Below are positions 1 through 64,000 of a DNA stretch of 64,000 bases, piece by piece. Below the pieces are notes generated by a model, which was not told where the DNA came from, made no database searches, and worked only from the letters and a program-made list of their open reading frames with translations. The stretch lies in NCBI GenBank assembly GCA_965219415.1, contig CBDCNP010000002.1, positions 2,080,001 to 2,144,000 on the forward strand, given 5' to 3'. The translations under genes were made by a program, and so were the position numbers. The DNA comes from Candidatus Marinacidobacterales bacterium (GTDB lineage Bacteria > Acidobacteriota > Vicinamibacteria > Marinacidobacterales > DATDRI01). Numbering within the stretch: position 1 is the stretch's first letter; each line of letters starts with the position of its first letter.

Positions 1-412
1 AACCAGGCTTGCGCGACCCCCGGAATGCCGCACGCTCCAAAGCTCCTGCGTCTTGGGCGACACGGTGAGTTGTCCGAGCCGAGGCCACTATCTCTCGGGC
101 TTTTACGTCCACCGCGAGATGCACGCTTTGAGCCGGGCGGGACTGCCTAACCCGGCGGTGATCCGAATCGCGACCGCGAACGGAGCCCGTGCCCTCGGCG
201 TGGGTAGCCAGCTAGGAACGGTAGAGCCGGGCAAGCTAGCGGATTTGGTGGTGGTTAGAGGTAATCCCCTCGACGATATCCGGAATACGCGAAACGTGCG
301 GCTTGTCATCAAGGCCGGGACCCCCCATGACCCCGTGAAGCTTCTGGCGTCGGTCGAGGGCACGATAGGGCCGATCGGCCCGGACGATGTCCGACGCTGG
401 GTCCGATGGTAG
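1..412 (+). CDS. Amidohydrolase family protein, C-terminal part (5' end outside window)
   Basis: AT.NGA.ALG...GTVEPGKLADLVVV.GNPL.DI motif typical of amidohydrolase C-termini. Confidence 0.8.
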   Translation, partial: TRLARPPECRTLQSSCVLGDTVSCPSRGHYLSGFYVHREMHALSRAGLPNPAVIRIATANGARALGVGSQLGTVEPGKLADLVVVRGNPLDDIRNTRNVRLVIKAGTPHDPVKLLASVEGTIGPIGPDDVRRWVRW

Positions 413-594
413 CTCCCCCAGTTCGGACTTGATCCCCGACCCGATAATGATTTAAGAAGTAGTAACCGAGGGCGGAGGCATCGAGGCCTCACTCACCGAG
501 AAAGCGATTTTCACGCGCCTGACTCCTCCGGCTCGCCCTTCCTTCGTCCTCGCCCTTTTGTTTGTCGTGTCGCCCATTTGGGAAAGGGGGTTTC

Positions 595-1272
595 ATGCGC
601 ACATTAACGCTGTTGGGGTTGCTATCGGTCCTACTCGCGGCCGGGATTGGTTGTTCTGCGCCCGAGGAGCGGATCGTTGATTACTACTTGACCGCGGTCC
701 GGGATGGCCAAGACAAAATGGTGGCCGCGGTCTCCTTGGTCAGTTTTCCCGAAGAGAACATCCAGACTTGGGAGATCGTCGAGATCGGCCCGGAGTTGAC
801 CGAGCCTTACCGGCTGAGCGAAATCCGGGATGCACATTTCGACGCCGCCGAGGCCTACAATGCAAAGACGGTGGAAAACGATGCGTTTCTGCAGGCCAAC
901 GAGCGAAACGCCCTCCGCTATCAGCAGAAGATGAAAGACGAGCCGCACTACAAGTTCGCGAGCGGCGTCATGGCCGAGTTTCAGGAAGTGTGGGACGAAA
1001 AACTCGGAACACAAAAGGAACTCCAGGACCAAGTAGAAGAGGCCCACGCCGCACTGGAGAGGGAAAGAAGCAGCATCCGCATGTCGGCCAGTATCCCACT
1101 CAAGAACTCGTTCAAAGGTGACGTGGCAATCAAGAGGGCCAAGGTCCAAGTCAACAGCGAGTCCGGGACGAAGTCTTATACCCTAGTGCTGCGCAAGTAC
1201 AACATCGTGGATTCCGACACCGGGCTGAGCCCTGTTGCCAAATGGATCATCACCGAAGTCGAAGAAGGCTAG
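595..1272 (+). CDS. Hypothetical lipoprotein
   Basis: ATG at 595 after GAAAGGGGG RBS; hydrophobic signal ending in a lipobox-like GIGC; coiled-coil middle. Confidence 0.7.
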   Translation: MRTLTLLGLLSVLLAAGIGCSAPEERIVDYYLTAVRDGQDKMVAAVSLVSFPEENIQTWEIVEIGPELTEPYRLSEIRDAHFDAAEAYNAKTVENDAFLQANERNALRYQQKMKDEPHYKFASGVMAEFQEVWDEKLGTQKELQDQVEEAHAALERERSSIRMSASIPLKNSFKGDVAIKRAKVQVNSESGTKSYTLVLRKYNIVDSDTGLSPVAKWIITEVEEG

Positions 1273-1323
1273 CGCTTCAAGTGTTCGCTAACCCGGTACA
1301 TCTTTAGACCCGCGGCGGCGGAC

Positions 1324-2760
1324 CTACGGTAGAGGCTGACCCCGGTGCGCCTCCCACCAGGTCCGCCATCGGGCGATGGCCTTTGCCTTACCGATTTCGT
1401 CTCCTTGAGCATCGAAGGCGATGTCCTCACCGGTCGCCTCGCGCAACCCCTGAGCGGCCTGCGCCTGCAAGAACACCGGGTTGTCGGATTCCAGAAGCTC
1501 AATCAGAGCCTCAATTCCGAGTATGTTGCGGCGAGCCAGAAGCGCCTCGGCGCCCCGAAGGCGCACCCAAGGATCGTCGGCGTGATAGGCGATCTCCTCC
1601 AAGAGCTCGTCGACCTCGTCCCCCTCGGGTGCCCGAGCCAATGCCTTGACGGCATTTTCACTAACCCGTAGCTCCCCGGTGGCCATCATGCGGTGGACTT
1701 CCTCCTTCACCGACAAGAGCCGTGATATCGCATCTGCCGGCGGCTCCCCCTCGGAGTCTGCCATCTCGGCGAGCGCTTCGGTGGCAAGCTCGGCGGGATC
1801 CTTCTCGGTCTCGGAGACGGAAGTCTCCGAATCATGGTGGGCGGCCCCCGACGACATCCGGGCGGTAGTAAAAGCTAGCCACAAACCGCCTACCAGCACC
1901 GTCCCCGTCGCCCCTACCTTCATTAGAGCGGCAAGCTTCTGTTCGGCACCCATGAGATAGCGGATCACTCCGGCCAGAACAAGTCCTCCACCGAACGTAC
2001 AAACTACGGCCGGTCCGCTGGGGAGGTCGTAGGCGTAGGAAAGCGAGAGGCCGACCATGCTGACGAACGTTCCCACGATCCAACCGACCATCAGGCGGCC
2101 GACGATGCTGCGGGCGAACAGCATCGCGATCACCGTGGGGATGATCAAGAAAGAAAAAACCAGCAGTATCCCTGCCATGGGCACGCTGTAGGTGATGACC
2201 AAACCGAAGGAAGTGTAGAAGAGAAAATCCCACCAACGCACACTCCATCCCTCGGTCTCGGCTCGCTGCGGCTCGAGCGACAGAGTCAGGAACCGGCGCC
2301 GAAACTGCCAATGGAAGAGGCCGATCAAAACGTAAGCTATCGCGGTCTTGATGATGAGTGGCCACGTCGCCCATAGGAGCGCACCGGTCAGCATCGCCTC
2401 CACGAACTCCGCACCGTGAGGCGATCGGTCGGCGATCAAAATGCCGCTCGCCGACGCGACGGCGAACGAGATACCGATGATCGCTTCTTTCGGGATGCGT
2501 TGTTCCGACAACCGCAAGACCGAGAAGATCGCCGCGGCGATGAACGTGAAGAGCAACGAGTAGAGGTAGCCCGCCGTCCCATTCGGCTCGTAGCCCAGCA
2601 GGAAGGCAAAAGCTGCCCCGAGTGCTGCGATCTGCGCCAGGGCGAGATCGACGAAGATCACACCGCGGGAGACTACATGCAAGCCTAGGTAGACGTGAAT
2701 GCCCATCAACACCAGGCAGGCGACAAAAGGAGGCAGCAGAACTTCGAGTGCCAGCTCCAC
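1324..2760 (-). CDS. Zn/Mn-type metal ABC transporter permease with C-terminal HEAT-repeat-like extension
   Basis: ZnuB/MntB-like motifs (GLHVVSRGVIFVDLALAQIAALG, GILLVFSFLIIP, DLPSGPAVV); extra ~180 aa helical tail (DPWVRLRGAEAL, ALIELLESDNP). Confidence 0.85.
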   Translation of the reverse strand: MELALEVLLPPFVACLVLMGIHVYLGLHVVSRGVIFVDLALAQIAALGAAFAFLLGYEPNGTAGYLYSLLFTFIAAAIFSVLRLSEQRIPKEAIIGISFAVASASGILIADRSPHGAEFVEAMLTGALLWATWPLIIKTAIAYVLIGLFHWQFRRRFLTLSLEPQRAETEGWSVRWWDFLFYTSFGLVITYSVPMAGILLVFSFLIIPTVIAMLFARSIVGRLMVGWIVGTFVSMVGLSLSYAYDLPSGPAVVCTFGGGLVLAGVIRYLMGAEQKLAALMKVGATGTVLVGGLWLAFTTARMSSGAAHHDSETSVSETEKDPAELATEALAEMADSEGEPPADAISRLLSVKEEVHRMMATGELRVSENAVKALARAPEGDEVDELLEEIAYHADDPWVRLRGAEALLARRNILGIEALIELLESDNPVFLQAQAAQGLREATGEDIAFDAQGDEIGKAKAIARWRTWWEAHRGQPLP

Positions 2761-2769
2761 AGATCTCTC

Positions 2770-3849
2770 CTAATCACTCTCGCAGTCCGGCAACCCGGAC
2801 TTCATCATGTCGATCCAGGTGTCCACGAGTGAAAAATAATCCGAGGTTTCTTCCGACCCTCCGGTGTACTGAGGAGCGTACAGGAACTTCGCACCAGTAC
2901 GTTCGGCGATCAAGGTCGGAATCCGCTCATCGAAGTAGTCGGCGACCCAAAGCACCTGAATTTTCTCCGTGCGCATGAGCGCGATCAAATCGCCAACGTG
3001 CGCCGCCGAGGGCGGAATCCCGGGTCGCCGCTCGACGTAATTGGCGATCTGGATCCCGAATCGGTCAGTGAAGTATATCCAGTTCAGGTGATATGCGACG
3101 ATCCGTTTGCCGCGTAGGCATTCTGCCTCCCGCATCCAACCGCCCAGCTTCGAACTCAGAGGGCTACCGCCCAACTCGTTGCCCTCGAGAAAAGGCAGGA
3201 GCCGATGCTGCATCTCTAGCTCGGCGAGCTTGTCGCCGCCCACCAGCTCGACCAACTCGGAGCCGAACATCCGCTCGTAGATCCTGCGTTTGAAGTCCTT
3301 GAACCGCTCTTCGTAATAACTAGCGTTGTCCGGGTCGACGTTGCGGAGCCCGGTCTTGATGTTCTTGGCGACGACCACAGCCCGCAGGGGATCGGTATGC
3401 ACGTGGGGGTTACCGAAAATGTGAATGTCCCCACCGGCGCGACTCGGGTTGTCCGGCACCTGAAGCATGGGGACGTCGGTGGCTATCGAGACATACCCCA
3501 CTTCGCCCTCTCGAACTCGAGGGTTGCGGGCTTTGTCGATCACCGCCGGCATCCAGATCTCGAGGTCCAGTCCGGTGGCGACCAAGAGGTCGGCCCGGTT
3601 TACCATCATGGCGTAGCTCGGCTTCGCCTGAACGAAGTGGGCATCCTGGCGAGGCGCGGCGATGGCGGATACCTCCCCGCGCTCGCCCAGGATCTCTTTG
3701 GCGATATCGGCGTACACCGTGAGTGACGCGACGACGCTGAGGTCATCCTTCGGCCGTGCCTTCAATGCCGTGAGGCCGAGTACGGAGGACGCCAAAAGCG
3801 CCGCGAGCGGAAGCATCGAGAATGAAGTCATGACTTTCAGCCCTCTCAT
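2770..3849 (-). CDS. Metal ABC transporter substrate-binding protein (ZnuA/TroA family)
   Basis: Signal peptide; QDAHF, GLDLEIW, GDIHIFGNPHVHTDP, YHLNWIYF and PGIPPSAAH motifs; ATG 3849 abuts the upstream stop. Confidence 0.9.
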   Translation of the reverse strand: MRGLKVMTSFSMLPLAALLASSVLGLTALKARPKDDLSVVASLTVYADIAKEILGERGEVSAIAAPRQDAHFVQAKPSYAMMVNRADLLVATGLDLEIWMPAVIDKARNPRVREGEVGYVSIATDVPMLQVPDNPSRAGGDIHIFGNPHVHTDPLRAVVVAKNIKTGLRNVDPDNASYYEERFKDFKRRIYERMFGSELVELVGGDKLAELEMQHRLLPFLEGNELGGSPLSSKLGGWMREAECLRGKRIVAYHLNWIYFTDRFGIQIANYVERRPGIPPSAAHVGDLIALMRTEKIQVLWVADYFDERIPTLIAERTGAKFLYAPQYTGGSEETSDYFSLVDTWIDMMKSGLPDCESD

Positions 3850-3850
3850 C

Positions 3851-5224
3851 TTAATACCTTTCATGCTTATGGGGCCCGAGAGCCCATGTGACCTGGAAGA
3901 AAACCTGGTTCTCGGCCTCGGGCTCCTCGAACATGCGTGAGCTGTGTGAGTATTGGACCCGAAGCCGCACCCACTCGCTCTGCCACCAATCCACGTAGGG
4001 AGAAACGCCCCAGAGGCTAGAACCCGGCTCCTCGGGTAACTCGGTCCAGTCACCGCGCAACCCCACGAACAATCGACGATTCAGCTTGTAGGTCGCGAAG
4101 GCGTAAGTACCGAAACTATCCTGCCTCCGCTCCGCCTCCTCACGCCTCTGCCAGAGAAACTCTCCGCGCAGCTCGAGACCCTTATACAGAGCCTCGGCCG
4201 GTGGGTTCCACGCCACGTTCCAGTCGGTCCCCACGACCCACGTCCGGAAGTCGCCAAGCTCGTCGTTGACCCCGGTCGATGCGGAGATCCCAACTTCCAG
4301 ATAAGTCGCCTCCGAGAGGTCCCAATAATTTGTCTCGTGAAGTGTGACGACCGGCTCATCGAAACCCCGACCTGAAAAACTGACGTCGTTCTCATCGTTG
4401 GTCACCTGCAACCAAAGCTCGTTGTAGTCCCCCAGAACGGCTCCGGGCAACCAGGAAAGCCCGACTCCTGTGCCACGGAGTCCTTCTTCTCCGAAGAACG
4501 ACTGGTGCACCAGCGGTCGAGCCGATTGAGGCAAGGCGTGTTGGTGCCAGCGGTTCAACTTGCCGAAATCGTTGCGGAAGGCGCCGAATTTCAACCCGAG
4601 GCCTGCCGGTAAGGCCGTCCAATCTATGAACGCCTCTTCGAGGGCGAACTCACCTTCCTCGAAAACGACGAACGCCTTCGCCAAGGAGAAAGGATCGAGA
4701 GGAGCCTGGAACGCCATCTCGAACTCGGCGATCCGAAACTGATTGCGTTCGGGGTTGCCGCTGTCATCCGAGAGCTCGAGGAACGTGTCACCGGTGACAG
4801 AGATCTCTGGATTGAGCTTGTTGAGATTACGGGACTGCCCGGTGAACCTGCGTTCCGGGGTCGGCGCAAGCTCTTCTTGTCCGACGGCCGTCACGCTCCC
4901 GGCGCCTCGTCCCTCGTTCCCCCCGAGGATTTCCGCTAGCTCCGCCTCCAAAGACGCCCTCTCTTCGGCGTCGAGGGCCGATTCGCTTACCTGCGCCGCC
5001 GGTTCCACCTCGCCGATCGCCACGAGTTTCTCTTCCAACGCAGCGATGCGAGTTTCGTATGTACTCTGTAGGGAATCGAGCGCAGATTCGAGCGCAGCGA
5101 TGCGCTGCTGCAGATCGGTAATCTCCTTGCGCTCTTCCTGAGCTGCCGCCGCCCCGGCCGGCGCAGCGGCCAAACAAAGAGCTAGGACCAAATTTCTCGT
5201 GACACCTATCAATTCTGTCTTCAT
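3851..5224 (-). CDS. Outer-membrane beta-barrel (porin-like) associated with metal uptake, N-terminal coiled coil
   Basis: Signal peptide, LNPEISV, FGKLNRWHQH, alternating beta-strand pattern, His-containing C-terminus GPHKHERY. Confidence 0.75.
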   Translation of the reverse strand: MKTELIGVTRNLVLALCLAAAPAGAAAAQEERKEITDLQQRIAALESALDSLQSTYETRIAALEEKLVAIGEVEPAAQVSESALDAEERASLEAELAEILGGNEGRGAGSVTAVGQEELAPTPERRFTGQSRNLNKLNPEISVTGDTFLELSDDSGNPERNQFRIAEFEMAFQAPLDPFSLAKAFVVFEEGEFALEEAFIDWTALPAGLGLKFGAFRNDFGKLNRWHQHALPQSARPLVHQSFFGEEGLRGTGVGLSWLPGAVLGDYNELWLQVTNDENDVSFSGRGFDEPVVTLHETNYWDLSEATYLEVGISASTGVNDELGDFRTWVVGTDWNVAWNPPAEALYKGLELRGEFLWQRREEAERRQDSFGTYAFATYKLNRRLFVGLRGDWTELPEEPGSSLWGVSPYVDWWQSEWVRLRVQYSHSSRMFEEPEAENQVFFQVTWALGPHKHERY

Positions 5225-5354
5225 CGGGTCTTCCTTTTCCGTTCCCCATACCCAAGCAAAACTTCACGACCATGGCAAACTGCCGCGCAACCAGACGTTC
5301 GGACTTGGTTGCAGACGCAATCTTGCTCGCATTCAGCGAGCGAGAAGAAGTGGA

Positions 5355-5723
5355 TTATGCGGTAAAGGGGGGAGAGCGAGAGAGGCGGCAAAAACCGGAG
5401 AAATGAGGCGTGCCACCGCGGGAAGGAGCAGCGGTGCCAGCCGGTGTGAACAGAGGTACGGTGAGGCCCGAGCCTACATGCAGCGCCCCCTTGAACGTCT
5501 TGCAGACCACGCAAACGTGGGCAGGGTCCACCGTGCGAGAGTGATCGGATACCAGATCATAGCCATTTCCCGGCTGGCAATTCTCGCCGTCACTCGACGC
5601 TTGGACCGAAAACGGACCTACGTTCTCCTCGAGCAAGTGAGAGGGGGAGAGCCAAACGGATGCGGCGACGAGGCCGATCAAAAGCAGGGCGAAAACCGCC
5701 CGGAAGGAACGCTGGCTGCGCAC
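5355..5723 (-). CDS. DUF2946-like leader protein (signal/TM, CxxC, C-terminal RSPP), candidate arrest peptide
   Basis: Hydrophobic N-terminus, HVCVVC, Pro-rich linker, ends SRSPPFTA; directly upstream of the metal-uptake operon. Confidence 0.75.
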   Translation of the reverse strand: MRSQRSFRAVFALLLIGLVAASVWLSPSHLLEENVGPFSVQASSDGENCQPGNGYDLVSDHSRTVDPAHVCVVCKTFKGALHVGSGLTVPLFTPAGTAAPSRGGTPHFSGFCRLSRSPPFTA

Positions 5724-5814
5724 GGTCTTAACCTAAGCTCAAAACATCATGCGCTCGCGAACGGATCAAACTAGAGAGCCAAACTAGCAGCCAAACTGAT
5801 CGAAGACGCTAGAG

Positions 5815-6831
5815 TCAGACGATCTCGGGAGTTTCCGCGCTCACACCCCGAGAGCCGGGCTGACCTACACGGTAAGGCTCGTCGGTCTGAGGCGAGCGCC
5901 AGTTGTCGAACAATCCGATGATCTGCACGCAGGCCAGGGTGCAATACGGGGCACAGCTCTTCGGTGTGGAGAACTCGCGACGAATGTCTTGCTTCGTGTA
6001 TTGCTCGAGCGGCGCATCGGGGTAGCCTCTTTGCTGGGAGCAATAATGCACCCGCCCCTCCTCGCAGATATAGAGATAACGCGCTCCGGCTCTACATCGC
6101 CACTCGTTGGGCTTACCGTGCGCCAAATTCTCTCGGAATTGAGTGAAGCGCGCGTAGCTTCGCTTCCCGTGCTCCCGTAGGCGATCGTAGACGCTCATCT
6201 CGCTTTCGTTCAATCGCTTGAGACGACCGCGCTCGTTGTGGATGATCCCGAGCGTGGTGCTGAAGCCGAGCTCGACGGCGCGCTTGGACACGGTGACGGC
6301 GTCTTCCGGATTTTTTATGCCGCCACCAATGACCGAATTGAGGTTCACGTAGAACTCTGCATGGCGACGCAGGTTTTCCAGCTTGGAATCCAAAACATGC
6401 AGACTCTTCTTGGAGACTTCGTCCGGGTTGACGTTGTCGATAGAAATCTGAAGATGCTGCAATCCAGCCTCGTTCAGCCGCTGGATCCGCTCGGGTGTCA
6501 AGAAATAGCCGTTGGTAATGAGACCGGCGATCATCCCTCGGCGTCGAATATGACTAATGATTTCGTCGAGCTCAGGATGAAGAGTTGGCTCTCCCCCGCT
6601 TATAGTAATGATCGAAGTACCCAGCGACGCGAGATGATCCAAGCGTCGTTTCATCTCCTCCAGGGGCACCGGCTCGGAGAAATCGTCGAACTCGTTGCAA
6701 TACGTGCAGGCGAGATTGCAACGCCGCATCGGGATAATGTGGACGAGGATCGGGTGGCGCGTGGAGAGTAGCCCACGGGCGATCATCCAAAATTCAGTCA
6801 GCCGGATTCTTACCTTGTTTCTCGTCTTCAT
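5815..6831 (-). CDS. Radical SAM protein with C-terminal SPASM/twitch-like cysteines
   Basis: CNLACTYC motif, SGGEP, C-terminal CRAG...C...CAPYCTLAC. Confidence 0.9.
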
Positions 6832-6986
6832 GAGCCAGAACTACAGGGGCTAGGCCCCACCAATTTCGCTAAATATTACCGTTTCCCGCAAGAGGGTCAA
6901 GCGTCCACCGATGAATGGGCCCACGCCCAGCCAAACAGGCTGGACAAAACCGCATAGGCCGTTTCGTCCTCTTTTCTGGGGTGGTT

Positions 6987-7637
6987 CTATTCGCTGCTGA
7001 TTATGTCGACGCCCGGCGGCAGCTCGAGCTCGAAGGCCTTGGGGGGGAGAGGCTCGTTTACACGAACGTCCTGAAATTCCAAAATCGTCGTATCCTTGTT
7101 CAACTCATGAAACACCGTGCGGTCCGGAGTCCAGTTCTCCTTGTTGAGTGTCATGTCGATGGCGGCAAAGAGCGATGCGGCGGAGTCCGGCTTCGGAACC
7201 AGCTTCAAAACCACGTGCTGGTCATCCTCTCCGGCGAGACTCACATCATAGTGCTTACCAATCTCGGCATTCGATTTCCCGAACCCGATGAGCAGATCGG
7301 TGCCAGCCCCTCGCTTTTGCCCCTGCTTGAACTCCTGAACCTGATGGGCAACGGGGTTATAGAGCAGAACCTTGTCATCTTTGACGAGGAGCACTTTGCT
7401 GTCTGGAGGAGCGTACTCCCACCGAATGTTCCCAGGAACCTTCATGTACAGTTTGCCCGAGCTCTTCTCTTCTTCTTCCAAGATGTGGTCGCGGTTGGTC
7501 TGCTCGAAGTCGGCTGCGAGAGTCTCGAGACTGTCACCTGCTTTGCTCATGGCAGCCAGGATCTCCTCCAGACGGTCGAGGCCGAAGGAAGAGCTGGCGG
7601 TGAAGAAGACGATAACGAATGTGGCGAGAAGCTTCAT
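6987..7637 (-). CDS. lolA: Outer-membrane lipoprotein carrier protein LolA
   Basis: Signal peptide, ADFEQ...SGKLYMKVPGNIRWEY, C-terminal FELELPPGVDII. Confidence 0.8.
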   Translation of the reverse strand: MKLLATFVIVFFTASSSFGLDRLEEILAAMSKAGDSLETLAADFEQTNRDHILEEEEKSSGKLYMKVPGNIRWEYAPPDSKVLLVKDDKVLLYNPVAHQVQEFKQGQKRGAGTDLLIGFGKSNAEIGKHYDVSLAGEDDQHVVLKLVPKPDSAASLFAAIDMTLNKENWTPDRTVFHELNKDTTILEFQDVRVNEPLPPKAFELELPPGVDIISSE

Positions 7638-7657
7638 GGCTTTATCGCCTTTAACCT

Positions 7658-8380
7658 CTAACCCACCTCGCCGGTATTCACGAAATGCGGGGCGTTGGCG
7701 TGGTCGACGACTCGTCCGTCCAGCATCTCGATTACGCGATGCCCGACTTCCGCCGCCTCTGGGTTATGCGTGATCATCACGATGGTCTGCTTTTTCTTGC
7801 GATTGAGGTCGACTAGCAGCTCCAATACCTGACGGGAGTTTTCGGAATCGAGGTTTCCGGTGGGCTCGTCGGCCAGGACAATCGCGGGTTGGTTCACCAA
7901 CGCGCGGGCCAGAGCGACTCGCTGCTGCTCGCCGACCGAAAGTTCGAGCGGTTTGTGATGCAGCTTGTGGGCCAAACCTACAACGTCCATCAACTCTGCG
8001 ATCTCGCCTCCACTCGGGTGTCCATTGCCGAAGATCTGCCGCGCGATCTCGATGTTTCCCTGCACGGTCAGCGTCGGCAGGAGATTGAAACGCTGAAACA
8101 CGAAGCCGATCTTTTTGCGGCGGAGACGAGTACGCTCGGCGTCGTTGGTGAGACTGAGATCTGCGCCGTCAACGATGACTTTGCCGGAGCTAGGACGTGC
8201 CAAGCCACCCATGAGATGAAGGAGCGTGGACTTGCCGCACCCAGAGGGACCCATGATGGAGACGAACTCACCGGCCTGGATCTCGACATTGACTCCTCGG
8301 AGAGCCGGGACCTCCACCTTCCCGACCTTATAAATCTTCCGAAGGTCGACGACTTTGAGAATGCTTCCGGTCGATTCCAT
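7658..8380 (-). CDS. ABC transporter ATP-binding protein (LolD/MacB-like)
   Basis: Walker [34 protein letters not shown]. Confidence 0.95.
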
Positions 8381-8393
8381 TACGCGGTTCTAG

Positions 8394-9500
8394 CTACTCG
8401 TAGTTCAGGGCTTCTACCGGATCCAGCTTAGCGGCACGATAGGCAGGGTACAAGGCCCCCAACAACCCGCCACAGATGCCCAGAAGTGCAGCGATGACGA
8501 ACTGACTCGGGACGAGAGAAACGGTGAGGGTCGGAAACAAGGTCAGTATGGTGAAACGACCCAACAGAGAAAAGCCATAACCAACGACCACACCGATAAG
8601 GCATATGAGGAACGACTCGGTGATGACCAGCCGGATGATGTACATCTTGCCGGCTCCCAGCGCCTTCAGCACACCGATCTCTCTCGTTCGCTCGATGATC
8701 GATGTGTACATGGCCAACAGAATCACCAAGAAGCTGATGAGGACGGCGAGGAATGAAAGCACTCGGACGAATTGCTTCAGACCCAGCGCGTTTTCCCTGA
8801 GCTCTTCCACGAACCCTTCCATGGCCGTCACTTTGTAACCCTCGAATTTCTTTTCGAGCGCGGCGGCCACTTCACCCACGTCGCTCCCCTCGTTGACCCT
8901 GATCATGAAGAGCGACACCTTGCCCGGCTGGCCGCTCCCTTCCTGGAGCGTGGCGAGGTCCATATAGATGCGAACCCCGGCGCCGGCCTTGCAGATACCG
9001 GCAATTTCGAAGTCCTGGCCCATCATGGGAATGCGATCTCCCAGGTCCAGCTGGTCGGCACTCGAAAGCACGGTATCAATGATAAGGTCGTCGGGTTTTT
9101 GGAACGCCGTGCCGTCCACGATCTGCACCCCATTGCCGATTTGATTATAGGTATCCAGGTCGACTCCAAAGATCGAGACCAACTTCTTGGTCCCTTTGAT
9201 GCTCATTATCCGCCAGAGCAGGACGGGAGCAACGGCCCTCACTCCATTCACTTCCCCCAGTTTCTCTCCCAAGCGTTCCGACATCACACCCGTATTGAGA
9301 ACCAGAAACGGAGATGAGTCCGGGCCCATGAACATGATGTCCGCTCCCACATTTGTGATCCGATCGGCGTACTCGTTGAGCGATCCATCCGCCAAGCCCA
9401 CGATGACCAGGACCATCGAGACCCCCAACGCCACCGACAAAATGCCGATACCGGTCCGGGTCTTGCGGTAAAAGATGTTGGAGAGGGGGAGATTGGCCAT
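8394..9500 (-). CDS. ABC transporter permease (MacB/FtsX family)
   Basis: N-terminal TM, periplasmic domain, ERTREIGVLKALGA, YPAYRAAKLDPVEAL. Confidence 0.9.
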   Translation of the reverse strand: MANLPLSNIFYRKTRTGIGILSVALGVSMVLVIVGLADGSLNEYADRITNVGADIMFMGPDSSPFLVLNTGVMSERLGEKLGEVNGVRAVAPVLLWRIMSIKGTKKLVSIFGVDLDTYNQIGNGVQIVDGTAFQKPDDLIIDTVLSSADQLDLGDRIPMMGQDFEIAGICKAGAGVRIYMDLATLQEGSGQPGKVSLFMIRVNEGSDVGEVAAALEKKFEGYKVTAMEGFVEELRENALGLKQFVRVLSFLAVLISFLVILLAMYTSIIERTREIGVLKALGAGKMYIIRLVITESFLICLIGVVVGYGFSLLGRFTILTLFPTLTVSLVPSQFVIAALLGICGGLLGALYPAYRAAKLDPVEALNYE

Positions 9501-9679
9501 ATGATTAACGGGATTCCTAGTGGGGGTTGATATGAATCCGATCCAAGAATATCGTCAGTTGCAAACTCACTATGCTAACAAAGACGAAAGGCAGGATCAA
9601 CCGAAGTCGGTGCCGCTAGCCACGCGGACGCCAAAAGGGACACGAGCCGAGGCTGGCGGACCATCCAAAGGAGTCGTAG

Positions 9680-10648
9680 ATGCAAGCGATCAGAATTCAT
9701 CAGGTGGGAGCTCCGGAAACGATGCAGTTAGAGGAGGTCCCGCAGCCGGAACCTGCTCGCGGGGAGACCCGGATTCGCCTGGAGGCAATTGGGGTCAACT
9801 ATATCGATACCTACCATCGCACTGGCCTCTATCCCTTGGGACTACCTTTCACTCCCGGCATCGAAGGAGCGGGAGTCGTCGAAAAGGTTGGGCCGGCGGT
9901 GGAAGACGTGCAGGTCGGCGATCGGGTGGCTTTCGCTAATTCGCTGGGAGCCTATAGTGAGGAAAAGGTCGTGGCGGCCAAAGGGTTGGCGAAGCTACCC
10001 GAGGGAATGGACAGTCGCACCGCCGCGGCGGCCATGGTTCAGGGCATCACCGCACACTACCTTACCCGCTCTACGTTCCCGCTCGGGCCGGGCCACAAGG
10101 TGTTGATCCACGCCGCCGCCGGGGGAGTCGGTTTGCTTCTCGTGCAGCTCGCGAAACGATTCGGTGCCACCGTTTTCGGGACCGTCTCCAGCCCGGAAAA
10201 GGCTGAAGCGTCGAAAGCCGCCGGCGCCGACCATGCGATCCTTTACACTCAGACGAACTTCGCCGACGAGGTCGAAAGGCTGACGAATGGTGAGGGAGTC
10301 GACGTGGTCTACGATTCCGTCGGCAAGGAAACTTACGAAAGGAGCTTGGCTTGCCTGATGCCTCGCGGCATGTTGGTTCTTTATGGAAACGCGAGCGGCC
10401 CGGTTCCGCCCATTGACCCGCTGGCACTCGCGAAAGGCGGCTCGATCTTTCTAACCCGGCCGACGGTCGCCCACTACATTCGTGACCGAGAAGAGTTTCT
10501 CGGGCGGGTAGACGAGATCTTTTCCTGGATCCAATCGGGCGAGCTCCGACTGACGGTCGACCGCACTCTACCTTTGTCCGAAGCAGCTGAAGCGCATCGG
10601 CTCTTGGAAAGCCGAAAGACAAAGGGCAAGCTTCTACTCGTGCCCTAG
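9680..10648 (+). CDS. qor: NADPH:quinone oxidoreductase (zeta-crystallin family)
   Basis: AIGVNYIDTYHRTGLY, HAAAGGVG, GVDVVYDSVGK, RKTKGKLLL. Confidence 0.92.
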   Translation: MQAIRIHQVGAPETMQLEEVPQPEPARGETRIRLEAIGVNYIDTYHRTGLYPLGLPFTPGIEGAGVVEKVGPAVEDVQVGDRVAFANSLGAYSEEKVVAAKGLAKLPEGMDSRTAAAAMVQGITAHYLTRSTFPLGPGHKVLIHAAAGGVGLLLVQLAKRFGATVFGTVSSPEKAEASKAAGADHAILYTQTNFADEVERLTNGEGVDVVYDSVGKETYERSLACLMPRGMLVLYGNASGPVPPIDPLALAKGGSIFLTRPTVAHYIRDREEFLGRVDEIFSWIQSGELRLTVDRTLPLSEAAEAHRLLESRKTKGKLLLVP

Positions 10649-11929
10649 GTCCCTGGAATAGGCTCGCTCCAATAAGACCGCCGGATGAGTTATCTCGCAG
10701 TTGAGCCCGGCCCGCTCGACTCCGTGGGATAGTTGCATCAGGCACCCGGGGTTCCCGCTCACAACAATATCGGGGGCGATCCTTTCCAGATGCCTCATTT
10801 TTTCATCGAGCGCGTTCATCGACACGCCATAGTGCGTAAGGTTGTAGATGCCTGCGCTTCCGCAACACCGCTCCGAGTCGGGGAAGCTCAAAAGAGAGAG
10901 GCCGGGTATGCTCGCGAGCAGATCCCGTGGCTCCGCGCGCACCCGTTGCGCATGGAAGAGATGACAAGGCGCGTCATAGGCAACGCGAGCCTCGACCCGT
11001 CCGTGCGGTGGCTCGAAACCCTCTCGCACGAGAAAGGCTGAGACGTCTCCCACCCGGGACGCGAACTCGGAGGACTCGGGATCATCGGCAAGCAGCTCTT
11101 CATACTCGGAGAGTGCAGCACCACAACCCGCCGCGTTCACCACGATGGCATCGACGCCCGCATCGCCGAACGCCCGCACGTTCGCTCGCGCAAGTTCTCG
11201 CGCCACGTCGGGGAGTCCATTGTGGAGGTGCAGAGCGCCGCAGCAACGCTGCGCCTCGGGGACGACGACTTCGAACCCATTTCGTTGTAACACCCGGGCG
11301 GTCGCACGGTTCACGTCGCCGAAGAAATGAGTTGCGATACACCCGGCGAAGAGGCCGACCCTTTTTCGGCGAGCCCCTTCGGCTTGAAAGAGCACTGGCA
11401 AATTGCGCCGCGCCTCTCGAGGGGGAACCCGCGGCAAGAGCGATTCGCGATCCGCCAGCCCGCCGGCCAGATCGCCAGGAAGCAATCGAAGCAATCTTTG
11501 CGCCATGCTACGTAACCCAGTCGCCTCGTATAGATGAAGCAGACCAACCAGCCGTTTTAGCCTCGTCGGGTGTGCCAGGATGCTTCCCAGCATTACTTTT
11601 TTGGTCGCTCTCGTCAGCCACCCTTCCGTTTTCTGCTCGGTGATAAGACCACGTACATCTTCCATGATCGATCCCACCGGAACACCTGCCGGGCAAACGG
11701 ATTCGCAAGCGCGGCACGCCAAGCAATCATAGATGTCCTCGGTCAGGGTGGGCGTGATGTCGAGCCGGCCTTCGAGTACCGCACGGATGTTGTACACCTG
11801 GCCGCGGGGCGCCACCGACTCGCGCCCCAAGGCGCTATAGGCCGGACACGCAGGCAGGCAGAGCCCGCAGTGCACGCAGGACAAAGTCTTATCGTAGAGG
11901 GCCTGGTGCTCGGGCGTCACGACTCGCAT
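10634..11929 (-). CDS. glcF: Glycolate oxidase iron-sulfur subunit
   Basis: Two CxxCxxCxxxCP ferredoxin motifs plus two CCG domains; start inferred at ATG 11929. Confidence 0.88.
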   Translation of the reverse strand: MRVVTPEHQALYDKTLSCVHCGLCLPACPAYSALGRESVAPRGQVYNIRAVLEGRLDITPTLTEDIYDCLACRACESVCPAGVPVGSIMEDVRGLITEQKTEGWLTRATKKVMLGSILAHPTRLKRLVGLLHLYEATGLRSMAQRLLRLLPGDLAGGLADRESLLPRVPPREARRNLPVLFQAEGARRKRVGLFAGCIATHFFGDVNRATARVLQRNGFEVVVPEAQRCCGALHLHNGLPDVARELARANVRAFGDAGVDAIVVNAAGCGAALSEYEELLADDPESSEFASRVGDVSAFLVREGFEPPHGRVEARVAYDAPCHLFHAQRVRAEPRDLLASIPGLSLLSFPDSERCCGSAGIYNLTHYGVSMNALDEKMRHLERIAPDIVVSGNPGCLMQLSHGVERAGLNCEITHPAVLLERAYSRDLGHE

Positions 11930-11974
11930 GGCGTACAGCATTATAATCGCTAATCTGGGAGGGAGGTTAGCTAT

Positions 11975-12132
11975 GCCGTCAAAATACGTCGTGCCAGCGA
12001 TGCTGGGCATCAAAACAGCCCGGTGCCAGTGTCAAAGTGGCCAGATGCCGGGCATCAAAACAGCCTGGTGCCACCATCAACGTGGCGCGCGGCCGTCAAA
12101 ATGGCCCGTTGCCAATAATCCAGGTGGCCAGA
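11975..12132. repeat. Degenerate direct repeats (~45 bp period) in the divergent intergenic region
   Basis: GATGCYGGGCATCAAAACAGCCYGGTGCCA at 11999-12028 and 12044-12073 (28/30 identical); related GCCGTCAAAAT...TGCCA at 11975 and 12092. Confidence 0.8.
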
Positions 12133-13610
12133 CGGCGGTCAGACGGCGGTACGCGGCCCTATCGTTCGTTTTCGCTCTACTACTCCTGGTGTCGACAGCT
12201 CATTCCCAAGACCCGGGCGGCGATGTCGGCAAGATCGTCGGCGAGATCCTGACTCGCGGTCAGCAAGAAAGCTACCTGTACGAGCTGTCCGACGGGATCG
12301 GCCAGAGACTCACCGGAAGCCCCAACGCCGAGCGCGCCGAGGAGGCGGTCGCCGAGTGGCTTCGCGAACTGAGTCTCATCAACGTTCATTTTGATCCCTT
12401 CCAGATGGGAGCCGGCTGGACGCGCGGAACCGCCGCGGCATCGATGACCTCACCCTATGCTCGCCCGCTCATCGTCGGCTCCTACACGTGGACGCCGGGC
12501 ACGGAGCCGGCAGGTGTGGAGGGCCCGATCGTCGATGCGGGCACCGGCACACCGGAGGACGTGAAGGCGATACTCGGGCGAGCCGCCGGAAGCATTGCGC
12601 TTGTTTCACCCATCACGACATCGCTCGACGAGGTCATCGAGAACCTTTATCGCACACCCGAGCTTGTCCGGGAGTTGGCCGATGCGGGCGTGAAAGCCGT
12701 CCTCATCGCCTCCGACAAGAAGGACACGCTCCTCTACACGGCACCGGTTTCCTTCGGAGCCGAGGCGTCGGTCTCTCCCGTGCCCGTTCTGTCGGTGGCG
12801 CAAGAAGACGTTGGCCTGCTTCGCCGTCTGCTCGCCCGAGATCAAGTAAGGGTTCGGGTCACGGTCAGGAACACCGTGGGGCCAGCGTTTCAATCGCGCA
12901 ACGTGGTCGGAGAGATTCGCGGCACCGAAGCGCCCGAGGAGATCGTCCTCATCGGCGCTCATCTCGATTCCAACGATCTCGGATCCGGTGCCGTCGATAA
13001 CGCGGCGGGGTGCGCCGGTCTCCTCGAGACGGCCCGTGCCATCAAAGCCCTGGGACTCCAACCACGTCGCACGATTCGTCTCGTTTTCTTCATGGGCGAG
13101 GAAGAAGGATTGGTTGGATCGACCGCATACGTCAAGCAACACTTGGATTGCCTAGACGACATGGTTGCGGTCTTGATCATGGACATCGGAGCCGGGAAGC
13201 CACTCGGTTGGTTCTCCATGGGAAGAAGCGACCTGGACAAAGAGATTGAGACGATCATGGATCCCCTCGGCGCCATTAGTGGATCCGCGATCGTGCACGC
13301 TGCTTTCGTCGCCACCGACAACGCCGCCTTCATGGCAGCGGGAGTTGCCAACCTTGTAATGATTCAAGACGACTCCTCCTACGTGCCGGTGCACCACACC
13401 GCGGCCGACACGCCAGACAAAGCCGACGGCGCGGCGCTGGCCGCGGCGGTGGCTACGTTGGCCGGGGTCGCTTACCAAATAGCGGATCAACCGGTTCGGT
13501 TCGGGAGACGTCTATCGCCGCCGGAAATTCAGAAAATGATGGAAGAGTCCGCAGGCCTCGAGCGCCAGTGGCGGGCCTCGGGTATTTGGCCGCTCAGCAA
13601 ATCACCCTAG
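12124..13610 (+). CDS. Secreted M28 family peptidase (carboxypeptidase Q-like); start uncertain
   Basis: GAHLDS, GAVDNAAG, GEEEGL, DIG and HHT..DT motifs, PA domain; signal peptide RRRYAALSF...AHSQ. Confidence 0.85.
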
Positions 13611-13650
13611 TGCCCTGTATCAGTAATTCGCCACCTAAATCTCGGCCCCC
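13607..13650. repeat. Partial copy (left arm) of the CTAG-flanked MITE-like element
   Basis: CTAGTGCCCTGTATCAGT..TTCG....TAAATCTCG matches the element end at 33753. Confidence 0.75.
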
Positions 13651-13669
13651 ATCCAAGAAGCCGGCGTTC

Positions 13670-14827
13670 CTATTTGCTACCGGCGCCCGACTCGCCGAGG
13701 CGTTCCATCTCTTCTCTCAAATCAATCTCTCGGATGGGTCGAACCAACCTGTAGTGGAGGTAGAGACTGAAGAGGACAGCCAAGACACCGATACCAATGA
13801 AAAACAGCACCAGAAACCAGGTGGCCGCGGTGGTCGGCGCCTGGGCCTCCCCGGCCTCCTGCTGGACCACAATCAGCCAATCGCCGTAGGCGGCAGGACT
13901 CGGCTCGGGCATCTTGGCGAAGCTCGCCACCCATACTCGGCGCTTGCCATCTCGACTCATGAAGGATTTCCGGCCTTCGCTCAGCGCCTCTTGAAGACTG
14001 GCGAAACCTGGGTACTGCCGCCGCATGATATCTTCCGGCCTACGCCCGGCAATGACGGTTCCATCTTTCGCACTTACCAAGAGCGCATGACCGGTTTCAC
14101 CTCGTTTCACGGCGCTCACGACAGAAAAAAGATCACTCGCCCGCCAGAGCGCCTTGAGTACCCCGATGACCAAGTAGTCATCGCCACCTAGCTTGTCGCG
14201 GACCGGAACCGCCATCTCCAGCTCGTGCCCGCCGGCGCTGGTGTCAAAGATGACGCCACTCGAGTACAACGTGCCCTGCTCACCGTCACCGAACGCCTGC
14301 CGCCACCAGGCCTCGTCCGCCTGGTAGTAGTCGGTTGTAATGTTGGTCGCCGCCACCAAGGCTCCTTGCCGGTCGGTCAACAAAATCTCTTGGTAGGATG
14401 GGTTTAAAGCTGCGATCTCTCGGAGAAACTCCGACGTATCGTTCCCAACGATGTCCAAGGCAATGGGTACCGCTCCGCGCCCACGCACCCAGTCCCCATC
14501 GACTTCGAGCAGCCGGTCTCGGATCTGCTCCGGGTCCACGACGTAGCGACGATTCGAGACGTTGGCGGCTTCACGCAACGAGGGCGTCGATGCGATGACG
14601 GAAACGTTGGCGAGATTGTTGAGCAAATAAGTATCCAAATAACGTGCCGCATCGGCGGCGGCACCGCCCAGCATGTCTTCGCCAAGGGTCTGATTAAGCT
14701 CGGCTCTAAGCCAACCTAGAATGAGGAGACAGCCAGCGAGAAGGAACGGCCCCCCTATCGCCAAGAACAGCAAGACCAACCGGGGCTCGAGCTCAATGAG
14801 GCGGGTACTCTTCTTTTTTTCGGCCAT
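13670..14827 (-). CDS. Membrane-anchored dCache sensor-domain protein without an output domain
   Basis: Two TM segments flanking a Cache-like region (EILLTDRQGALVAA, DYYQADEAWW, GETGHALLV); short cytoplasmic tail. Confidence 0.8.
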   Translation of the reverse strand: MAEKKKSTRLIELEPRLVLLFLAIGGPFLLAGCLLILGWLRAELNQTLGEDMLGGAAADAARYLDTYLLNNLANVSVIASTPSLREAANVSNRRYVVDPEQIRDRLLEVDGDWVRGRGAVPIALDIVGNDTSEFLREIAALNPSYQEILLTDRQGALVAATNITTDYYQADEAWWRQAFGDGEQGTLYSSGVIFDTSAGGHELEMAVPVRDKLGGDDYLVIGVLKALWRASDLFSVVSAVKRGETGHALLVSAKDGTVIAGRRPEDIMRRQYPGFASLQEALSEGRKSFMSRDGKRRVWVASFAKMPEPSPAAYGDWLIVVQQEAGEAQAPTTAATWFLVLFFIGIGVLAVLFSLYLHYRLVRPIREIDLREEMERLGESGAGSK

Positions 14828-15073
14828 GATCGAACTCCTTTCCACTCGCGCGAGACCGGAGCACGGGGAAAGTTCGGGGAGAGATCGCAGCTCCAAAGCC
14901 CGCGCTAAAAAGCGAGCGTTTGTCCCGAGATCGGCTCGGGACTAAGTGCGTGGGTCCCGAGCCACGGTAAACCGATCGGAGACACCATGGAGCCTCCTTC
15001 TGTTTGAGTAAAAGCTAGATGCTACATACCGCCCCGTCGCCTCAAAGTCAAGAAGGGGTTCGATTAGGCGGCG

Positions 15074-16324
15074 TTACAGACGACCCACGAAGCGGCCAGG
15101 CGAAAGAACTCCATTGGGGTCGAGTTTCTCTTTGATCTTCTCCATCAATTCAAACCCTGAAGGCTTCCCACCGAAAACGTCAAGGCGCGCTTTGAGCTCC
15201 TGAGGCCCTGATTCCAAAACGGCATTACCGTCGAGGCCCTGGGCCTTCGCCAACATATTCGGATAGTCCTCGGGGTCTTCGGAACGCGCGTAGACCAAAC
15301 CGGCGTCCGGGTACGCCACGATCGGTCCTTTCGCTTGCCACCTCTCGGCGAGGGACACCGTTTGCGAAGGTAGGACCTGACCGAGGACAACCATGGGCGA
15401 CTCCGGCGACGACGCCGGGAAATCGCGGAGCCGGTCCCACAAAATTTCGCTTTCCCCGGGAGTCGGTCGGAAAACCTCGTTCCCACGCAAGAGATCTTCG
15501 CTCCTGTCGCAATGGTCGGACACCTCCTCATCGATTCCTTCATAGCGGAGCAAGAGCAGCCAACCGTTGAAAGAAAGGGTAGCGGCGAGGGACGGGTCAG
15601 CGACCGCGATGACCTCAGGCCGGAAGGCGCCCCTTCCGAGCACAGAAATAGCTTCAGAGATCGAAAACGCATCCCGAAGCGATACGGCAAGCGTCACGGT
15701 TGTTTCGGGAATGGGCCGCACGCGCAGGTGAACGCGGGTGAGGAACGCCAGCGTCCCACGCGAGCCGACCAGGAGCTTCATCAGCTCGTAGCCGGCCACG
15801 TTCTTCACCACCCGCCCCCCTGCAGAAACCGGAGTTCCGTCCGCCAACAAAGCATCGAAGCCCAAGAGGAGGTCGCGTGGGCGCGCCCCCGGTTGACGAC
15901 GGAAGCCGGGCTCACCCGAGGCGAGGACTCCACCCACGGTGGCCCGCTCGCCGGACGGCGGATCCCACGGCATGAACTGCCTCTCCTTCGCGAGCAACTG
16001 CTGAAGCTCGCGAAGTCGAGTGCCAGCCTGAACGGTTACGGTCGAGTCCGCGGGCTCGTAGTCCTCGACGCCCTTGAGGTGGGAAGCACTAAGATAACAA
16101 TCGAGTCGGGCAGGCAAGTTGCCGACATGGAGACGCGTGCCACCTCCGTACGGAACCACCGCCAGCCCCTCGCGGGAACAGAAGGAGAGCGTCTCGGAAA
16201 CGGCCTCCGGCGACACCGGTTCCAGAACCAGAGACGGCTCCATGCCGTCGATCTGCGGGTCTTCGGTTCCCGGTGGGCGAGCATTCGCCTCCTTTAACAA
16301 CTCGCGGGCTTTCCCGATCGTCAT
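15074..16324 (-). CDS. glcE: Glycolate oxidase FAD-binding subunit
   Basis: ATVGGVLA, GGRVVKNVAGYELMKLLVGSRGTL, KLDPNGVLSPGR; ATGA overlap with glcD. Confidence 0.88.
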   Translation of the reverse strand: MTIGKARELLKEANARPPGTEDPQIDGMEPSLVLEPVSPEAVSETLSFCSREGLAVVPYGGGTRLHVGNLPARLDCYLSASHLKGVEDYEPADSTVTVQAGTRLRELQQLLAKERQFMPWDPPSGERATVGGVLASGEPGFRRQPGARPRDLLLGFDALLADGTPVSAGGRVVKNVAGYELMKLLVGSRGTLAFLTRVHLRVRPIPETTVTLAVSLRDAFSISEAISVLGRGAFRPEVIAVADPSLAATLSFNGWLLLLRYEGIDEEVSDHCDRSEDLLRGNEVFRPTPGESEILWDRLRDFPASSPESPMVVLGQVLPSQTVSLAERWQAKGPIVAYPDAGLVYARSEDPEDYPNMLAKAQGLDGNAVLESGPQELKARLDVFGGKPSGFELMEKIKEKLDPNGVLSPGRFVGRL

Positions 16325-17763
16325 ATCCAGGCTCCCGGAATCGCCGCCACGCTGCCTAACGCTCCTTTTTCGCCACACCCCTGACCGGTCGGAAACACCT
16401 TGCTCGGATTGCATAGGCCTCGAGGGTTCCAGACCTCGCGAAGCGAACGCATCAGGTCGAGATCCGACTCGGAAAAGATCAGCTTCATGAAATTCGCTTT
16501 TTCGGTACCGATCCCATGCTCACCACTGATCGAACCTCCTACCGACACACAGAGCTCCATGATCGCTCGCCCGGCCTCGAGCACCCTTCGCTTTTCGTCC
16601 TCGTCGCGGCCGTCGTAAGGAATACAGGGGTGGAGATTGCCGTCGCCGGCATGAAACACGTTGGCCACCCGGATGCGGTACTCGCGCGCGATCTCGTCGA
16701 CCTTGGCCAGGACTTCCGGCAAGCGTGTCCGAGGAACGACCCCGTCCTGCACATAGAGATCGGTGGAGACACGGCCCATCGCCCCGAAGGACACTTTCCT
16801 CCCCTTCCACAGCCGCTCGCGCTCCTCGGCGTCGCGCGCCGCGGTGAAGGCCACCGCGCCGCGCTGACGGCAGATCGCTTCCACCTCTTTTTCTAGCCGG
16901 CCCATGGCCGCCTTCGCCCCGTCGAACTCGACCAAGAGCACTGCCTCGGCGTCCTTGGGGTATCCGGCCGCGCTGACCCCAGCCTCGACGACCTCAATGG
17001 TGGCTCGATCCAGCATTTCCAGTGCCGCGGGCACGATACCGTGAGCCACGATGTCGGAAACCGCTTCACACGCCGCGACCATGCTGCGGAAGGGGGCGAG
17101 ACATGTCTTCACCGCCTCGGGCAGGGGCAACAATCGCACCTCCGCCTCGGTGGCGATGCCGAACATACCCTCGGATCCGACGAATAGTCCCACCAAATCG
17201 TAGCCCACACCGGGCCGGCGGTCCCCCAACTTCACGATTTCTCCGTCAGGCAACACCACTATGAGGGAAAGGACGTGGGCGGTCGTTGCACCGTACTTGA
17301 AACAATGCGGCCCGCCCGCGTTCTCGGCGATGTTGCCGCCCACGGTGCAAGAAGACTGGCTGGACGGATCGGGCGCAAAGAAGAGGCCGCTCGAAGCGAC
17401 GCCTTGGGATATCGCTAGGTTGACGATGCCCGTTTGGACACGAGCGGTGCGATTCTCGATATCGACATCGAGAATCCGGTTCAGCCGGTTCATCGCCACA
17501 ACGACTCCGCCTTCGACCGGGATAGCACCCCCGGAGAGTCCCGTTCCTGCGCCTCGGCCCACGAAAGGGATCCCCGATGCTGCACAGACTCGGACCACCT
17601 CCGATACCTCTTCTGTCGAGCCCGGCAGTACTACCGCTTCAGGAGGGCTCTTGAAAGCGGTGGTCCCGTCACATTCGTAAACCAGGACGTGCTCGGGCCG
17701 CACAAGTAGGGCATCCTTGCCCACGATCCGCTCTAACTCTCTGAGGGAGGTCTTGGGTAGCAC
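16321..17763 (-). CDS. glcD: Glycolate oxidase subunit GlcD
   Basis: RGAGTGLSGG, PDPSSQ, NVFHAGDGNLHP, GSISGEHGIG. Confidence 0.92.
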   Translation of the reverse strand: MLPKTSLRELERIVGKDALLVRPEHVLVYECDGTTAFKSPPEAVVLPGSTEEVSEVVRVCAASGIPFVGRGAGTGLSGGAIPVEGGVVVAMNRLNRILDVDIENRTARVQTGIVNLAISQGVASSGLFFAPDPSSQSSCTVGGNIAENAGGPHCFKYGATTAHVLSLIVVLPDGEIVKLGDRRPGVGYDLVGLFVGSEGMFGIATEAEVRLLPLPEAVKTCLAPFRSMVAACEAVSDIVAHGIVPAALEMLDRATIEVVEAGVSAAGYPKDAEAVLLVEFDGAKAAMGRLEKEVEAICRQRGAVAFTAARDAEERERLWKGRKVSFGAMGRVSTDLYVQDGVVPRTRLPEVLAKVDEIAREYRIRVANVFHAGDGNLHPCIPYDGRDEDEKRRVLEAGRAIMELCVSVGGSISGEHGIGTEKANFMKLIFSESDLDLMRSLREVWNPRGLCNPSKVFPTGQGCGEKGALGSVAAIPGAWI

Positions 17764-18077
17764 TGAGGCAAGCTAGCATAGCGTCCAGTGGAGGAGCAAG
17801 ATCTCGCCGTCCATCCTGCCGCGGGCCAACCACTGAGGGGGCCCGGGAAGGCCAGGGTGGCTGGACGGTTGCAAAGAGGGAGTCCATGTAATACAGTTAG
17901 GAGCTTGGCCTGGCTCGGGACTCACTAGTTGCGTCTTTGGGATCTCTGATCGCAAGGAACCCCCGGAGCGCTGGGTCAAGTTTGGCAAGTGGGCCTCCTG
18001 GGAAACGTTCCGAGCTCGGCTTGAGCCCGGTACGCCAGCTAGAAGGCGTTGACTTAGCTCATGAGAAGGAGTCAGAC

Positions 18078-18581
18078 ATGAAGATGGCGTCCGGAAGCGC
18101 CGAGCTAGCAGTCAAGGTGAAAACGGAAGTGCCGAAAGTGGAAGCCAATGGGCTTAAGATCTTTTCACGCACCTTGAAGGTTGTCACCGACAGCCGAGTA
18201 GAGCTCTACAATGTGACCGATCGCATTCGTGATCTGGTACGGGCCTCGGGAGTCAAAGCTGGTTTTCTGGTCGTCTCTACTCTGCACACCACTACCGCGG
18301 TGTTCATTAACGAGTTTCAGGCCGCGCTCATGGCCGACGTCAAGACTTTTCTTGAACGGTTCGTCAACAAAGACCATGGGTACCTCCATAACTGCGAGGA
18401 CTGCTCCGATTGCGACCGGAAGAATGCCGACTCCCATCTCAGGGCGATGCTTCTAGGGCACAATCTGACGCTACCCATCGAGGAGGGGTCCATTACCCTT
18501 GGCAAGTGGCAGAGCATCTTGTTTGCGGAGCTCGACGGTCCCCGGGAGCGGACCGTGACCGCTCAGGTCATCGGTATCTAA
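18078..18581 (+). CDS. yjbQ: YjbQ/UPF0047 family protein (secondary thiamine-phosphate synthase-like)
   Basis: HTTTAVFINE, NADSHLR, LGKWQSILFAELDGPR; AAGGAG RBS. Confidence 0.88.
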   Translation: MKMASGSAELAVKVKTEVPKVEANGLKIFSRTLKVVTDSRVELYNVTDRIRDLVRASGVKAGFLVVSTLHTTTAVFINEFQAALMADVKTFLERFVNKDHGYLHNCEDCSDCDRKNADSHLRAMLLGHNLTLPIEEGSITLGKWQSILFAELDGPRERTVTAQVIGI

Positions 18582-18707
18582 GGGTATCTAGGGGCATCTC
18601 GGCCCCGCTGCAGGTTAGATCCCCACTCGTCAAAGTCTGTCAAGAGCGCGTATTAGCTTGCCCGCGGCAGGGAGAGTCAAGCTACACTGGCGGAAGGACC
18701 TGCAACG

Positions 18708-19085
18708 TTGCAGCTACGGTTGGATTTCGATTTCAACGCTGCCCATCGCCTTCCTTACTACGAAGGTCCCTGCTTTCACACCCACGGACATAATTATCGA
18801 TTGAGGGTCTTGGTCACCGGCCGTGTCGATCCCGCTACGGGCCTATCGATGGACTTCATGACCATCAAACGCCTGGTACAAGACAACGTTCTCCAGACCA
18901 TCGATCACAACGACCTGAACCAGGTGCTCGACAACCCAACTGCGGAAAACGTCGTGGCCTGGATTTGGAAGCGGCTGCGTCCTGCCCTGCCGGGCCTCGT
19001 CGAGCTCCAACTCTTCGAAACGCCAGACTGTGGCGTCATCTACCGCGGAGACTCCGATGGCGAAGCGGAAGCGGTCCAGCAGTAA
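18708..19085 (+). CDS. queD: 6-carboxytetrahydropterin synthase (QueD/PTPS)
   Basis: FNAAHRL..C..THGHNY, DHNDLN, NPTAEN, LFETP. Confidence 0.9.
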   Translation: MQLRLDFDFNAAHRLPYYEGPCFHTHGHNYRLRVLVTGRVDPATGLSMDFMTIKRLVQDNVLQTIDHNDLNQVLDNPTAENVVAWIWKRLRPALPGLVELQLFETPDCGVIYRGDSDGEAEAVQQ

Positions 19086-19710
19086 GACTGGCCGGCGAAC
19101 TCCTCGCCGCCAAACCCCGGACTTACGCTCGATGAGTGAAGCGATTCGTGCGTTCTTGGATACGGCCGGAATCGATACCGCTCACCCACAGCTGATCGAC
19201 ACACCCGAGCGGGTGGCGCGGTCGTGGACCGAAGAGTTTTTCGATGGGTACGGTGCGGACCCGGCGGTCATCCTCCGCGATCACTTCGATGCCGATGAGA
19301 GCGCCTCGACCGACTCGTCTGGGTTGGTCCTAGCCAAAGACATTCCGTTTCACGGCCTTTGCCCTCATCACCTTCTCCCCCTGCAGGGGCGAGCTCACAT
19401 CGGTTATCTCCCCAATGGCAAACTGGTTCCGTTTTCCGGCCTGGTGCGATTGCTGGACTGCTTCGCACACCGGCTGGAGGTGCAGGAAACCGTGACCAAG
19501 CAGATCGCGGAAGCACTGGTGAAGCATCTGCGCGTCAAGGGTGCGGCGTCGATCCTTGAAAGCGAGCAAACCTGTATGACTCTGCGCGGAGTAAAACGCC
19601 TCGGTACTCGAATCGTGACTACTCACTTCGCGGGATTATTCACTTCTCGGGCCGACCTAAGGAGCGAGTTCTTGCAGAGCGTGGGCCTCCCCGAAGGGAC
19701 TAATGAATGA
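19057..19710 (+). CDS. folE: GTP cyclohydrolase I (FolE-like, variant motifs)
   Basis: TPERVAR, LCPHHLLP, AHIGYLP, RLEVQE, TCMTLRGV. Confidence 0.8.
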   Translation: MAKRKRSSSKTGRRTPRRQTPDLRSMSEAIRAFLDTAGIDTAHPQLIDTPERVARSWTEEFFDGYGADPAVILRDHFDADESASTDSSGLVLAKDIPFHGLCPHHLLPLQGRAHIGYLPNGKLVPFSGLVRLLDCFAHRLEVQETVTKQIAEALVKHLRVKGAASILESEQTCMTLRGVKRLGTRIVTTHFAGLFTSRADLRSEFLQSVGLPEGTNE

Positions 19711-19788
19711 GTGGAGGAGACTCCCGGCCTCGAGTCGCGATCATCACCGGCTGGCCGCGATGACCGACTCTGCCGTCGATCTCTTCGG

Positions 19789-20214
19789 CTAGGCCTCCCG
19801 ATGCGCACGCCAGTGGTCCACGCTCAACCGATCCTCTTCTCGCGGAACCCAGAGAACGAAGAGCAATAGACCGAGCCGGGGTATTACATGACCGGTGAAG
19901 CTGTACAAAGGCTCCTTCAAAAGGTGGCCGAAGGTCACGAGGAGAAGCACCGCGCCCAATGCTATCGACGCTTCCCGTATGCGCCAGCCGATGATGAGGA
20001 GCGCGCCGGCCACCAACTCGATGGCGGGCACCACGCTGCCGCTTGCCCAGAGCAACATCGCAGGGATCCAGTTATCCGCGTAAGGCTCGACGAACATCCG
20101 TCGTGCGTGCTCGACCGAGCCAAGCTCGAATACTTTCCACCAACCGGCCATGAAAAAGATGAGGCCAAGCGTGACGCGCCCGAAAAAAACGGCGAGACTA
20201 CGGTTGGACTTTTT
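19789..20214 (-). CDS. DoxX family membrane protein (start codon unresolved)
   Basis: GRVTLGLIFFMAGWWK, ELVAGALLIIG, LSVD; frame open back to the upstream stop at 20215. Confidence 0.75.
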   Translation of the reverse strand, partial: KKSNRSLAVFFGRVTLGLIFFMAGWWKVFELGSVEHARRMFVEPYADNWIPAMLLWASGSVVPAIELVAGALLIIGWRIREASIALGAVLLLVTFGHLLKEPLYSFTGHVIPRLGLLLFVLWVPREEDRLSVDHWRAHREA

Positions 20215-21097
20215 TCAGAGTGACGCGATCTTTTGGAGCGTCTCGTGCAAACGATGCGCCATAATTTTGCAGATGATACTCGTGAGATAAAGCGCCGCTC
20301 CCACGTTGTATTCGATCGCCCGTTCCAGGGTCTCGGCCGGGACGACGTAGACGTCGAGGACGCCGCGGGCCACTGCCGAGGCAGAGCGTGGCCTCTGATC
20401 GATGAACGACAACTCACCAAAGAAGTTTCCGGAGCCGAGTCGCGCTAGGGTCATCGACTCACCCGAAGCGCTCTCCTTTCGGATCTCCACTTCACCCTCA
20501 CCGATGACGAAGAGCTCTTTTCCTTCGTCCCCTTCCTGAAACACGACCGCGTCGGACTCGAAGCTGCGGGGAATGAAGAGCGATTCCAAGGCGCCGAAGC
20601 TCGGCCTCAGACAACTGGGCCGACGGCGTGTCGTCCCGTGAGTGGCTGTTGTCGGTCGTCGCTATCTCTTGAAGAACCTCGTTGGCGGATCGGATTTTTT
20701 GCGACATGCTTTTTGCGAAGAGTCCCCAGAACTTGACCGCCCCGGTCCGGCTATAGCGAAAGGCCCCCTTTAGGAAATTGCGGTCGAGAGAGAAACAGGT
20801 CGCATCCGTTTCCGCTTCTGCGAAAATAGGGGTATCGGGAACAAAAAGGGCTTCCTCCCCGAGGACCCCATTCTTCTCCTGTTTGCCGAGCGGCAATCTC
20901 CCTCGTTTCGCTTCGGTTTCCAGTCGGACCTCCCCGTCACGAATCAGCAAGAGTTCGTCACCGAGGGTCACCGCTTCCCCGGCTGCAAAACTTCGCTCTT
21001 TGAGCGCTTTGTCGAAAACGCTCGCTTCCGCGGCCGTCAAAACGGCAAGGGGGGACAAGGATCGGAGGGACAGAGAAGAGCCCAGGGGGGAGTCCAC
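20215..21097 (-). CDS. Tandem cyclic nucleotide-binding domain protein (frameshift near 20590)
   Basis: Two cNMP domains; FQEGDEG..LFVIGEGEVEI, FFGELSFID..PRSASA. Confidence 0.8.
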
Positions 21098-21120
21098 GAG
21101 CCGTATTCTATCCTCTTTTA

Positions 21121-21195
21121 TTTCGGGGACAGGTTATTTAAATAGTTTGTCTAATCAGGTCAATGACTTAGGCTATAAATAACCTGTCCCGGAAA
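21121..21195. repeat. GGGGACAG-type REP-like inverted repeat
   Basis: TTTCGGGGACAGGTTATTTA ... TAAATAACCTGTCCCGGAAA, 20-bp arms with one mismatch. Confidence 0.75.
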
Positions 21196-21237
21196 ATGCG
21201 GGAAATGAGTTTTAGAGAGCGGCGATTAGATCGTGCG

Positions 21238-21914
21238 TTACTGAGCTCCTTCAGGAGCCTTCGCGCTAGCACCACCCAACTGCCGAATCTCTTGAACATG
21301 GATGACCCGAATCCCAGCCCTAGGATTTTGCACCGCATGGCATAAGGCACCCGTCATCTGCTCCAGTGTGATGAGTCCCAACCGCTTACTTATCTCGGCC
21401 GTCGGGGGCAGATGTTCCAAGATTTTATAAACGGCAGCAACGCGTAGGCCCAGCGGTGGCCCGGGCCCAACACATACCAAGGCCGAACGAAGGTGGCGTT
21501 CAACCCACTGTTGCGAATCACCGCCTCGCACTCGGCCCGAACCGCGAGGTAGGCCTTCATTACCGGGGCGGGCTGGGCGACACTCACGTAAACGAAGTGA
21601 GCGACCTTCGTCGCCGTCGCGGCCTCCACCGCCGCCTGGACGGAGACCAAATCCACCTTTCGGAACAACTCCGCCTTAAGCGGACTCGGGTGTGGCACGC
21701 CTATCAAATGCACAAACGTGTCCGCGGGAGGCACCTCGCTTTTGTAGCTATTGCTGTCTAGAGCATTCCCTAAGACAACCTGACACCCGGGCGGCAGTTT
21801 GTCTTGGGATTGAGGACGCGATAAGGCCCGGATGCGGTGTCCCCGCTCGAGGAGTTGGGGAAGGAGGCTCCGACCAAAATAGCCGGTACCTCCGGTAATG
21901 AAGATGTCGCCCAT
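21238..21914 (-). CDS. NAD(P)H-binding epimerase/SDR-like protein (frameshift near 21430)
   Basis: IFITGGTGYFG Rossmann motif, VRPWYVLGPG; C-terminus continues in another frame. Confidence 0.8.
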
Positions 21915-22153
21915 GGCTTTGCGTTCTCGGCGGGCCTCGCTTCAGGAAGATTCTATAGAAAAGGGGCGACGGCACGTGCACCTTCATGTGTTTCCTCGGT
22001 TTTGCTTGCTGTTACAAGCCCCTCGCTCGAAGCTGAACCTAGGAACAAAGTTCCTACGCTCCTGTTTCTGGAGTTCCACCCTGGTTACACGTTTGCTCTG
22101 TGTAACAGAAACAAGGTGCTTCCCCTCCTGAGCTCTGATCGGACGGAGTATGC

Positions 22154-23123
22154 TCAGCCTTCGATAATCGAGGAGCTGTTAATCCACCGCCACAGGCTAC
22201 GAGCGCAGGCTCCCAGTCTTCCCAAGAAAAGGTGATCCCTTTCTGCCAGCGCAATGGAGCGCGAGAGCGCTTCTGCCGATGGGAACCGGTCGCGCGGATT
22301 CACGGCAAGGCAACGTTCGATGATGGACGCAAGACGAGAGTCCAGGGCGCGGCGCGATCGCGGGAGAGGTGTCAGAGGCTCCCCGCCAGGCGACCACGTG
22401 CCCCCGAGAGGGAGCGCGACCATGGGCGTTGCGGTAACTATTTCGTGGAGTATCAGCCCGACCGAAAACAGATCGGTCCGCTCGTCGACAAGGCCCCCAG
22501 CCCTTTGTTCGGGAGACATATAGCCTGCCGTGCCGATGATAGTGCCCGGGAGGGTTATCTGCGAATCCGTCGATTTCTGCCCTGAGCTGTGAGACGGAAG
22601 AAGCTTGGCGAGCCCGAAGTCGAGAATGGTCACCGCTCCTTGCGGAGAAAGCATGATGTTCTCGGGTTTGAGGTCACGGTGAACGATGCCGATAGAATGA
22701 GCCGCGCTGAGCGCGCTCACGATCTGAGCGGCGATTCGAAGGGCCGCTCTGCGGTCGAGAGCGCCCCGATAAAGGAGCTGACGAAGAGTTTCTCCTCTCA
22801 CGAGCTCCATCACGATGAAACGGCACTCCTTCACTTTTCCGATGTCGGTAGACGGTTACTATATTCGGGTGGTTGAGTGCGGACGCCGAAAAGGCCTCTC
22901 TTCGGAAGCGACGAAGCCGTTTTGAATCCAGGCACGAGTTCCGCTTCATGAGCTTGATCGCCACCTCACGGCCGAGCTTGGTATCGATGGCTCGATAGAC
23001 ATCCGCCATCCCGCCGCGCCCAATCTGTTGCGGGAACTGGTACCGGCGGGGAAAGCGTACGGTGCCCCGCTTGATATCCTCCCGGGGTTCGGTCGTCGCG
23101 GAGGACCTATGGGACGGGTTCAT
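22154..23123 (-). CDS. Hanks-type Ser/Thr protein kinase (frameshift near 22845)
   Basis: IGRGGMADVY, VAIK, HPNIV in one frame; HRDLKPEN, DFGLAK, YMSPEQ in the next. Confidence 0.88.
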
Positions 23124-23130
23124 GATCACT

Positions 23131-23310
23131 CTATGAGGTTGGAACGGCTCGAGAAAAGTACGTTGCGGAGCGCGAGGGCGGCTGTTCCGGCGCTGTCCAT
23201 AACCAGTCCGCGGAGGCTCTCTCCGAAGGCACTGCCACTCCCATAAAGGCGAGGAGGCTAGAAAGCACACCAAATACCGAGCGACGCTTGTTTTGCCGTT
23301 CCGTCTCCAT
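23131..23310 (-). CDS. Small putatively secreted peptide (59 aa)
   Basis: AGGA RBS; KRRSVF, hydrophobic stretch and ASA cleavage-like site; ends 7 bp before the kinase start. Confidence 0.45.
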   Translation of the reverse strand: METERQNKRRSVFGVLSSLLAFMGVAVPSERASADWLWTAPEQPPSRSATYFSRAVPTS

Positions 23311-23431
23311 ACTTCCTATACGAGCGGACGAGGCGGTTTGGATGAGCCCGACGCGTACGACCCCGATAAGGGCAGCAACTTGCCTCTGGGCTTGATCCAG
23401 TTTCGTGGACACTTTCTGAAAGGCGGATACG

Positions 23432-23749
23432 ATGTCCACAATGGCAAAGACAACGCAGCCCCGGCGACCCCGCCGGGAGTTTGATGACGAGTTTAAGGCA
23501 GGCGCGGTCCGGCTGGTGCTTGATGAGGGCCAGAGCGTGGGTCGGGTGGCCCGGGAGCTTGACCTCACCGAATCGGCGTTTCGCAACTGGGTCCGTCAGG
23601 CCCGGGCCGATCGGACGAAGGGCCGGACGGGCTTGACGGGCGTGGAACGCGAGGAGCTTCGGCGGCTCCGCAAAGAGAATCGGCGGTTGCGGGTGGAGCG
23701 CGACGTTTTAAAAAAAGCCGCGGCCTTCTTCGCGAAGGAGAGCGAGTAA
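23432..23749 (+). CDS. IS3 transposase OrfA
   Basis: RREFDDEFKAGAV, HTH, ERDVLKKAAAFFAKE. Confidence 0.9.
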   Translation: MSTMAKTTQPRRPRREFDDEFKAGAVRLVLDEGQSVGRVARELDLTESAFRNWVRQARADRTKGRTGLTGVEREELRRLRKENRRLRVERDVLKKAAAFFAKESE

Positions 23750-24613
23750 GATTCGCGTTCATCCAGGCGGAGAAGGCCACCGTACCGGTCGTTCACCTGT
23801 GTCAGATTCTCAACGTCTCTCGGAGTGGCTTTTATGCCTGGGTACGTCGGCCGCCGTCGGCCCACGCGCGCCGGGACCGCCAGTTGCGCGTGTTGATTCG
23901 TGCCTCCCATGAGGCGAGTCGCCGCACCTATGGGAGTCCGCGGATTTATCACGACCTGCACGAGCAGGGGTATCGAGTGAGTCGGAAGCGGGTGATTCGG
24001 TTGAAACAGGCAGAAGGCCTCATTGCTCGAGTACGCAAACGCTTCAAGCGCACGACGGTAAGCGGTTATGGCCAGCCCGTCGCGGCCAATGTGCTCGGGC
24101 AAGACTTCGTCGCCGATGCGCCGAACCAACGGTGGGTCGGGGACACGACCGAGTTCGTGATCGGCAGCGGCGGGAAGCTTTATCTCGCGGCGCTCCTCGA
24201 CCTCTACTCGCGATTCCTCGTTGGGTGGGCCGTAAGTGCTATTAACGACCGTCACCTGGTTATCAAGGCGTTGCGGATGGCACTGAAACGTCGCCAACCG
24301 GCCGCGGGGCTCTTGCATCACTCCGATCAGGGCAGTCCGTATGCCAGCAAAGACTACCAACGTCTCCTTGAGACGCATGGCATGACCGGGAGCATGAGCC
24401 GACGGGGCAACTGCTACGACAACGCCGTCATCGAGAGCTGGTTCTCCACGGTCAAGCACGAGCTTGGGGAGCATTTCCTCAGTTGCGGCGAGGCCAAGAT
24501 GGCCCTCTTCGACTTCATCGAGGTATTCTACAACCAGAGACGACGACCACTCGACCCTCGGCCAGGTCAGTCCGGCCGAGTTTGAACGACGGATGAGGAC
24601 TTCGCCAGCTTAA
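23746..24613 (+). CDS. IS3 transposase OrfB (DDE; frameshift near 24548)
   Basis: YGSPRI, WVGDTT, HHSDQGSPY, GNCYDNAVIESWF, YNQRR. Confidence 0.88.
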
Positions 24614-24829
24614 CTAAACCGTCTACGAAACCGGATCAAGCTGTTAAGACACAATTCCGCCTGACAACCGCAAACCCGCAGAGTGGGCGCCCTGCGTGAG
24701 ATACTGTTTGTAGCGCAGCAGCGCATTGATATCCAAAGCTGGTCTCGCCTCCCCACCGGACCGCCATCTTTTACACGGGCGGGTTATAGCACCTCAATCG
24801 AAAAGAACCGTTCCGCTCAGGCAGGTATC

Positions 24830-26304
24830 ATGAACGAGCAACTCGCTAGTTCGCTGAAAGCGGCGTACCGGGAGCGGCGGTCAGGGGTCTTGGTGGCTGA
24901 AACCCGGAAATTCAAGCGCAGCCTCGCCTTTCGAGATGGTTTCATCGTCGCGGCGCGCTCGAACTTGAAGGCAGAACACTTCGGGCAGATGCTCATCCGG
25001 AAGGGCCGCATCACCCAGCAGCAGCTCAAGGACGCCTCGGTCTTTATCAAAAGTGGCTGGAAGATGGGCGACATCCTGGCGGAGCTTCGCATCATCGACA
25101 AAGAGGAAATCGCCAGCTTCGTTACGTTGCTGGTCATGGACATCGCCTGCTCCATGCTCCTTGACGAGGATTCGACGTTTGTCTTTTCGGAACTGACCGA
25201 GGTGGAGGCCGTCATCACCAAGCCGCTCACCGTCGCCGCCGTGCTCATGGAGGCGGGGCACCGCACATCTGATATCGACGCCCATCTGAAGGACCTTCGG
25301 CAGGAAAACCGCCTCCTTGAGTTAACTCCCGATCCCCTCATTCAGTTTCAAGACCTCTCCCTTGACCGCCGAGCAGGGGTTCCTCCTGTCTCGAATTCAG
25401 GGCACTGAGCCCCCGGCCGCCATCTTCTCCCTCAGCCCCTTGTCCGAGGAGGAGACCGCAAGAACACTGCTCGGACTGCTTCTCACGGGAATCGTCCGGT
25501 TAGGAGGCGAGTCGAAACTGGCAGAGATAATCTCCGACGACGACGTCTCGGAGGAAGTAGGTCTTGAATTGGCCGCACCAGAGTCACCGGCACCGGTAGC
25601 GGCATCGCGCGAGGAAATCGAGCTTCTCTTCGACGCATTCCATGCCCAAGATCACTGGCAACTTCTGGGACTGAGCCGAGGGGCCAGTGCCCAGGACGTG
25701 AAGATGGCGTTTCATGAAAAAGCCCGCCGTTATCACCCGGACCGATATCGAAGCATCACCGACCAGCGCTTTCACGAGGAGCTCTCGTACATCTTTCACC
25801 GACTACAAGAGGCTTTCGAGACGCTCTCGAGCGACACTGGGGCGACGCGGTACGCCACTCTCACGGCGAAAGAAACCGAGTACGCGACAGGGACGAGTCA
25901 ATGGGAACCGCCTTCCAAGCAGGCCATCGCAGGCGAATCTTCGCCAGGGGGGTGCACTTGCCTCGAGCGGTCAGACCGCCGAAGCGGACGCCCTGTTCGC
26001 CACAGCCAAACGCGCTTACACCGAGGGCGATCACTGGCGGGCGATACAGCTTTGTCAACAAGCCATAGAGATCGTGGGCGACAAGGCGGATTACTACCAT
26101 CTCCTGGGCCTTTCGCTCGCCGAGAACCCCAAGTGGCGGGCCGACGCCGCGCGCAACCTTCAGATCGCCGCCAAGTTGGATCCCCGGGACGCGAAATACT
26201 TTGTCGCGCTAGGGGAGCTCTACGAGAAGTCGGGACTGCGCGTTCGAGCCAAGCGCGCGTTCGAGCAGGCGAAGGCGATCGATCCAAACTATCTCTCAGA
26301 ATAA
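24830..26304 (+). CDS. DUF4388-like / DnaJ / TPR protein (two frameshifts)
   Basis: RRSGVL...FRDGFIVAARSN N-terminus, J-domain with YHPD, C-terminal TPRs; split over three ORFs. Confidence 0.78.
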
Positions 26305-26522
26305 TTTTTAGCGGACCGCGGCGACCCCGACATGCGATCGGTGCGCGAGCCGTTCCGAGGTCTAGTGAAAACCACGCTTGGGCCTATTCGGACGGACCAG
26401 ACCAACACTTTCCCACCGTATTTCCTCGGGATAATCGTACCGGTGCCAAAACTTCAGATAGGCAAACCCTTCAGCCTGAGAAGTTGCCATCCTTTGCCAA
26501 GTGCTGCCATTTTACGAAGGCA

Positions 26523-26867
26523 TCATGAGGCATGCAGAGCCGTTCTTAGGGCGGATCGTTGTTCATCGGAGATCAATGAAAATTTTGCCCCGAGAATGAA
26601 GCGAGACATGTACAGATTGGCCTTCTCGCGGCGCCAAACGATCTCCCCTTCCGTCACGAAGGGATCACCCTCACTGCTGAAACGGATTCGCAGGAGGACA
26701 CTCGTGCCAGGCTCAAAATCGACGCCGGTATCAAAGCAAGCCCCCGATTCCGATACATTTGTGATCAATCCGTAGGCATGACCTAGTTTTCTGTTATAGA
26801 TCGAACCCGTGATCGCGTTCTGAGGGACGTGGCGCGGCCAGAAACGTTCCGGATTATACTTAGCCAA
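26523..26867 (-). CDS. PilZ domain protein
   Basis: RFWPR (RxxxR) and NVSESGA (D/NxSxxG) motifs, GEIVW. Confidence 0.8.
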   Translation of the reverse strand: MAKYNPERFWPRHVPQNAITGSIYNRKLGHAYGLITNVSESGACFDTGVDFEPGTSVLLRIRFSSEGDPFVTEGEIVWRREKANLYMSRFILGAKFSLISDEQRSALRTALHAS

Positions 26868-26890
26868 GTTACTTTCTTCCTAATCAGGGC

Positions 26891-29800
26891 CTACTGTGCG
26901 CCACCCTCTTGTTCAAGCTTCAGCGCCGGGTCCCCGAGCAGGTGATAAATGCTTAAAAGCTCCGGAAAGGCTCCCGTCTCCGCATACCCGGCCTGGCCTG
27001 CCAGCACCGCGTCGCCCAGCCGTTCATGCCCCCGGTTTACGATCTCCTCCAGAAGCACCTTGTGGAATCGGTGCGCCGGGTCATTGAGACTCAGGCCTGT
27101 CGGTGAAAAAGCGGCGATGACTCCCTTGCCTTCCGCTTTGAGTAATTCCTCGGACAGCGAGTTGAAGTACGGAAAATGAAAATACCCGTTCAGGGCAATT
27201 CATTGTTAAAAGCAAGGGCTGGCGCGATTGCGGTGACAGGGAGTCCACCTGCCAGATGTTGAACAGATTCTCGTTGGCCCACAGGTGAATCGCCCCGTGG
27301 CCGATGTAACTTACGTGGAGGCTCCCTGGTCGAAGGCTTGGAGGATCGAGCTTCGGGTCGCCGCTGTCCCCAGCTCCGTTAGGTAGATCTTCTGGACCTC
27401 TTCTCCTGAAAGGATGGTCGACACCAGCTCCTCCGCATCCGCTACAAAGTCGCCCGCACGGTCCGGGTTATCGGTGATGAGAACGATGGGAGCCTCAGGC
27501 TCTCCTTCCCCTTGATTCGTAGGCAAGAATCTTTTCAACCAAACTCCGCACTTCTTCCACTGAAGAAGCGGGTAGTCTCCCCACCGCCACATCCGGAAGA
27601 ATGTCCTCTCCATTAATGGCTCCAAACCATGGATCCGACGCCGTCCACAAGTACCGGGTCTTCAGGATCTTCACCGGCACATGGCTCTCCACTCCCGTCC
27701 CCAGATAGTCCTTGGTGTCGTACGTCCCATCTCCCAACAGCAGCACGTACCGCAACGACGGCTCGCTCCAGTGGTGGTACACGTAACTCAGGAAGTCTCG
27801 GACCGATTCCGGCGTGGCCTCTCCATACCCAAACTCCTTGTAGATGTCCTCGGTCGCCACGGCGCCGCTCACCAGGCCCTGCTCCCGCCTTAGCGCCAGT
27901 AAAGGCTCTGCCGCAGCCAGAAACTCCCTCGGGCCGATCACCAGGTACTCCGCTCGGTTCCAACCACGCTTCAGATGGCTCGACTGCGGTGGTCTCACCC
28001 CCGGCCTCTTCACCGCCCCCTTCTCCACACCGAAGTACCTCCGACCCGACTCCACACCGAAGCTCACGCCACCCTCGACCAACCTCAGCCTTGACAATCG
28101 CTGGGGCTGGGCCCCCGTCGTATCGAATACGAAGCTGGTCCCCTCGAGGCCCGATACCGAGGCCGTCCCCGACTCGCTGAACCCTCCCCGTAGGGCTCCT
28201 TGTTCGGCTACCAACTGCGCCGGGTGGCTCACCTCGAATCGGTCCAGCATGACCATCGAGTATTGAGCTTCGGTATCTCCCACTTCTTCTATCTCCAGAG
28301 TGTTCTCTCCTTCTTGGAGTAATCCGGGACCGAGCTCCGCTTCCACCAGGTGCGGCGTCTCTCCATCCCACCACCTCTCCGTTACCAGCGTGCCGTTCAC
28401 GTACAGTCGGACGTGATGACCCGGGTCCTCCGGGAAATCGCTCGCTCCGTGCAGCCACACTTTAAGCTCAGAGCTCTCCGCTACCGCAGACAGGTGCTTC
28501 ACCTCGAACCGGTAGCTCTTCGTCATCGGGCCGAACACCCAATCCCACTGCCAGATGTCTTCCGCGCCCTCGAAGGCCGCTTGGTAGAGAAGGTTTTCTT
28601 CTTCCTTCACCGTCTTCCAGTAGAAACTCGTCTCCGCTCCCGACGGCCTGCCATCCACCACCGCCACCTGGACACCTCCCGAGCCCGCTTCTAGCTCGTA
28701 GACCGCTTCGTGACCATACGGGTTCAAAGATGCCCCCTCGGTCAGGAAGTACAGCTTCGACTTCTTCTTGAACTTCTTCGGGTTCGGCCTGACAAAAAAC
28801 GCCACCGGCTCCCCCTGACGGCTCAGTCTCAATTTGCTCGTCTTGATGGCCTTCTTCCGGTTGCCGAATATCGATTCGAAGCTCACCGCGTAGAGACCCC
28901 GCTCACTGACCGTCAGACGCGCCAATACCTTCCGGTTCACGTGGCTGTCTACTTCCCGATGGCTCTTCCCTTGCTTCAGCTCGGCCCTGTTTTTACCCTT
29001 GAACGAGATACGGACCACTACACGTCGGGCTAGTACCAAACGCTCGCGCGTCGCATCCCACCGCAGTGGGGCCGTCTCCACCAAGGCTTTCTTCGCCGCT
29101 CCTTGGAAACCCACGCTCAGCAACCGGGCCCACTGCTCCGGGTAGTAGACGTGTGGTGGACGGCGGCGCTTCCTACGCCGACGCCCCGTCTGAACCGTTC
29201 CCTCTTCACTGGCCACCACGATCAGCTCCGATGAGCTCGGACGCAGGCTCGCAAACTCCGCCAAACCCTTGACGTTCACCGACGCCAGCGTCACATTACG
29301 GCCCGCTAACACGTCCTGCCAGGTCCGGTAGACTGGAACATCCGGCAGGTCCGCACCCCCGAAGTCCTCGAAGCCCAGGACCTCGAGCAACACCGAACCA
29401 TCGTCCTGAGGTATCGCGTAGAAGCCTCCTGTTACCAGCTCCAGCTCTAACCACCGCCGACCGCGGGCGACGTACCTTCAGCTCATTCGCCTCCGGATTA
29501 CCGTAGGTGATGCGCGATGTCTCATCCCCGAGCTCGTCTCCAGCAGAGCCTTCACCGGTCGTGCCTTCTTCGCCCTCCGTAACAACTTCCGTCGTCGGTG
29601 CCGCCGACACCGGACCATGAAGCTCCGTCACGCCCGTCGTCTCGATGTCTTCCAGCTGGTAGTAGTACGTCACTCCATTCGCCAGGCCTGAATCACGGTA
29701 GGCGTACTTGGCACCTTGCGGTGACGAGCCCAGGCCCGGGATCACGCTCGCGGTGATCCGCTCGTAGGGGCCTTCCTCGGTAAGAGACCGGTACAGATGG

Positions 29801-32800
29801 AAGCCCAGATTATCGAGCTCCGAGCCCGTCTCCCATTCCAGCAAGACTTCACCGTCCAGGCCGGTGGCGGTAAACGACACCAGCTCCACCGCGGTCGTTG
29901 CGCTGCACACGTTGTAGAACGTCGCTGGAGAGTTCTGGTTGTTGTATTCGGTGGCGATCCAAGCGTCGGTTCGGCCCAGGTTCGAGATCCTCACCTCATC
30001 CAGCGAACCGTTCAGCGCGTTAGTGGAGCCACCCAAGAGCAAACCGCTAGCGGTGTTGTTAATGAGATTGTCACCGGGTATGGAAACACTCCCAACCGGC
30101 GCGCCGTCCACGAATTTCTTGAAATCCATTCCGTCGTAAAGATAAACGATGTGATTCCATTGACTACGAGATATTTCGACGGTCTGGAACTGCGTGCCTG
30201 CGCCGACGAACTCGATATCGACCTGGAACGTTCCCTTCCCTGCGGGTTCACCTCCTCCACGCCGCACGCGCGCGAGCCGGACCGGAGCCGTGCCAGCACC
30301 AGATGGGCCCATGACATTGTCTTCTCCGGCGCTTTCCCACGCCGCGTCCGACACGTAGTCCGGGAAGACCCAAAACTCGAAGGCAAACTGATTCCATCCA
30401 TCGAAAAGGGGGGTCGGGTTGCCCCAGTTAATTCGTTCATCACCACTGTCCACAAAAGTTCTTGCGCCGCCGATTTTTCCCGACACGTTGAAGGTCGTGT
30501 TAGTGGGCGTCCCATGGTGATCGTTCTGTGCCGAGTTGGCGATATACGCGCCGGTTCCACTCGGCTGGCTCAGGTGCCAGACCCCTTGATACCCATTGCT
30601 CCAGGTGTTGAAAACATCCTCCTGATTCCCCACGGTGCCGTTGCCGTAATACATGTAGATGGCGCTGTCGCCGCCCGAAGACAGGTACAGCACCTTCACC
30701 CAGGCGACCAGGTCGCCGGCCGCTCGGTCGAACTTGTCGATCTCGTGGCTGAGCTTCGTCACTCCGTCCGACGCGGTGAAGACGATGTCGTCGCCGTCGA
30801 TCTGGGCCGACGCCAGATCGCCATCCGAGGAGAGGTTGATCAAGACGGGGAAATCCGTCTGAACCGCGGTGACTTGGCTGGACTGAACTACAATGGCCTT
30901 GCGGAACTGCCAGTCCTCGTCGAACCAGGCTTGCTGGGCCACCGGACAGGAGTTCGCCGTCGGTCGCTCGTCCGCACCCATATCCCATAGGACATCGAGC
31001 GGCCTCGCCTGGGCGTCGATGTCATCGGAGAAATTCGGCGAGAGGTCGGTGCCCGCTTCGAGGGCCAGCGCCCCCAGCTTCAGGTGAAGGTCTGCGGTCG
31101 CAATCGTGTCATCCACAAACTCGTTCGCGGAAGTGGCGCCGGTGATGGCGTTCAGGTCACCACCGAAGGCGGTCGAAGCCGTCAGGTCGGTAGACATGTT
31201 GTGAGATCCGGTCATCGTGCCGGTATTTAGGAAATCCGTGGTGTTTCCGATGGCGATGGTGTTCGTGACCGTGGTAGTACCGGCGTTGAATATCCCACGT
31301 TCCATCCCGTAGACGGTGCAGTTTTGGATCGTGACCACAGTGCCCACTTGGGCGAGCTGGATTCCGGTTCGGTCCCCGTCGTAGATAATGCTGTTGCGGA
31401 TTGTGAAGCTTGCGCCCGCTGGGCCGCTCTTGATCCCGAAGTCATTCTGGGCGGGCTCGAGAAAATCGTGAATAAGCAGCTCATTCAGCAGGACGTTGGC
31501 CGCTTCCACGCGGACCCCCGCAGAGCCCGCCTGGGTTGGATCGTGCACCTTCTGAATCTCCAACCACTCGACCACGGTGTAGTCGTCCACGACGCTAACT
31601 CCGAAGTGGGCCACCGGGGACGATCCGTCCAACAACACACCCATCCCCGTCGTGCCGGTTCCCGGCTGCGACGGTGAGTGTGATGTTGTGGGTGGCGTCG
31701 GTCGTCGAACCACCAATGGTGACGATTCTGCCGTCCACGTCATCATCGATGAAGACGCTGTCCTTATAGGCAAACTCAAACTCTTTTCGATTGTCATCGA
31801 CCAGGCTCGCACTGGACGGAGGGAAAGGATAGAGCGCCGGGCAACCCGCAAACGAGATGCAATCCTCCCACTCCTGGAGCGTCGTAAAGTGACGCCGGAT
31901 GTCCGTGGGATAAGACCCGGTGGTTCCGGTAAAGGGCGCGGTTAGCGTCAGCTGGGTTTCAGAATCCACCGACAAAATGGTGTAGTTTCCGCCATCGATA
32001 ATAATCCAGTCGCCTATTCCGCGATTCGCGGTGCGCCAGGCTGTCCCGGTTCCCGTCACGACCGCGGACCCATTCGTCGCGTTGACCGTACCGACGGTAT
32101 AGTTGGGAGCGGTGCCGATGGACCGGTAGTTAGTGTCAGGAGTTGGAGCGAACGCGACATAAATGATCTCGTGGTCATCGATAATGTCTATGGTCCAATC
32201 GAGGGTGAATCCATCCGCAGTAAAGCCGAGCAGATCCGCCTCATAGGTGATGTCCAAGGGGGGGAACTCCGTTGATCCATGTTGATCCCGACCGCAACCT
32301 TGTCTGTCTTGGTGTAGATCCCGGCTTCGCTACTACCGCAGAAGCCAGGGGCATCTACATCGTGGTGAGTGATCCCCCCCTCCGTCGTTCCGTCGGATGC
32401 CCCGAAGGATATCCGTCCGTGACTATCGGGGCTTCCGGTGGGTGGGATCTTATTCGCGGAAGCCAGCAACACGGCCTGAGGCTGAAATCCCACTCCACTC
32501 ACGGTTTGTGTACCTGGCACATTGTCGAACTTGTTGAAGATCCCCACCTCATACATTCCCCCCTGAAGAGCGAGGTAGTAGACCTTGATGCCCGACGTGG
32601 TGTTCAAGTCCTTGTTGAGCGTGAACCCGGTCAGGTCGAACGATGCGAGCTCGGCGGTATTGAGCGCCGCGCCGCTATTGTTCATGAGTGCCATCACATG
32701 GTCCGTCATCTGCCACACCCAGGAGTCGGCGGCTCCTTCCAAGCAAGCAGACACACCGTCCTCGCTTAGGGTCCCCACGAAGGCTTCCTCCGTGGGAGAG

Positions 32801-33449
32801 GAGGCGAAACCGAGGTAAACGGTACCGTCGGTCGAGGTCCCTGCCGCCGTCTGGCCGGCGCTCAGGAGCGTCACGAAATCAGGCTGGAAGCCAGGGGTTA
32901 CCGACTGGCTGGCGGCGGCGTCCCATACGAACTCGCTCACGAGGGCGTTCGTTATATCCGAGCCTCCGAAGGCGATGTAATGAATGATGTCCGCTCGGGC
33001 CTCGTTGAGTGTCCAGTTGAGGGTGAATCCGCTCGGGTCGAATGACGTCAGCTCCGCTTCAGCGGAACGGGGGGGGTTCCATCGGACGTCATGAGGATGC
33101 TGTGCACGTCGGAGGAGTCCGTTCCGCAGTTGGAAGGGGAGACGTGGTCATCACAAGCGATGACCACGGCTCTTTCATTGGCGGGACCGCTGGCGAGGCC
33201 GTACCCCACCACCATGGGATCCCCAATGGGAGTGATCACTTCCGCGACCTGCCTAGTCCAGAAGAAGACGACCGCCTTGGGTTGAAAGCCGACCCCCGTA
33301 ATGGACTGGGCTACAGGTACGGACGTATTCGTTGTTTTGAGGAAGCTGCCTTTCTTGACCTGAAAATCAGCAGATGCGGTCCGGAGGAGAAACGGTGAAA
33401 AAAGGCCGACAAGTGTCAGCCAAGAAAGGACCGAGCGCTTCAATTCCAC
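26891..33449 (-). CDS. Very large secreted multidomain protein with C-terminal C25 (gingipain-family) cysteine peptidase, DUF2341 and LamG-like domains; fragmented by frameshifts
   Basis: Signal peptide; WQFRKAI..DFPVLI..DGDDIVF (DUF2341); LDEVRISN (LamG); YVLLLGDG, VGRLP, YIGHG, MNC and YHLLGDPAL (C25); consecutive same-strand ORFs. Confidence 0.8.
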
Positions 33450-33576
33450 AAACCTCCGTGCTTCCCCCTCGAGTTGCGACCAGTATGCGAGACGCGGGCG
33501 AGGCGATATTGCAAATCAATCCTTGCCTGCCCCGAGCCATTAAGACGGAGCTGTTCTCGCGATCCACGCTATGAAC

Positions 33577-33593
33577 AGCAATGCGCATGCCAA
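33577..33593 (-). promoter_or_regulatory. Sigma-54 (-24/-12) promoter motif
   Basis: TTGGCATGCGCATTGCT on minus strand, GG-N10-GC spacing, ~130 bp upstream of the C25 gene. Confidence 0.65.
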
Positions 33594-33752
33594 AGAGTGG
33601 GCATCGTTTGGCAAGCTAACCTGTTGGGTTCGTTAGGATTAGACGTGCAATGTAGAGCGGGCGGTTATCTTGAATGCGTGGAAATTCCTACGATTGTGAG
33701 GGGGGTTTCCTGGATCCCGATATGGGTACCAACTATATAGATCGTTCGTTAT

Positions 33753-33917
33753 CTAGTGCCCTGTATCAGTGGTTCGTTGCATAAATCTCGAGGTCATTTT
33801 GTGTGCTGGCGAGGCGTGACGACGTAGTCATATCTAGATATTTCAAGGAGTCGCAACGAAGCCAGCGCGCAAAAGGGCCCGAGAGTTATGTGAAGAATCA
33901 CTGATACAGGGCACTAG
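33753..33917. mobile_element. MITE-like 165-bp palindromic element bounded by CTAG
   Basis: Perfect 19-bp terminal IR CTAGTGCCCTGTATCAGTG / CACTGATACAGGGCACTAG, with imperfect pairing extending ~65 bp inward. Confidence 0.85.
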
Positions 33918-35350
33918 ACGCCTAGGTTTACGAGCTTGGTCTCGAGGTAATTGTCAAGGCCCTCTTGGCCTGACTCGTGGCCTATCCCGCTCTGTTTCCA
34001 CCCCGGGAAGGGCCCTTCGGTGGCGGCCACCGCCCAATCGTTGACGCCGACCATGCCGAACTCCAAACCTTCATAACAGCGAACCGCTGTTTTCAGATCA
34101 TTGGTCCAGACATAAGAAGCAAGCCCATAGGGCGTCCGGTTGGCGACCTCGATAACCTGGTCGGTATCCTCGAACGTCGCGAGCGGCATGACCGGGCCGA
34201 AGATCTCTTCGTTATAGATGGGGACGGAAGGATCGACTTGGGTCAACACAGTGGGTTGATAGAAATACCCTTTGGCGAAACCCTCCGGCCGGCCCCCGCC
34301 GGTCAGAACCTCGACGCCCTTGCCGCGGGCATCGGCCACCATCGCTTCGACGCGTTCGCGTTGGGTGGCGTTGATCATCGGTCCCACGTCGGTCTCGGGG
34401 CGGAGACCGTCGCCGACCGCGAGCGCCTCGACGTTCGGGATCAACCGCTCCACGAACTGATCACAGACTTCCCGGTGAATCAGGAAACGTTGTGGAGAGG
34501 TGCAGACTTGACCGGCATTGCGATACTTGATACCGACCGCACTCTTGGCCAACGCGTTCACGTCGGCGTCTGGGAAAATCAACACCGGCGCGTTCCCACC
34601 CAGCTCCAAGGAGAGACGGGTAAAGGTTCGCGAGGCGCCATCCAATAGAATGCGCCCCACCCGGACGCTCCCGGTGAAACTGATCTTTCGACAGTCGGAG
34701 TGGTCGAGCATCATCTGCCCCATCGACTCCGGCTCGCCGTTAATGAGGTTCATCACGCCGGCGGGAATGCCCGCCTCGACGAGGATGTTCGTCATCTCCA
34801 TCGCGGTAAGCGGTGTGAGCTCCGAAGGACGGGCAACTACGGTGCATCCGGCCGCCAAGGCGGCGGCCCAAGCCCGCGACGTGTTGTAGGCGGGGAAGTT
34901 CCATGCGGTAATGATCCCCACCACACCGATCGGTTGCTTGAGAACCAAGAGGCGCTTACCGGGGCGCCGGGATGGTATCGTCCGTCCGTAGGCTCGTTTG
35001 CACTCTTCCGAAAACCACTCGAACAGATCCGCAGCGATGACCCACTCTCCCTTGGCCTGCGCCATCGGCTTGCCACACTCTTCGACCGTCGTCTTGGCGA
35101 GCGCCCCGGCACGTTCGCGCATCACATCCGCAGCCTTCCGCAAGATGCCGGCGCGTTCATAAGCGGTCCGCGAGGACCAACCGGGAAACGCGCGGGCCGC
35201 GGCGTCGATCGCAGCCTTGCAATCGCCGCCATCTCCGAAGGGAACTTCGCGCACGACGTCTTCGGTGGCGGGATTGATGACTTTCCAAGTCCCGCTGCTT
35301 ACGGCATCGACCCAATCTCCATCGATGTATTGCTTGTAGATGTAACTCAC
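33914..35350 (-). CDS. gabD: NAD(P)-dependent succinate-semialdehyde dehydrogenase
   Basis: AWNFP, FTGS, LELGGNAP, RNAGQVC, EEIFGP, GWKQSGIG. Confidence 0.8.
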   Translation of the reverse strand: MSYIYKQYIDGDWVDAVSSGTWKVINPATEDVVREVPFGDGGDCKAAIDAAARAFPGWSSRTAYERAGILRKAADVMRERAGALAKTTVEECGKPMAQAKGEWVIAADLFEWFSEECKRAYGRTIPSRRPGKRLLVLKQPIGVVGIITAWNFPAYNTSRAWAAALAAGCTVVARPSELTPLTAMEMTNILVEAGIPAGVMNLINGEPESMGQMMLDHSDCRKISFTGSVRVGRILLDGASRTFTRLSLELGGNAPVLIFPDADVNALAKSAVGIKYRNAGQVCTSPQRFLIHREVCDQFVERLIPNVEALAVGDGLRPETDVGPMINATQRERVEAMVADARGKGVEVLTGGGRPEGFAKGYFYQPTVLTQVDPSVPIYNEEIFGPVMPLATFEDTDQVIEVANRTPYGLASYVWTNDLKTAVRCYEGLEFGMVGVNDWAVAATEGPFPGWKQSGIGHESGQEGLDNYLETKLVNLGV

Positions 35351-35386
35351 GAGCGCCTACTCCTTTCAGTTGCTTACTTTGCCTGC

Positions 35387-36664
35387 TTAGCCTGTCGAGC
35401 CGGATGGTACTCGAGATCCAGCAAAGCCCACCGCGCCATCATGACGAAATTGAATGGCGAAGCAAACAACGCCTCCGAACACGAGGCCTAGTGAGACGGC
35501 AAGTATCTCGCTCCGCACACTCACGATTCCCACTACCGTGACCAGGACCCCAACGGTGACCAAAACGTTAGACAGAGCGCGCAGCCGGTGGTTGTAGAGA
35601 TCCTTCATCCCCGGCACCGCCGTCTTGCCGAAATCGCGCTGGAAACGCTCTTTCCAAACCCAAATCGGAAAGAGCTTGAAGGCAACCGTGGTGATGGTAA
35701 GGACGATCCAGCCGAGAAGCGCCGCGTAGCCGTACGCGAGTTGCACGCGCATTCGAAGCGGGTTCTCGGGTGCCGGAATTCCGAAAGCGAGGAGAACACC
35801 CGCCACGGCGGTCGCTACCAGGATAACGAGCGGTACGACTTCCCACTCCCTCGCCCTACCGGTTACGAAGGCCCGCACCGGGCCCCAAGCCTGCCAGGCG
35901 ACAACCACCAACAACACCGTCGCAAAGGGAGCGCGCCATGGAAAGTCGGCCAGAAACGAAATGGCCAGTCCCAAAATTCCCACCTGCAGAAGCCAGAAGC
36001 GAATGGGAAGCAAACTCTCCCTGCCGCGGGTCGTGGGAACCAAGGTTAGCTGAAACCCGAATATCATCATGGTCACCCACCCGATTCCAGCCAGGTGCAT
36101 ATGAGCGAAGAGGTTGGACGTGAACCTACCGGGCAGCAGACTCGTCTCCCTGAGGAGGATCTTGTTGAAGCCCAGTAACGCTCCCAGCGACGCGGCCAAC
36201 ACCAGGTAGACCATCGCGGCGGCGACGTAGGGAGCGATCTTGTTTCCTCCGAAGGCGCACCGCCAAACGCCGGAAAAGTTCACGAGCTGAACGATGGCGG
36301 CAGCGAGAACCAGCAACGTTGCCCAAGCCATACCATTCCACCCGTCACGCCAGAAATGAAAGATCATACCGGTAGCCCCCACGAAGAAGAGAACGAACTG
36401 GATGCGGGCGAGCCGGGCCGAGCGGGGGTTGACGCGGAGGCTCATCGGAGCGAGCCGCAAGATCACTCCCATCATCAAGGAAGTGACGAAACCGAGGGTT
36501 ATGACGTGAGTAAGGGCAAGGAACTCGGGAGAGTAGAAATATTCCAGAAACTGTCGGTGGCGAACCCACATCCACAGGGTCCCGCCAAGGAGCGACGCCA
36601 TAGCGGTGAGCATGAAGGGCTCTTCGATTCGCGCATGCCCTTGCCTGCCGTTGGCGGGTGACAA
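35387..36664 (-). CDS. Multi-pass membrane protein with His-containing helices (heme-copper oxidase subunit I-like hypothetical)
   Basis: About 12 hydrophobic segments; THVITLGF and AHMHLAGIGW; probable frameshift at the 3' end. Confidence 0.6.
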   Translation of the reverse strand: MSPANGRQGHARIEEPFMLTAMASLLGGTLWMWVRHRQFLEYFYSPEFLALTHVITLGFVTSLMMGVILRLAPMSLRVNPRSARLARIQFVLFFVGATGMIFHFWRDGWNGMAWATLLVLAAAIVQLVNFSGVWRCAFGGNKIAPYVAAAMVYLVLAASLGALLGFNKILLRETSLLPGRFTSNLFAHMHLAGIGWVTMMIFGFQLTLVPTTRGRESLLPIRFWLLQVGILGLAISFLADFPWRAPFATVLLVVVAWQAWGPVRAFVTGRAREWEVVPLVILVATAVAGVLLAFGIPAPENPLRMRVQLAYGYAALLGWIVLTITTVAFKLFPIWVWKERFQRDFGKTAVPGMKDLYNHRLRALSNVLVTVGVLVTVVGIVSVRSEILAVSLGLVFGGVVCFAIQFRHDGAVGFAGSRVPSGSTG

Positions 36665-36673
36665 CTGACGTTT

Positions 36674-37922
36674 CTATTCGCTCGAACTTGGGAGAGCGAA
36701 ACTCGTTCGATCGACGACCACCTCACCGTTGTGAACGACCAACAGGATGTCCTGCAAAGCGACGATGTCCTCGAGAGGGTTACGTTCGACGGCGATGAAG
36801 TCCGCCTCGAGCCCGCTACGGATGGTCCCTGTTCTACCATCGACGCCGAGCAGTCTTGCCGCCGTTGCGGTGGCGGCGCGAATGGCCTCCATCGGTGAAA
36901 GCCCGCACTTCACTAGCTCTTCAACCTCATGTTGAAGTCTCAAGACTCCCTCGGGCCCGAAGCCGGTGTCGGTCGCGGCAGCGATGGGAACTTGCATTGC
37001 GTGGGCCTCACGAACCACCTCACGAAGACGATTCAGCATGTGGCGACCGCGTACTTGAAGAAACGGATCGTCGTAATCGCCTCCCGGAGCGGCGAGATCA
37101 GTAACGACGGCCACCGTGGGAACCAAGAAAGTTCCTTTCTCTTTCATGAGCTCGAGTGTCGTCGTCGTCAAATAGGTTCCATGCTCGATGCTGCGGACTC
37201 CCGCTCGCACCGCGGCGCGAGCTCCCTCGTCACCGTGCGCATGAGCCGCCACCGGAATGCCCGAGCGACCGGCTTCGTCCACCACCGCCGCGATCTCTTC
37301 TTCCGACATCGTTTGTTTGCGCGGGTCGGTGTCGGGTAGCCCGGCTCGTTCGGTGGAAGTGATCTTGATCCCAATCCACACGATGACGGATGTTCGCTTC
37401 GGTCACACGCCTAAAAGCGGCGGGTCCGCGGACTCCCGTCATCAAATCCGCCAGCCCCGGCTCGTCAATGAAGAGCTCGGACGACGGAGTCGGTCGGACA
37501 TGGTAACCGGCGGCTAGAATCTCGGGGGAGTCGATCGCGCCTTCTCGGGCCAGTTCGCGAAGACCCACGTCGGTGAAATGGGCGGCCCCCATGCTGCGCG
37601 CCGTCGTTACTCCAGATCGGAGCGCTTTCTCCGCGCTAAGAACTCCGCCGAGGTGGACGTGAGCGTCGATCAAACTGGGCAGCAGATACTTTCCCTTTAG
37701 ATCGATCAACTGCGCATCGGCTGCGGCTGGTGCGGACCCCTCCATGACCTGTTCGATGCGACCATCGCGAACGACCACGGTGGCATTCATCAGAGCGTTC
37801 GAGCCCAACCCGTCGATCACGTTGGCATGGGTCAGGATCAAGACTCCGTTCGACGTTGACTGGGCGCCCAGAGGGGTCACGAGCCAGATGACCACCGCTA
37901 GACTCAACGAGATCGACTTCAT
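36674..37922 (-). CDS. Secreted amidohydrolase (Xaa-Pro dipeptidase-like; frameshift near 37375)
   Basis: Signal peptide, LIDAHVH, AAHAHG, SIEHG, ATD, ADFIAV..NPL. Confidence 0.85.
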
Positions 37923-37936
37923 GGTGTCCCTCCCGC

Positions 37937-38338
37937 CTAATGGCCCATCGCTCCCACTCGCTCGGGCTCGATGTAATAGAGGACGCGAACTTCCTCGGGG
38001 GTGCGGTACGGGTATTGGTCCTGGCCCAAGTATTTCTTCGCCATCTTATCGATGTGGGCATCCGCACCGTTTTCGGTGATCTTTACGACCCGCCCCCGAA
38101 CCATGATCGCGCTATAGGGATTGTCGGGATCGATAACCGAGAGGGCGACGCGCGGATCGGCGCGCATGTTTCTGTCCTTCAATCGTCCCTTGGCGGAATT
38201 GACAACGATATGGTCTCCCTCGGTGTCGACCCAGACCGGACTCACCTGCGGACTACCATCCTTCATCCGAGTCGCCAGGTGGACGAAGGCCTTTTTCGAA
38301 AAGATTCCCTTCTGTTCTTCAGATAGTTTCTGCGACAT
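37937..38338 (-). CDS. PPOX-class (putatively F420-dependent) oxidoreductase
   Basis: LATRMKDGSPQVSPVW, K.RNMRADPRVALSV, KKYLG. Confidence 0.85.
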   Translation of the reverse strand: MSQKLSEEQKGIFSKKAFVHLATRMKDGSPQVSPVWVDTEGDHIVVNSAKGRLKDRNMRADPRVALSVIDPDNPYSAIMVRGRVVKITENGADAHIDKMAKKYLGQDQYPYRTPEEVRVLYYIEPERVGAMGH

Positions 38339-38427
38339 GACTTACCTCCGTTGGAAGACGTGGCCCCACAGTCTAGCAGAACAACCGGTTTTGGGGCGGC
38401 GGGCGGACCGGGAGGGGTTGGGCGGAG

Positions 38428-39951
38428 CTACTCGCCGAACTTGATGCCCTGAGCGAGCGGCAGATCCTGAGACCAGTTGATGGTATTGGTCTGGCGACGC
38501 ATATAGGCCTTCCAGGCGTCCGACCCTGACTCCCGGCCGCCGCCGGTCTCTTTTTCGCCGCCGAAGGCGCCGCCAATCTCGGCGCCCGACGTTCCAATAT
38601 TGACGTTGGCGATCCCGCAGTCGGAGCCGCGAGCCGACAGAAACGTCTCCACCGTCCGCATGCTATCGGTGAAGATGGCACTCGAAAGCCCCTGTGGTAC
38701 ATCGTTGTGGATCTGAACCGCCTCTTCTAGATCGTCGTACTCCAGGAGGTAGAGAATTGGAGCAAACGTCTCTTCTTTGACGATATCTGCCTGCTTGGGC
38801 ATCTTCACGATCGTCGGCTCGACGAAATTGACTCCCAGATCCTCCCGTCTCTTACCCCCGGCAATGATCTCTCCGCCTTCCTTCTTGGCCTGCTCGAGAG
38901 CCTTGAACATATCGTCGACCGCCTTCGAGTTCACCAGCGGGCCCATCAAGACTTCCTCTTCCAGAGGATCGCCGAGGCGCACTTGCTTGTAGGCTTCGAC
39001 CAAACACCAGGTGAGTTTCTCGCTGATGTCCTTCTGTACAATGATGCGGCGAGTCGTCGTACATCTCTGCCCTGAAGTCCCGACCGCACCGAACAGGATG
39101 GCGCGCACCGCCAGATCCAAAGGCGCGTCTTCGGCGACGACGATCGCGTTGTTGCCTCCCAGCTCGAGGATGGTCCGTCCAAAACGTTTCGAAACCGTTT
39201 CTGCCACTCGACGGCCCACTTTGGTGGAACCGGTGAAGGAGACCAAGGGGACACGAGAATCGTTGAGCATCGCCTCACCCACCTCGTTGCCCGATCCGAT
39301 GGCGAGCGTGAAGATACCTTGGAGGCCGTGATCCGCCATCACGCGATTGGCGACGTGTTGGATCCCGATTGCCGTGAGAGGTACTTCGGTGGACGGTTTC
39401 CACAAAACCGGATCGCCACACACGCTCGCAATCGCAGCATTCCAAGACCACACCGCTACCGGGAAATTGAATGCGGTGATGATGCCCACCACACCCAAGG
39501 GATGCCATTGCTCGTACATCCGATGGCTGGGGCGTTCGGAATGCATCGTCAACCCATAGAGCTGCCGAGAAAGCCCGACCGCGAAGTCACAAACGTCGAT
39601 CATCTCCTGGACTTCGCCGTGCCCTTCCGCCCTCAACTTGCCCATCTCGAGAGAAACCAGATCGCCGAGAGGTTCCTTCAGCTCGCGCAGCGCTTCTCCG
39701 AGGTCGCGGACGACTTGACCACGCTGCGGAGCCGGAACCGCGCGCCAAGCTTGAAACGCGGAATGCGCGCTGGAAGCTACTGTCTCGTACGATGTACTCG
39801 TCGCTTGGACGATCTTGGCGATGGGCTCTCCGGTCGTTGGGTTGAAGGAAATTATCTCCTTGCCATCCGGATCCTCGATCCACCCATCGGGCCCGGTGCA
39901 GGCCCCCGCATTGACTTCTTTAATTCCCAACTTTTCCAAGATCGACTTCAT
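38428..39951 (-). CDS. Aldehyde dehydrogenase family 7 (piperideine-6-carboxylate dehydrogenase-like)
   Basis: GEVQEMIDVCDFAVGLSRQLYG, AFNFPVAVW, GTSGQRCT, GGRESGSDAWKAYMRR. Confidence 0.92.
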   Translation of the reverse strand: MKSILEKLGIKEVNAGACTGPDGWIEDPDGKEIISFNPTTGEPIAKIVQATSTSYETVASSAHSAFQAWRAVPAPQRGQVVRDLGEALRELKEPLGDLVSLEMGKLRAEGHGEVQEMIDVCDFAVGLSRQLYGLTMHSERPSHRMYEQWHPLGVVGIITAFNFPVAVWSWNAAIASVCGDPVLWKPSTEVPLTAIGIQHVANRVMADHGLQGIFTLAIGSGNEVGEAMLNDSRVPLVSFTGSTKVGRRVAETVSKRFGRTILELGGNNAIVVAEDAPLDLAVRAILFGAVGTSGQRCTTTRRIIVQKDISEKLTWCLVEAYKQVRLGDPLEEEVLMGPLVNSKAVDDMFKALEQAKKEGGEIIAGGKRREDLGVNFVEPTIVKMPKQADIVKEETFAPILYLLEYDDLEEAVQIHNDVPQGLSSAIFTDSMRTVETFLSARGSDCGIANVNIGTSGAEIGGAFGGEKETGGGRESGSDAWKAYMRRQTNTINWSQDLPLAQGIKFGE

Positions 39952-39976
39952 CGTCTAAAACCCTTCCCGACGTTGA

Positions 39977-40213
39977 TCAGGCCTTAGGCTTCGGCGGTGG
40001 GAGAGTAAAGGCCTTGGCTTCGTGACTAAACCCTGCACGATTGTGAGATCCGTCGCAGAACGGCTTGTTTTCGGAATTACCGCATCGACACAACCCGATG
40101 ACGTCTCGACCGGCGAGGTCATAGGTGTTCCCTTCGCCGTCTTGGATGGTGAAGCTTCCCTTTATTCGAAGTGGACCATTCTTGGAAACGGTGATCTCGC
40201 TATCCGCCATCAT
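39977..40213 (-). CDS. CDGSH iron-sulfur domain protein
   Basis: NGPL, LCRCGNSENKPFCDGSH. Confidence 0.92.
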   Translation of the reverse strand: MMADSEITVSKNGPLRIKGSFTIQDGEGNTYDLAGRDVIGLCRCGNSENKPFCDGSHNRAGFSHEAKAFTLPPPKPKA

Positions 40214-40271
40214 TCATCTCCTTGGCATCTCCTTGCTCTCGTTCCGACTCGTAGTATACCATTCAGGAACT

Positions 40272-40565
40272 ATGCCAGAAGATGATGAGCCCAAGAGCGC
40301 CGTCGAGCTCGCTATGGAGAAACTCCGCGCTCGGGGAGATTTCGCGGAGACGTCTTTGACCGACGCACAAAAGGCCGAGATTGCGGATATCCGCAGCCTT
40401 TACAAATCGAAGATCGCCGAGCACGAGATCCATGAAGCGGCCAAAATGAACCAGGCGACCACGCTGGAGGACCTCGAGGCCATGAAAGAAGCCTTGGCCA
40501 AAGAGAAAGAGCGTCTTAGTCACGAGATGGAAGACAAGGTCAAAAAGGTTCGTAGCAGTAAGTAA
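40272..40565 (+). CDS. Hypothetical helical protein
   Basis: AGGA RBS; KSAVELAMEKL...LTDAQKAEIADIR coiled-coil. Confidence 0.7.
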   Translation: MPEDDEPKSAVELAMEKLRARGDFAETSLTDAQKAEIADIRSLYKSKIAEHEIHEAAKMNQATTLEDLEAMKEALAKEKERLSHEMEDKVKKVRSSK

Positions 40566-40690
40566 TTCGCATCATCACTGCCCTCCCGCTATTTGAAGTT
40601 TCCGTTACCCGCTTCTGCGTGCGCTCGTTCGCCATCCTTCTTTGTCTGCAGTAAAGTATGGACGGGGGAGAAGAGGGGCAGCGGAAAAAT

Positions 40691-41842
40691 ATGAAGATCG
40701 CAATCACCTGCTATCCTACTCACGGCGGAAGCGGCGTCATCGCTTCCGAGCTCGCACTGGGTCTCGCCGAACGAGGTCATACGATCCACATCGTCAGTTA
40801 CGCGGTTCCCTTTCGACTCCGCACGTTCCATCCCAACGTGCGCATCCACGAAGTAGAGGTGGCCAGCTATCCCCTCTTCAAATACCCGCCCTACACGCTA
40901 GGGTTGGCCACGAAGCTGGCGGAAGTGGCAACCGAGCAAGAGGTCGATGTCATCCACGCCCACTACGCCGTCCCACACGCGGTGAGCGCCCTTCTCGCCA
41001 AACAGATCTTGGGCGGTGACTCGCCGAAGGTCATCACGACGCTTCACGGCACCGACATTACCCTGGTGGGAGCCGACGAGTCGTTTCATCGAGTGATTCG
41101 CTTCGCCATTGACTCTTCGGATGGAGTGACCGCGGTGTCCGAGTACCTTCAGCGACGAACCGTGGAGCAGTTCGAGCCCGAAAGAGCGGTCGAAGTCATA
41201 TACAACTTCGTCAACACCACGAGATGTCAGCGCACCACCGAAAAGTGTGCCCGCGGACACTGGGCGCCCAACGGTGAGAAGATCTTGATGCACGCTTCAA
41301 ATTTTCGTCCGGTGAAGCGCGTAAGCGATGTGGTCCGAATCTTCGACCGCGTACAAAAACAGATCCCCTCCAAACTCTTGCTGGTGGGCGCAGGACCAGA
41401 ACGGCTATTCGTTCAACAGCTCGTCAAAGAGCTCCATCTGACCGAGCATGTGCACTTCCTTGGAGAGCAGGACTACTTGGAAAGCCTGCTCGGCTGCGCG
41501 GATCTCTTTGTGCTTCCCAGCGAGCAAGAGAGCTTCGGCTTGGTCGCCCTAGAGGCTATGAGCTGTGAGGTTCCGGTCCTGGGAGCGAGCATCGGAGGGT
41601 TGCCCGAGGTGGTCGCTCACGGCGAGACCGGCTTCTTGTTCCCGGTCGGTGAGATCCAGCAAATGGCCGATGCCGCCATAGAGCTTCTCACAGACGAGCA
41701 GGAGCTCGAGCGGTTTCGCCGATGCGCTCGCCAATGGGCAGTGGAGCGCTTCGACTCCGAAATCATCATTCCTCGGTACGAGCAGTTCTACCGAGAGGTG
41801 CTCGAGCGCGAGCCGAAGGCAAGTCAAAGAACCGTTTCTTGA
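40691..41842 (+). CDS. bshA: N-acetyl-alpha-D-glucosaminyl L-malate synthase
   Basis: [57 protein letters not shown]. Confidence 0.92.
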
Positions 41843-41874
41843 TCAAGATCCGGTTCACGGCTACGCTCGCCTCT

Positions 41875-42372
41875 ATGCGCTGGCCCTTGTTCCTTCTGAA
41901 CTCGGCGTTCATCGCCTGTGCCCAGCCACCCACCAAAGAAATCGACACGACCACCGAGCGCGTGGCGCGAGCTCGAGAGGCGGAAGCCCACATTTACGCG
42001 GACAGCTTCTTGATCGAAGCGGAGGCCGCGCTGGCCGAGGCCCGCCTAAATCTCGAGGCGAAACGTTACCGCGCCGCGCTGGAAGCAGCGTCATCGGCCA
42101 GCATTCAAGCCGACGAAGCCTATGCACGCGCCGTTCTCCGAAAGCAGAGGATGGAGCGACGGGCGCGACGGCAGCTGCGAGAGATCTTTGCGCTACTCGA
42201 CCAAGCCCGCAGTCGCGGCGCCGGTCCTCAATCGGTGAAACCGCTGGCCGACCGTTTGGGCGAGCTGGAGAGAGCCTTTCGGCGGGGAGGTTCGCCTCAC
42301 GATATCTTCGAGGCGGGTGCCGAGCTCAAGAACAATTCGCTCGAACTATTGGGTCGATCGCGAAGTCAATAA
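41875..42372 (+). CDS. DUF4398-like lipoprotein
   Basis: Lipobox FIAC followed by AQPPTKEI and Ala-rich helices. Confidence 0.6.
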   Translation: MRWPLFLLNSAFIACAQPPTKEIDTTTERVARAREAEAHIYADSFLIEAEAALAEARLNLEAKRYRAALEAASSASIQADEAYARAVLRKQRMERRARRQLREIFALLDQARSRGAGPQSVKPLADRLGELERAFRRGGSPHDIFEAGAELKNNSLELLGRSRSQ

Positions 42373-42397
42373 TGGCATCAAGTGCTCAGTGCGCGCT

Positions 42398-42690
42398 CCC
42401 GCCTTCGCTGGCTCCACGAATCCGATCAAGCCAGCTTCGGCGAGGTCCCGCCGAAGCTTCAGCGTAGGCGGACACTCCTCGTTCGCGCGCTTGACGCCTC
42501 GCTCTTTCATCAAGGCCGCGGGGCCCCCCTTTCTTCGCAATGCGCCCGTCCTTCGGCCGGGCTAGCCCTCCGTTCGACAGACTCGCTGCGGAAGGCGGCA
42601 CGGCTCTCGCTTCGCTAGCGCTGCGCTCGGGCTGACGGCTCCGCTCGGCTAAGGGTCGTCGGCCCGCCGCCTGGCTCGCTCCGGTCAATG
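42398..42690. repeat. Cluster of REP-like GC-rich palindromes between convergent genes
   Basis: CCGCCTTCGCT...AGCGTAGGCGG enclosing AGCTTCGGCG/CGCCGAAGCT, plus repeated GCTCGC/GCTCCG hairpin units. Confidence 0.6.
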
Positions 42691-42701
42691 CAACCACGCA
42701 A

Positions 42702-43565
42702 CTAGTCTCCTATTTCGAAGGTACCCTCCGCCACGACCACTGCCTCTCCGGTAACGTAGACCTCCCGGCGGTTTCGCCAATCGACCTCGAGTTGGCCTCC
42801 CGGACATTCGACGGTGACCCGATCGTCGGTCTTGCCGTTCAACATGGAGGCCACCGCTGCGGCAGCCGATCCAGTCCCAGAAGCCTCGGTCTCGCCCGCG
42901 CCACGTTCCCAGATGCGCATTGCGATTTCGGAACGACTGCGAACCGAAACGAACTCTGCGTTGGTTTTCCGGGGGAAACGGACGTGGCCCTCGATGACAG
43001 GACCCAACTCGAGCACAACGTCGCGATCGAGGCGGTCGACGAAGACGACGCAGTGTGGATTTCCCATCGACACCGCGGTGATCTCGAGAGTGCGTCCGGC
43101 GACCTCCAAAGGGACGCCCACTACCGGCTCTTGCGGTGGATCTATTTGAAACGGAATCTCCTCGCTCGCCAACCGAGGCGCGCCCATCTCAGCTTTGAAT
43201 ATGACTCGCGAACCGGCCGCCTCGATGAACTCCAGCGTGCGCGTGCCGGAACCTGTCTCGACGACGATAGCGCCATCCTTCGCTAGGCCGGAAAGCCTCA
43301 GGTAGGCACCCAAGCAACGTAGACCGTTGCCGGATATCTCCGCATGGCTGCCGTCCTGATTGAGAAGGGTCATGGAAAAGGGCTCGCTTTCCGCCGTTTC
43401 GAAGACGACGAGCCCATCGGCACCGATACCCCGCCGGCGAGAGCACATCGCCCGCGCCACCGCAGGCCACGCGTTAGGTGTCGGCAGCTCCTTCCGATCC
43501 ACGATCAGAAAGTCGTTCCCCAGCGCGTGCGTCTTGGCGAACTTGACGCGCTTAGAAGCGGTCAT
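42702..43565 (-). CDS. dapF: Diaminopimelate epimerase
   Basis: KTHALGNDF, GIGADG, SGNGLRC, VSMGNPH, WERGAGET.ASGTG (catalytic Cys positions read as Ser). Confidence 0.88.
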   Translation of the reverse strand: MTASKRVKFAKTHALGNDFLIVDRKELPTPNAWPAVARAMCSRRRGIGADGLVVFETAESEPFSMTLLNQDGSHAEISGNGLRCLGAYLRLSGLAKDGAIVVETGSGTRTLEFIEAAGSRVIFKAEMGAPRLASEEIPFQIDPPQEPVVGVPLEVAGRTLEITAVSMGNPHCVVFVDRLDRDVVLELGPVIEGHVRFPRKTNAEFVSVRSRSEIAMRIWERGAGETEASGTGSAAAAVASMLNGKTDDRVTVECPGGQLEVDWRNRREVYVTGEAVVVAEGTFEIGD

Positions 43566-44161
43566 TTCGCTTCTTCCTCAGATCCCTCGGGGACGGATGC
43601 CTCGAGCAACGCGTCCGCAGAGCCAGAACTCGCGCGCCGCCTCACGTAAACGAGAGCCGCGCCATCGTATAGCGCATGCGCCAAAGCGGGGACAAACAGA
43701 TTTCCGCTTGCCTGGTACAAGGCGCCCAGGAGAAGCCCCATGCCGGTGGCCCAGACTGCCAACGGCCACAGTTCTCGACTCGGGCCGTGAAGCAGCCCGA
43801 AGACCGCGCTCGCAATCCAAATGCCGAACTCGTCCTGCAGTACGCCTCTGAACAGTAGCTCCTCTCCCAACCCCGCCAGCGCGGCGACGATGAGAAGATC
43901 GAAAACGGAGGCTCGACGGAAGAGAGGGAAGACTTCCGATTCCAGGAAAGCGTGGACCGCGGCAGGATGTCCGGTCCGCCTCCCGACAAAGTAAAGGAAG
44001 AAGTTCGCGGCCAGAAAACCGGCGGTCGCGAGAAGTGCCGCCCCAAGGGAGTCGACGTCGACCCAAAAGGGAATTTGAACGCCGCGCAACCAGGCCCACG
44101 CCATCGCCAAGATCGCGAGACTCCCTTCTCCGAGCATCAACCAACGAAGGGGCGCCTTCAT
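43562..44161 (-). CDS. CPBP family intramembrane metalloprotease
   Basis: EELLFRG, FGLLH, AHALYD. Confidence 0.9.
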   Translation of the reverse strand: MKAPLRWLMLGEGSLAILAMAWAWLRGVQIPFWVDVDSLGAALLATAGFLAANFFLYFVGRRTGHPAAVHAFLESEVFPLFRRASVFDLLIVAALAGLGEELLFRGVLQDEFGIWIASAVFGLLHGPSRELWPLAVWATGMGLLLGALYQASGNLFVPALAHALYDGAALVYVRRRASSGSADALLEASVPEGSEEEAK

Positions 44162-45198
44162 TTCTTTGTTTCGGAATCTTGGATTTCCGGGGCAATCGGA
44201 AAGTTGCCGAACCCGTAGATCTCGGGGCTATCCATTCCCGAGATCATGTGTCGCCAGGTGTTGGCCCCGTCCGAGGTCTTGAAGACCCCGCGCTTCGTGC
44301 CGACGATGACGTCGCTACCGCCGAGAGCATCCGGGGCCGGAATGGAAAATGTGAGGACGTTCTCTTTCTCGAGCTCTTCGGAAGCCGACTCCCAATTTTC
44401 GCCCACATCGTGCGAGACGAAGAGTCCTTCGTCGGTCCCGGCGAAGAGTGAGCTCCCCCACCAATAAATGGCGGGCACACGCCGTTGAGCCCAATCCGAT
44501 CCCCCGACCGCCTCGAAGTGTTCGCCTGCATCGCGACTCCGATACACCCCTCCGCCCTCCAAACCGACGAAGACGACTGGTTCCAAACCAAAGTATCGCG
44601 ACAGCGTGACGGAAAGAACGGGAACCGATGGAAGGCCCTCTCCTAGGCGTTCCCAGTTGTCTCCACCGTCGTCCGTCTTAAAGAAACCCTGAGAGGCGGC
44701 GACGAACAGCGAGGGTCCCGGCCAATTCATTGCATACACCGATCCCCCGATGAGGTCTTGGGCGATGTGCTCCCATTTCTCTTCTCCCACCTCCCGTGAT
44801 CGGTACAAACCGTTTCGGGTACCGACAAAAATCACTGGCTCGGCTGGGTAGTAAAGAGACGTGAGAATCGAGACGACTTCACCGCCTTCCCAATTTTCCA
44901 CCTTCCGCCACGATTCCCCAAAATCGTCCGATGTAAAGAGGCCTTCGGGTCCGCCCGCGAATGCCATCGGCCCGAGGCAATGCCAGACGCGGATACTCAG
45001 AGGAAGGCGGTGGCGGAGTGTTTGCCAGTACTCACCCCAACTGTGGGAAACGTAGGGGCCTCGAGAGGTCGACACGAACAAGCGCGCGAGGGATTGCGCG
45101 CCGATTTGCTGAAACGACAGGAAACAGGACAAAACCAACAGGACTAGCGTCCTCGGGCGTATCGTGTTGGTCATTCTTGTGCTCTTCGGCCAATTCAA
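44158..45198 (-). CDS. Secreted beta-propeller (BNR/Asp-box, YCF48-like) protein
   Basis: Repeated S.D.GxxW Asp-boxes; signal peptide. Confidence 0.8.
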
Positions 45199-45653
45199 CT
45201 CACGAGCCCCCGTCGGCTATCCAAGATGAGGGTCACCGGGCCGTCATTGACGAGTGAGACTGCCATCATCGCACCAAACCTGCCGGTCGCAACCGAAAGC
45301 CCTTCGTCCCGGCGGAGCAACTCGACGAACTGCTGGTAGAGACCTTCCGCCTTGTCTGGGGGGGCGGCCTTGTCGAAGCTCGGACGACGTCCTTTGCGAC
45401 AATCGCCGAGCAACGTGAACTGAGAAACCACCAAAGCAGATCCCACAGCCTCCTTGATGGAAAGGTTCATTTTACCGTGCGCGTCCGGAAAGATTCTGAG
45501 CGACCCGATCTTCTCGGCCAGCCACTTGGCGTCCGCTTCGTGGTCTTCACCGGCTACCCCGAGAAGGATCAACAGCCCCTTGCCGATCTCCCCAACCGTC
45601 TGCTCGTCGACTAGAACCTGCGCCGACGTGACCCGCTGCAGGACGGCTTTCAT
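45195..45653 (-). CDS. dtd: D-aminoacyl-tRNA deacylase
   Basis: [26 protein letters not shown]. Confidence 0.95.
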
Positions 45654-45674
45654 ATTTCTTTACTCATGTCGGCG

Positions 45675-47439
45675 TCACCCGTCAGGAGGTCGTCGCTCTC
45701 GAACGCCGAACGCCCTCAGGACGTCGAGCAAGCTCACCACGCCTTCGAGGGTGTGAATGTTGGCGCGGGATACCGGAAGCAGATCAAAACCGGTGGAGCC
45801 CATGCGCTCCAAGGCCAAGTCGAGGGAGTGGTCGGGATGCACGTGAGGAAAGCGCCTCCACTCGACGAGAGTCTCGATTTTCTTTTCACCCTCGCCTTCC
45901 TTGGCTGCGCCATCCAATTGAACGAGCGACACGACGCCCCAAACACCCTTCTCGTCAGCCACCGGCCATGCAGAAAGACTGCTCCGACTCCCCTTCTCGA
46001 GCGCCTCGTCCACCGTCATTTGAGGCGAGAGCAGCTCGACCGGCGCATGCATTGCCAGCCTCACCGCTAGATGTCGCTTCCCGGTCTCCGTCGCCGGCAG
46101 GTGAATGCCTTCCTGTAGCGCAAGGGCTTCGTAAATCGGTTGACGTTGCAATTTGTACGAAACAAAAAAACTAATGAGATTCGAGATCATCAGAGGAACG
46201 ATGATGGCGTAGTCGTGGGTGACTTCGAAGATCATGATCACCGAGGTCATCGGCACTCGCAAGATTCCGGCAAAAGCGGTTCCCATGCCGACCAATGCAT
46301 AAGCACCAGGAGTGGCGGTGTACTCTGGAAAGAGAAAATTCGCCACACTCCCTACGATCCCGCCAACCATCGCCCCGATGAAAAGGCTGGGACCGAAAAT
46401 GCCACCGGCGTTACCCGAAGCGTAAGACGTCACGACCGCTATCAGCTTCAACACCACGAGTATCGCCATCATCTGGATGGGCCATCTTTCCATTAAGGGC
46501 ATCGCCCACCGAGGCGTAACCCACCCCGAGAACCGCCGGCACGAAGAAGCCCAGCCCGCCGACCACCAGCCCACCCACCGCGGGCTGGACCCAGCGCGTC
46601 TTGCGAGGCATGTTTAAAAACCGCTCACACATTCGGAGAAGAGTCTTGACGAACAGGACCGACACCAGACCACCGATCAAACCGAGGAGCGCGTAGATCG
46701 CAAACTCTATGGGGTGAACGACTTGGTACTCGGGAACGTGAAAGAGGGGCTCATCGCCCAAACTCAACCGAAGGACCAGCCAGGAAGCCGCAGAGCCCAA
46801 GACCACGAAGCCCAACCCCCGAGCATGAAGGTTACCGACCACTTCCTCCATGGCGAACAAGACGGCGGCGATGGGTGTATTGAAGGCCGCGGCAAGTGCC
46901 GCCGAAGACCCCACTGGCAGCAACGACTGAATCTTTTCACGGGACAGCCCGAGCGTTCGTCCCAAAACGGACGCCACGCCCGCACCCATCTGAACCGACG
47001 GGCCTTCACGGCCTAGAGCGATCCCGCTGGCGAGAGAAGCGGATGAACAAAAAAACTTCCCGAAGACGGTCCGGAAGCTTATGAACCCGCCCTGGGCGAA
47101 AAGGGCAGCCTTGGTTTGGGGAACGCCGCTACCGCGCGCCTCAGGGAAAAACCGATAGAGCAGAATGCCGGTACCGAGAGCACCGACGATAGGGACAAGA
47201 ACGCGCCTCCAGGACTCTCCGTCCGGGGGATAAAGCGCCTCGCCCAACCCCTCGGTAACTTTGATGAAGGCCACCACCACCAACCCCACCAACGCACCGA
47301 TGAAGAGCGTGAGTACGAGGAAGACCTGATCTTCATTCCTCTCGGTGAGCTCTCGGACGCGCTCCTGTAGGCGGTGTCTCCAGCTTGCGGGGATCGGTTC
47401 GGTCGGCGCAGTGCTCATCGTCTGGGAAAAGCCAGACAT
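45675..47439 (-). CDS. ClC family chloride/proton transporter with CBS domains (frameshift near 46490)
   Basis: GSGVP, GREGP, AFNTP, GGIFGPSL, IYE. Confidence 0.9.
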
Positions 47440-47497
47440 TATACACCTTTGGAGCGCCCGCGAGCGGAACCAACGGAGAGAAAGTGGTGGACGAAAC

Positions 47498-49692
47498 CTA
47501 TCGAGTAGGCTTCACAGTACGAAGGGCTTTTAGGACCTGCTCGGGTGTCTGGAATCGCTCGTTGGGATCCTTTTTTCAAGCAGCGCATGACGATCGACTC
47601 GAGAGCGGGCGGTACATCCGGACGAAGGGTCTTCAAGCGACGCGGCTTCGTGTGCACGTGGTGATAGAGGATCTCACCTTCGACGAAAGGCGGCTCGCCG
47701 GCCAAGAGGTGGAAGACCGAGCCGCCAAAGGCATAAAGGTCGGTGCGATAGTCGACGGGTTTTCCAAGAATTTGTTCGGGCGCCATGTAGAGAGGTGTCC
47801 CGCTGGCCCGTTGGCTGCCCTCGTTCTTGGACTCTTGCAAGATCTTTGCGAGGCCGAAGTCGGCGATCTTGACGACGCGTTTTCGCGTCAGCATCACGTT
47901 GCTAGGCTTGATGTCGCGGTGAATCACACCGTTCCCGTGCGCATGGGTGAGTGCCCTCAGGACTCCAATCATGAAATGCAAGACGGCATTGATGGGTAAC
48001 TCGTCCTCGCGCTCCAAGATCCTGTAGTAAGACACTCCCTCCACGTACTCCATGATGATGTAGAGGCGACCGCGATCGATGCCGAGGTCGTGTATGGCTA
48101 CGATGTTCGGATGAGATAGCTTGGCAGCGGAACGCGCCTCGCGCAGGAATCGTTCACGGATCTCCTCGACCTCCATGAACTGTTCCATCAACATCTTGTA
48201 GGCCACCACCCGGTCTAGGAGGCGATCGTCCGCACGATAGACGATACCCATTCCGCCCGCACCCAGTTTCTCGACGAATTCGTAGCGATCCCCTCCACCT
48301 ATCTCTGTTTGCAGAACCGTATCCAAGGACTCGGGGGCCGCCTTTCGATCGGGTGACACTTTCTTTTCCAACTCTTGAAGTTTTCCAACCGCGTCCCGAT
48401 AGTCGTAGTCCTCGGCGACGATGCTACGAAGGATTTCGCACGCCTCGTCGATGTCGCCCATCTCCTGGGAGGCCTCGGCCAGTGCGTAGTAAACGTCCAT
48501 GTTCCCGGAATAGAGTGGTTGGTCACCGAGCGCCTTCCGAAGCTTTTGGACCGCCACGCCCGGCAGGCCGCGCTCCATTAAATGCTCCGCAAGCTCCACC
48601 AAGGACGCCGGATATTCCGAACTGTCGGGCCTCACCTTCTGCAGGTGCGCGATGGCCTGATCGACCATCCCCGCCTTCTTCGCGGCGACGGCAGCCCGAT
48701 AGTAGTCGCCAGCCTCTCCGAACATTCGCGCCGCTTGGCCCATGTCCCCGGCCTTTTCGTAAAGGGCCGCGGTTTGTTCATAGTCTTGACAGCGGCCGAA
48801 CATCTCGGCGGCCCGCGCCACCTCGCCGATCCGCTGGTAGGCGTCGGCGGCCTGCCGGTGCGCACCCGAGTGTTCGTAGCATCTAGCCGCGTCCAGATAG
48901 TTGCCGGCTTCTTCATACACTTCGGCGGCCCGCAACGGATCTCCACCCAGCAAAAATTCCACCGCCGCTTCGTTCTTCTGATCCCGCTTGTAGAGGGACT
49001 CGCCTCGCATTTGGGCGGCGCGCACGCGATCACCGGCCTGGGCGTAGACGTCGGCGGCTCGGTCTACGGCACCGGCGCGTTGATAAAGATCGGCCGCCTT
49101 GACGTAGCGACCGAGCTTCGCATAAAAGAGCCCCCGATTGTTCCCAATGCTCTCCCCGCTCCAGAATCTCGGCCGCTTGTTCGAGGAGACCCGCTCTCTC
49201 GAAGGCGAGCCCGGCGAGGCGGCAATAACGAACGAACTCGGCGTGGTCGGTTGGAGAGCGTGTCCCGGCCAAACTACCGAAACGATCTTCGAGATGGTTC
49301 CGGTAGTTCTCGGCAGCTCTCTTGTTGTCGCCGGCCTGGGAGCAGACCTCCGCCGCTTTTTCGAAGTGGCCGACCCGCTCGAAAGCGGAGGCCGCCTCGG
49401 TCAAGGCGCCGGCCTTGAGCAACAGCCGCGCCGACTCATAGTTTTGCCCTTGGCTTTGAAAAATCTCTGCCGCGTCGCGGAATCGTCCCTGCTCTTCCAG
49501 CGTCTTGGCGGTCTGCTGCCAATCACCCCCTTGGATGGCAGGATCGGTAAGGGCAGAGGTCCCTTTGCCCCGGCGGAGACGGCTGAATATCTTTTTCTTC
49601 CAGCCCGGACCGTCCTGAGACGCGGCCAGCAGACCACAAGCGGATGCCGCCAGTAGGCCGAGGACGCTCAGGCCTGGCTCAATCACGGGCAT
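47498..49692 (-). CDS. Ser/Thr kinase with N-terminal TM and long TPR-like repeat region (frameshifts; 3' end approximate)
   Basis: AAE.YE.AG repeats; LGAGGMG.VY, HRDIKPSN, DFGLAK, YMAPEQ. Confidence 0.85.
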
Positions 49693-49888
49693 CGATATCC
49701 TTACGCACGGCCCCGCCGCGCAGAATCGTTCCCGGAGGATGTCAATTTGGAAATGGGAGGCACTCCCCACCATTATACCGGACAGGTAAACCGATCCCTA
49801 CCAGCGTTGAGCACGAGTCTCGGCCGTTAGAAAAAAGTCCTTGATGGTCAATGAATTGGCGAGGGAGAGGCTTTCTTTCTAATGGCCA

Positions 49889-49918
49889 TTGACACTCACC
49901 GGTCGCCGCTGCTAGAGT
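49889..49918 (+). promoter_or_regulatory. Putative sigma-70 promoter of the Rhs gene
   Basis: TTGACA-N18-TAGAGT with TG one base before the -10 box. Confidence 0.45.
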
Positions 49919-50023
49919 CCCCTCACCCAGCCCGCTGGCTCGACCTCAACTGAGTCTCCCCTTTGAAGCCAGAGCCCAAGAAGTGTGCGAACCTAACAGG
50001 GTGCGCGTTCGGGGGAATAGAGC

Positions 50024-50880
50024 ATGGGCAGGAAGGTTTCGCTCTCCGCCTTTCTGGCGCTCGGGCTCGCGTTTGCCGGTTCATCGTGGGCCGATGAAGT
50101 CTTCGACGCCTCGGGCTTCGTTCAAAATCGCGACTTCTTCAGCCAGCTTCCGTACGAGCATATCGATCCCCTGAGCGGGAATCTTGTACTGACGTTCACC
50201 GATTTGGTATTGCCCGGCAACGCGGGCTTCGACCTCCGCATCCAACGGACTTATAACAGCAAGATTTACCGAAGCTTTTCCACGTCCGGGGATTTGCTCG
50301 ACGAGGATTCCCCTGCCGGGGTCGGCTGGACGATGCACCTCGGCCGCGTGCTCAATCCTGAAGCTCTCGGTGCCCCGCCCGTCATTGAAATGCCCGATGG
50401 CCGGCGCCAACGAGGCCACACCCATGTGGACGGAAGCGGCCAGTTCATAACCAAAGAATACTGGGTGTATGACGCTAACAGCATGCCTCCCGTCCTGAAG
50501 CTCCCCAACGGACTGACCTACTCGTTCGGACACTTAGTCACACTTCCTGGGCTCGGCAAAGTCCGGTATTGTCACCGAAATCTCCGATCCCTTCGGCAAC
50601 CGAATCGATGTCGAATACCATAGGTGAAGGTGACGACACGCTTTACGCTCCCGCTCAGCCATTGGGTGACGCGGGAGAGCCCCTCCGCTGGAGCGTTCGA
50701 GCTCGTTCCGGATAACGCCACCCGCCGCAGCGTCCGAACTCTTCAGTACCTCTCTGGCGGAACCACCCATACTTGGACTTACTCGCATACTACCGCCACG
50801 TTTGCCGGCGTTCAGCACGGCCTCCTTACCGAGGTAAAGCCCCCGGTCGGCCCTTCCTGGAAGTATCGATACAACTTCCG
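50024..50880 (+). pseudogene. N-terminal fragment of a secreted RHS/YD-repeat protein (DUF6531-like)
   Basis: Signal peptide; IDPLSGNLVLTFTDLVLPG..GFDLRIQRTYNS, GVGW, DPFGNRI; similarity ends abruptly near 50880. Confidence 0.75.
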
Positions 50881-51020
50881 GAACTACAGTTGAGCTTGTT
50901 TCGAAGAACGGCGACCGTCGCTGGACGGTCGAAATAGATGAACTCAGTAAAGAGCCAATCACCAAGTAGTCACCACATCACGTACAATTGCTAGGAGTCC
51001 TGCGTTAGGTCCCCAAGGCT

Positions 51021-51668
51021 GTGTCTGACATTCAGATCGACGCGCCCAGCCATTTTGGCTCCGCCGAGCGTGTGATCATCAACCTCTTCGGAATCCTAGG
51101 ACTGCCGATGGGGTTCAGCCTGCTATTCACACCCCTCGTGTTGCTTGCGCTCCCCGCAAGCGATCGGACTCCGGCAGTGTTCTTGTCCCTAGCATCTGTA
51201 TTTGTCATCGGTGGACTGTTACCTCTATTTTTCTTTCCCGTCCTAATCGGCAACCCCTACGTGGCCCGCATCGTCTCGAAGTATCCGGCGGCGCCTCGCG
51301 CTCGAGAGGGGGCTTTTCTCGTGCAGGCCATTATGAACCCTAGACTGGTCACCGGCTGGGATGCCGTCGTCGAGGACGCGGATGATTTTGGGTGGCTGGA
51401 GTCGGATGCCGGAGAATTCCGGTTCATAGGAGATCACGTCAAGCTCGCTGTTTCTTATGAGAACGTCGCGAACGTACGATTCCAGAATATCGGATGGCGG
51501 GGGCTCTGGCTGATTGGAAATCGGATTCGTTTCGACTTTACGACGCCTGTACATCAGTTCGACGGCGTAGAGCTTGCTGCCCGCGAGGGAATTAATCTCA
51601 TCACGGCTAAGATTGCGTCTAGAAAACTCACTCACCACGTGAAGGAACTACCAATTCATTTCGATTAA
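51021..51668 (+). CDS. Hypothetical membrane protein (candidate immunity)
   Basis: Two TM segments plus soluble domain; lies in the lower-GC island after the Rhs fragment. Confidence 0.6.
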   Translation: MSDIQIDAPSHFGSAERVIINLFGILGLPMGFSLLFTPLVLLALPASDRTPAVFLSLASVFVIGGLLPLFFFPVLIGNPYVARIVSKYPAAPRAREGAFLVQAIMNPRLVTGWDAVVEDADDFGWLESDAGEFRFIGDHVKLAVSYENVANVRFQNIGWRGLWLIGNRIRFDFTTPVHQFDGVELAAREGINLITAKIASRKLTHHVKELPIHFD

Positions 51669-51785
51669 CGGCGCTGAGGAGTCGGGGCGTCGCAGCCTTC
51701 GAGGGCAGGCTTGTCGTGCTCCTTCCTCTGGACCAGCTATGGATCCTAAGAACGGCCACTTGAAAGACGACCAGGAGTTTCTACG

Positions 51786-52146
51786 ATGACCTCCGAGGCC
51801 GACATTGAGGCGAGTTTCGAGGGGCATGCGGCACGGAATGAGGAACTCTTGAAGCTATTGCGCGAGAAGGGCGTCAGTGTCAATAAATCCCGTTCTGTTG
51901 AACATCACTGCTGGGCTAGTGACCAGGAGAATGCGGCACTCCTGGCCAAGAGTCTCTACGCGCGGGGATATTTGGTTCTGGCCATTTGCCCCCCTGAGGA
52001 CGAGAACGGCTCCAAAGCTGTGGAATGTCGAGGCACGTATTGAGCGTACACCTGCAGAAGCAGCGAGTCCCGCTTTGACTGAGGAACTGGTGCGATTAGC
52101 CGCTGAGTACGATTCTTCCTACGACGGTTGGGGGACGCTGATTTAG
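51786..52146 (+). CDS. RraB/DUF695-like protein (frameshift near 52020)
   Basis: RSVEHH.W, C-terminal YDGWG motif. Confidence 0.65.
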
Positions 52147-52469
52147 TTACCGAGGGTTGGCTACATGGGGGCAGACGTGACCGGCATTCAAAAGAAGCTG
52201 TGCAGCGAGCACGGGGTTCCCTGGAGGGACTCTCCATCCAACCTGAAGGTCGGCATTGCTGACAACGTGAGAACGGGGCTCTTGCCCATCAATGGCCTTC
52301 GTCACCCTCCAGAAGGTGACACGACAGGGTGGTATATCTGGGCTGGGGAGGAACTATCGACCACTCCCGATTTCTTCAAGGCTTTGCACGTAGAACACCT
52401 GGCGGAGTGGTGCCCGCGTGTCATGAAGTTCTTGGAACTACCGCCGAGCTGAAGGTTCTTGGTAGGAGG

Positions 52470-53837
52470 GGATGTGTCCCGAGGTCCGTGGAAAAAGAAC
52501 GGCGCCCTCCACTCCGTCATCAGAGTATCATATCAGGCGGCAACCTCCGCGCGTTCGAGAACCTCGCTCAGACGTTGGTAGCCGTCGATGCGTCGTAGTT
52601 GAATCTGGCCAGAGGCGATAAGCCCAAACAGCAAAGCGACCGCAGACTCCTCGCTGGAGAACGACGCTTGGGTTTTCGTCCGGCGTCGAAACTCGCGGTT
52701 GAGATTCTCCAGAGCTTTGGTCGTTCGAATCGATTTCCACATGGCACGAGGGAATTCGTAGAAGGTCAGCAGCTGATTACCGGCCTCCTCTAGGCTTCGG
52801 ACGACGGCCGGCGCGAGAGGCGTCCACTTGGCGACGAGCTCGTCATAGGCTTTGCGAGCATCGAACCCGTTCTTGGCGTAGACGATCCGGTTGTGGTCAC
52901 GCCGGAGCTCACGGCGTGCGTGCGCCGGGCAATGTTGGAGCAAGTTGGCGCGCTTGTGCTCGGTACATCGCTGCAACCGGCACCCCGGCCACTTCTCCAG
53001 CGCTTTCGTCAGCCCCTTGTGGCCGTCGCTGATCACTAGCTTGGGAGCCCGGAGTCCTCGAGCCTGGAGTCCCTCCAGCACGGAGCCCCAATGCGTCGAG
53101 GCTTCGCTCACCGCCAGACGCAATGACAACAGACGTTTGTGCCCGTCTGGCGCGACCCCGAGCGCGGTCAGTACGGGTACGCTGATCACACGTTTCGCCA
53201 TCCGCACTTTCAGGTGGAAGCCGTCCAGGTAAACGATCGCGTAGACCTCCTCGCTGAGAGCACGGTTCTGCCATTCCTCGAAGCGCTCCTTCAGCCGGCT
53301 AACCACGCGAGACACCGCGCTCTTCGATAGGTGCTCCTCACCGAGCAGTGGTTTCAGCGCTTTGCGGACCCGGCGGGCTATTCGCGCCCGACAAGTACGT
53401 CCCCAAGACCGCCTCGTCGACCTCACGAGTCCGGCGCGCGTACCGGGGCAACAGCTCGCTCCTGAACTCTGTCGTCTCTCCCGTTTCCTCGTCTCGCACG
53501 CGGGCTCGTGGCACCCGGAGCTCGCGAGTTCCCACCGACGTCGTCACGCGACGGGTTTCGGCTCCGTTGCGATATCCACGGCGGTCTTCCGCACGCTCGT
53601 AGCTACCACACCCCAGCGCTTGGTTGACTTCTTCCTCGAGCACGACCTCGATCGCCTCCAGTACCCGCATACGCAGCCGAAGTTGGACGAACTCCCGGTA
53701 CTCGCTTACAGACTCCTTCGATATGGTGGTAGGCTTCTTCATGGCGTAATCCTCCTCCTCGCCTTTCCAGGCGCGGTTTCGTTTTGCTTAACCGGAGGTT
53801 ACGCCATTCTTATTTCCACGGGAAGCGGGACGGATCC
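52470..53837 (-). mobile_element. IS256 family insertion sequence with 8-bp target duplication
   Basis: IRs GGATGTGTCCCG..CCGTGGAAA / TTTCCACGG..CGGGACGGATCC; GTAGGAGG at 52462-52469 and 53838-53845. Confidence 0.93.
52533..53742 (-). CDS. IS256 transposase (frameshift near 53380)
   Basis: GYRNG, YLDG, ISDGHKGL, QRCTEHK, ENLNREFRRRTK. Confidence 0.9.
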
Positions 53838-53907
53838 GTAGGAGGCGACTACGAAGACGTGTGGGAGGATTCATCTTTGTTGAACGTGTGACCTCCAGGA
53901 AAAGTGA

Positions 53908-54549
53908 ATGGGGAACACGCGCATAGTGAGAATCTGGGAAGATGGCCGTAACCTGACAACACACGGCCTAGCCGTCCACGGCCAGCATGAGATCAAGTTG
54001 GCGGTGGATGACGACCGCTTAATCAGTGAAGGCAAAGCGTTCCTTGAGACGATGATCGCATACGCGATCGACCATCGACGAATAGCTCCGGACGAGACTG
54101 TCGAGTACGGTTACTGGCTGACCAAGTTTATTGAGATCGCGCCGACCACTCTAGAGACTTGGGAGTATGACGCTCATGGAACACGCTTCGTCAGAGGCGC
54201 TACGCTAACGCTCAGGTACTGGAAGGAGCAACACGAACTGTGCGAAACAGCAGAATCACGATTCTCGCCGCCCCGCCCTGACAGACTCGCTGCGGTGGCC
54301 GCCGGTGTGTTTCAAGGTGAACCGGTTGATGCCGTTAGATACGTGCCAGAAGGCAACATGTCAGGATGGTGCTTTTTCACAGATCGGTATGACGGGAACA
54401 TTAAGTCACTGAATTATGAGCATCTGCATCATGTAACGGCGAATCGTCCCGACCTGGCGAAATACGTCGCACTAGAACCGGGTTTCTGCTTCGACCTCCA
54501 TGAACCCCAGAAAGTGTGGTTCGACGACAGCGCAGCCACCCAACAGTGA
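53908..54549 (+). CDS. Imm33/DUF2185-like immunity protein
   Basis: THGL..HGQHEI N-terminus; AVRY.P...SGWCFF, HLHHV..RPDLAKYVALEPG, VWFD. Confidence 0.72.
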   Translation: MGNTRIVRIWEDGRNLTTHGLAVHGQHEIKLAVDDDRLISEGKAFLETMIAYAIDHRRIAPDETVEYGYWLTKFIEIAPTTLETWEYDAHGTRFVRGATLTLRYWKEQHELCETAESRFSPPRPDRLAAVAAGVFQGEPVDAVRYVPEGNMSGWCFFTDRYDGNIKSLNYEHLHHVTANRPDLAKYVALEPGFCFDLHEPQKVWFDDSAATQQ

Positions 54550-54572
54550 GGGTCGCTCTCGAGAGAACGCCA

Positions 54573-54851
54573 CTAGCCGACCCTCCGTCGAGCGGCATCG
54601 ATCTTCTCCCGCATAAACGCTGCACCAAACACCTGCTCTGCGCTAAAACGATTGTGCGGGCCGCAGTGAAGCCGGAGAAACCTCTCGTCGTGGCTCCGAA
54701 ACAGAGCAAAGGCCCGCAGGTGCTCGATCTGGAGCCCGGTTCGGGAGCGACACCGCATCCCGTCCCGACCTCGGTATTCACATTGGTACCCCGCCCGTTC
54801 GTGGACGCGCTCGCGGGACCGCTGAGGGGATGTAACGAGACTTCGCGACGA
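54573..54851 (-). pseudogene. 3' part (HNH domain) of a split HNH-endonuclease gene
   Basis: KSRYIPSAV/RERVHERAGYQCEY...RC..LQIEHL...LHCGPHN. Confidence 0.75.
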
Positions 54852-54863
54852 CCTGACCCGAAA

Positions 54864-56252
54864 CTACCCTCCGGAAGCCTGGGGAGTGAGGGTGTATCCG
54901 AGAGCTTCGGCTGCCCTTTGTAAACCGTTGATGTGGTTTTGGCGAAAACGGTCTTCGAAGGCACGTTCGCCGATATCGATGTAATCGTGGCCATATTTGA
55001 GCATGCGGAAGACGAGCTGGGCGAGCTTGCGTGCTGTAGCAAAGACGGCGGTTTTGCCATCTTTACGGCGAGCAGTGCGGCGATAGTAAGCGCCTAGGGC
55101 GGTCTTGGAGCGGGAGAGAGATACAGCGGCCATACGTAAGGCACCGGCGATGCGATTGGAGCCGGCGCCGTTGCGGCGTTTGGAGAGTTGTTTACCGCCG
55201 GAGATAGGGCGACGTGGGGCGAGATGTAGCCATGAGACGAAGAATTTTTCGAAGGGGAAATCAGAGAGGTCGAATCCGATCTCGGTGAGGACAATGGCGG
55301 CGGTGGTTGGACTGATTCCGTCGATCCTGGTGAGGTCGCATCCAGCAAAACGCCACAGCTCGTTGCGCAGTTCGCTCTCGCCCCGATGCTGCATGTCGTA
55401 TCGTTTTTGCGGATTTGGATGAGCTGGCACGTTGTGGTGTCTGCGTTGTGGCGGCTGGAGTTCGATGAGCACTTCAAGGATACGCTGGTCGAACAGTTCG
55501 ACTTCGGCTTGTAGCGCATCGTAGAGACGCAGAGCCGATGCGAGGTTGAAAAGATGCTCGTCACGCCAAGTGCCGGTAAGATGCTCGGCGATCTCCTCTT
55601 CGCTCTTCTTGCAGCGTTGGTCACGAAATGCAGCCAGCTTTGACGGGTCACGCTCACCATCAACGATGGCGCGCACGATGAGCATGCCTGTGACGCCGGT
55701 AATGTCGGTCACTGCACGATGGACCTGAACGTTCATTTGGTCCAGAGATTTCTGTATCCATTGAATAGCTCGACTACACTGCTCGATGAGGCTGCAACGC
55801 TGTCGGTGAAGCGAGCGTAGGCGGCAGATCGACTCACCAGGACGAAACGAGCCTCGCAACAGACCACAGCTGTGTAACAGCTGCAGCCACTGACAGTCAT
55901 GCATATCGGTTTTACGTCCGGGGACGTTTTTTAACTGTCGAGCATTTACCAGCACCACTTCAAGACCCCGCGATTCAAGCAACTCATAAATCGGAATCCA
56001 ATAGACGTAGGTGCTTTCCATCGCAACCGATTCGACTCCTTGCTCGATGAGCCAATCCCCCATTTGATTCAAAGACGGTGTCGTTGGGGAAAACACCCGC
56101 ACGTTCACTTTACCGTCCGACAAGGCCGGCCCACATACCCAATGCTCACGACTGCCAATATCGATGCCTGCTACCTTCGACCTTGTCACCGGCAGCGATT
56201 GCGGCGACAGATTCTTCGACTTCCTACCACTCTTTTTCACGCGCTTGTGCAT
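54864..56252 (-). CDS. IS110 family recombinase (DEDD RuvC-like plus Tnp serine domain)
   Basis: GIDIG, MEST, KTDMHD, IDGIS, ISGGK, ATARKLA. Confidence 0.93.
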   Translation of the reverse strand: MHKRVKKSGRKSKNLSPQSLPVTRSKVAGIDIGSREHWVCGPALSDGKVNVRVFSPTTPSLNQMGDWLIEQGVESVAMESTYVYWIPIYELLESRGLEVVLVNARQLKNVPGRKTDMHDCQWLQLLHSCGLLRGSFRPGESICRLRSLHRQRCSLIEQCSRAIQWIQKSLDQMNVQVHRAVTDITGVTGMLIVRAIVDGERDPSKLAAFRDQRCKKSEEEIAEHLTGTWRDEHLFNLASALRLYDALQAEVELFDQRILEVLIELQPPQRRHHNVPAHPNPQKRYDMQHRGESELRNELWRFAGCDLTRIDGISPTTAAIVLTEIGFDLSDFPFEKFFVSWLHLAPRRPISGGKQLSKRRNGAGSNRIAGALRMAAVSLSRSKTALGAYYRRTARRKDGKTAVFATARKLAQLVFRMLKYGHDYIDIGERAFEDRFRQNHINGLQRAAEALGYTLTPQASGG

Positions 56253-56461
56253 CACTGACCTCACATGTATTTTTGTGAGTGAAGGCTCCGGCCCGAGATG
56301 GCGATTGTTAGGATTCTGACCCTGGGGAGTGCTTCCGTTCAAAGCCTCGCCAATGATAGGGAGCCGGCTCGGACCCAAGCTCGTCCTGGGGCATTAGTGC
56401 ACCAGTGGTGCTACGGGGTTTAGCTGCCGGGGCCTTCACCGACAACCCTTTTATCAGCTCA
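56253..56461 (-). ncRNA. Candidate IS110 bridge RNA region
   Basis: ~210 nt non-coding end with hairpins and short matches to the donor junction and left flank. Confidence 0.55.
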
Positions 56462-56478
56462 GGTAGTTTCTCGCCTGA

Positions 56479-57066
56479 TAGGGCCGGCCTCAGGAGGATA
56501 CTGGGCGACACTCGAGGGGCTGGGCGAGGATCGGAGCGGGGCGTCTCGGCCTCCGCCCGAGCTTGCACACTGGGTGGTAGGGTTAGAGCTGGTGGACACG
56601 GATTCTTGCGAATCGAGGGCGTGAAGACGGGCTTGGGCCGAAGGGCGACGAGGTGCTGCTCGGCCTCACGCTTAGTCATTCCGGCGCAGTCCGAAAGAAG
56701 TTTCTCCAGGTTGCTCTCGGTGAGGACGGGCGCGAGGAGACCTGCCACGGTAAGACTCATGCGGTTCCTGGCCAACGCTTCGAGTAGTTCAGGAAAACGT
56801 CTCGACACATTGGCCACCTGAATCCGTAGAGCGACTGAGCCCTCACTCAAGCGAAGCCGTCTCACACAGTAGTCGAAAAGATTCTTGTAGCCGCACTCGA
56901 GGTGGCCCTTTCTTCTCGACATCTCCGCGATGTGGGCGATAACGAGCGCCACGTTTCGTTTCTCGGCGCGGACCAGCTTTTCGGTAGAGTGGTCCAGATC
57001 TTCAGTCGAGAGGCTTTCGAGTCTCTCGAAATATGACTTCACGTTCTTGATCATGACTGTCGCCAC
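56479..57066 (-). pseudogene. 5' part (DUF222-like) of the split HNH-endonuclease gene
   Basis: LVIAHIAEM..R..HL..GYKNLFDYC..RLRLSEG...RI..A...RRFP, typical of this HNH family N-terminus. Confidence 0.78.
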
Positions 57067-57122
57067 CTCTTATGTGAAGACGATTTTCTTGCTCTTTAAA
57101 CGCCTTCAGACGACAGCAAATA

Positions 57123-58805
57123 TCAAGTGTTTCTTTCATTTTTTTCTGTGTCGGTAAGGCTAATCAAGTAACCAACCACCACCACGACCGCGCAGCCCAC
57201 GATGTTGTAGTAAAGATAGGAAATGTTCGAGACGCCCGATGTTACCGCGACGGCTAACATTCCCGCAGCGAGACCCCAAAACGCGCCGCGACCGGTGGCT
57301 CGTCGGGTGCCAATGGCCAGAACGAACACGCCAAGGATTGATCCGTAGAAGAAAGAACCGATCTGGTTCACGACTTCGATCGCGGAGCCGAGACGGCCCA
57401 TGTAGAGCGCAGCCCAAGTAGCAAGACCTCCCCACATCACGGTCGAGATGCGACTGACGATGAGGTAATGGCGGTCCGATGCCGAAGTCTTGAAATACCT
57501 CCGATAGAAATCGACCACGGTGGCCGTCGACAGAGAATTGAGCTCCGACTCCACGGTGGACATCGCAGCGGCGAAGATCGCCACCAGGATGAGGCCCACC
57601 ATGCCGGCCGGTAAAAAGGTAAGTACGAAGGTGGGGAAGATATAGTTCGTATCGTTGAACGGCTCGCCGTTCATCTCGCTAATGAGCTCGCCTACACCTC
57701 GTCGGGCACGAGAGAACCGTTCATCGGCGGCCAAGAAATCGAGGCGGTTCTGGCCCTCTCGGCCGCCCGCGTCGGCCAATGCCTCCGCCGCCTGGCGTCG
57801 TTCCTCGAACGCTAGATCAAAAGTCTCCTGCAACCTTTGGTATTCCTCGGCGTGATCGCTGGCTTCCAGTTTCGCGAGCTCGACGCGATTGAAGACCACC
57901 GGGGGTTTCTCGAACTGGTAGAACACGAAGAGCAAGGCGCCAATTAGGAGAATGATGAACTGCATCGGTATCTTGAGCAGGGCGCTAAAGAGCAGGGAGA
58001 GTCGGCTCTGGGTCAGCGAGCTCGCTGTCAGATAGCGCTGGACTTGGCTCTGGTCGCATCCGAAATAGGACAGCATGAGAAAAGTACCGCCCACTAGCCC
58101 GGTCCAGAACGTGTAGGTAACTTGTGGGTCGGGGTTGAAGTCGATGGTCTCGAGGCGTCCGGTAGAGCCTACGATGCGAAGCGCGCTGCTCAAGGATAGA
58201 GAGTCCGGCAGGCCATAGAGGACCGCTCCCAGACAAAAGAGCATGCCAAAAAAAATGATCAACATCTGCCACGCTTCGGTCCACATGACCGCCCGCATCC
58301 CCCCGAAGGCGGTGTAGACGGTGGCACCGAGGCCGATGGCTAGAATGAGTACCTTTTCGTCCATCCCGAAGACGATGGAAAGCACGACCGAGGGAGCGTA
58401 GATGACCACCGCATCGGCGAGGCCTCGAGACACTAGAAAAAGAAAGCTGGTGAGGCTGCGGGTCTTCCCGTCGAAACGGTTCTCGAGAAACTCGTATGCG
58501 GTGAACACTCGGGCCCGATAGAAAAACGGCACCAAGGTGACGCATAGAATCACCATCGCGATGGGCAGTCCGAGGTAGATCTGGATGAAACGCATGCCAT
58601 TGACGTAGCCTTGTCCGGTGGTACCGACCAGCGTAATGGCGCTCGCTTGAGTGGCCATCACCGAAAGGCCAATGGCCCACCACGGCATGGAGCGCTTGGC
58701 GAGGAAGTAATCCTCGATCTCCTTGTTGCCCCTTCCGGTGCGGAGCCCGACCCCGATTATGAAAGCGAAGTAAAGTAAGACGACCAGCCAATCGAGAGGA
58801 TGCAT
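57123..58805 (-). CDS. Sodium:solute symporter
   Basis: MATQASAIT, AYEFLENRF, YFGCDQSQVQRYL, AAAMST..SELNSL. Confidence 0.93.
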   Translation of the reverse strand: MHPLDWLVVLLYFAFIIGVGLRTGRGNKEIEDYFLAKRSMPWWAIGLSVMATQASAITLVGTTGQGYVNGMRFIQIYLGLPIAMVILCVTLVPFFYRARVFTAYEFLENRFDGKTRSLTSFLFLVSRGLADAVVIYAPSVVLSIVFGMDEKVLILAIGLGATVYTAFGGMRAVMWTEAWQMLIIFFGMLFCLGAVLYGLPDSLSLSSALRIVGSTGRLETIDFNPDPQVTYTFWTGLVGGTFLMLSYFGCDQSQVQRYLTASSLTQSRLSLLFSALLKIPMQFIILLIGALLFVFYQFEKPPVVFNRVELAKLEASDHAEEYQRLQETFDLAFEERRQAAEALADAGGREGQNRLDFLAADERFSRARRGVGELISEMNGEPFNDTNYIFPTFVLTFLPAGMVGLILVAIFAAAMSTVESELNSLSTATVVDFYRRYFKTSASDRHYLIVSRISTVMWGGLATWAALYMGRLGSAIEVVNQIGSFFYGSILGVFVLAIGTRRATGRGAFWGLAAGMLAVAVTSGVSNISYLYYNIVGCAVVVVVGYLISLTDTEKNERNT

Positions 58806-58809
58806 GGTC

Positions 58810-58959
58810 TCAGCGGCTGGTGAAATATGAGAACAGAAAGAGGAGAAGGTAAACTACAAGGGTATTTGCGATGACGACGGCGTAGAAACGACCCCAGGTA
58901 CCGAACACGGGTGGGAGCTCATCGGGATCGGCCTTCGACTTCGGCAATTCGCTCGACAT
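58810..58959 (-). CDS. Small membrane protein upstream of the symporter
   Basis: PPVFGTWGRFYAVV plus single TM; 4 bp from the SSS start. Confidence 0.7.
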   Translation of the reverse strand: MSSELPKSKADPDELPPVFGTWGRFYAVVIANTLVVYLLLFLFSYFTSR

Positions 58960-59019
58960 AAAGGACCGGACTCTGCGCGCATTATAGCCGACATGACCTC
59001 TCAATCGAGGAGAGCTGAT

Positions 59020-61671
59020 ATGAAACGCCTACTCGGCCTGTGTTTGATGTCTTCGACGATTTTGCTTTTTCGTTCCCCCGCCTCGGCGCAACTAGAGCCC
59101 ATTCCGGAGGACCGCGGCGCCACGGGGCTGGCCCTCGCGCTTCGCAAACTGGGGGCAGGTGCTACCTTCATGCACATCACCGCCCATCCGGACGACGAGG
59201 ACAACGGGCTGCTGGTGATGATGAACCGGGGCCGCGGACTGAGAACCGCGCTGCTCACCGTCACCCGCGGTGACGGAGGACAGAATCAGATCGGCACCGA
59301 ATTGGAAGAGGCCCTCGGCGTCCTCCGCAGCGCCGAGCTCATGGCGATTCATCGCATCGACGGTGCCGAACAGTACTTCACTCGCGCCTACGAGTTTGGT
59401 TATTCGTTCAGCGTCGAGGAGACGTTCGAGAAATGGGGCAGGGAGGAAATACTGGCCGACGTCGTGCGCATCATCCGCGCCGTCCGACCGGACGTCATCG
59501 TCTCGCTGCCGCTAGGCGGTGAGGGAGGTGGCCAACACCACCAAGCCTCGGGACAACTCGCCAAGGAGGCGTTCCGTGCGGCCGCCGATCCCGATCGGTT
59601 TCCGGAGCAAATTCAAGCCGGCCTGAGACCTTGGCAGCCCCTAAAGCTCTATTCCCGGCATTGGATCCTGCGCCGCGAGGATCGAGACAAATCCGATCCC
59701 CCAGGCACCGTCCCGATGAACACCGGGCACTACGATCCGATCCTCGGCCTTTCGTACTACCAGCTCGGTCTGCAAGCCCGGGCGAACCACTTGTGCCAGC
59801 GGATCGGCCAGCTGCGCGGTCTACCGGGCGAGCACCTTTCCAAATGGATCCCTCAGGATTCGGTCGTGCCGGTCGTTGAGGGAGAGACCGATCTCTTCGA
59901 TGGAGTACCGATGGGCCTGGATCGACTAAAGGTCTTCCTCATCAACGCTGGGCCGGGGATGGGTCTTCGTAGTGGACTCCTCGAGCTCGAGAAGCAGGTG
60001 GAAGCCGCAAACCAAGCGTACGATGCGAAGACCCCTTGGAAGACTCTCGAACCCCTCCGAGAAGGATTGGAAACCGTCCGTCGGCTCCGAGACATCCTCG
60101 CTTCCGGCAAGGTTAGCGAACCGGCTACCTACGAGCTCGAACACCGGCTCTCATATAAGGAGAAGAGCTTCACCAAGGCCATCGCTCTGGCACACGGCCT
60201 CGCGCTGGATGCGATTGCCAATCGCCGCGAGATCGTTCCGGGGGGCGAGCTCGAGGTCAAGGTGCGGGTCACGAACCGGAGCCCGGTTCCGGTCGAGGTC
60301 GTCTCGGTGGAGCTAGAGATGCCCGATGACTGGAAACAAGACACGGAAGGCGAGACCTCCGAACGTCTCGGAGACAATGAGAAGCTCGACGTTCCGGTCA
60401 AGGTCACAGCCGCAACCGACGCCGAGCCCGACCGCCCCTACTGGGTGAGGAACCGAGCGGTGGATCGTTACGATATCGTCGACCCTGAGCACCTCGGACT
60501 TCCCTTTGCTCCGGCCGCCATTTCGGCGCGTGTCACGTTTCGCTCCGGATCCGTCAACCTTTCGATCGAGGAGCCGGTGCAACAGCGCTACCCGGGAACC
60601 TGGGTCGGCACCGAAAAACAAGACCGGGTGGCTGTGCTGCCGAAGATCTCCCTGACCTTGTCTCCGAAGGTGATTGTGGTACCGGTCGTCTCGGGCAATC
60701 GGACACGGACCGCGTCGGTGGCGGTCCTATACAAAGGTACCGAAGAAGCGACCGGAAGCCTGCGCCTCGAGGTTCCCGAAGGATGGTCGGCGTCCCCCGC
60801 GAGCGCGCCGATTCGCTTTCAGAGAGAAGACGAGGCCACCACGTTGAAGTTCGAACTCACGCCGCCCGAATCCCTGACACCCGGAAGGTACGAAGTCGAG
60901 GCGGTGGCAAGCCTGAGTGGAAGTGATTACCGTGAGGGGTTCCAGAGAATCGCCTACCACCACATCCAAACTCACTATCTCTTCCGGCCGGCCCGCGCGG
61001 CGGTCCAAGTGCTCGACGTGCGGGTAGCGCCGGTACGTGTCGGCTACGTCATGGGCGTCGGCGATGAAGTCGCCGAGGCGGTGCGACAGCTCGGGGCGGA
61101 TTTGGTCATGCTCGATGAGAACGACCTCGCGGAGGGCGACCTCTCCCAATTCGACGTCATCATCACCGGTATTCGAGCCTACTTCAATCGTCCGGATCTC
61201 AGAGCCTACAACGAGCGCCTCCTCGACTACGTGGAGAGCGGCGGAACGATGGTCGTGCTCTACAACCGCCAAGAGTGGGACGACGCGCAGTGGGGACCTT
61301 ACCCCGCGAAGTACAGCCGCTCGCGCATCACCGTGGAAGAAGCGCCCGTCAGCATCTTGGAGCCCACGCATCCGCTGTTCAACTTCCCGAACCGAATCAC
61401 CGAAGACGATTGGAAGGGATGGGTTCAGGAAAGAGGAACCTATTTCCTCGGAGAGCGAGACCAGCGCTACCGAGATCTGCTGGCCTCCGAAGATCCGTGG
61501 GAGTACAACGCGGGTGAGAAACGAGGCATGCTCGTCGAAGCGCAATACGGAGCGGGCCGGTGGATCTATGTTGGCTTGACGCTTTTCCGCCAATTACCGG
61601 CAGGTGTTCCCGATGCCTACAAGTTCTTCGCAAACTTGTTGAGTCTTCCCAAGGCTCCGGGGAATGAATAG
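59020..61671 (+). CDS. Secreted PIG-L/LmbE family deacetylase with NEW3-like and GATase-like domains
   Basis: Signal peptide, AHPDDED, TRGDGGQN, GQHH, GWVQERG. Confidence 0.88.
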   Translation: MKRLLGLCLMSSTILLFRSPASAQLEPIPEDRGATGLALALRKLGAGATFMHITAHPDDEDNGLLVMMNRGRGLRTALLTVTRGDGGQNQIGTELEEALGVLRSAELMAIHRIDGAEQYFTRAYEFGYSFSVEETFEKWGREEILADVVRIIRAVRPDVIVSLPLGGEGGGQHHQASGQLAKEAFRAAADPDRFPEQIQAGLRPWQPLKLYSRHWILRREDRDKSDPPGTVPMNTGHYDPILGLSYYQLGLQARANHLCQRIGQLRGLPGEHLSKWIPQDSVVPVVEGETDLFDGVPMGLDRLKVFLINAGPGMGLRSGLLELEKQVEAANQAYDAKTPWKTLEPLREGLETVRRLRDILASGKVSEPATYELEHRLSYKEKSFTKAIALAHGLALDAIANRREIVPGGELEVKVRVTNRSPVPVEVVSVELEMPDDWKQDTEGETSERLGDNEKLDVPVKVTAATDAEPDRPYWVRNRAVDRYDIVDPEHLGLPFAPAAISARVTFRSGSVNLSIEEPVQQRYPGTWVGTEKQDRVAVLPKISLTLSPKVIVVPVVSGNRTRTASVAVLYKGTEEATGSLRLEVPEGWSASPASAPIRFQREDEATTLKFELTPPESLTPGRYEVEAVASLSGSDYREGFQRIAYHHIQTHYLFRPARAAVQVLDVRVAPVRVGYVMGVGDEVAEAVRQLGADLVMLDENDLAEGDLSQFDVIITGIRAYFNRPDLRAYNERLLDYVESGGTMVVLYNRQEWDDAQWGPYPAKYSRSRITVEEAPVSILEPTHPLFNFPNRITEDDWKGWVQERGTYFLGERDQRYRDLLASEDPWEYNAGEKRGMLVEAQYGAGRWIYVGLTLFRQLPAGVPDAYKFFANLLSLPKAPGNE

Positions 61672-61817
61672 TGGGTGCTGGACCCTCACCCGGCGTCTGA
61701 CCGACGCCTGGCTACCATGTTGATGGCTACTCACTGTTTTGGCGTCCACCATGAGCATCTCTGTCTTGACGCCCGCATCCCCCCAGAGGGAGAGGGAACA
61801 ATGGAAGAAGAGTCCGA

Positions 61818-63269
61818 TTGAGTCGACAACGCGTCGGTCTCGTCGTCGGCGTGGTGCTTTTTTCCCTATTCGCCTTCATTCCGATTCCCGGTTTGCCGGA
61901 ATCCGCGGGCAAGATGCTAGCCGTGGCGGTTCTTATGGCGACCTGGTGGGTCAGCGAAGCGATCCCTCTCGCCGCCACCGCGCTCTTGCCCTTGGTGCTC
62001 TTCCCCAGCATGGGCTTGGCCTCGGCGGCCCGAAGTGCTGCGCCCTACGCCAACCATTTGATCTTCCTGTTCATGGGCGGGTTCATGCTGGCGCAAGCAA
62101 TGCAACGATGGAATCTCCACCGGCGCATCGCCCTCCGCATCGTCAGCCTAATAGGGACCGATCCCGCGCGCCTGATCTTGGGATTCATGTGCGCCACCGC
62201 CTTCATGTCCATGTGGGTGTCCAACACGGCAACCGCTGCGATGATGATGCCGGTCGGGATGGCGGTCACCAAACAAGTGGCGGACGCCATCTCCGAAAAA
62301 GATCTCGGGATCGATGTGACACCGGGGCGGTTTCATTTCGGCATCGACCTTATGCTGGGCATCGCCTATGCGGCCTCCATCGGTGGGGTCGGGAGTCTCA
62401 TCGGGACCCCGCCGAATGTCCTTCTCGCCGGGGTCCTGGAGGAAAGCTACGGGATCGAGCTCAGCTTCCTCGGTTGGATGGCCTTCGGTGTCCCGTTCGT
62501 CGCCATGTTCCTGCCGCTGACCTGGTTGTGGCTTACTCGCATCGCTTACCCCATCGAGCTCCCGGAAGTACCAGGTGGTAGACGGCTCATCCGGGAGCAG
62601 CTTGAGGCGCTCGGTCCCATGAGCGACGGCGAACGAAAAACGGCCTTGGTCTTCTTCGTAGCCGCAGCCGGCTGGATGTTCCGACCGCTCTGGACGAAGT
62701 GGCTTCCTTCGGGGGAGCTCATCACCGACTCCACGGTAGCCATCGCGGCCGCCCTTCTCTTGTTCCTTCTTCCCACCGGCTCGGGAGATCGCGTTCTGGA
62801 TTGGCATTGGGCCTCGAAAATCCCGTGGGAAGTCTTGGTGCTGTTTGGAGGTGGCTTCGCACTCGCCTACGGTTTCGAAACGAGCGGGCTATCGCAATGG
62901 GTCGGGGACTCACTCGTCAGTTTGAAGGAGGCGCCGCTCCCAGTTTTCATCATTGCCATCGTGATCCTGTTGGTGATCCTGACCGAGTTCGCTTCCAATA
63001 CTGCCGCGGCGGCGATGGCGATTCCCATTTTGGGCGCCGCCGCCGTTGCCATGGGACTGTCTCCACTTACCCTCTGCGTACCGGCAGCGGTAGCGGCCTC
63101 CTGCGCCTTCATGATGCCAGCGGCAACGCCTCCCAACGCCATCGTCTTCGGAACCGGCTACTTCACCATCCCCCAGATGGTGCGAGCCGGTGCTTTCGTG
63201 GTCTTGATGGCAGTCGTCTTGACAAGCCTCTTCACGCTCCTTCTGCTACCTCTTGTCTTCGACTTGTGA
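61818..63269 (+). CDS. DASS/SLC13 sodium-coupled anion symporter
   Basis: EAIPL..T, SMWVSNTAT, IGTPPN, SNTAA, ATPPNAIVF. Confidence 0.92.
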   Translation: MSRQRVGLVVGVVLFSLFAFIPIPGLPESAGKMLAVAVLMATWWVSEAIPLAATALLPLVLFPSMGLASAARSAAPYANHLIFLFMGGFMLAQAMQRWNLHRRIALRIVSLIGTDPARLILGFMCATAFMSMWVSNTATAAMMMPVGMAVTKQVADAISEKDLGIDVTPGRFHFGIDLMLGIAYAASIGGVGSLIGTPPNVLLAGVLEESYGIELSFLGWMAFGVPFVAMFLPLTWLWLTRIAYPIELPEVPGGRRLIREQLEALGPMSDGERKTALVFFVAAAGWMFRPLWTKWLPSGELITDSTVAIAAALLLFLLPTGSGDRVLDWHWASKIPWEVLVLFGGGFALAYGFETSGLSQWVGDSLVSLKEAPLPVFIIAIVILLVILTEFASNTAAAAMAIPILGAAAVAMGLSPLTLCVPAAVAASCAFMMPAATPPNAIVFGTGYFTIPQMVRAGAFVVLMAVVLTSLFTLLLLPLVFDL

Positions 63270-63336
63270 GCGGCTGGTTATTCCAACCCATTGATCGGCG
63301 CACCGCATTGAAGTAGCCTTTGACGCAGAGGACGAA

Positions 63337-64000
63337 TTGTTAACTCCCTTACTAGCAGGCGTGGCCGCGGGCGCACTCCACGCTCTCTCCGGCCCCGATC
63401 ACCTCGCAGCCATCACACCACTCTCCATGTCTCAGGAGCGGAACGCTTGGCGGATCGGTCTGCGCTGGGGATTGGGCCATGCGGCGGGGGTAGCTGTGGT
63501 GGGAGTCTTGCTTCTGGCCTTCCACCAGTTCTTGGATTTGGATCGGTTCTCGTTGTGGAGCGAGCGCATGGTCGGCGCCGTGCTCATCGGGCTAGGTATC
63601 TGGGGGCTTCGTCAGGCGAGGTCGAAGTGGATCCATTCTCATCCGCACGAGCACGACAACGGCGGGCATGTTCACATCCATTTTCATCCTCCGGGCCAAG
63701 CTCCGGAGTCGTCCACTGCGCATGATCACTCCCATACTGCTCTCGCAGTTGGCCTGTTGCACGGCTTCGCGGGAACGACTCACCTCTTCGGATTGATACC
63801 TGCCTTGGCGCTACCCACTCACTTCGCTGCCGTTTATCTCGGCGGTTACGGGATTGGCAACCTGGTGGCGATGGGCGGCTTCGCTTGGTTGGTCGGTTGG
63901 GCCGGGGCGAGACTGAGCGACTCGGGAATCAGGGCATATCGCTTCGCGCTAGCTGCCTTCTCGGTAGCCGCGATCGGGGTAGGGGTGGCCTGGCTGGCGA
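63337..64000 (+). CDS. UreH/RcnA/NixA-like His-rich nickel/cobalt transporter (3' end outside window)
   Basis: HALSGPDHLAA, WGLGH, His-rich loop, GLLHGFAG; open to the window end, so missing from the ORF track. Confidence 0.82.
   Translation, partial: MLTPLLAGVAAGALHALSGPDHLAAITPLSMSQERNAWRIGLRWGLGHAAGVAVVGVLLLAFHQFLDLDRFSLWSERMVGAVLIGLGIWGLRQARSKWIHSHPHEHDNGGHVHIHFHPPGQAPESSTAHDHSHTALAVGLLHGFAGTTHLFGLIPALALPTHFAAVYLGGYGIGNLVAMGGFAWLVGWAGARLSDSGIRAYRFALAAFSVAAIGVGVAWLA

Follow-up and report, generated by a model that had tools for sequence, protein, structure and literature searches.

The 122-residue reading frame that precedes a porin gene in the window (the 64,000-nt stretch of Candidatus Marinacidobacterales DNA analysed here) is a genuine, conserved small gene, and it probably encodes an arrest-type, metal-sensing leader. 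The reading we favour, with moderate confidence, is that of a regulatory leader like CruR and CutF, in which a metal-released stall at R-S-P-P would control the porin-ZnuA-ZnuB genes. The gene, its invariant motifs, their spacing, the distance to the stop codon and the operon context are direct observations (Table 1). An R-S-P-P core near the C-terminus of a 122-aa export-type protein, with a same-strand gene 130 nt downstream, fits the arrest-peptide architecture. Two claims of an earlier note on this DNA hold: an ORF with an export-type N-terminus, HVCVVC and a C-terminal RSPP is present at 5355..5723 (-), and an R-x-P-P leader does head a metal-uptake-type operon (porin/ZnuA/ABC-3) in a non-proteobacterial lineage, the Acidobacteriota.

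Table 1. Coordinates of the leader, its operon and the elements around them (position 1 is the first letter of the window)
Feature	Position	Strand	Details
Promoter-like element	5741..5769	(-)	TTGATC (5769-5764), 17-nt spacer, TGTTTT (5746-5741); read from sequence
Leader gene, protein P0001	5355..5723	(-)	122 codons + TAA stop (5357-5355), GTG start
N-terminal hydrophobic segment, residues 9-25	5649..5699	(-)	AVFALLLIGLVAASVWL; 17 residues after three Arg; read from translation
His29	5637..5639	(-)	Shortly past the hydrophobic segment; invariant in 24/24
HVCVVC (His69, Cys71, Cys74), candidate metal-binding motif	5502..5519	(-)	Cys pair invariant in 24/24
S-R-S-P-P codons	5367..5381	(-)	TCT CGC TCT CCC CCC, then F-T-A and TAA
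C-rich, G-poor tract	5322..5399	(-)	40% C, 17% G; stall site, stop and first 33 nt of spacer
Proposed anti-SD stretch	5351..5368	(-)	CCUUUACCGCAUAAUCCA; last codons of leader, stop and first spacer bases; sequence confirmed
Leader-porin intergenic spacer	5225..5354	(-)	130 nt
Hairpin 1	5325..5341	(-)	GCUCGC-UGAAU-GCGAGC; 13 nt past leader stop; in fold
Hairpin 2	5287..5312	(-)	GCAACCA...UGGUUGC; present in the window
Purine tract with porin SD	5230..5254	(-)	SD GGAAAAGGAAG (5240-5230), 5 nt upstream of ATG
Porin gene, protein P0002	3851..5224	(-)	457 aa; signal peptide, N-terminal coiled coil, beta-barrel; ATG 5224-5222
ZnuA-family substrate-binding protein	2770..3864	(-)	PF01297, 1.4e-41; likely ATG at 3864
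ABC-3 (ZnuB-type) permease with C-terminal HEAT repeats	1324..2760	(-)	PF00950, 1.2e-30; HEAT_2, 6.5e-5

A conserved, probable leader gene

The leader frame is open in 14 of the 55 genomes of the order Candidatus Marinacidobacterales, i.e. 13 besides that of the window, and also in 11 database clusters. The family is small, comprising 13 clusters in a search of 1.84 billion representatives. Scans with single proteins gained two close genome loci, and a match within a RecJ-like gene (L023) was discarded as false; in metagenomes, such scans gave one useful locus (L036), one truncated and one spurious. The leader of one relative (G026) is frameshifted. Among codon positions, position 3 carries 1150 differences, about twice the number at positions 1 and 2 (654 and 544), and by codon the differences are 966 non-synonymous versus 605 synonymous. 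An ORF on the opposite strand (5199..5774, (+)) was considered as the true gene and rejected, since the conserved motifs, the synonymous changes and the distribution of differences over codon positions all fit the minus frame.

Mean column identity in the alignment of 24 family members is 33%. Conservation of the protein motifs is far above chance, because H29, H69, C71, C74, P90, S115, R116, P118 and P119 are invariant in all 24 members at 20-84% identity. C71 and C74 are also kept in three loci beyond the 24 (L049, L050 and L051), in the last of which (genome G010) H69, though invariant in the alignment, is replaced by Arg. A hydrophobic stretch is seen at the N-terminus of all 24 aligned leaders, and that of the window is a candidate Sec signal or signal-anchor. 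His29, shortly past it, is possibly a third metal ligand.

At the predicted stall position, the 24 aligned members have RSPP (17), RAPP (6) or RALPP (1), and further loci have RGPP (G042) or RAPP (G038 and G010). Residue 117 is S, A or G across clades, small residues only, and RSPP is connected with the known arrest motifs by the occurrence of RAPP and RGPP in its column within one family. The window's core is RSPP and not the literal RAPP of DUF2946 type, and falls in the RAPP-like class. In the studies of ApdA/ApdP arrest, RAPP and RGPP are described as strong and RSPP as "partially permissive" (PMC12992588). A GF.R.S context is conserved around the stall motif. The Ser codon used in the motif, TCT, is rare in this genome (9.4%).

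The position of the motif is nearly fixed. In 23 of the 24 members, 1, 3 or 5 residues separate R-x-P-P from the stop (3 in the window), and in all 24 the distance from CxxC to Arg is 40, 41 or 44. The window's distance of 41 lies outside the published DUF2946 range of 45 +/- 2, and the family's 44 lies inside it. A proxy for the proteome of this genome shows no depletion of RSPP (32 observed versus 34.9 expected), whereas RAPP (0.38) and RGPP (0.27) are depleted. RSPP on its own may therefore stall weakly here and need the GF.R.S context; the proxy is crude and these figures may be off, compared with the mean bias of 0.20 given for Acidobacteriota in a survey supplement (PMC12992588).

Operon and genomic context

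The leader heads a co-directional metal-homeostasis operon, in which it is followed by the porin, the ZnuA-like protein and the ABC-3/HEAT permease. A PDB sequence search with the porin gave no match and Pfam only a weak one (BBP2), so that a fold search was needed to place it. In the AlphaFold model (pLDDT 78.8), helices span residues 24-69 and 86-101 and strands residues 142-449, and Foldseek matched it to OmpT, OprP/OprO, OprB and DcaP with E-values of 1e-10 to 1e-12. The ZnuA-like gene, from its likely start, shares 14 nt with the 3' end of the porin gene, and has an alternative ATG at 3849, 1 nt past the porin stop; its best NCBIfam match is AztC (2e-26), well under the cut-off.

A porin homologue lies directly downstream of the leader in all 14 leader loci. 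The ZnuA and ABC-3/HEAT genes come next in the window and in five relatives (G003, G018, G012, G020 and G001), a context known for annotated loci only; in G001 the permease is the only one of these ORFs called. The ABC-3/HEAT fusion is also found in G018. Genes upstream of the leader vary among lineages. The porin has no need of the leader, since seven porin-homologue loci of the order have no RxPP ORF upstream. The same genome has three more leaders ending in RAPP, of which two precede TonB-dependent receptors and the third an OEP/HlyD efflux pair, and the organism thus appears to use this class of leader.

Upstream of the leader, the layout TTGAYC-17 nt-TANNNT is found in 10 of the 10 loci aligned, with the weakest -10 in the window, and we infer from it that the element at 5741..5769 is a candidate leader promoter. 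Three direct AGTTTG(G/A) repeats (5797-5766) lie just upstream of, and overlap, its -35. In a scan with consensus models, no sigma-70 match came up ahead of the leader and the spacer gave no terminator; a terminator-like match at 5701-5687 was disregarded, as it lies inside the 5' end of the leader. In an Rfam scan of 5100-5900 nothing came near threshold and no known riboswitch was found, the one lncRNA match being a chance one (13.4 of 55 bits).

Relation to DUF2946 and to known arrest peptides

The earlier note had linked the leader to DUF2946, and here the relationship turned out to be remote and sub-threshold. P0001 gave no match to the Pfam PF11162 (DUF2946) HMM even at E <= 10 (gathering score 23.7 bits). 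Six of the 24 family members match the profile below threshold, the best being P0026 (20.6 bits, E = 8.1e-4), which aligned to positions 20-117 of 117. When the 24-sequence alignment was compared by hhalign with only 4 acidobacterial DUF2946 proteins, the probability was 52% (E = 1.4e-4) over 61 columns from CxxC to RxPP, with both motifs in register; with a smaller family alignment it was 18.5%, at the C-terminus only. A profile search found no canonical DUF2946 protein in the window's genome (best E = 1.29, elsewhere than the leader ORF), and DUF2946 scored in 4 of 201 sampled Acidobacteriota genomes. From its sequence the leader looks like a divergent relative of CruR/CutF. Convergence on CxxC and RxPP instead of descent from a CruR/CutF ancestor is possible, since PF11162 does not match P0001 and the first hhalign comparison reached only 18.5%.

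The prototype of DUF2946/PF11162 is CruR (Bp2923) of Bordetella pertussis, for which a CxxC-to-Arg distance of 45, a motif 3 residues before the stop and a cruR-bfrG spacer of 162 nt are reported (PMC9426467), and whose arrest has been followed in vitro, with a toeprint (PMC12992588). Like CruR, the leader is a small exported-type protein at the head of an operon for an outer-membrane metal-uptake protein, has its CxxC 40-45 residues before an R-x-P-P that lies 3 residues from the stop, and is followed by a long spacer (130 nt here versus 162 nt); by analogy, the polarity would also be the same (stall = ON, metal = release = OFF). It differs from CruR in having RSPP and not RAPP, a spacing of 41 and not 45 +/- 2, no match to PF11162, an additional invariant His past the hydrophobic segment, a host among the Acidobacteriota and not the Proteobacteria, and a cargo of a porin and a ZnuA/ABC-3 importer in place of a TonB-dependent copper transporter.

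CutF of Rhodobacter capsulatus (cutFOG) had been named beside CruR as an example of CxxC and RAPP-like motifs, which needs correction: the published accounts describe a CxxxC, a PPP motif and EF-P dependence, with a stall that is induced by copper, a polarity opposite to that of CruR, a detoxifying oxidase as target, and an SD masked by a local stem-loop (PMC9973294; 10.1101/2025.02.05.636593). CutF is similar as a Sec-targeted nascent sensor whose stall opens an mRNA structure hiding the SD of the next gene, which is the coupling proposed in the earlier note. The difference is that the masking partner here would be the stall codons themselves, more than 100 nt upstream, and that this pairing is statistically unsupported in the window.

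In ApdA, ApdP and SecM-type leaders, too, a small protein of the secretory or membrane type carries the R-(A/G/S)-P-P core at its C-terminus and has a co-directional gene downstream (PMC7897499, PMC10951233, PMC12992588); as described in those papers, these leaders lack a metal site and control Sec/YidC components. Among the RAPP uORFs in the supplement of a 2025 survey are some ahead of "carbohydrate porin" genes (54, versus 5 for AAPP) and some ahead of zinc-regulated TonB receptors. As described, that survey took RAPP and RGPP only, so RSPP leaders fall outside it, and the words zinc, ZnuA and porin are absent from its main text (PMC12992588). Three small supplementary files of PMC9973294 have no ZnuA, porin or Acidobacteria entries, and the neighbour lists in its File S1 could include such operons.

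Predicted pairing of the leader tail with the porin SD

The stretch at 5368-5351 was said to be complementary to the purine tract before the porin ATG, and this is correct: its partner at 5254-5233 (-) reads UGGGUAUGGGGAACGGAAAAGG, and aligning the two by hand gives 8/9 pairs and a further 8, with one bulge. Both hairpins described between them are also present (5341-5325 and 5312-5287), and the minimum-free-energy fold includes the long-range helix. However, the SD-masking stem in the window is at chance level. The fold of 5400-5215 (-) is no better than chance (z = -0.15 versus 200 shuffles, 83 of which fold at least as well), and the duplex of leader tail and SD, at -19.4 kcal/mol, compares with -18.1 +/- 4.2 for random genomic 42-mers, 35% of which are equal or better. 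In the window the mean pairing probability of the porin SD with the leader tail is 0.70, and imposing the footprint of a stalled ribosome raises the unpaired probability of the SD from 0.30 to 0.58.

Across loci, pairing between SD and leader tail is predicted at P >= 0.5 in 7 of 14 and at <= 0.12 in 3 of 14; with a footprint imposed, the SD becomes clearly free in only 3 of 14. When the tail was synonymously recoded, it still paired at a mean of 0.23-0.74, and the observed value was in the top 5% in just 3 of 10 loci. The duplex is exceptional in G006 (0 of 1000 random 42-mers as good) and G003 (1 of 1000), and the stem is strong only in two sister genera. Covariation gave the stem no support (term +0.42). 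The specific SD-masking stem of the earlier note does no better than chance in the window, and the other loci do not conserve it as such. The consensus structure of seven f1 sequences retains a 4-bp UCCC:GGGA helix and hairpin 1, the latter with one-sided changes in some pairs and no two-sided change; hairpin 2 is not in this consensus. By eye, a hairpin of other sequence occupies the place of hairpin 1 in other genera.

A potential alternative with the same arrest leader is transcriptional coupling, in which the stalled ribosome would cover a Rho-loading tract, Rho would end transcription in the spacer only after release, and the SD pairing would be incidental. We regard this as a possible, if tentative, account. 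The 78 nt at the stall site and stop have a C minus G of 0.23, a value reached by no more than 0.5% of 20,000 random genome windows of that length, and in 14 of 14 loci the C content of the homologous tract is 38-49% and its G content 17-26%; the tract is possibly a rut-like site, with C-richness partly forced by S/R/P codons. The spacer is long (76-143 nt) in all 14 loci, as is the 162 nt of cruR-bfrG (PMC9426467). A hairpin is kept right past the stop in varying sequence and could act as a pause element, and the chance-level duplex of the window also speaks for such a scheme. On the other hand, the C-richness is largely set by S-R-S-P-P and adjoining codons, and under a Rho model the exceptional duplexes between stall codons and SD in G006 and G003 would be superfluous. 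Rho/rut coupling and SD unmasking are thus about equally possible; SD unmasking is narrowly favoured, and Rho is nearly as likely.

Proposed mechanism

For the preferred CruR/CutF-kind leader, we infer arrest, metal sensing, polarity and coupling as follows. Translation would begin with the leader, which would have a promoter of its own, and the hydrophobic segment at its N-terminus would direct the growing chain to the membrane. Next, the ribosome would stall, its P site occupied by Pro118 (5372-5370) and its A site by Pro119 (5369-5367), a position that is predicted by analogy with the CruR toeprint (PMC12992588). At this point, three codons upstream of the stop, the HxCxxC 41 residues before the Arg would be just out of the exit tunnel, where together with His29 it could bind metal; zinc is a guess, because of the ZnuA/ABC-3 cargo. 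Metal binding or folding would pull the chain and end the stall. The porin-ZnuA-ZnuB genes would be expressed while the ribosome is stalled and shut down upon release, a polarity that would make sense for an uptake system and that has been demonstrated for CruR. In the narrowly favoured form of coupling, the stalled ribosome would prevent pairing between the pyrimidine-rich stall codons and the purine-rich SD of the porin.

A more specific and doubtful version is that the family is a zinc-responsive nascent-chain sensor, in which a Cys2His2-type site would release the R-(S/A/G)-P-P stall and so give post-transcriptional control of the porin and the ZnuA/ZnuB importer. The genome has a single Fur-family gene, and the leader might therefore share the work usual for Zur.

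Two other readings dispense with metal-dependent control. The leader could be a secretion or redox monitor, freed from arrest by Sec pulling force or by a CxxC disulfide formed in the periplasm, that tunes outer-membrane protein output to export or oxidative-folding capacity. An N-terminal export signal with a C-terminal RxPP is what SecM and ApdA/ApdP have (PMC12992588), and disulfide formation has been proposed to aid release of the CutF stall (10.1101/2025.02.05.636593). We consider this improbable: the downstream genes encode a metal-type importer and no Sec/YidC components, and the invariant His29 and near-invariant His69 beside the two Cys suggest a metal site more than a disulfide. More improbable still is a functional small envelope protein (a metallochaperone or a membrane-anchored partner of the porin or ZnuA) with SRxPP as a structural or sorting feature, for although the export-type N-terminus, the conserved His/Cys ligands, the strict co-occurrence with the porin (14 of 14 loci) and the lack of RSPP depletion in the proxy proteome would suit it, the protein evolves fast outside its nine invariant positions (33% mean column identity; 966 versus 605 codon differences), its C-terminal tetrapeptide takes only S, A and G, the residues that the arrest motif allows, the near-fixed distance of the motif to CxxC and stop fits a tunnel-bound nascent chain, and CruR and CutF are themselves reported to be barely detectable or undetectable in vivo.

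Implications

To our knowledge, nascent-peptide metal sensing has been demonstrated for copper alone, in CruR and CutF. If the favoured reading is true, a CruR-like geometry guarding a zinc-type importer and a porin extends the principle to another metal and another phylum, and the Pfam model and a survey restricted to RAPP/RGPP miss whole branches. For annotation, such leaders sit unnamed as "hypothetical proteins" or as uncalled ORFs. The occurrence of RSPP, RAPP and RGPP within one family provides a natural series on how the residue before Pro-Pro tunes arrest; if the zinc-sensor version is also true, the S/A/G series would be an evolutionary dial of arrest strength, for which the conserved GF.R.S context would compensate in the RSPP clade.

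A leader gene with conserved peptide motifs

The earlier note's claim that a leader ORF with HVCVVC and RSPP precedes the porin gene proved sound. Its predicted product has three Arg residues followed by a hydrophobic stretch of 17 residues at the N-terminus, then His29, HVCVVC at residues 69-74 and a C-terminus ending in ...GFCRLSRSPPFTA. A spacer of 130 nt, ending in a purine-rich Shine-Dalgarno sequence (SD), leads to the porin ATG (5224). Nine positions (H29, H69, C71, C74, P90, S115, R116, P118 and P119) are invariant across a 24-member alignment with a mean column identity of 33%. At position 117, 17 members have Ser and 6 have Ala; the remaining one reads RALPP, through an inserted Leu, and has a long tail. 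The second Cys and the Arg are 40, 41 or 44 residues apart in all 24 leaders, and in 23 of them the stop follows the motif after 1, 3 or 5 residues. Loci beyond this alignment carry RGPP (genome G042) or RAPP (G038 and G010), and in G010 an Arg replaces the His of HxCxxC.

Open frames homologous to the leader occur in 14 of the 55 genomes of the order (Candidatus Marinacidobacterales, phylum Acidobacteriota): leaving out the window's own genome, they occur in 5/7 genomes of family f1, 8/19 of f2 and 0/28 of f3. One locus (G007) is from an unpublished genome, on which our conclusions do not depend. The leader family is small and restricted to this lineage: only 13 clusters emerged when 1.84 billion cluster representatives were searched with a profile. 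Among seven f1 sequences, codon positions 1, 2 and 3 carry 654, 544 and 1150 differences. The motif's Pro, Arg and Ser are encoded by synonymous codons that vary among genomes, so it is the peptide that is under selection. The leader gene is real and its motifs are selected. In one related genome (G026, locus L052, C1:2423163-2423489), the leader keeps HLCGAC and is frameshifted before the SRSPP region, with an altered ending followed by an intact porin gene; either the leader has decayed or the assembly is in error.

In each of 10 loci compared, the leader is directly preceded by a promoter-like TTGAYC-17-TANNNT. Tandem direct repeats (window 5766-5797, minus strand) adjoin and overlap its -35 element. 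In genus g1 the unit is AGTTTGG, recurring every 12-13 nt, and in genus g9 it is GGCCCAACT, recurring every 9 nt; such repeats occupy homologous positions in L002, L003, L036, L007 and L008, and their copy number varies by genome. They might form an array bound by a regulator, or the DNA may be prone to slippage.

Features of the leader locus in the window and further small ORFs of the same genome (G000)
Feature	Position	Strand	Remarks
FtsX/MacB-type permease, ABC ATPase, LolA-like protein, radical SAM enzyme	5815-9500	minus	upstream of leader
Leader ORF	5723-5355	minus	122 codons; GTG start
Porin gene, 457 aa	3851-5224	minus	AlphaFold model and Foldseek
ABC-3 (ZnuB-type) permease with HEAT repeats	1324-2760	minus	next after ZnuA gene
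Small ORF L054	contig C3: 4840162-4840881	minus	ends in RAPP plus 1-3 residues
Small ORF L055	contig C3: 4417227-4417553	minus	ends in RAPP plus 1-3 residues
Small ORF L056	contig C3: 406556-407038	minus	ends in RAPP plus 1-3 residues

The operon and its surroundings

The AlphaFold model of the porin (pLDDT 78.8) combines an N-terminal coiled coil with a beta-barrel, and its Foldseek matches were OmpT, OprP/OprO, OprB and DcaP (E 1e-10 to 1e-12). The long coiled coil (model residues 24-101) precedes the barrel, as in Acinetobacter DcaP. At E <= 1e-5 the porin family numbers >500 members; hardly any has a name, and those with a named source are mostly from Acidobacteriota. The ZnuA-family binding protein (PF01297, 1.4e-41) is encoded third in the operon, with a likely start that overlaps the porin stop. 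The HEAT repeats of the permease lie in a C-terminal extension of ~200 residues, and family f2 (G018) has the same fusion. The leader-porin-ZnuA-permease cluster lacks an ATPase gene; a znuA-znuC pair is located elsewhere in the genome (L082). Besides the ZnuA gene of the cluster, the genome has two ZnuA loci, both without such leaders, and it has one Fur-family gene.

The block from leader to permease is kept between lineages and the upstream genes vary. Within family f1 (G003, G006), the FtsX/MacB-ATPase-LolA-radical SAM order is kept, which pairs a radical SAM enzyme with Lol-type genes. Porin homologues occur in 19 of the 55 genomes, and 7 of the porin loci, on examination, lacked an RxPP ORF upstream. 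The leader is an optional add-on.

Relation to CruR, CutF and DUF2946

The earlier note had compared the leader with CruR and CutF. CruR, a DUF2946 protein of the exported type from Bordetella pertussis, is separated by a 162-nt spacer from a TonB-dependent transporter gene, and copper sensed via its CXXC lifts the arrest, making Rho-dependent termination possible (PMC9426467). The two layouts agree almost point for point, but the Pfam model misses the leader. CutF differs: its motifs are CxxxC and PPP, and it stalls upon copper binding, melting a stem-loop that masks the cutO SD, whereas the CruR arrest is relieved by copper (10.1101/2025.02.05.636593; PMC9973294).

The HMM search suggested at the outset left the leader protein unmatched by PF11162 (DUF2946) even at E <= 10. 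Sub-threshold matches were obtained for 6 of its 24 relatives, the best of which (20.6 bits vs a cut-off of 23.7) spans profile positions 20-117. When the leader alignment was compared, profile to profile, with four acidobacterial PF11162 hits, CxxC through RxPP aligned at a probability of 52%; a smaller leader alignment gave 18.5%. The leader is therefore best termed CruR-like by architecture and a possible remote relative rather than a demonstrated family member.

According to PMC12992588, CruR arrests in vitro when its two Pro codons occupy the P and A sites; no arrest core is stronger than RAPP and RGPP, and weaker cores require more upstream contacts. RSPP, the Ala-to-Ser variant, is described there as partially permissive in ApdA/ApdP and as under-represented in proteomes, with a mean bias of 0.20 for Acidobacteriota in the supplement. 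In the proxy proteome of this genome, RSPP is not depleted (32 observed vs 34.9 expected), while RAPP (0.38) and RGPP (0.27) are. If the RSPP figure holds, RSPP stalls only in context; the GF.R.S stretch, which is better conserved in the RSPP clade, would agree with this, as would the published need of weaker cores for upstream contacts. In the same whole-genome proxy proteome, KSPP exceeds its expected frequency about threefold (41 vs 14.2).

Of the three further RAPP-ending leaders in this genome, two combine a hydrophobic segment with CxxC and precede TonB-dependent receptors (Plug plus barrel); the other is His-rich and precedes an OEP plus HlyD_D23 efflux pair. None matched PF11162 at threshold (best E = 0.079).

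Proposed coupling of the leader to porin expression

Stalling at the R-x-P-P codons may unmask the porin SD, which the earlier note had proposed to pair with the leader's 3' end. The complementary stretches (5368-5351 and 5254-5233) are indeed present and paired in the minimum-free-energy structure, but the helix is at chance level in the window. The fold energy there has z = -0.15; the duplex of tail and SD (-19.4 kcal/mol vs -18.1 +/- 4.2 for random genomic 42-mers) is matched by 35% of the latter; and synonymous recoding of the tail gives a mean SD pairing of 0.50 vs 0.70 observed, a value that 5% of recodings reach. These controls do not support selection on the helix in the window. A purine-rich SD always appears complementary to pyrimidine-rich Ser, Arg and Pro codons.

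Across the 14 loci, SD-tail pairing is predicted with P of at least 0.5 in 7, 0.33-0.49 in 4 and at most 0.12 in 3; in G042 and two of the low-pairing loci the SD pairs inside the spacer instead. Imposing the footprint of a stalled ribosome clearly raised SD accessibility in 3 of the 14. The f1 consensus structure (seven sequences) retains a 4-bp helix of the SD with UCCC of the Ser-Pro codons, and its covariation term of +0.42 lends the proposed stem no support. In G006 and G003, by contrast, the CGU-UCC-CCU-CCC codons and the SD form an 8-bp (plus 6-bp) duplex, equalled by 0/1000 and 1/1000 random 42-mers, respectively. Both motif Ser codons of the window's leader are TCT, which is rare in this genome (9.4% of Ser codons) and so hints at constraint on the motif codons at the nucleotide level.

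We rank SD unmasking slightly ahead of a second reading that also fits, in which the stalled ribosome would cover a rut-like site, as in the CruR mechanism. The 78-nt tract that spans stall site and stop has 40% C and 17% G, within the top 0.5% of genome windows, and the homologous tract has 38-49% C and 17-26% G in 14/14 loci, although this composition is partly forced by the leader codons. A long spacer (76-143 nt) is likewise found at all 14. SD unmasking and Rho coupling could act together.

Position among known leaders

A limited full-text search of the DUF2946 literature found no description of a leader of this kind controlling a porin or ZnuA/ABC-3 operon. In a 2014 Caulobacter paper, a table includes DUF2946 genes among those that change in a zur mutant. 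The PMC12992588 supplement places RAPP uORFs ahead of zinc-regulated TonB receptors and of 'carbohydrate porin' genes, the latter in 54 cases vs 5 for the AAPP control. The survey described there extracted RAPP and RGPP only, and the words zinc, ZnuA and porin are absent from the main text.

The leader is most likely of the arrest type, probably metal-sensing and of the CruR kind; its arrest, metal, polarity and coupling are predictions. Relative to the known mechanism, what would be new is the use of RSPP, the occurrence in Acidobacteriota, the association with a porin plus a zinc-type importer, and a leader protein lying below the Pfam threshold.

Follow-up and report, generated by a model that had tools for sequence, protein, structure and literature searches.

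Introduction

Bridge RNAs and seekRNAs are under development as programmable recombinases. To our knowledge, the characterised architectures are few and comprise IS621/IS622/ISCro4, ISEc21 and some IS1111 members.

As described in the text of the IS621 reports (PMC11208160, PMC11208158), that element encodes a DEDD plus serine recombinase, carries its RNA in a long left end opposite a short right end, exposes two internal loops (one for the target, one for the donor) and inserts without target duplication; its left guides have the sequence of the top strand, the 2-nt core included, and its right target guide is the complement of that strand. All of these features recur in the locus described here. 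There are also differences from that account: the core is CT in IS621 and AG here, the inverted repeats measure 2–3 bp against 7–9 bp, the protein 326–328 aa against 462 aa, and both RNA arms sit here on a three-way junction. Moreover, the present element lacks a core-adjacent right donor guide and has instead a same-sense box 22–30 nt inside its left end (X, with a copy X' in the RNA). The donor guides of IS621 read opposite strands, whereas X' would read the strand of the left donor guide, and the IS621 donor is an unwound duplex, whereas a folded or single-stranded junction is conceivable here.

ISEc21, in the account of PMC11187229, resembles our element in that an upstream non-coding region encodes the guide RNA and in that insertion is targeted to a conserved motif within the coding sequence of another multi-copy, mobile-type gene; it differs in having the bottom-strand match upstream of the top-strand one, an enzyme of 358 aa and, as far as that account goes, no long inverted repeats. 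With the IS1111 members ISEc11, ISPa11 and ISKpn4 the element shares subterminal inverted repeats of at least 7 bp and a top-strand-complementary guide 5' of the bottom-strand-complementary one (PMC11187229), which is the order of IS1111 seekRNAs and not that of ISEc21 or IS621 (PMC11187229, sections 9 and 12; PMC11208160). Their RNA is downstream and their enzymes have 330–350 aa, compared with an upstream RNA and 462 aa here (PMC11187229). Rare exceptions with an upstream region, e.g. ISMtsp17, are named in PMC11187229. Finally, the preprint text on the "dual-match" element ISPpu10 (bioRxiv 10.64898/2026.03.19.712850) likewise places the target by or in a GC-rich, stem-loop-forming sequence that lies 5' of the crossover, although in our case the left target is the 3' arm of the palindrome itself.

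The locus lies in a 64,000-nt window, the whole stretch of DNA that was analysed (Table 1). With a probability of roughly 0.85, it is a copy of a multi-copy IS110-family element that moves by bridge-RNA-guided recombination, the window copy having suffered a deletion of its tip.

Table 1 Positions of the features of the locus in the window
Feature	Position	Strand	Remarks
Window copy of the element, 1641 bp	54853..56493	-	12 nt (CAAGGCCGCCGG) shorter at its start than the canonical element of 1653 bp
Recombinase gene	54864..56252	-	ORF of 462 aa plus stop
Left donor sequence GGGTCAG	54853..54859	-	Element right end; core AG 54854-54853; 9 genome right ends; family-wide evidence
Right subterminal inverted repeat GGTAGTTTC	54860..54868	-	Contains the stop codon
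Hairpin CUCACA...UGUGAG	56260..56279	-	MFE fold; overlaps the GAGG ribosome-binding site just 5' of the ATG
Bridge-RNA core, 149 nt	56285..56433	-	RNAalifold on 34 relatives
Left donor guide GGGUCAG	56316..56322	-	Ends in core AG; 3' side of donor loop; covariation
X' CCCUAUCA	56354..56361	-	5' side of donor loop; same sense as X box
Left target guide GGACGAG	56380..56386	-	Ends in core AG; 3' side of target loop
Right target guide GUAGCACC	56407..56414	-	5' side of target loop; complementary to core G and right flank
Left subterminal inverted repeat GAAACTACC	56462..56470	-	Covariation with right repeat
X box CCCTATCA	56476..56483	-	Subterminal left-end DNA box; same sense as X'
Terminal GC-rich hairpin, 3' arm GCCGGC	56483..56488	-	5' arm deleted in window copy
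HNH-family gene, 5' part	56494..57066	-	Residues ~1-178 of intact paralogs; tblastn with G006 paralog, q1-178
HNH-family gene, 3' part	54573..54852	-	From VV of PRPDE|VV; frameshift before HNH motif

Results and discussion

Element ends and crossover core

Genome BLAST recovered about 10 copies or fragments of the element in its own genome, and the ends and guides were re-placed by comparing these copies together with 79 related loci from at least six phyla-level groups. All nine left ends in the genome share TGAGGCCGGCCCTATCAGGCGA, upstream of which the sequences differ; seven of the nine run 12 nt further out, to CAAGGCCGCCGG. This extension is preceded by CC(G/A)GACGAG, giving seven canonical left junctions of the form CC(G/A)GACGAG|CAAGG and a canonical element of 1653 bp that starts CAAGGCCGCCGGC. 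On the right, 9/9 ends stop at the position equivalent to 54853, with GGGTCAAG as the one variant. The flanks are unrelated among the nine left and the nine right ends, and AG adjoins every canonical left end and closes every right end. The copy and family comparisons thus place the crossover core at AG. An undivided target with a single AG was seen in a paralogous empty site and in a G006 paralog, and one copy (L008) interrupts an HNH paralog cleanly. Two copies with an identical 232-bp internal deletion occupy different sites and are therefore counted as support for mobilisation in trans. For the canonical copy the circle junction would be expected to read ...GGTAGTTTCGGGTCAG|CAAGGCCGCC...; contigs of public sequencing runs contained neither a circle junction nor an empty site. 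A left-flank "consensus" CTCGT, entertained as target half-site with a GT core, was discarded because covariation across relatives puts CCGGACGAG in the target and the core at AG.

These ends differ from those drawn in an earlier note on this DNA, in which the element ran from CGAGAAACTACC to GGTAGTTTCGGG with TCAGG as flank or core, CCCUAUCA as target guide and UCGCC as right-donor guide. Every string quoted there occurs at the coordinates given (minus strand), and TCAGG is present on both sides of the element. The proposed ends and the circle junction GGGTCAGGCGA nonetheless fail against the genome copies, since TGAGGCCGGCCCTATCAGGCGA is kept in 9/9 left ends next to unrelated upstream sequence and most ends extend further. 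Relatives in other genomes also have a homologous stretch that differs by substitutions, and the element's own genome has no empty site carrying TGAGGCCGGCCCTATCAGGCGA at up to three mismatches. Likewise, the supposed flank CCCTATCAGG is element-internal by copy and family comparison, a TCAGG duplication is not supported, and the spacer GGCGA is neither conserved nor covarying with the UCGCC columns. Taken together, this older arrangement is scarcely tenable.

Recombinase and layout

That a genuine IS110-family element with a long recombinase (~460 aa) is present had been claimed earlier and is confirmed. The 462-aa product contains the DEDD_Tnp_IS110 domain (PF01548, 1.8e-21; N-terminal, RuvC-like DEDD) and Transposase_20 (PF02371, 9.6e-14; C-terminal) in Pfam, the domain pair characteristic of the family. 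It scores 248.5 bits against NCBIfam NF033542 (cut-off 140), whose class is RNA-guided IS110 transposase, and its alignment to the IS621 recombinase covers the C-terminal domain only (E 8e-10). Site-specific insertion without target duplication, with a common core dinucleotide at both junctions, is equally in line with the family. By homology to IS621, the enzyme would exchange strands after AG in donor and target without duplicating the target.

Group definitions were taken from the text of PMC11208160 (section 12) and PMC11187229 (section 9). As in the IS110 group, a long left end faces a short right end (253 nt 5' of the ATG and 11 nt 3' of the stop codon in the canonical element, 241 nt 5' of the ATG in the window copy), and the RNA lies 5' of the gene. 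The remaining IS110-group traits, i.e. a bottom-strand guide located upstream of the top-strand one and inverted repeats that are absent or 2–3 bp long, were not found: the right target guide (56414-56407) lies 5' of the left target guide (56386-56380), and the repeats have 7–9 bp. Conversely, subterminal inverted repeats of 7–17 bp and a top-strand guide 5' of the bottom-strand guide are IS1111 traits, whereas the downstream RNA and the transposase of ~330–350 aa of that group contrast with the upstream RNA and the enzyme length here. The layout is a hybrid, with a 5' RNA and a 462-aa enzyme as in IS110 and subterminal repeats and guide order as in IS1111. The earlier proposal of subterminal repeats combined with a 5' RNA is hence borne out more strongly than it was put, the guide order being IS1111-like too.

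A structured leader RNA

The same note had read the 5' non-coding end as a guide RNA, and we find a structured RNA whose loops covary with the element end and with insertion flanks (see below). RNAalifold yields a three-way junction with a target-binding arm, a donor-binding arm, two internal loops and six helices, closed by helix P1 (56433-56426 pairing with 56292-56285). Across the 34 relatives 96.5% of cells are paired and 19 of the 33 pairs change on both sides; 0/500 shuffles reach the observed value, and slid controls stay at or below 57.9%. The long non-coding end thus holds a structured non-coding RNA with internal loops, as bridge RNAs and seekRNAs do. A stem suggested previously, GGUCCGAG/CUCGGGCC, stands in part: its CCGA/UCGG helix is supported, while GGGU pairs with an upstream ACCC instead. 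The G-U pairs of the fold are compatible with the sense strand only, and the leader is presumably transcribed in that direction. Contigs of one RNA-library run (X19) cover parts including the leader at 90–99% identity (about 93%) and may stem from relatives or from DNA, which RNA libraries can contain; in a second run (X20), coverage is limited to 155 nt of the recombinase gene. A scan of 54500-56800 against Rfam returned no family, the only hit being a chance match to the GRIK4 3' UTR (E 0.65).

The hairpin at the ribosome-binding site has analogues of the form CCUC...GAGG in relatives and may be functional. It also invites the view that the leader is a cis-regulatory 5' UTR only, e.g. for translational control of the recombinase, with no DNA guiding; the missing Rfam match fits this equally. 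Such a UTR would not, however, predict that three loop segments track the element's flanks and ends while the helices stay paired, and the NCBIfam class of the protein also speaks for RNA guiding. We consider a purely regulatory leader very unlikely.

Target guides and target site

Canonical copies are preceded on the left by 7 nt with the sequence of the left target guide. Among 59 distinct loci this guide matches the left flank exactly in 30 and with one mismatch in a further 19, as compared to 0.6% and 8.5%, respectively, for foreign guides, and its columns covary with the flank at z 5.7–7.1. The right target guide is weaker than the left, with a weak signal in many single loci. Still, complementarity holds at 75 of 196 positions, where permutation gives 46.1 ± 5.9 (0/5000 reach the observed value), and column 129 is the pairing partner of position RT+1 (z 4.1). 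Alignment A1 contains only rows chosen beforehand for matching the left flank with at most one mismatch, and permutation p-values overstate significance because relatives are not independent. Loop segments thus covary with the left and, less strongly, the right target flank. CCCTATCA at 56361-56354 had earlier been matched to the left flank; its partner is instead an element-internal box (see below), and the real target guide GGACGAG had been missed.

The element inserts preferentially at the right half of the palindrome CTCGTCC|GGACGAG with GT after it. In a multi-copy HNH-family gene (25 matches in G000, 37 in G006), a version of this palindrome codes for PRPDE|VV. We had considered HNH genes as the sole target and dropped the idea: only one of 13 free palindrome sites (at most one mismatch) falls in an HNH paralog HSP, and HNH-family flanks occur at two insertion sites only, those of the window copy and L008, so that the palindrome must have other genomic contexts as well.

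Left donor guide

GGGTCAG (56322-56316) recurs as the terminal 7 nt of the element (54859-54853). The guide and the right end of the same locus agree exactly in 26 of 32 loci, compared with 5.6% for foreign guides, and covary column by column (z 3.6–5.1; column-wise values reach up to 7.1); a loop segment hence tracks the left donor, with G040 as an exception whose right end GGGCAAG mismatches its own guide. By our own arithmetic, chance recurrence of the terminal 7-mer in the leader is expected ~0.015 times, an 8-nt direct repeat in ~240 nt ~0.4 times and a given 5-mer ~0.2 times; the CCCTATCA repeat and TCGCC are therefore not significant on their own. Alignment of the homologues' non-coding ends, the check that the earlier note had suggested, gave a divided answer: GGGTCAG covaries as a donor guide should, whereas TCGCC (56304-56300), the supposed right-donor guide, has no covarying partner, and the true ends differ from those assumed.

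Subterminal repeats and terminal hairpin

The subterminal inverted repeats, as noted before, are real and covary: at positions 6–9, 61 of 116 comparisons match, against 33.9 ± 4.4 permuted (0/5000 reach it). The terminal GC-rich hairpin is predicted at the matching place in most of the 34 relatives and shows compensatory changes among G000, G040, G048 and G043. Because its folding energies do not beat mononucleotide shuffles (median z −0.33, 3/34 below −2), the assignment rests on position and on these close-relative changes.

The right-donor side

A right donor guide complementary to the core-adjacent top strand was not found. No partner exists for positions RD+2 to RD+6, RD+1 follows, in the same sense only, the base that comes next to the left target guide on its 3' side, and the first nucleotides of the left end have no complement. 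In place of a canonical right donor guide, the elements carry the same-sense pair X/X'. Both members are element-internal, the X box lying 22–30 nt inside the left end beyond the GC-rich hairpin. The pair agrees with at most one mismatch in 31 of 34 loci, versus 0.6% for foreign combinations, and variation at positions 1, 3 and 4 of X is mirrored in X'. A 95-bp mini-element retains the hairpin, X, both repeats and the terminal 7-mer and has no RNA gene. As X is kept in this RNA-less miniature, it appears to act in cis as DNA.

The repeat may mark an unusual mode of right-donor recognition in which X' takes part, as the sequence comparison suggests. One possible, though doubtful, form of it is that the donor loop reads one DNA strand twice, once at the terminal 7 nt on the right and once at the left box. 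The donor would then be held as a folded or single-stranded junction, with paired repeats and an extruded hairpin, the repeats bracketing the whole stretch. Alternatively, X' may not pair with X-box DNA at all, its identity being kept for another reason such as a longer RNA isoform with a spare loop side or a third partner. This, too, we hold to be a tentative possibility, short of an even chance. The same-sense orientation counts in its favour, as it runs against the opposite-strand rule described for IS621 (PMC11208160, in its text), and in G000 the surroundings of the two boxes are also alike (GCCGGC..CCTATCA..GGCGAG); moreover, the pair is not evident by eye in a sister family of 47% identity or in a Citrobacter plasmid relative. 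An absence of pairing sits less easily with the persistence of X in the miniature element, with the lack of any antisense (complementary) partner for X' anywhere in the 34 elements and with the mirrored variation, which is hard to explain by protein recognition. A same-sense right-donor box was not found described in the literature text, which is weak evidence of absence since figures and supplements may show something similar; Extended Data Fig. 10c of PMC11208160 or Supplementary Fig. 2 of PMC11187229 possibly contain such architectures.

Fate of the window copy

The genome BLAST match of the window copy starts at query position 8, i.e. window 56493. On either side lie parts of an HNH-family gene, of which the 3' part is matched in two different frames (tblastn q254-270 and q267-294); an intact paralog reads CCTCGTCCGGACGAG|GTCGTC at the target. 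The copy entered the gene canonically at the PRPDE|VV palindrome, and a later deletion took HNH residues ~179–253 (~75 codons) along with the first 12 nt of the element. With these 12 nt deleted, the window copy has lost its left junction. It is probably still a source of enzyme and RNA in trans, without precise excision, and is itself presumably immobile, judging from its sequence. An earlier thought, that a cut at AG would restore the HNH reading frame, was withdrawn, as the paralogs reveal ~75 missing codons and a frameshifted 3' part.

Truncation might instead have come about by guided recombination at the internal look-alike CCGGCTGAG, which is identical to the target CCGGACGAG at 7/9 positions. 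The window copy and L004, which share a truncated left end and are not each other's closest relatives, indeed break at the same hairpin loop, and off-target "half-match" recombination by IS621 is reported in the text of 10.64898/2026.08.31.748434. Yet what has been lost is precisely the part of the HNH gene from residue 178 to the PRPDE target, the junction on the right matches a canonical PRPDE|VV site perfectly, and imperfect microhomology between HNH gene and element is found at the joint (GAGCCGGC vs GAGGCCGGC). A single deletion accounts for all three, and guided truncation appears improbable.

Conclusions

Together with 79 related loci, this element defines a clade that mixes traits of the two described groups, IS110 and IS1111, and for which covariation provides a complete map of guides, core and cis elements. 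For annotation, the ends of a repeated element are corrected, and the window copy is identified as a decayed copy in a decayed gene. If the same-strand right-donor box holds true, hairpin, box and repeats would all be required in a minimal donor, and the box may bear on the debate over single-stranded intermediates, as framed in the text of 10.1101/2025.10.25.684509 and 10.64898/2026.08.31.748434. If the donor strand is read twice, bridge RNAs would have a further, distinct mode of donor holding.

Recombinase, copies and ends

The 462-aa open reading frame (ORF) contains both Pfam domains of IS110-family recombinases and scores 248.5 bits against the NCBIfam model "IS110 family RNA-guided transposase" (cut-off 140). 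This agrees with the earlier note, which had proposed an IS110 bridge recombinase with a long protein of about 460 aa, and whose quoted strings were all found at the positions it assigned to them. Alignment of the C-terminal domain with IS621 and ISCro4, both enzymes of solved structure, takes in the PRR..SG stretch. No Rfam family matched the leader of the element. Judged from sequence, a genuine bridge-RNA element, present in multiple copies and belonging to a clade of hybrid layout, is represented in the window by a decayed copy. The element would work like a bridge-RNA/seekRNA insertion sequence and shows the defining sequence features of that family with the exception of a core-adjacent right donor guide.

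In the host genome (G000; 8.05 Mb, three contigs, C1 to C3), five copies are near-full and another five or six defective, at 98.8–100% identity. Nine left ends have TGAGGCCGGCCCTATCAGGCGAGAAACTACC in common, with unrelated sequence upstream of it. The string CCCTATCAGG, previously read as the left flank, is therefore internal to the element, and the circle junction predicted in the earlier note is wrong for the same reason. Seven of these nine left ends extend 12 nt beyond TGAGGCCGGCCCTATCAGGCGAGAAACTACC, which places the junction between CC(G/A)GACGAG and CAAGGCCGCCGG. Nine right ends terminate at GGGTAGTTTCGGGTCAG, one of them as the variant GGGTCAAG. The complete element measures 1653 bp, the window copy 1641 bp. 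The analysis reassigns the element's ends and core as well as its target guide and one of its donor guides (see table).

Two defective copies, L007 (G000:C2:268027-269440) and L008 (G000:C1:1979172-1980586), share an identical 232-bp internal deletion (window 56322-56091), flanked by 6-nt direct repeats TCCCCA, which eliminates 51 codons along with three helices and the donor guide. As they occupy different canonical target sites, this defective form was apparently mobilised in trans. Another copy lies in two halves, L011 (G000:C1:538473-539102) and L009 (C1:546006-547042), 7 kb apart in opposite orientation and overlapping by 8 nt (element positions 618-625). Its right half adjoins another HNH-type flank, the first 35 nt of which are near-identical to the flank in the window, with divergence beyond.

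Features of the window copy and of related elements in the host genome (G000)
Feature	Position	Strand	Remarks
IS110-family element, window copy	54853-56493	minus	1641 bp
X box CCCTATCA	56483-56476	minus	family consensus ATCATTCA
Bridge-RNA core	56433-56285	minus	three-way junction, closed by P1
Target arm (P2, loop, P3)			left target guide on 3' side of loop
Right target guide GUAGCACC	56414-56407	minus	5' side of target loop
Left target guide GGACGAG	56386-56380	minus	equals 7 nt left of canonical copies
Donor arm (P4, P5, loop, P6)			left donor guide on 3' side of loop
X'	56361-56354	minus	5' side of donor loop; same sequence as X, same sense
Left donor guide GGGUCAG	56322-56316	minus	equals right-end 7 nt
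Recombinase ORF	56252-54864	minus	462 aa
Sister IS110-family element loci	G000:C1:171661-172998, C1:722741-725687, C3:4640886-4643832
95-bp miniature derivative of a related element	G000:C3:3985767-3985860	minus
Solo left end, ~700 bp from miniature	G000:C3:3985035-3985107	minus

Bridge RNA and guides

RNAalifold, run on 34 distinct leaders, yielded six helices in which 96.5% of cells are paired and 19 of 33 pairs are altered on both sides. In 500 shuffles, not one of five pairing measures was attained, and sliding the partners out of register lowered pairing to 29–58%. The G-U pairs (15/34 at one P2 pair) are compatible with the sense strand only. From the stem GGUCCGAG/CUCGGGCC proposed earlier, CCGA/UCGG is retained as helix P4, whereas the partner of GGGU is an upstream ACCC. 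Shortly 3' of the core, a predicted hairpin at 56260-56279 sequesters the GAGG ribosome-binding site, and analogous CCUC...GAGG pairings occur in relatives; translation of the recombinase may in this way be coupled to folding or processing of the RNA.

Two 7-nt leader segments, both ending in AG, differ between lineages. The first, located before YUUGGGUCCGAG, is the left target guide, identical to the 7 nt directly left of the element. In an unselected set of 59 distinct loci that includes the window copy, it matches the left flank exactly in 30, with one mismatch in 19 and with two in 10, compared to 0.6% exact and 8.5% one-mismatch agreement for guides from other loci (n = 2410). Within this set, the one-mismatch hit of the window copy lies at the wrong distance and is spurious. 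The second segment, following CUCCCC, is the left donor guide, identical to the 7 nt after GTTTC at the right end. Tested against the element's own right end, 26/32 are exact, two have one mismatch and four have two, while foreign guides are exact in 5.6%. In an unbiased column-by-position scan (2835 tests), ten positions of the left guides hold the top z-scores (3.6–7.1), all of them same-sense; hence, both left guides would pair with the bottom strand, with AG as the core. Covariation among homologues upheld the earlier assignment of GGGTCAG as left donor guide, as it follows its own right end, but not that of TCGCC, and the left target guide GGACGAG had been overlooked.

The right target guide can base-pair with the core G and the right flank. 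A usable right flank was present in 28 of the 34 loci, and in these pairing extends to 75 of 196 positions, against 46.1 ± 5.9 in permutations (0/5000 attained the observed value). Occupied sites in the host genome start GT(G/C/T), one of them being GTGCGAC versus a predicted GTGCTAC.

Inverted repeats and the donor side

The subterminal inverted repeats described in the earlier note stand. GAAAC/GTTTC is almost invariant; beyond it, position 6 is matched in 27/29 loci and position 7 in 23/29, and overall covariation amounts to 61/116 matches versus 33.9 ± 4.4 in permutations (0/5000 attained the observed value). The repeat spans 9 bp in the host genome. The 7-nt left donor directly follows the right repeat, and the left repeat is preceded by a 4–6-nt spacer and, before it, the 8-nt box X, itself preceded by a GC-rich hairpin and four variable nucleotides. 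X and the RNA loop segment X' of the same locus agree exactly in 12/34 cases and with one mismatch in 19/34 (foreign pairs: none exact, 0.6% one mismatch), and the variable positions of X track X' with z-scores of 5.4, 4.4 and 3.0. The CCCTATCA pair reported earlier does exist, but what it connects with the RNA is the left end of the element itself, not the flank.

No antisense partner for X' was found anywhere in 34 elements, and in the column-by-position scan the nucleotides that open the left end had no complementary RNA column. RD+1 is tracked only by the base after the left target guide, in the same sense. Nothing covaries with UCGCC, formerly the candidate right-donor guide, and the GGCGA spacer lacks conservation. 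The miniature element in the host genome has no RNA gene; its parts are, in order, left target, hairpin, X, left repeat, ~24 nt, right repeat and the terminal 7-mer GGGTCAG, then GT. A similar left-tip/right-tip joint is present in contigs of the public sequencing runs X1 and X3. X is therefore a DNA feature that acts in cis. The same-sense X/X' pair is robust but unusual. X' and the left donor guide would read one and the same strand, the bottom one, and it is here that the element departs most from IS621.

Target site and the window copy's probable history

The palindrome CTCGTCCGGACGAG, whose right half, CC(G/A)GACGAG, precedes canonical copies, occurs 16 times in the host genome with up to one mismatch (3 at element junctions, 13 free). 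In the form (AT)CTCGTCCGGACGAG(AT) it is also over-represented in DNA that belongs to no insertion sequence, and most of these sites do not fall in HNH genes. The dinucleotide after a free site is AT, AC or another one, and GT after an occupied site. In an intact paralog of the interrupted HNH-family gene in another genome (G006), the palindrome encodes PRPDE, followed by GTCGTC (VV). The right junction in the window lies exactly between GGGTCAG and GTCGTCGCG, and L008 is a clean insertion, in opposite orientation, into the same motif of another HNH-family paralog. Missing from the window are gene residues ~179–253 and the first 12 nt of the element, with the joint in imperfect microhomology (gene GAGCCGGC, element GAGGCCGGC) and the 3' part of the gene frameshifted. 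The simplest history would be canonical insertion into the HNH-family gene first and one later deletion across the left junction. The window copy lost left target, core and hairpin arm; ORF and RNA gene are intact. A second copy, L004, also has its breakpoint at this hairpin loop, beside an inverted remnant of a related element, and shared SNPs indicate that it is not the closest relative of the window copy.

The two parts of the interrupted gene lie at window 54573-54852 and 56494-57066. Its very large paralogous family combines an N-terminal domain without Pfam match with a C-terminal HNH motif, and counts 25 matches in G000 and 37 in G006, some of them broken. This gene family may itself be selfish or mobile.

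Comparison with known systems and distribution

Set against the published systems, the hybrid layout proposed in the earlier note holds. The RNA is located upstream, as in the IS110 group (IS621, ISEc21), whereas it is downstream in the IS1111 group. Conversely, the 7–9-bp subterminal inverted repeats resemble those of the IS1111 group (7–17 bp; none or 2–3 bp in the IS110 group). Since the right target guide lies 5' of the left, the top-strand guide precedes the bottom-strand guide, the order that Siddiquee et al. (PMC11187229) give for IS1111-family seekRNAs, with the opposite for IS110-type ISEc21 and bottom-strand first in the IS110 group. At 462 aa, the enzyme is longer than IS621 (326–328 aa), ISEc21 (358 aa) and the IS1111 group (330–350 aa). 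Rare IS1111 members whose region lies upstream are noted by Siddiquee et al., as are deep-branching exceptions, and Durrant et al. (PMC11208160) mention multi-loop donor recognition in IS1111; part of the hybrid architecture may already be drawn in the figures or supplements of these papers. Overall, the earlier observation is partly confirmed and its interpretation partly supported.

A search of the order revealed relatives at 73–85% protein identity in three genomes, and a match with E <= 1e-40 is present in 11/55 genomes. Scanning of 185,579 species genomes provided 79 related loci at 28–94% identity, by their record titles in Acidobacteriota, Gemmatimonadota, Rokuibacteriota, Myxococcota-type, Verrucomicrobiota and Kiritimatiellae MAGs. 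The leader is conserved across the relatives. Several related loci (L050, L061/L063, L088, L102/L105) show head-to-tail junctions, right end directly against left end, and target and donor guides are the same or nearly so in some elements (both AAGUCAG in L102; GGGUCAG and CGGUCAG in genome G048), which suggests insertion beside resident copies and tandem arrays.

A sister family in the host genome (47% protein identity, five copies, two tandem pairs) has the right end GGAGTTTC-TTAGGAA, and its leader segments AAAAAAA and UUAGGAA match target and donor. It inserts at the A-rich frameshift (slippery) site of IS3-family orfA genes, and a 46%-identity relative on Citrobacter/Klebsiella plasmids (L129) uses the same kind of site. 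Both share the GTTTC-plus-7-nt right end and 5' guides with the element described here, their core being AA; the wider clade is therefore common.
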